Source: an uncultured Coxiellaceae bacterium (lineage in GTDB: Bacteria > Pseudomonadota > Gammaproteobacteria > DSM-16500). From it: a stretch of DNA of 23,646 nt. The position numbers and the translations under genes are program-made. How positions within the stretch are numbered: the stretch's first letter is position 1; every line of letters begins with the position of its first letter. Of the stretch, positions 1 to 23,646 are shown piece after piece. A model generated the notes under the pieces. It worked only from the letters and a program-made list of their open reading frames with translations, did not search any database and was not told the origin of the DNA. The stretch covers positions 1-23,646 of the forward strand of contig CAYXNR010000035.1 of assembly GCA_964466595.1 (NCBI GenBank), in the 5' to 3' direction.

Positions 1-162
1 GCGTCTAATCCACCCTACCAATTTTAAAAATAAGACTTGTGTAGATACCAATGACTCTTTTAGCTGCATCCAGTCTTTTAAATGCTCTGGATTCCGGCTT
101 AAAGCATGCCGGAATGACAATTTCTCCAGGTCAACCGAATACTTACCTAAGTCACAGAAGAA

Positions 163-1464
163 CTAATTTGGATTTTCTAAACTTAAAACACCCGAGTTGT
201 AATCATAGGCAAAAAGCTCAGCATAACGTCCATATTCAATAATCGTATGCAAGACCTGTTCAGCATCTTTTTCTGAAACATAATCTTCTAGCAGCGATAG
301 AAATTGCTCTTCTAAAGCACGATGGCGGGGGTGATGAATGAGGCGTTCATAAATAAAGCGGGCGAGTGGTACATATTTTTTTAAATGTTCGGAAAATATT
401 TTCTTTCTTTCCAAAATATCTGCATCAACAAAACGTTTTCCTTCCTCTGTAATAGCAATATCCCCTTTGGAAACTTTGGCAAAATGTAAAATATCTAAAA
501 GCTCGGTTAAGGGAAAAAGATCGTCAATGCCCAACATCAAGGTCTCTGCTACATCTGGTAAATCCATTTTACCTTGCCGCTCTGGTTCATTTAGAATTTC
601 TAACAAGCCCGTGAGCTCGGCAACTGAGGTGTCAGGCAGGCGATAGCCGATATCAATGACAATATGCTCCACCATGCCCTCTTTCATTCTTTCCTCTTGC
701 GGCTGGGTTGTCATGAGCGTATAAACTCGATCAACCTGATTACGAAAGCGCGGATCAATATCACTACGGGGATAGGGCAGCGTAATTTTTAATTCAGCGC
801 GAATCGTTCCGGGATTGCTACTGAAAACAATAATGCGATCCGCTAATAACACTGCTTCTTCAATATTGTGGGTGACAAATAAAATAGCCTTTAAACCTGT
901 TTTTTTGCTTTGCCATAAATCTAAAAGATCGCTTTTTAAATTATCAGCCGTTAAGACATCCAAAGCGGAAAAAGGTTCATCCATTAATAAAATATCGGGA
1001 TTGACTACCAAGGCCCGAGCAAAGCCTACACGTTGGCGCATACCACCAGATAATTCCTTGGGATAGGCTGTTTCAAAGCCGTCTAAGCCAATCATGTCAA
1101 TCGCTTTCAAGGCGCGTTCCCGACGTTCTATAGGTGGAATGTGCAAAGCCTCGAGACCTAATTCAACATTTTGTAAAACGGTCAGCCAGGGTAGCAGTGC
1201 AAAGGTTTGAAATACCATGGAAGCGCCGTGGACTGGCCCAAGGACAGGTTCTGCACGATAATAAACCATGCCTTCTGAAGGCTGATCAAGGCCAGCTAAA
1301 ATACGAAGGAGGGTTGATTTTCCGGAGCCTGATTTACCTAAGATCGCAACAATTTCGCCTTCATACATACGAAAATCGACGTCTTGGAGAGCCAATAATT
1401 CTTGTCGTTCTCCTTTTCTAAAGGATTTTTGTACCTTTACCACCTCAAAAATAGGCTCAATCAT
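163..1464 (-). CDS. ABC transporter ATP-binding protein (NitT/TauT nitrate/sulfonate/bicarbonate-type ATPase core) with ~170-aa C-terminal extension of unknown function
   Basis: Walker A GKSGSGKST, ABC signature LSGGMRQRV, Walker B ILLMDEPFSALD. RBS GAGGTG lies 6 nt before the ATG at 1464. The upstream permease stop overlaps this RBS, suggesting translational coupling. Confidence 0.85.
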   Translation of the reverse strand: MIEPIFEVVKVQKSFRKGERQELLALQDVDFRMYEGEIVAILGKSGSGKSTLLRILAGLDQPSEGMVYYRAEPVLGPVHGASMVFQTFALLPWLTVLQNVELGLEALHIPPIERRERALKAIDMIGLDGFETAYPKELSGGMRQRVGFARALVVNPDILLMDEPFSALDVLTADNLKSDLLDLWQSKKTGLKAILFVTHNIEEAVLLADRIIVFSSNPGTIRAELKITLPYPRSDIDPRFRNQVDRVYTLMTTQPQEERMKEGMVEHIVIDIGYRLPDTSVAELTGLLEILNEPERQGKMDLPDVAETLMLGIDDLFPLTELLDILHFAKVSKGDIAITEEGKRFVDADILERKKIFSEHLKKYVPLARFIYERLIHHPRHRALEEQFLSLLEDYVSEKDAEQVLHTIIEYGRYAELFAYDYNSGVLSLENPN

Positions 1465-1473
1465 GATACACCT

Positions 1474-3216
1474 CTAATCCAAAACAAAGCGATTCAGGGC
1501 TAGCACATAAAGCGGACGCCAAAATAAGCGATTAATCACAAGAACCAACAAACTCATGACCCCAATAGCAAGCGCTGTTTGAGTAAAATTTCCTTGGGCT
1601 GTTTGATCCGAGATATAAGCACCCAAGCCCGGTATTTTAACCGTCGTTTGTCCCCAGCTGACGACCTCAGCCACAATACTCGCATTCCAGGTGCCTCCCG
1701 CAGCAGTAATCGCACCGGTAATATAATAAGGGAAAATACCTGGTAAAATAACACGACGCCAGCGCAACCAGGTGCCAATATCAAAATTATCGGCCACATC
1801 AAGAAAATCTTTGGGTAAGAGAGAAGCACCGGCAATGACATTAAACAGGATATACCACTGAGCACCTAAAATCATTAAAGGGGTCAAACCCAATTCCGGA
1901 TTAATATGGAACATGACAACAGCCATGATGACTAGCGGATAAAAAAGATTAGCAGGAAAAGCCGCCAAAAATTGGGCTAGCGGTTGAACAACCTGGGCAA
2001 GAGCGGGACGAAGCCCGATATAGACGCCAATCGGTACCCAGATGAGGGAGGACAAAAACACTAAAATAAAGACGCGTAAAGCGGTTAAGGTCCCTAAGAA
2101 GAAAATAGACTGCAGAACCTGCCAGGAAAAATGGTGGATGAAATAGGCGCCGCCGAAAAGAATCAGAAGAAGCATCAGCAACCAGAAAATAATTTCTTCT
2201 AGGTAGATAAAAAACCAGCTGCGCCGTGAAGTAGTCGCAGGCTTAAAAGAAAAGCGGTAAGGAAAGGCAGGCCAGCGCATATTCACAAAAGCATTCCAAA
2301 GCAGATTGATTTTAGCGCCCCCATAACGGACCAAGCGTGTGCGTTGCAACATACTCATTAACCAGGAGCGAACCTCTCTTTGAGAGGCTATATTTTCGGC
2401 TTTAAATTTTTCTGCCCAAGCGACCAAAGGACGAAATAAAATTTGATCGTATAATAAAATCACGACAAACATCGTCATAATGGCATAGAAAATAGCTTGT
2501 AAATTGGCTTCCTGAATGGCTACTGCAATATAAGAACCAATGCCTGGCAAGAGTATCTGTTGGTTTGCTACTGAGATAGCCTCAGAGGCCACTACAAAAA
2601 ACCAACCAGCAGACATCGAGACCATCATATTCCATAGTAGACCGGGTAAAGAATAGGCTACCTCAATCCGCCAAAATCGCTGCCAAGCCGATAAATGAAA
2701 CATGCTGGCGACTTCTTGCAAATCAGCCGGCACCGTACAGACTGTTTGATAAAACCCCAAGGCCATATTCCAAGCCTGGGAAGTGAAAATTGCAAAAATT
2801 GCCGCACATTCCGGGCCGAGCAAACTGCCAGGAAAGAGTTTAATAAAGCCGACCACCGTGATAGATAAAAAGCCCAGAATCGGTACCGATTGCAAAATAT
2901 CAATTAAAGGAATGATAAAACCTTTGGCTCTTTTACTCTTGGCTGCCCAGGTGGCAATAGTTAAAGTAAAGAGTAGAGAGAAAGCTAAAGCAATAAGCAT
3001 GCGCATGACTGTTCTTAAAGCATAAAAAGGCAGAGAACGCGGATCGAGCGAAATCGGAATGCTCGTGCCCAACTGATAAGGCACCGTCATCTGTTTGGCA
3101 TTCCAAGCGAATACTAGAATCAGGCTGAAAAAAAAGATAAAAGCGAAAATATCCCAATAATTTGGATAGAGGCGGTTTTTATAAACCGTCATGAATGTAT
3201 TGCCTAAGAAATTCAT
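1474..3216 (-). CDS. ABC transporter permease, fused/duplicated transmembrane domains (580 aa)
   Basis: Long hydrophobic ORF with two permease-like halves. Strong RBS GGGGG lies 5 nt before the ATG at 3216. It sits 28 bp downstream of the reductase gene, consistent with one operon with the ATPase. Confidence 0.85.
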   Translation of the reverse strand: MNFLGNTFMTVYKNRLYPNYWDIFAFIFFFSLILVFAWNAKQMTVPYQLGTSIPISLDPRSLPFYALRTVMRMLIALAFSLLFTLTIATWAAKSKRAKGFIIPLIDILQSVPILGFLSITVVGFIKLFPGSLLGPECAAIFAIFTSQAWNMALGFYQTVCTVPADLQEVASMFHLSAWQRFWRIEVAYSLPGLLWNMMVSMSAGWFFVVASEAISVANQQILLPGIGSYIAVAIQEANLQAIFYAIMTMFVVILLYDQILFRPLVAWAEKFKAENIASQREVRSWLMSMLQRTRLVRYGGAKINLLWNAFVNMRWPAFPYRFSFKPATTSRRSWFFIYLEEIIFWLLMLLLILFGGAYFIHHFSWQVLQSIFFLGTLTALRVFILVFLSSLIWVPIGVYIGLRPALAQVVQPLAQFLAAFPANLFYPLVIMAVVMFHINPELGLTPLMILGAQWYILFNVIAGASLLPKDFLDVADNFDIGTWLRWRRVILPGIFPYYITGAITAAGGTWNASIVAEVVSWGQTTVKIPGLGAYISDQTAQGNFTQTALAIGVMSLLVLVINRLFWRPLYVLALNRFVLD

Positions 3217-3244
3217 GGCTCTACCCCCTTAAGGCTCTGGGCAA

Positions 3245-3985
3245 TTATAGCAACCGCCCACCATCTACCGCCAAGATCTGTCCGGTAATATAATCAGCAT
3301 CTCTTACAAAGAAAAGCACTGCTTTGGCAATATCCTCTGGGCTGCCTATTCGCTTTAAAGCAGCCTCATTGATAATTTTCTGCTTCAGCGCTTCAGCAAG
3401 CTGATTTTCTCCTTCTGGCCAGATGATCATGCCCGGCGAAATGGCATTGACTCGAATCCTTGGCGCTAACTCTTTTGCCAATATTCGCGTTAAAGCAACC
3501 AGACCAGCTTTAGTGAGGCAATAGACACTATAATCGCCAAAGGGCTTGTCGACGTGGATATCCGTGAGATTAATAATACAGCCTGCGGTCTTTGCCAAAT
3601 AAGGCGCAGCCAATTGCGCTAAAAAAAAAGGGGCCTTGAGATTGGTATCCATCAAGACCGTCCAGTCTTCTTCCTTAATTTGTCCAAAAGGCGTTTTGTT
3701 AAAGCAGGAGGCATTATTGACTAAGACATCTAGTCTTCCCCATTCCGCTTCGGCCCGTTCAAGCAGTTGCTTCAGCGCTCTTCCCTCTTGCAGTTCCGCC
3801 CTAGCTATGAGGGCAGAATGCGGTCGTTTTTGATTAAAAACAGAACAAAGTTGCTCTGCTTCTGTTATAGCCTGCCGATAGTGTAAAACCAGGTTATAGC
3901 CTGCCTCGTGACAAGCCTCTGCTACAGCCGCGCCAATTCTTCGCGCAGCACCTGTTATCAGAACTACTTTCGTCTCGGCCTTCAC
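3245..3985 (-). CDS. Short-chain dehydrogenase/reductase, pteridine reductase (PTR1/FolM)-like
   Basis: Rossmann motif VVLITGAARRIGAAVA. The stretch LHYRQAITEAEQLCSVFNQKRPHSALIARAEL resembles the PTR1/FolM signature region. It has a YxxxK-type catalytic segment (YCLTK) and a C-terminal ITGQILAVDGG. The start is GTG at 3985. Confidence 0.75.
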   Translation of the reverse strand: MKAETKVVLITGAARRIGAAVAEACHEAGYNLVLHYRQAITEAEQLCSVFNQKRPHSALIARAELQEGRALKQLLERAEAEWGRLDVLVNNASCFNKTPFGQIKEEDWTVLMDTNLKAPFFLAQLAAPYLAKTAGCIINLTDIHVDKPFGDYSVYCLTKAGLVALTRILAKELAPRIRVNAISPGMIIWPEGENQLAEALKQKIINEAALKRIGSPEDIAKAVLFFVRDADYITGQILAVDGGRLL

Positions 3986-4017
3986 CTTTAAGCTTTCTCG
4001 TCTTTGTAGACTCGGTA

Positions 4018-4023
4018 TATAAT
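4018..4023 (+). promoter_or_regulatory. Possible -10 (TATAAT) for the methyltransferase gene in divergent intergenic region
   Basis: TATAAT lies 19 bp before the ATG. The -35 is weak (TTCTCG at 17 bp), and the leader would be very short. Confidence 0.25.
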
Positions 4024-4041
4024 AGCAAAAGGATTCTAAAC

Positions 4042-5286
4042 ATGCCTTCTATGATGACCACTTTACCCCCTCTTAGTCCTGAAATGCAGAAACAGGGCGA
4101 GGCCATGCTAAACCACCTGGAACAGCTTATTCAAAAAGCTGGCGGTCATATTTCCTTTGCTCATTTCATGAAACATGCGCTCTATGCTCAAGACCTTGGC
4201 TACTATACTTCTCCTTTGCAGAAATTTGGGGAAACAGGTGATTTTGTTACAGCGCCTGAAATCTCGCCCTTATTTGCCAAAACACTAGCACGACAGTTTG
4301 CAGCCATTTTAAGCACTATGCCCGAAGCTGCCATCTTAGAATTAGGCGCGGGTACGGGTATTTTTGCCAAAGAGGTCATGACTGAACTGAAAGAATTGCA
4401 AGCGCTACCATCCCAGTATTATATTTTCGAAGCAAGCCCGACCTTGATTGCGCGTCAAAAGAAAGTCTTAGAAACAAGTTGCCCGCAATTTTTTTCTCGC
4501 TTCAACTGGCTTACGGAGCTTCCCGATCATTTTCAAGGTATTATTTTTGCTAATGAATGGCTTGATGCCCTGCCCGTGCATTGTTTTCGCATTGAAAATA
4601 AAACCGTTACAGAACGCTGTGTGACTTTTAAAAATAAACAATTGACTTGGAAAACAGTAGCGCCGCAAACGCAGGCCCTGCACAAAAAAGTTTTAGCGCT
4701 CATGAATCACTATGCCTGGCCGGAGGGCTATGAATCAGAAATTAATCTCTTGCTGCCTCGCTGGATAAAAACGCTCGCGAAGCTACTTGATAAGGGCGTA
4801 TTACTTTTTTTTGATTATGGCTATGAACGCGAGGAATATTATCATCCTGAGCGCTCCTGCGGGACACTGCGCGCTTATTTTCAACATCGAATGCATGCTG
4901 ATCCTTTTCTCTATCCAGGGTTGCAAGATCTCACTGCCCATGTTGATTTCACGACCGTGGTAGAACAGGCTATCTCTGCCGGCTTGGATCTAGCAGGCTA
5001 CACCACACAACAAGCCTTTCTCATCGCCTGCGGCATCGGAGATTTCGCTAACAGCTTCCCCACCTCTCAAAAAGCATATCGGCAAAACCAGGCCTTAAAA
5101 TTACTCCTCTTGCCTTCCGAAATGGGCAGCTTAATCAAGGCAGTGGCTTTTACTAAAAATTGGAATGAACCCTTAGACGGATTTTCTGGTGGGGTCAAAT
5201 CTTGTCTTCAACCTTCACCTCCCCATTATCGGGCGAAGGTTGAAGACAAGATCATATCATTACCCACATCTTTGAAAAACCCATAA
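4042..5286 (+). CDS. Class I SAM-dependent methyltransferase, MidA/NDUFAF7 (DUF185) family
   Basis: SAM-binding motif LELGAGTGIFA and MidA-like overall architecture. The last ~30 codons are encoded by the dispersed-repeat hairpin at 5193-5252, so this C-terminal extension is probably not ancestral. Confidence 0.75.
   Translation: MPSMMTTLPPLSPEMQKQGEAMLNHLEQLIQKAGGHISFAHFMKHALYAQDLGYYTSPLQKFGETGDFVTAPEISPLFAKTLARQFAAILSTMPEAAILELGAGTGIFAKEVMTELKELQALPSQYYIFEASPTLIARQKKVLETSCPQFFSRFNWLTELPDHFQGIIFANEWLDALPVHCFRIENKTVTERCVTFKNKQLTWKTVAPQTQALHKKVLALMNHYAWPEGYESEINLLLPRWIKTLAKLLDKGVLLFFDYGYEREEYYHPERSCGTLRAYFQHRMHADPFLYPGLQDLTAHVDFTTVVEQAISAGLDLAGYTTQQAFLIACGIGDFANSFPTSQKAYRQNQALKLLLLPSEMGSLIKAVAFTKNWNEPLDGFSGGVKSCLQPSPPHYRAKVEDKIISLPTSLKNP
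5193..5252. repeat. Hairpin copy of dispersed ~24-bp repeat: full inverted copy (5193-5218), 18-nt loop, truncated direct copy (5235-5252); 18-bp perfect stem
   Basis: ATCTTGTCTTCAACCTTC (5199-5216) is exactly complementary to GAAGGTTGAAGACAAGAT (5235-5252). It lies at the convergent junction of the methyltransferase and MazF genes and is read through by the methyltransferase ORF. Confidence 0.85.
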
Positions 5287-5623
5287 CCTCTGCGACTGAT
5301 CGATAAACCGCTTCCATAAAGCTTGCAGTACAATGCATTAACGGACCTTCAATGAGTCGCTTATTATCAATTGCCCGTACTTGATCAATCAATAAGTCTG
5401 ATTCCTTTTCCAAATTCTCATGTGGCTTGATGCGAACTCTTAATGGTTCTGCCTTGTTAATGAGCTTTGTGGTCAGCGGGATAATCAGCGTAGAAGGATG
5501 GCCAACGTCTAATAATGCCTGGTCTTGCACGATTAAAACGGGACGACATTTTCCTGCCTCCGTTCCACGGGAGGGATTGAGATTAGCTAACCAGATCTCG
5601 CCTTGTCTAATCTTTAGGGTCAT
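5252..5623 (-). CDS. Type II toxin, MazF/PemK (Kid/ChpB) family endoribonuclease
   Basis: N-terminus IRQGEIWLANLNPSRGTEAGKCRPVLIVQ is the canonical MazF/PemK motif. The ATG at 5623 has RBS GTGAGA 6 nt upstream; the ORF-track TTG at 5638 is probably not the start. The gene overlaps the stop of the upstream antitoxin. Confidence 0.8.
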   Translation of the reverse strand: MTLKIRQGEIWLANLNPSRGTEAGKCRPVLIVQDQALLDVGHPSTLIIPLTTKLINKAEPLRVRIKPHENLEKESDLLIDQVRAIDNKRLIEGPLMHCTASFMEAVYRSVAEVMGFSKMWVMI

Positions 5624-5843
5624 CTTCAATCTCACCAAATTCTTTATTCACTTTGATGCTTTCTTTTCTTACTAACAAACTGATCGCTTTTAACCTCTCC
5701 CTTCGTTTCATGTTTTTTATATTTTCATTCATTTGCTCGATAGCCATGCGCATATAAGCAGCCCGTGAAAGATGATTATCCTGGGCCAGGATATCAACCT
5801 CACGCAGAATCTTTTCCGGCAAGCGTATTGAAATAAGAGTCAT
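5607..5843 (-). CDS. Ribbon-helix-helix (CopG/MazE-like) antitoxin
   Basis: 78-aa protein whose N-terminal IRLPEKILREVDILAQDNHLSRAAYMRMAIEQ has the RHH beta-strand-helix pattern. It lies directly upstream of the MazF-like toxin and overlaps it, the standard antitoxin-toxin order. Confidence 0.7.
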   Translation of the reverse strand: MTLISIRLPEKILREVDILAQDNHLSRAAYMRMAIEQMNENIKNMKRRERLKAISLLVRKESIKVNKEFGEIEDDPKD

Positions 5844-5855
5844 AATGTAGTCTCT

Positions 5856-5879
5856 AATGTATTACATTTTTGTAGTATA
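5856..5879 (-). promoter_or_regulatory. mazEF-like operon promoter: -10 TATACT (complement of 5874-5879) plus perfect 6-bp-arm palindrome AATGTA-t-TACATT (5856-5868) between -10 and start codon (candidate operator)
   Basis: The palindrome overlaps the +1/leader region. This is the typical position of operators in autoregulated TA operons. Confidence 0.5.
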
Positions 5880-5939
5880 CGATGTAATTCGACGCTATGG
5901 AAGCACAGGGTGGGCGCTAGAAAATTACGAATAGAGCTA

Positions 5940-5986
5940 CCGGGCGGCAAGCTGCATTCTTAGGGCGCCCGGAGATAATTTTTAAC
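5940..5986. terminator. Hairpin CCGGGCG-(18 nt)-CGCCCGG followed by AGATAATTTTTAA; possible terminator downstream of hypothetical gene 6015-6767
   Basis: 7-bp GC stem. TTTTT lies 6 nt downstream on the plus strand. The minus-strand tail is only moderately T-rich. Confidence 0.3.
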
Positions 5987-6014
5987 TCAATTGTGGAAAG
6001 GGAGTATTTTGTAA

Positions 6015-6767
6015 TCAAGCACATTTAAGCCTGTTAGCAACCACATTCTCAGGATTAAAAATTCGAGCTAAGGTTTCGCTCAGTGAATTATTCTGCAAGG
6101 AAACAGAAACATCATTTTCGTTAGCCCACCGTGTGATCATGTCAAACTCTCTTCTCGCCACCGCTTTCAGATTTTCGTCTTGAATATTATCAGGGTTACC
6201 TAAAACTAAAATTAGCTTGTCTGGCTTATTAAATCGCTTTGCTCGAATATCAGCTACAAGCTCCTTGAGGAGCTCAGGACGATTCTTACTGAATTGCCAC
6301 GATAAATAGAGAGGACAGTGTTCTAAGATCATAGGCCGGTCTTGAGTATAGAGATCAATTTTTTGTTCGTCGAGTTCCTTTGATATCTTCTCCAAATGAA
6401 CGGGATTAGTATCGCTGTATAAATATATCAAGGCCCCCTCTCTACACGCCGTTTCTTGCAAAAGGAGGATTTTTTCGGCAAAATTACCTACCGTGATCAT
6501 TTCATTCCATTCAGCCCAAAATTCATCACTTTCCATCGTCTTAATTCCAAATAAAGCTAAAAGCCGTAAGTTAAACGCTTCCCGTGTAATTTCTCCTCGA
6601 TTAAATTGTTCTGATAAAAGGAAGGATTGCTTTTGCAGTTCAGGCGTTAAGCTAAACTCAGCGTTTTCTTCTTTTGCTTTTTTCAGCAGCTTAGCAATAA
6701 ATCCACTTGCATCGACCTTCTCAAGCAACATGCCTAATGATAAAGCGATTCCGACTCGATTTTGCAT
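6015..6767 (-). CDS. Hypothetical protein (250 aa), no recognisable domain
   Basis: Clean ORF with RBS GGAGAG 5-7 nt before the ATG at 6767. It sits between the two toxin loci, and I recognised no motif. Confidence 0.55.
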   Translation of the reverse strand: MQNRVGIALSLGMLLEKVDASGFIAKLLKKAKEENAEFSLTPELQKQSFLLSEQFNRGEITREAFNLRLLALFGIKTMESDEFWAEWNEMITVGNFAEKILLLQETACREGALIYLYSDTNPVHLEKISKELDEQKIDLYTQDRPMILEHCPLYLSWQFSKNRPELLKELVADIRAKRFNKPDKLILVLGNPDNIQDENLKAVARREFDMITRWANENDVSVSLQNNSLSETLARIFNPENVVANRLKCA

Positions 6768-6932
6768 AGTAAACTCTCCTATATTATTAGATTATTAGGC
6801 GTGGATTCTATAACCTTTATCCTGCCCAAAACAACAAAAATTTAAGATCAACCAAGGGCATTTTACTGCGGGCAGGTAAGCATGAAGGCGGGAAATCTTG
6901 GATTATATTTCTTCGGTATCTGATAATGAGGG

Positions 6933-7262
6933 TTGGAAGTGAATCGAGGGGACTTAGTAACGGTAGCTTTGCCGGAGGATTATGGAAAACCGCGTCCCGC
7001 TTTAGTTATTCAATCAGACTTGTTTGAGGGTCATCCTTCTATCACTCTTCTCCCAATCACAAGCGAGCTCAGAGAAACGCCGCTATTTCGAATTACCGTG
7101 GAACCGACAAAAGAAAATGGACTTCAAAAAAAATCGCAAGTAATGGTGGATAAAGCTCATACGGTTGCGCGCGAAAAGTTAAGCCAGCCTTTCGGAAAAT
7201 TGGACGAAGTCCTCTTGCTCTCCATTAATAGAGCGCTGGTTTTGTTCTTGGGCTTTGCTTGA
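6933..7262 (+). CDS. Orphan type II toxin, PemK/MazF family (no cognate antitoxin ORF upstream)
   Basis: RGDLVTVALPEDYGKPRPALVIQSD, LLPITSE and the C-terminal GKLDEVLLLSINRALVLFLG are typical PemK/Kid features. The 165-bp upstream region has no ORF longer than ~13 codons. Confidence 0.75.
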   Translation: MEVNRGDLVTVALPEDYGKPRPALVIQSDLFEGHPSITLLPITSELRETPLFRITVEPTKENGLQKKSQVMVDKAHTVAREKLSQPFGKLDEVLLLSINRALVLFLGFA

Positions 7263-7275
7263 TTAAGAGGTAAGA

Positions 7276-7299
7276 GTGAAGGTTGAAGACAAGATTTGA
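7276..7299 (+). repeat. Dispersed repeat copy GTGAAGGTTGAAGACAAGATTTGA
   Basis: Exact 22-nt core shared with 8952-8973 and 24/24 identity with the reverse complement of 5195-5218. It lies in the 43-bp gap between the convergent orphan-toxin and Sel1 genes. Confidence 0.85.
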
Positions 7300-7305
7300 G
7301 CTCAC

Positions 7306-12922: not shown

Positions 12923-15061
12923 ATGTGGAGAAAAATTATCCACTTTTCTGATCATGCTCCTAAGAAAGACCTCACCCCCCCTCCGCCGGATGATTTCAAA
13001 TCCCTACTTCTTTATATTCATCATTTAGCCAATCATAAAATGGGATATCCGGTTTCTTTACTCACCTTTCTCGGCTTGATCGATAACCGAGTCTTAGGCA
13101 TCAAACCAGACAGTCTCGCGAATGTCTTACTGAATAACGTGGGCGATCCTTTTAAGGATTCACTCACCTCGCTCATGGAAGTCAAAGGCTTTGAAAGAAA
13201 ACTCATTGCCATTCTTGAAAAATATTATGGTATGGCAGAAGGTGAAGCACGAGGCTATGTCACCACGGGTGGAACAGAAGGCAATTTTGCCGCGCTCTGG
13301 TGGTCTAAACGAAATTTAATTAACACTGCCTTAGCCCAGCTTATTCAAAAAGACGACACAATTAAACTACAAATTACCGAAGAGCAGGAATTAAGAAGTG
13401 CACTAGCCAAAATACCAAATAAAGATTATCCAACGCGCCTACTCCACTTGCAAAAAATTATTGATTTACGCGATGCCATTGTAAAAAATAAAGATATTGT
13501 TCAGCAATTATTAACGCCGACTGTTTTTTATTCAAAAGGCCATACCCATTATTCTGTCCCTAAAATTGCAGAAATCTTGCATCTGAATACGCGTCCCCTC
13601 ATTGCCAATCCAGACGGCTCGATTGATTTACTGAATTTTAAAAAAGAATTACTCTTTCATCTACACGCCCATCCCTACAGCTCTATTATTATAGTCACGA
13701 ACATTGGTACAACAATCACAGGCGCAATCGATGATGTGCCTGGCATCAAGAAAATTCTTGATGCCGCACCACAAAAACCCACTTATACGATTCATATGGA
13801 TGGTGCCTTAACCGGTTTTGTTTTACCCATTCTCAAACCCTTTGGTAAAATTCCCAATTATTTTGAATATCTCGGTGTCAATACCCTAGCCGTTTCCGCC
13901 CATAAGTATCCCGGTCTCTCTCAACCCTGTGGCATTCTTTTGGCTCGAAAACCTTTTTTTGAAAAAGCTTTTGAAAAAAGTGAACGTAGTATTGATTACG
14001 TCGGCGACATTCTGGATGTGACAATTACCGGTTCACGCTCGGGTTTAAATGTACTGATGTTTTATAATGCACTCTGTACCCTTGGCCTAGATAAGGATAA
14101 CAAAAAGTTACAAGCCTTGGTTGATGAAAATCTACATAATGCGAAATACTTATATGATGCCCTCGTAAAAATATATGGCAGCAAATATGTTTCTTATCCT
14201 TATCATTTCAACGTCATTTTTCCAAAACCATCTATGCGTCTCGCTAGAAAATATCAACTCATGCTCACAGGTGGAAATGCAACGATTTGTGTGCTCAGCA
14301 ATGTGACCAAGCAATTAATAGACCAATTTATTAACGATCTTAAATTAGACAAGGAGGAAGTCATGAAAACCATCAACAAGGAACACACTATCTTAACTCT
14401 ACAACAGGAGCATTTTGACTCTGCTAAGGAGCTTTTTATTAAAGCTTTCTGTTATAGCGAACCGGTGACAAAATATCTCGGTATTCAACCCGATGATTTT
14501 GAACCCTTCGCAGAAGCTGTTTTGAAAAAAGCAGCCGCGGATGGTCTCAGCAAAGTAGCCCTCGACAAAAACAAGCAGGTCATCGCCTTTGTTATCGTCG
14601 AAGATTTGGCAGACCCCTTCAAACTGCAGCTCTCGCGCTATCCCCGCATGAAACCTGTCATCAGCTTGTTAAAAGATCTATCCAAGCCCTTTGTAGAAGG
14701 AAAAAAGTTTTTAAAAGGTAAAATAGCTCATTTTTGGCTGGCGGCAGTTGAGCAGGAATTGATGGGCCAGGGCTTATTTAAAAAAGTAAATGGAGAAACC
14801 ATTAAAGGTGTCATCAGTAAAGGTTATGATATTGCTTATGCAGAGTTCACCAGTGAAATTAGCGCAAAAGAAGCGCTACATTTTGATGCGCTGCAATTAT
14901 GCAATAAAATAAAATATGATAGCTATACCCTAGATGGTCAGAAACCTTTTCAGGGTTTAAAAGGAGAGGCTGTTGCCTATGTCGCAGCTATCAAACCGGG
15001 GGTGAAGCTGACTTCTTTGGTGGATTGCTATACACTGGAAACGAGTCCCACTCTTGGATAA
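12923..15061 (+). CDS. Fusion protein: PLP-dependent histidine-decarboxylase-family domain (N) + GNAT N-acetyltransferase, arylalkylamine-NAT-like (C)
   Basis: The N-terminal ~460 aa include GYVTTGGTEGNFAALWW, the HYSV block, NIGTTITGAIDD, PLP-lysine motif SAHKYPGLSQPCGILLA and TITGSRSG. These are colinear with Gram-negative PLP histidine decarboxylases. The C-terminal ~240 aa include VIAFVIVED, AHFWLAAVEQELMGQGL (GNAT motif A, Q/R-x-x-G-x-G/A) and a YAEF block. RBS GGAG lies 6 nt before the ATG. Confidence 0.8.
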   Translation: MWRKIIHFSDHAPKKDLTPPPPDDFKSLLLYIHHLANHKMGYPVSLLTFLGLIDNRVLGIKPDSLANVLLNNVGDPFKDSLTSLMEVKGFERKLIAILEKYYGMAEGEARGYVTTGGTEGNFAALWWSKRNLINTALAQLIQKDDTIKLQITEEQELRSALAKIPNKDYPTRLLHLQKIIDLRDAIVKNKDIVQQLLTPTVFYSKGHTHYSVPKIAEILHLNTRPLIANPDGSIDLLNFKKELLFHLHAHPYSSIIIVTNIGTTITGAIDDVPGIKKILDAAPQKPTYTIHMDGALTGFVLPILKPFGKIPNYFEYLGVNTLAVSAHKYPGLSQPCGILLARKPFFEKAFEKSERSIDYVGDILDVTITGSRSGLNVLMFYNALCTLGLDKDNKKLQALVDENLHNAKYLYDALVKIYGSKYVSYPYHFNVIFPKPSMRLARKYQLMLTGGNATICVLSNVTKQLIDQFINDLKLDKEEVMKTINKEHTILTLQQEHFDSAKELFIKAFCYSEPVTKYLGIQPDDFEPFAEAVLKKAAADGLSKVALDKNKQVIAFVIVEDLADPFKLQLSRYPRMKPVISLLKDLSKPFVEGKKFLKGKIAHFWLAAVEQELMGQGLFKKVNGETIKGVISKGYDIAYAEFTSEISAKEALHFDALQLCNKIKYDSYTLDGQKPFQGLKGEAVAYVAAIKPGVKLTSLVDCYTLETSPTLG

Positions 15062-15073
15062 GCTAGCTACCCT

Positions 15074-17032
15074 ATGGATATAGTTGCCAATCCAAAGCAT
15101 ATCTCGATAGAAGAAAAAAACCAGATCGAGAAACAAGTTCAAATTGATCTGGTTAATCATCTCTACGAGGGCTGTCTGCCCGGCACCTTTAGTGGCCTGG
15201 TAGGCAGCACTGCGCTTTTTCTCGATTACTACGGTTATACACCCAAATCTTTGCTGATCGGCTGGTATGTTATTTTCAACCTAGCCATGGTTGTTTTAAC
15301 CTCTCTGTATTTCATCTATCTTAAAAGACGTTATGTCTTGAGTTATGATGGCTGGGAAAATCTCTATTCTATGGTGATGATGGTCTGTGCCTTCCTCTGG
15401 GTTCCTTGTATCTATTTGCTGCCTGAAGCCTTAACCAGACAAATGATCGGCTTAGTCGGTCTTTTTATCGTCACCAATGGCTATGCCACCGGAACCATTG
15501 GGCAATTTCAATTATGTCTGAAAACCCTCACCATCATCTTTCTTCCTCTCATTGCCTGGTGTTTCTATCAGGGTGGAATTCTTTACAATGTGATTGCTGC
15601 CTATTGTATTACCTATTATATCTTTCTGCTTGGCGCTAACAGACGTAGTACCTTGTGGTTCATTGATTCTCTGAAATTAAAGTTGGAAAACACCCTAGTC
15701 AGCTATCAAGCTAATCATGATCTGCTAACTAACTTACCCAATCAACGCTTATTGCCCCGTTATATTGAATCTGCCATCAATCTCATTAAAAATACGGAAG
15801 ATATTTTTGCTCTCGCTTCTTTTTCCTTGAATCGTATGGAAATGCTCAATGACGGTTTTGGCCATCATGCAGGTAATGCTATCATCCAAATTGTGACCGA
15901 GCGCTTAAAAGCTTTCAGTGAACAGGCTAGCAAAACTGGCACAAAATATTTGCTCACCATCTCGCGCAAAGATACCTTTAATATTCTGATCTTACCCTTG
16001 CATATCAAAGATGCCGAAGAAAAAATCAAAGCACTTTTTTCTATCTTAGATGAGCCTTTCTATCTCGAAAAGAAAGGCATTAAAATGACAGCCAGTATTG
16101 GCATCAGTCTTGCGCCCCGCGATGGGGAAGATGCGGCTACCTTGCTTGTCAATGCCGATGCCGCCATGCTGCAGGCCAAGCAATTTGGTGGCAATCACTT
16201 GGAATTTTATCGCTCTGAAATTAATGCTCAGCACCCCAAGCAATTGGAATTAGAAACCGATTTACATAAGGCTTTGCAGAATAATGAATTCCTACTAAAC
16301 TATCAACCGCTTGTTGAAGCTAAAAGCGGAAAAATTGCCGGCATGGAGGCACTGATTCGCTGGAACCATCCTACCCATGGTTTTATTTCCCCAGCTAGTT
16401 TTATACCGCTCGCAGAAGAAACCGGGCTCATCGTACCCATAGGAGAATGGGTCTTACGCGAAGCCTGCCGACAAGTCCGTCGCTGGCATGAGATGGGTTT
16501 TACCTCGCTACGGGTAGCGGTTAACCTCGCTGAAAAACAGCTCCGGCAAAAAAATATAATCGGCATCATTGAAGGCATTTTGCAAGAAACCGGCTTTAGT
16601 CGGAGCTGTCTTGAGATTGAAATTACTGAAACGGCTATCCTAGATGAAACCCTCGTCCATCTTATTAAACAACTGAAAGAAATCGGCTTGAGTTTATCGG
16701 TCGATGATTTTGGAACAGGCTATTCTGGCCTCAGCTATTTAAAACGTTTTTCGATCGATAAATTAAAAATTGACCAATCTTTTGTCAGAGATATTCCCGG
16801 AAATACGGATAGTATCACCATCGTTTCCGCTATCATTGCCATGACCAAAGAAATGAAAGTGAAAACGGTGGCTGAAGGCGTAGAAAATGAGGAACAATTA
16901 GCTTTCCTGAAATCCAAGGGCTGCGACTATATTCAAGGCTATTATTTTTCTAAACCCTTAAACGCCGAACTATTTACCCAACTCTTATTAAAAAGCAAAG
17001 ACCTTTCAGCAAGTCCCGCTAAAATAGTGTAA
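15074..17032 (+). CDS. Membrane-anchored (>=6 TM) degenerate-GGDEF / EAL c-di-GMP phosphodiesterase
   Basis: The N-terminal ~190 aa are polytopic and hydrophobic. The GGDEF fold has SRKDTF in place of GGDEF. The EAL domain is canonical (EALIRW, DDFGTGYSGLSYL, KIDQSFV, EGVENEEQ). The start lies 12 bp after the upstream gene, indicating an operon. Confidence 0.85.
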   Translation: MDIVANPKHISIEEKNQIEKQVQIDLVNHLYEGCLPGTFSGLVGSTALFLDYYGYTPKSLLIGWYVIFNLAMVVLTSLYFIYLKRRYVLSYDGWENLYSMVMMVCAFLWVPCIYLLPEALTRQMIGLVGLFIVTNGYATGTIGQFQLCLKTLTIIFLPLIAWCFYQGGILYNVIAAYCITYYIFLLGANRRSTLWFIDSLKLKLENTLVSYQANHDLLTNLPNQRLLPRYIESAINLIKNTEDIFALASFSLNRMEMLNDGFGHHAGNAIIQIVTERLKAFSEQASKTGTKYLLTISRKDTFNILILPLHIKDAEEKIKALFSILDEPFYLEKKGIKMTASIGISLAPRDGEDAATLLVNADAAMLQAKQFGGNHLEFYRSEINAQHPKQLELETDLHKALQNNEFLLNYQPLVEAKSGKIAGMEALIRWNHPTHGFISPASFIPLAEETGLIVPIGEWVLREACRQVRRWHEMGFTSLRVAVNLAEKQLRQKNIIGIIEGILQETGFSRSCLEIEITETAILDETLVHLIKQLKEIGLSLSVDDFGTGYSGLSYLKRFSIDKLKIDQSFVRDIPGNTDSITIVSAIIAMTKEMKVKTVAEGVENEEQLAFLKSKGCDYIQGYYFSKPLNAELFTQLLLKSKDLSASPAKIV

Positions 17033-17074
17033 AATAATTGAAGGAAAATAAACTGCTAAGGAGACAGGGACGCT

Positions 17075-18370
17075 ATGAAAGGATTCATTCAAAAATTATT
17101 GCAATTGAGTTCACTCGGCCTACTTGCTGCAGCCTCCTCCTCAGGTTTTGCTGCTGGCTATAAAATGGAATTTCAAAGCGCCTCGGTTTTAGCAGACTCT
17201 GGCGAGGCCGCTGTCGTCGAAGATGCCGGTACCAACTGGTTTAACTCGGCGGGTTTGGTCTATGTGCCCCATCAGGTCGTTGGCTCTCTCATTGACTTGA
17301 TGACGAGAACCACCTTCACGGGTTCTTTAAATGCACCAAACGCTCTTTTTGCAGGTAGCTTTAATGCCAATGGCAGCGCTCATTCTTTTCATAGTACCCT
17401 CCTGCCAGCCCTTCATTATGCCCTTCCTTTTAAAGATCGTTTTGCCGTAGGCTTAAGTATTGTCCCAGCTTGGGGGCTTGCTGAAGATTATGGCCGCAGT
17501 TCTTTTGTTCGCTATCAACTCACGCGGGTTTATACCAAATCAATTGATGTCGCACCCAGTATTGCTATCAAAATTAATAAGCAATGGTCCGTGGGTGTTG
17601 GTCCCGATTTTAATTATCTTTCTCTTCAAAGCCGCTTCGATGGTAACTTGGCTTATCCGCTTGTCAATGATGCAGTCTCTCGAATCTCTGCCGATGATTG
17701 GAATACGGGCTGGCATGCCGGTCTTTTATACCGTCTGAGTGAGGCCACTCGCTTTGGTCTGAATTATCGCTCTAAGATTGTGATGCATTTGACAGGCACC
17801 AGTGGGCTTTTTGGTGTCGGTTTTGCTACGCCCGAAACGAATGCTTTCACTTTTAATTGGGTCTTACCGCCGATTACAACGCTTTCAGCTTATCATGACT
17901 TATCGCCTTGTTGGGCACTCATGGGTACCATTTCCTATGATCAATGGAGTACCCTTCGCAGCTATAGTATACAAAATTATATGTCAGCTACGGGTCCAAC
18001 ACCTGTTTCACTGCCGCAAGGTTTTCGTAACACCTTTGATTTAGGGATAGGCGCACATTATCGTCTCAATGAAAAATGGCTGCTGCGTGGTAATCTGAAA
18101 TATGAACCCACCCCAACGGGCGATCTTCATCGCGATATTAACTTTCCGGATGCTGATAAACTCGGCGTGCAAATTGGCGGACGCTATCAGTTCACGAAAT
18201 GTTTAGCTGTGGACTTTCTGTATGGACATGTATTTACGAAATCAGTACCTATCAGACCCCAAATGGCTGTGTATCCAGGGACGACCACACCGATCACGGG
18301 TGTGACGATCAATGGCCACAGTACAACCAGTATTGATTTGATCGGCGCTCAGTTAGTGTGGAATATTTAG
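17075..18370 (+). CDS. FadL/OmpP1/TodX-family outer-membrane hydrophobic-compound channel
   Basis: Signal peptide MKGFIQKLLQLSSLGLLAAASSSGFAAGY. FadL-type N-terminal hatch motif and beta-barrel-like alternating pattern. RBS AAGGAGA present. Confidence 0.8.
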   Translation: MKGFIQKLLQLSSLGLLAAASSSGFAAGYKMEFQSASVLADSGEAAVVEDAGTNWFNSAGLVYVPHQVVGSLIDLMTRTTFTGSLNAPNALFAGSFNANGSAHSFHSTLLPALHYALPFKDRFAVGLSIVPAWGLAEDYGRSSFVRYQLTRVYTKSIDVAPSIAIKINKQWSVGVGPDFNYLSLQSRFDGNLAYPLVNDAVSRISADDWNTGWHAGLLYRLSEATRFGLNYRSKIVMHLTGTSGLFGVGFATPETNAFTFNWVLPPITTLSAYHDLSPCWALMGTISYDQWSTLRSYSIQNYMSATGPTPVSLPQGFRNTFDLGIGAHYRLNEKWLLRGNLKYEPTPTGDLHRDINFPDADKLGVQIGGRYQFTKCLAVDFLYGHVFTKSVPIRPQMAVYPGTTTPITGVTINGHSTTSIDLIGAQLVWNI

Positions 18371-18380
18371 AGCGTATCTG

Positions 18381-18416
18381 AATAAAGAAGCTGTCTTGCC
18401 CTTGGTTGACAGCTTC
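18381..18416 (-). terminator. Intrinsic terminator for CPBP gene: 9-bp stem GAAGCTGTC/GACAGCTTC, 12-nt loop, followed by TTTATT on minus strand
   Basis: Stem 18387-18395 pairs with 18408-18416 and overlaps the stop codon. On the minus strand the U-rich tract is the complement of 18381-18386. On the plus strand no U-tract follows the stem. Confidence 0.5.
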
Positions 18417-19309
18417 TAATACACGCTTGCTAAAGCCGGATAAGTGAAAAAGATAAAATGCACTAGATTTAAGCCAAAATGCATCGCAATGCTTGCCTCA
18501 ATTCTTTTGGTTTGCTGATACAGCCAACCATAACCCAAGCCCGCCATCATCGCTAAAAATACATATTTTTTGCCGCCGCTATAATGAGCAAGACCAAATA
18601 ACACAGAAGCAATAATCAGAGCAGCAGCAGCTCCTCCCTTCACTTTTTGTAATTTGAATTGCTGAGTTAATTTTTTTTGGATAAACCCGCGAAATAAGGC
18701 CTCTTCAGCTACGCAAGTCAGTAAGAGATTAGTGAGCACCCAAATCAGAATATTACTCGATAACTTCGGTTCAAAACGTATAAAATTTAAAATAAAGGCG
18801 AGGATCATCATCAGCAAAATAAAGATTAAAATGGGTTGCCAGATTTTTTTCGCTAGGAGAAGCGCCTGTTTTCGATTTGACAGTAAAGCCGGACCAAAAC
18901 CCAGGATAAAAATACCAACCAAGGCCTTATCGATATTGAGGTATAAATTATAGGGCAGTGCATCCGTTGTAAAATAGACATGATCTAAGACCATTAAGGC
19001 ATTAAAACCAGGAAGCTGATGACTGATTAAACCGAGACTTAAAAAAAGGACGCCTACTGTAGCAATAAAACGTTGGTCAGGATCGGTTTTTTTAGCTTGG
19101 CTATAAAAAGCCGCTACAGCAAACAAAACAATTGGTATAAGAGCGCTCCATTCCAATTGCCCACTGATTAGACCAAAACAAAGGGCTAAAAATAAGCTGG
19201 TGGCCCAATTCGGCGTTTTGCGCTTCCCGGGGTACCAAAGCAGCACAACACTTAAATAGAGAAAGCCATAGCAAAGAGAAATGCCAGGATAGCTCAGAAT
19301 CCAAATCAT
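18416..19309 (-). CDS. CPBP-family (Abi/CAAX) intramembrane glutamic metalloprotease
   Basis: The three signature motifs are present: EEALFR (EExxxR), FGLAHY (FxxxH) and HFGLN (HxxxN). It is a polytopic membrane protein. The ATG at 19309 has strong RBS GGGAG 5 nt upstream; the longer ORF reaching 19345 is unlikely. Confidence 0.8.
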   Translation of the reverse strand: MIWILSYPGISLCYGFLYLSVVLLWYPGKRKTPNWATSLFLALCFGLISGQLEWSALIPIVLFAVAAFYSQAKKTDPDQRFIATVGVLFLSLGLISHQLPGFNALMVLDHVYFTTDALPYNLYLNIDKALVGIFILGFGPALLSNRKQALLLAKKIWQPILIFILLMMILAFILNFIRFEPKLSSNILIWVLTNLLLTCVAEEALFRGFIQKKLTQQFKLQKVKGGAAAALIIASVLFGLAHYSGGKKYVFLAMMAGLGYGWLYQQTKRIEASIAMHFGLNLVHFIFFTYPALASVY

Positions 19310-19334
19310 GCCTGCTCCCTTACACCTATTCATC

Positions 19335-19346
19335 CATGCTAGCATG
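19335..19346. promoter_or_regulatory. Perfect 12-bp palindrome CATGCTAGCATG between the 23-bp repeats and the CPBP RBS (candidate operator)
   Basis: Perfect dyad located 26 bp upstream of the ATG at 19309. Confidence 0.4.
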
Positions 19347-19355
19347 TCGGTTTAA

Positions 19356-19424
19356 CTTGAATCTAGCGCTTTGTTATCCTTGAATCTAGCGCTTTGTCAT
19401 CCTTGAATCTAGCGCTTTATCATC
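19356..19424. repeat. 3 x 23-bp direct tandem repeat CTTGAATCTAGCGCTTTGT(T/C)ATC upstream of CPBP gene
   Basis: Units at 19356-19378, 19379-19401 and 19402-19424 carry 1-2 substitutions each. A degenerate fourth unit follows. The array lies 47-115 bp upstream of the CPBP start codon. Confidence 0.9.
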
Positions 19425-19564
19425 CTGAGCGCAGCGAAGGATCTCATTCCTGCAAAATAACTACGACAAAACAAACAATTGCTAAAAATTAAAGCAATAT
19501 AAAAAATATTGCCCATCCATCCACCACCTTAAAAACAGTGTTTTCTCCCGTGGTCATTGCACCA

Positions 19565-20521
19565 CTATATACGTCTTTGTCTCTTTGCAGATGCCTCATC
19601 CCAGTATTGAGGATCTAAGAAACTTTCAACTACTGCTTTCTCTTCTCGCTGCGCTTGTTGAACTTGGCGTTGGTGAGCTTGTAGCAATCGATAAGCTTGA
19701 TATGCTTGTTGCTGTCTTCGAGCTTGTAGCTCCGCTTGTTGCGCTTGATTAGCTTCCTGCACTTGCTGAGCTAGTATGCGATCTACGTATTTCACCCATA
19801 AATTCAGTCGATCCTCTAATTCAGGCGTCAAAGAAGGATTAGACTGCAATGAAGCCAATTCATGCATCAATACAGGACATTCACCCATACATCGATTCAA
19901 ATCAACCAAAAATTTACTTAGCCGATTTGCCTCTTGCGGTTGAAGTTCATTAGAATTGATCTTGCTCATTAACTGGGTTGCTATTTGAGTGATATGGTTT
20001 ATTTTTTTCGCGACAGCTACAAATGGATCTGCTATCTCATTTGCAAGTGGTGTACTGGAAGCTGGCTGCTCATTTGCAGGCATTGCGCTTGACCCTAACT
20101 CCGCCGGTACAGCAGCTGCACTTGAGACTGACTGCTCATTTGCAAGTGGCGCACTGGAAGCTGGCTGCTCATTTACAGGCATTGCGCTTGACCCTAACTC
20201 CGCCGGTACAGCAGCTGCACTTGAGACTGACTGCTCATTTGCAGCCGCTCCGCTTGAAGCTGGTAATTCCTTGTTTAAAGATTCATTTTGCCATTTTTTT
20301 CTCTCGTTTAAAGCTTCATCTTTCCATTTTTTTCTTAATAAGCGCATTTTATATGCACCTAAGGTAATCGTACCAAGACCCCCATGCTCCACAAGCTCTC
20401 CTGTATTCTCATCCACCATTTGCCTTTGCTTCTCCCTAAAGTTCACCCTTGAGGCGGTCTGATTGTGCTTTTTAGGCTCGCTATCATGCTTTAACACTTC
20501 TTTTCTTTTTCTGTTTAACAT
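19565..20521 (-). CDS. Gln/Ala-rich coiled-coil protein, paralog 1 of tandem family (one module; NLS-like basic clusters)
   Basis: Begins MLNRKRKE (ATG at 20521, RBS GGAG 6 nt upstream). It shares the GGLGTIT region with the other two paralogs. It contains an in-frame ~99-bp duplication, a QQAELQARRQQQAYQAY coiled-coil segment and the C-terminus ...DEASAKRQRRI. Confidence 0.7.
   Translation of the reverse strand: MLNRKRKEVLKHDSEPKKHNQTASRVNFREKQRQMVDENTGELVEHGGLGTITLGAYKMRLLRKKWKDEALNERKKWQNESLNKELPASSGAAANEQSVSSAAAVPAELGSSAMPVNEQPASSAPLANEQSVSSAAAVPAELGSSAMPANEQPASSTPLANEIADPFVAVAKKINHITQIATQLMSKINSNELQPQEANRLSKFLVDLNRCMGECPVLMHELASLQSNPSLTPELEDRLNLWVKYVDRILAQQVQEANQAQQAELQARRQQQAYQAYRLLQAHQRQVQQAQREEKAVVESFLDPQYWDEASAKRQRRI
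20039..20237 (-). repeat. In-frame ~99-bp tandem duplication inside paralog 1 (encodes NEQSVSSAAAVPAELGSSAMPVNEQPASSAPLA x2)
   Basis: Near-identical DNA at 20039-20137 and 20138-20236 with a few substitutions. Confidence 0.8.
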
Positions 20522-20605
20522 ACACATCTCCAATAATTTTAGGTTTAAAGGCTCATCAGGCAGAGAAACAAAGAGCTTGATCTTTGTTTCTTGCTGCTCT
20601 TGACT

Positions 20606-23646: not shown

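Follow-up and report, generated by a model that had tools for sequence, protein, structure and literature searches.

A predicted decarboxylase and N-acyltransferase fusion in a conserved neighbourhood with c-di-GMP phosphodiesterases in Coxiellaceae

In a stretch of 23,646 nucleotides from an uncultured Coxiellaceae bacterium (contig CAYXNR010000035.1; this whole stretch is called the window here), one open reading frame joins two well-known enzyme classes in a single chain, a PLP-dependent amino-acid decarboxylase and a GNAT-type N-acyltransferase. This raises the question of which product such a protein would make and why its gene lies next to c-di-GMP enzymes. A decarboxylase followed by an N-acyltransferase is a sequence of steps familiar from melatonin and from insect amine metabolism. 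Our preferred reading, with a probability of roughly 0.6, is a two-step N-acyl amine synthase that forms the core of a conserved phosphodiesterase/FadL module, the amide being coupled to c-di-GMP.

The fusion gene and its decarboxylase domain

12923-15061, plus strand: fusion ORF of 712 aa, group II PLP amino-acid decarboxylase and GNAT amine N-acyltransferase resembling insect-type AANATs (iAANATs)
12923-14362, plus strand: decarboxylase domain, residues 1-480, of the HDC/SerDC/AlaDC clade (alignments, invariant catalytic residues)
13046-13054, plus strand: Y42-P43-V44, the Y-P-x specificity motif (V44 invariant in the family)
13310-13504, plus strand: 65-residue insertion, residues 130-194, after GGTEGN..WWSKR (alignment, AF2 model)
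13904-13906, plus strand: codon of K328, the Schiff-base lysine in S-A-H-K (alignment, residue role)
14351-14365, plus strand: Shine-Dalgarno AAGGAGG (14351-14357) and in-frame ATG (14363-14365, M481) (nucleotide conservation in orthologues)
14363-15058, plus strand: GNAT domain, residues 481-712, of the insect-type AANAT/Ebony-C/A654L clade (structure and profile searches)
14459-14464, plus strand: Glu513-Pro514, predicted general base (invariant, aligned with Dat)
14747-14776, plus strand: GNAT motif A, residues 609-618 (family alignment)

Full-length homologues of the 712-aa protein form more than 120 clusters, which come from uncultured Coxiellaceae and Legionellales and from Aquicella siphonis. 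Since all of them carry the fused architecture, a frameshift or assembly artefact, considered in an earlier note on this DNA, is ruled out. The ORF is real, and its description there as a single-chain fusion of a PLP decarboxylase with an AANAT-like GNAT is confirmed. A literature search on the fusion, on N-acetylhistamine enzymes, on Aquicella decarboxylases and on bacterial iAANATs returned nothing relevant. This agrees with the statement that no characterised bacterial enzyme has such an architecture, of which no published description was found. The AF2 monomer model of all 712 residues reached a pTM of 0.47, with residues 1-90 and the catalytic loop disordered, so that its domain arrangement is unreliable and channelling cannot be judged from it. 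Group II decarboxylases are obligate homodimers that share an active site, and disorder of residues 1-90 is expected in a monomer model of a dimer-clamp segment.

The decarboxylase domain matches its Pfam family with 42.3 bits (gathering score 27) over residues 195-418. Residues G117-T118, H209, T263/T264, D293, A295, H327-K328, Y359 and S371, which bind PLP or take part in catalysis, are invariant in 32 sequences. Their roles were mapped by alignment onto residues named for this family (PMC11407765). They comprise the Schiff-base Lys in S-x-H-K, the Asp at N1 of PLP, the His stacked on the ring, the phosphate-binding G-T and Ser, and the Tyr of the catalytic loop. On this basis residues 1-480 are predicted to form a group II PLP decarboxylase that has an intact catalytic site and belongs to the HDC/SerDC clade.

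Gene neighbourhood and the link to c-di-GMP

11474-12805, minus strand: divergent paralogous protein with degenerate GGDEF (EGDQY) and EAL domains, whose position upstream of the fusion is conserved among close relatives
12806-12922, no strand: divergent intergenic region of 117 nt, with no Rfam element and promoter-like matches at chance level
15074-17032, plus strand: constant partner, a membrane protein with degenerate GGDEF and EAL domains (domain and helix prediction)
17075-18370, plus strand: FadL/Toluene_X channel of the outer membrane for hydrophobic molecules, often part of the module

As proposed earlier, the fusion gene stands first in a cluster that also encodes an EAL phosphodiesterase and a FadL channel; the genes are tightly spaced and the cluster is conserved. 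The partner protein, 652 aa long, is predicted to span the membrane with about six helices (residues ~36-190) and carries a degenerate GGDEF domain (SRKDTF) and an intact EAL domain (EALIR, DDFGTG); it is predicted to be a membrane-bound c-di-GMP phosphodiesterase. No Rfam element was found in the whole window, and therefore no riboswitch precedes the fusion. Between positions 11300 and 19500 predicted promoters and terminators occur in numbers expected by chance, and the two short intergenic gaps are empty.

Decarboxylase, GNAT (fused or split), membrane phosphodiesterase with degenerate GGDEF and FadL channel constitute a module that persists through gene shuffling. Through every rearrangement the enzyme is accompanied by the same phosphodiesterase orthologue; FadL does not stand where expected in part of the loci (L004, L011, L023, L027). 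Elsewhere the same GNAT is fused directly to EAL domains. This neighbourhood, resistant to shuffling, and the EAL-GNAT fusions make the link to c-di-GMP phosphodiesterases the strongest feature of the system, one that the earlier note had missed. The conserved neighbourhood demonstrates a functional link, yet does not tell which side acts on the other: instead of its product being sensed, the enzyme could be under the control of c-di-GMP or of the phosphodiesterase.

For the two-step synthase we infer the following course. The N-terminal PLP decarboxylase would remove the alpha-carboxyl group of an amino acid to yield a primary amine, onto which the GNAT domain would transfer an acyl group from acyl-CoA or another acyl-phosphopantetheine thioester. 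The product is most likely an N-acyl (possibly N-acetyl) amine. The order of decarboxylation before N-acylation, already given in the earlier note, is upheld as the sole chemically sensible one. Acetyl as the acyl group, also assumed there, is one possibility, and a longer hydrophobic chain is equally conceivable, because FadL and the surroundings of an orthologous decarboxylase in Odyssella, whose gene adjoins an acyl-AMP ligase/carrier (ACP)/condensation set and a glycosyltransferase gene, fit a longer chain at least as well. The amide, or a fatty-acyl precursor of it, would pass the outer membrane through FadL. Sensing of either compound by the membrane phosphodiesterase would then tie amide production to the c-di-GMP level.

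The same genes could serve the synthesis of membrane lipids. FadL would import fatty acids, the N-acyl amine lipid would be a structural or adaptive component of the membrane, and the c-di-GMP enzymes would merely be co-regulated with envelope remodelling. The FadL gene in the module and the gene set beside the Odyssella orthologue are in line with this, as is the ability of iAANATs to make fatty-acid amides. One EAL-GNAT fusion gene (L032) also has a fadE-fadA-fadB operon next to it, together with a FadL gene. We consider membrane-lipid synthesis unlikely nevertheless, since it leaves both the repeated GNAT-EAL fusions and the constancy of the phosphodiesterase orthologue unexplained, and the module contains no other conserved genes for lipid modification. 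A general connection of EAL-GNAT fusions with beta-oxidation was rejected, as the arrangement of L032 is not repeated in L033-L035.

Chemical communication in Coxiellaceae and Legionellales is barely known. As a tentative extension of the two-step synthase, held at well below even odds, the module may represent a new system for cell-cell communication or environment sensing in Coxiellaceae and amoeba-associated relatives. A hydrophobic N-acyl amine, made by the decarboxylase-GNAT protein, would act as autoinducer, pass through FadL and, by binding to a dedicated multi-pass membrane phosphodiesterase, lower c-di-GMP. The EAL-GNAT proteins would unite the system in one polypeptide, their GNAT fold having perhaps turned into a ligand-binding or ligand-consuming input domain of the phosphodiesterase. 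In outline the coupling of amide production to c-di-GMP, in the preferred reading as in this extension, resembles RpfF-RpfR, where the gene of the DSF/BDSF synthase, which makes a lipid-like molecule, adjoins the gene of a GGDEF-EAL receptor (PMC6361424). The phosphodiesterase output of RpfR sets c-di-GMP, and the two proteins are physically linked via the FI domain (PMC6361424), to which the EAL-GNAT fusions form a parallel. The likeness would be one of logic only. RpfF is a crotonase with no homology to the decarboxylase and GNAT found here, and RpfR senses with a PAS domain, whereas the partner protein has an unrelated multi-pass membrane domain without PAS; a crotonase synthase and a PAS-GGDEF-EAL receptor with FI domain are thus both absent. 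Moreover, the product of RpfF is a fatty acid while an amide is predicted here, for which signalling is entirely inferred.

Three aspects have apparently not been described before: that insect-type AANATs have a bacterial branch firmly coupled, as a fusion or within an operon, with a decarboxylase of its own; that this branch is tied to c-di-GMP phosphodiesterases through surviving neighbourhood and EAL-GNAT fusions; and that a FadL channel accompanies it. Together they are suggestive of a so far undescribed module for small-molecule signalling in bacteria related to Coxiella and Legionella. Should the product be a signal, Coxiellaceae/Legionellales would possess a new class of signal connected directly to c-di-GMP, and the GNAT would be a novel kind of input domain in EAL enzymes. 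The prediction can be tested directly, since Aquicella siphonis can be cultivated and has an intact cluster.

The GNAT domain: enzyme or regulator

When searched in isolation against Pfam, including PF00583 and related GNAT models, the C-terminal domain (residues 481-712) remained without a match up to E = 10, so that its assignment relies on structure and profile searches. More distant fusion relatives do match PF00583, below threshold. The domain model (pLDDT 92) gave several hundred GNAT matches, and fold as well as motif A (Q/R-x-x-G-x-G/A) are those of a GNAT. Its nearest relatives are Dat, agmatine and polyamine N-acyltransferases, the C-terminal domain of Ebony and chlorovirus A654L, and members of this clade are closer in structure and sequence than any other GNAT. 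A search of a viral fold library added one match, which is A654L-like. The earlier designation as an AANAT-like GNAT thus holds for the fold and for the insect-type clade, but not for the expected Pfam match. Vertebrate AANAT (serotonin N-acetyltransferase), its comparator at that time, shows no specific similarity above generic GNATs. From sequence and model, the domain is predicted to be an amine N-acyltransferase of the insect-type AANAT clade.

E513-P514 is invariant and aligns with E47-P48 of Dat in the (D)EP(LN) motif, whose Glu acts as general base in iAANATs (PMC6070697). The preceding Asp is not conserved and is replaced by Ser, as in A654L; the D46A chain of 8WMB reads ffkAEPl at this motif. 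Insect-type enzymes (Dat/AANAT1, 3TE4; AgmNAT, 5K9N; Aedes aaNAT2, 4FD5; Tribolium, 6V3T) share 14-18% identity with the bacterial domain. The latter differs from them by its S-E-P-[IV]-T motif without an equivalent of Asp46, by its fusion or operonic association with a decarboxylase that would make its substrate, and by its link to c-di-GMP enzymes. A654L of PBCV-1 (3QB8) is a standalone viral polyamine acetyltransferase of 197 aa, without decarboxylase fusion or c-di-GMP context. The amine-selecting condensation domain of Ebony (6DYM) is eukaryotic, and its fused A-T didomain supplies the acyl group (beta-alanyl-S-carrier), whereas the fused partner here would supply the amine. By cluster look-up, an Ebony-like protein representing another fusion type comes from the eukaryote Spumella.

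The GNAT domain might instead be mainly a regulator that binds acyl-CoA or an amine and controls the attached decarboxylase or, in the fusions, the EAL phosphodiesterase, with little or no amide being formed. In two EAL-GNAT fusions (P0163, P0155) neither the catalytic Glu nor the motif A G-x-G is left, which shows that the fold can be employed without catalysis. In the window protein and its closest relatives, Met occupies the Arg/Gln position of motif A (M-G-Q-G-L; family consensus R-G-x-G-L). Against this, E513, P514, G615, G617, T643 and S647 are invariant (T643 and S647 among them) or at least 90% conserved in the decarboxylase-linked family at 59-82% identity. These residues are also retained in the standalone and split GNATs and in the fusions P0134 and P0135. 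Conservation of this kind is what an active enzyme typically shows, and it makes a mainly regulatory role improbable.

At the boundary between decarboxylase and GNAT, AAGGAGG lies 5 nt upstream of the in-frame ATG, and both are conserved in orthologues at the nucleotide level. Probably a free GNAT of ~26 kDa is also translated from this internal start.

Substrate of the decarboxylase

The N-terminal domain had been taken for a histidine decarboxylase, and the fusion for an enzyme making N-acetylhistamine or, with a drifted specificity, an N-acetyl-arylalkylamine, exported by FadL as a host signal or formed in detoxification of host amines. The protein is indeed colinear with HDCs, and the HDC equivalog NF002748 is its best NCBIfam model (E 1e-63); iAANAT relatives acetylate arylalkylamines and the Ebony C-domain accepts histamine. 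The match to NF002748, however, reaches 215 bits and stays under the cut-off of 305 bits, and plant Ala/Ser decarboxylases score above HDC. HDCs (K. aerogenes Hdc, A. baumannii BasG, P. phosphoreum 7ERV) and the plant enzymes (8JG7, 8JIJ) belong to the same clade, are colinear and share all PLP and catalytic-loop residues with the fusion, but identity is about 31% (31-32% to Hdc and BasG). In the Y-P-x motif, x is Glu in true HDCs, Tyr in SerDC, Phe in AlaDC and Val here, its role being established for SerDC/AlaDC and extrapolated to HDC. The 65-residue insertion, which the model places inside a pair of long helices (H137-163, H169-197; pLDDT >90), is absent from HDC and SerDC and, with a further N-terminal insertion of 9 aa, departs from the insertion-free HDC architecture of ~380 aa. 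In the place of the plant-type C-terminal zinc finger, which is missing, the fusion has the GNAT domain.

The gene context also differs. Klebsiella hdc adjoins an antiporter and hisS, while neither a histidine/histamine antiporter nor siderophore genes were found in the window or in ~25 related loci. Judged by these characters the domain is not an HDC orthologue, and its substrate is probably neither histidine nor serine. N-acetylhistamine as product accordingly loses its ground and has little probability; as a hydrophilic compound it could do without a FadL-type channel. Nothing found relates to a host, so that FadL exit of an acetylated amine, a host-directed signal and host-amine detoxification find no support. 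Biosynthesis of a histamine-type siderophore was rejected because the module lacks NRPS and monooxygenase genes. Amino-acid decarboxylases take part in acid resistance of Coxiellaceae relatives (bioRxiv 10.1101/2022.10.26.513839), but a system of this kind, in which decarboxylation uses up protons and acetylation neutralises the amine, is very improbable and was rejected, since an amino-acid/amine antiporter occurs in none of the ~25 loci examined and such a system would leave FadL and the c-di-GMP enzymes without a role. Even on a conservative reading, these results correct the misleading annotation of many database entries as histidine decarboxylase.

Two predicted enzymes in one chain

The ORF of 712 aa at 12923-15061 (+) runs without interruption through the window. 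Among the 330 proteins that a homology search with this ORF retrieved, the top 120 clusters are about 705 aa long with 96-100% query coverage and 59-82% identity. The recurrence of this architecture rules out an artefact and confirms that decarboxylase and GNAT lie in one polypeptide, as observed in an earlier note. Every sequence block quoted there is found in the ORF and aligns with enzymes that are authentic or have solved structures. The 18 genome loci that were recovered all belong to uncultured Coxiellaceae/Legionellales MAGs. An orthologue is also present in the cultivated Aquicella siphonis, where it is annotated as "histidine decarboxylase". These homologues place the origin of the window in an Aquicella-like bacterium of the Coxiellaceae.

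The sole Pfam match on the ORF is PF00282 (residues 195-418, 42.3 bits, cut-off 27), and by its sequence the N-terminal domain (residues 1-480) belongs to the group II decarboxylases. Residue roles were transferred from the plant enzymes CsAlaDC and AtSerDC (PMC11407765) by alignment, and invariance was scored in 32 homologues.

Cofactor and catalytic residues of the decarboxylase domain, all invariant in 32 homologues
K328 and H327: Schiff-base pair
H209: stacks on the PLP ring
D293 and A295: among the cofactor and catalytic residues
G117-T118, T263/T264 and S371: phosphate and O3 contacts
Y359: catalytic-loop proton donor

Since all of these residues are present and invariant, the domain should be a true decarboxylase. 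In plant aromatic amino-acid decarboxylases, a Phe replacing the catalytic-loop Tyr would signal an aldehyde synthase.

For the C-terminal domain (residues 481-712), Pfam gave zero matches even at E = 10. We therefore rely on a confident AF2 model from 18 homologues (pLDDT 92.2, pTM 0.87). Foldseek against the PDB placed the chlorovirus polyamine acetyltransferase A654L first (E 5.5e-15), together with the Ebony C-terminal condensation domain (7.7e-14) and Drosophila dopamine N-acetyltransferase (~1e-12). The top group also holds mosquito aaNAT2 and aaNAT5b, agmatine N-acetyltransferase and a Tribolium N-acyltransferase; generic GNATs first appear at rank 24. Sequence profiles independently concur with the fold (A654L 2e-13, aaNAT2 8e-11, Dat 1e-5, Ebony 3e-5). 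T643 and S647 align with the Ser pair of Dat, which has been proposed as catalytic. Motif A is R-G-x-G-L in the GNAT family and M-G-Q-G-L in the window. The invariant E513-P514 aligns with the Glu-Pro of the "DEPLN" motif of insect-type arylalkylamine N-acyltransferases (iAANATs), in a register fixed by the D46A mutant chain 8WMB, which reads ffkAEPl. In characterised iAANATs this Glu serves as general base or binds the amine (PMC6070697). By model and profile the domain is a member of the iAANAT clade. The earlier description as "AANAT-like" was right in substance, but the closest relatives are insect-type and not the vertebrate enzyme that had been aligned by eye; membership in the vertebrate AANATs was rejected.

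In silico, a decarboxylase and an amine N-acyltransferase, both predicted to be competent, thus share one chain. Decarboxylation would come first and the product amine would then be acylated, because PLP decarboxylation needs a free alpha-amino group. We assign a probability of about 0.75 to this enzymatic core, in which an amino acid is turned into an amine and then into an N-acyl amine.

Substrate of the decarboxylase

The N-terminal domain had been taken for an enzyme of the histidine decarboxylase (HDC) type. Its top NCBIfam model is NF002748 (histidine decarboxylase), which scores 215 bits against an equivalog cut-off of 305 bits. With the family profile, the best PDB matches are tea alanine decarboxylase (E 2e-48) and Arabidopsis serine decarboxylase (E 2e-43); Photobacterium HDC comes after these plant enzymes (E 9e-41), followed by MfnA, MetDC and GAD. 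K. aerogenes Hdc and A. baumannii BasG are 31-32% identical to the domain and carry Y-P-E, whereas the window family has Y-P-V with an invariant V44. In the plant enzymes, the third residue of Y-P-x determines specificity for Ser (Tyr) or Ala (Phe). Directly after GGTEGN..WWSKR the window enzyme has an insertion of 65 residues, which lies within two long, confidently modelled helices (predicted H137-163 and H169-197). Score, motif, insertion and low identity all speak against the HDC assignment. Judged on these features the enzyme is not an HDC orthologue, and both His and Ser are unlikely substrates. Of the earlier interpretation the general enzymatic core is likely, but its histidine/N-acetylhistamine identity is now quite improbable. 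Farther fusion relatives show Y-P-T, F-P-T, Y-P-G or Y-P-E instead, which may mean that the family uses several substrates.

Split genes and a start signal within the fusion

Decarboxylase (~480-530 aa) and GNAT (~223-252 aa) are separate adjacent genes at four loci (L002, L003, L028 and L030). In L002 the decarboxylase gene stops at TAA, followed by GAGGAGG and a start codon. In the fused ORFs, the linker carries a canonical Shine-Dalgarno (SD) sequence a few nt 5' of a nearly invariant in-frame Met, exactly at the domain boundary. The window has these features:

14351-14357 (+): internal SD AAGGAGG, within GAC AAG GAG GAA GTC ATG
14363-14365 (+): internal ATG (M481), in frame with the fusion ORF

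AGGAG or GGGAG with ATG occurs at the boundary in 17/17 scorable orthologues. The loci with this signal are L001, L005-L016, L018 and L019, and the distant fusions L026 and L027 likewise have SD and ATG at the matching position. With a stricter SD(4-9 nt)ATG pattern, 16 of 20 ORFs give a single match, in each case at the boundary, and the other four give none. Although AAG makes up only 22% of Lys codons and GAG only 24% of Glu codons in the fusion genes, the boundary site is nearly always xAG-GAG, which runs counter to their codon preference. Synonymous sites should have reached saturation at ~60% protein identity, and the conserved SD is therefore comparative evidence of selection at the nucleotide level. 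We infer that the fusion arose through loss of a stop codon. Retention of ribosome binding site and start suggests that free GNAT is still translated from the same mRNA.

Association with a predicted membrane phosphodiesterase and a FadL channel

The fusion is flanked in the window by the following genes:

11474-12805 (-): paralogous GGDEF-EAL gene, upstream and divergently transcribed
15074-17032 (+): GGDEF-EAL protein of 652 aa, 12 nt after the fusion
17075-18370 (+): FadL/Toluene_X channel, 42 nt further on

When the ORFs of 19 related loci were surveyed by BLAST, the downstream GGDEF-EAL gene was present in 19/19, the upstream paralogue in all 18 loci reaching upstream, and FadL directly next in 14 of the 16 extending far enough. 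The outer flanks vary, with SPFH and CAAX-protease genes in the window versus SMC/ligase and PRK/Smr genes in Aquicella. At L023 the fusion is followed by an extra standalone GNAT paralogue (7001-7693, 230 aa, P0123) before the downstream GGDEF-EAL gene, and FadL is absent from this locus. Among relatives of only ~40-45% identity the gene order is shuffled, and the same parts recur:

Gene order in shuffled loci
L026: GGDEF-EAL (-), FadL (+), fusion (+)
L027: fusion (+), GGDEF-EAL (+)
L028: FadL (-), decarboxylase (+), GNAT (+), GGDEF-EAL (+)
L030: two GGDEF-EAL genes, decarboxylase, GNAT, GGDEF-EAL, FadL

The partner in these loci is always a full-length orthologue of the 652-aa protein (40-65% identity, residues ~1 to ~645). 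In silico, the fusion is obligatorily associated with this phosphodiesterase and usually with FadL. [quoted passage not shown] On these grounds the protein is predicted to be a c-di-GMP phosphodiesterase that is embedded in the membrane and lacks cyclase activity. The upstream paralogue is 443 aa long in the window, ~447 aa in L001 and ~578-584 aa in Aquicella and others; an N-terminal extension of ~140 aa has been lost in the lineage of the window. In the window the GGDEF motif of this paralogue reads EGDQY, and DHFGAG takes the place of DDFGTG.

The acyl group may be acetyl or a longer chain, and three observations make a hydrophobic product or precursor somewhat more likely. The module contains FadL, a type of channel that conducts hydrophobic molecules. 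In the amoeba symbiont Candidatus Odyssella acanthamoebae (CP008941, 8001-13380; L029), the orthologous decarboxylase is standalone (42% identical, with Y-P-V and the helical insertion) and adjoins genes for an acyl-AMP-ligase-like protein, a carrier protein and a condensation domain, with a phosphopantetheinyl transferase and a glycosyltransferase close by. The arrangement resembles a small gene cluster for an N-acyl amine, with different, non-homologous acylation machinery. Finally, some iAANATs form fatty-acid amides from long-chain acyl-CoAs (PMC6070697).

A profile of the GNAT domain, searched exhaustively, gave 1,224 representative clusters (518 at E <= 1e-10), mostly standalone proteins of 205-260 aa. 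By Pfam, the long matches carry N-terminally other PLP decarboxylases (P0133, P0145, P0181, P0247), an ATP-grasp domain, an alpha/beta hydrolase or EAL (P0134, P0135, P0136, P0155, P0163, P0169 and fragment P0151). P0219 from the eukaryotic chrysophyte Spumella vulgaris (EukProt) combines AMP-binding, PP-binding and GNAT, an Ebony-like A-T architecture outside insects. P0133 (L026, 7001-9331) ends in ~100 aa of a long W-Q-N-Q-G/P repeat tail (GDWQNQPGWQNQG...), and its linker has a similar short W/N/G-rich insert.

The EAL-GNAT architecture comprises about 20 clusters at 90% identity (also P0277-P0293; loci L022 and L032-L035). Its EAL domain is consistently closer to the downstream phosphodiesterase of the module (42-46% identity, 224-255 bits) than to the upstream paralogue (35-40%, 179-206 bits). 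P0134 and P0135 keep Glu-Pro and G-x-G; in P0163 and P0155 the former is Gly-Pro and the latter is missing, so the fold is probably a non-catalytic input domain in some fusions. In L032 the gene directly follows fadE-fadA-fadB, with a FadL gene close by; the fadE-fadA-fadB neighbourhood does not recur in L033-L035. A carbon-nitrogen hydrolase gene, which could encode an amidase, comes next in L033 and L034. In one MAG (UBA4722) the module (L018) occurs together with an EAL-GNAT fusion (L034). Gene fusion and conserved neighbourhood, two independent lines, thus both point to cooperation of the GNAT clade with the downstream type of phosphodiesterase.

The amide, or a fatty-acyl precursor imported by FadL, would be the ligand of the membrane domain of the phosphodiesterase, and sensing would tie its level to c-di-GMP. 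We hold this signalling role only tentatively; if it is true, the module is a new signalling system. The phosphodiesterase may instead control the enzyme rather than sense its product, or the product may be a structural lipid. For the signalling role, the nearest precedent in function is the RpfF-RpfR pair (PMC6361424): the gene for the lipid-signal synthase lies next to that for a GGDEF-EAL receptor, and the receptor binds the synthase physically. FadL proteins are also reported to modulate long-chain AHL signalling in rhizobia (PMC9938287). Both cases are alike in logic only, the proteins being unrelated.

In the literature, with subscription journals thinly covered, no description was found of the fusion, of a decarboxylase-coupled bacterial enzyme of the iAANAT type, or of the module. 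Both domains fall in known superfamilies; new are their combination, the link to a c-di-GMP phosphodiesterase, the EAL-GNAT fusions and the conserved internal ribosome binding site.

Elsewhere in the window, the SPFH/Band-7 protein at 9654-11432 (+) has four tandem N-terminal repeats of ~10 aa (GREPAQSSIV, GREPAQPSIV, EREPAQPSIV, ERKPAPSVV). Five ORFs on the minus strand are without Pfam domains (6015-6767, 7306-8850, 19565-20533, 20606-22426 and 22497-23429), one of them with a duplicated Ser/Ala/Gln-rich segment of ~40 aa and a Gln-rich C-terminus. These ORFs look like the orphan effector-like genes that Legionellales typically carry.
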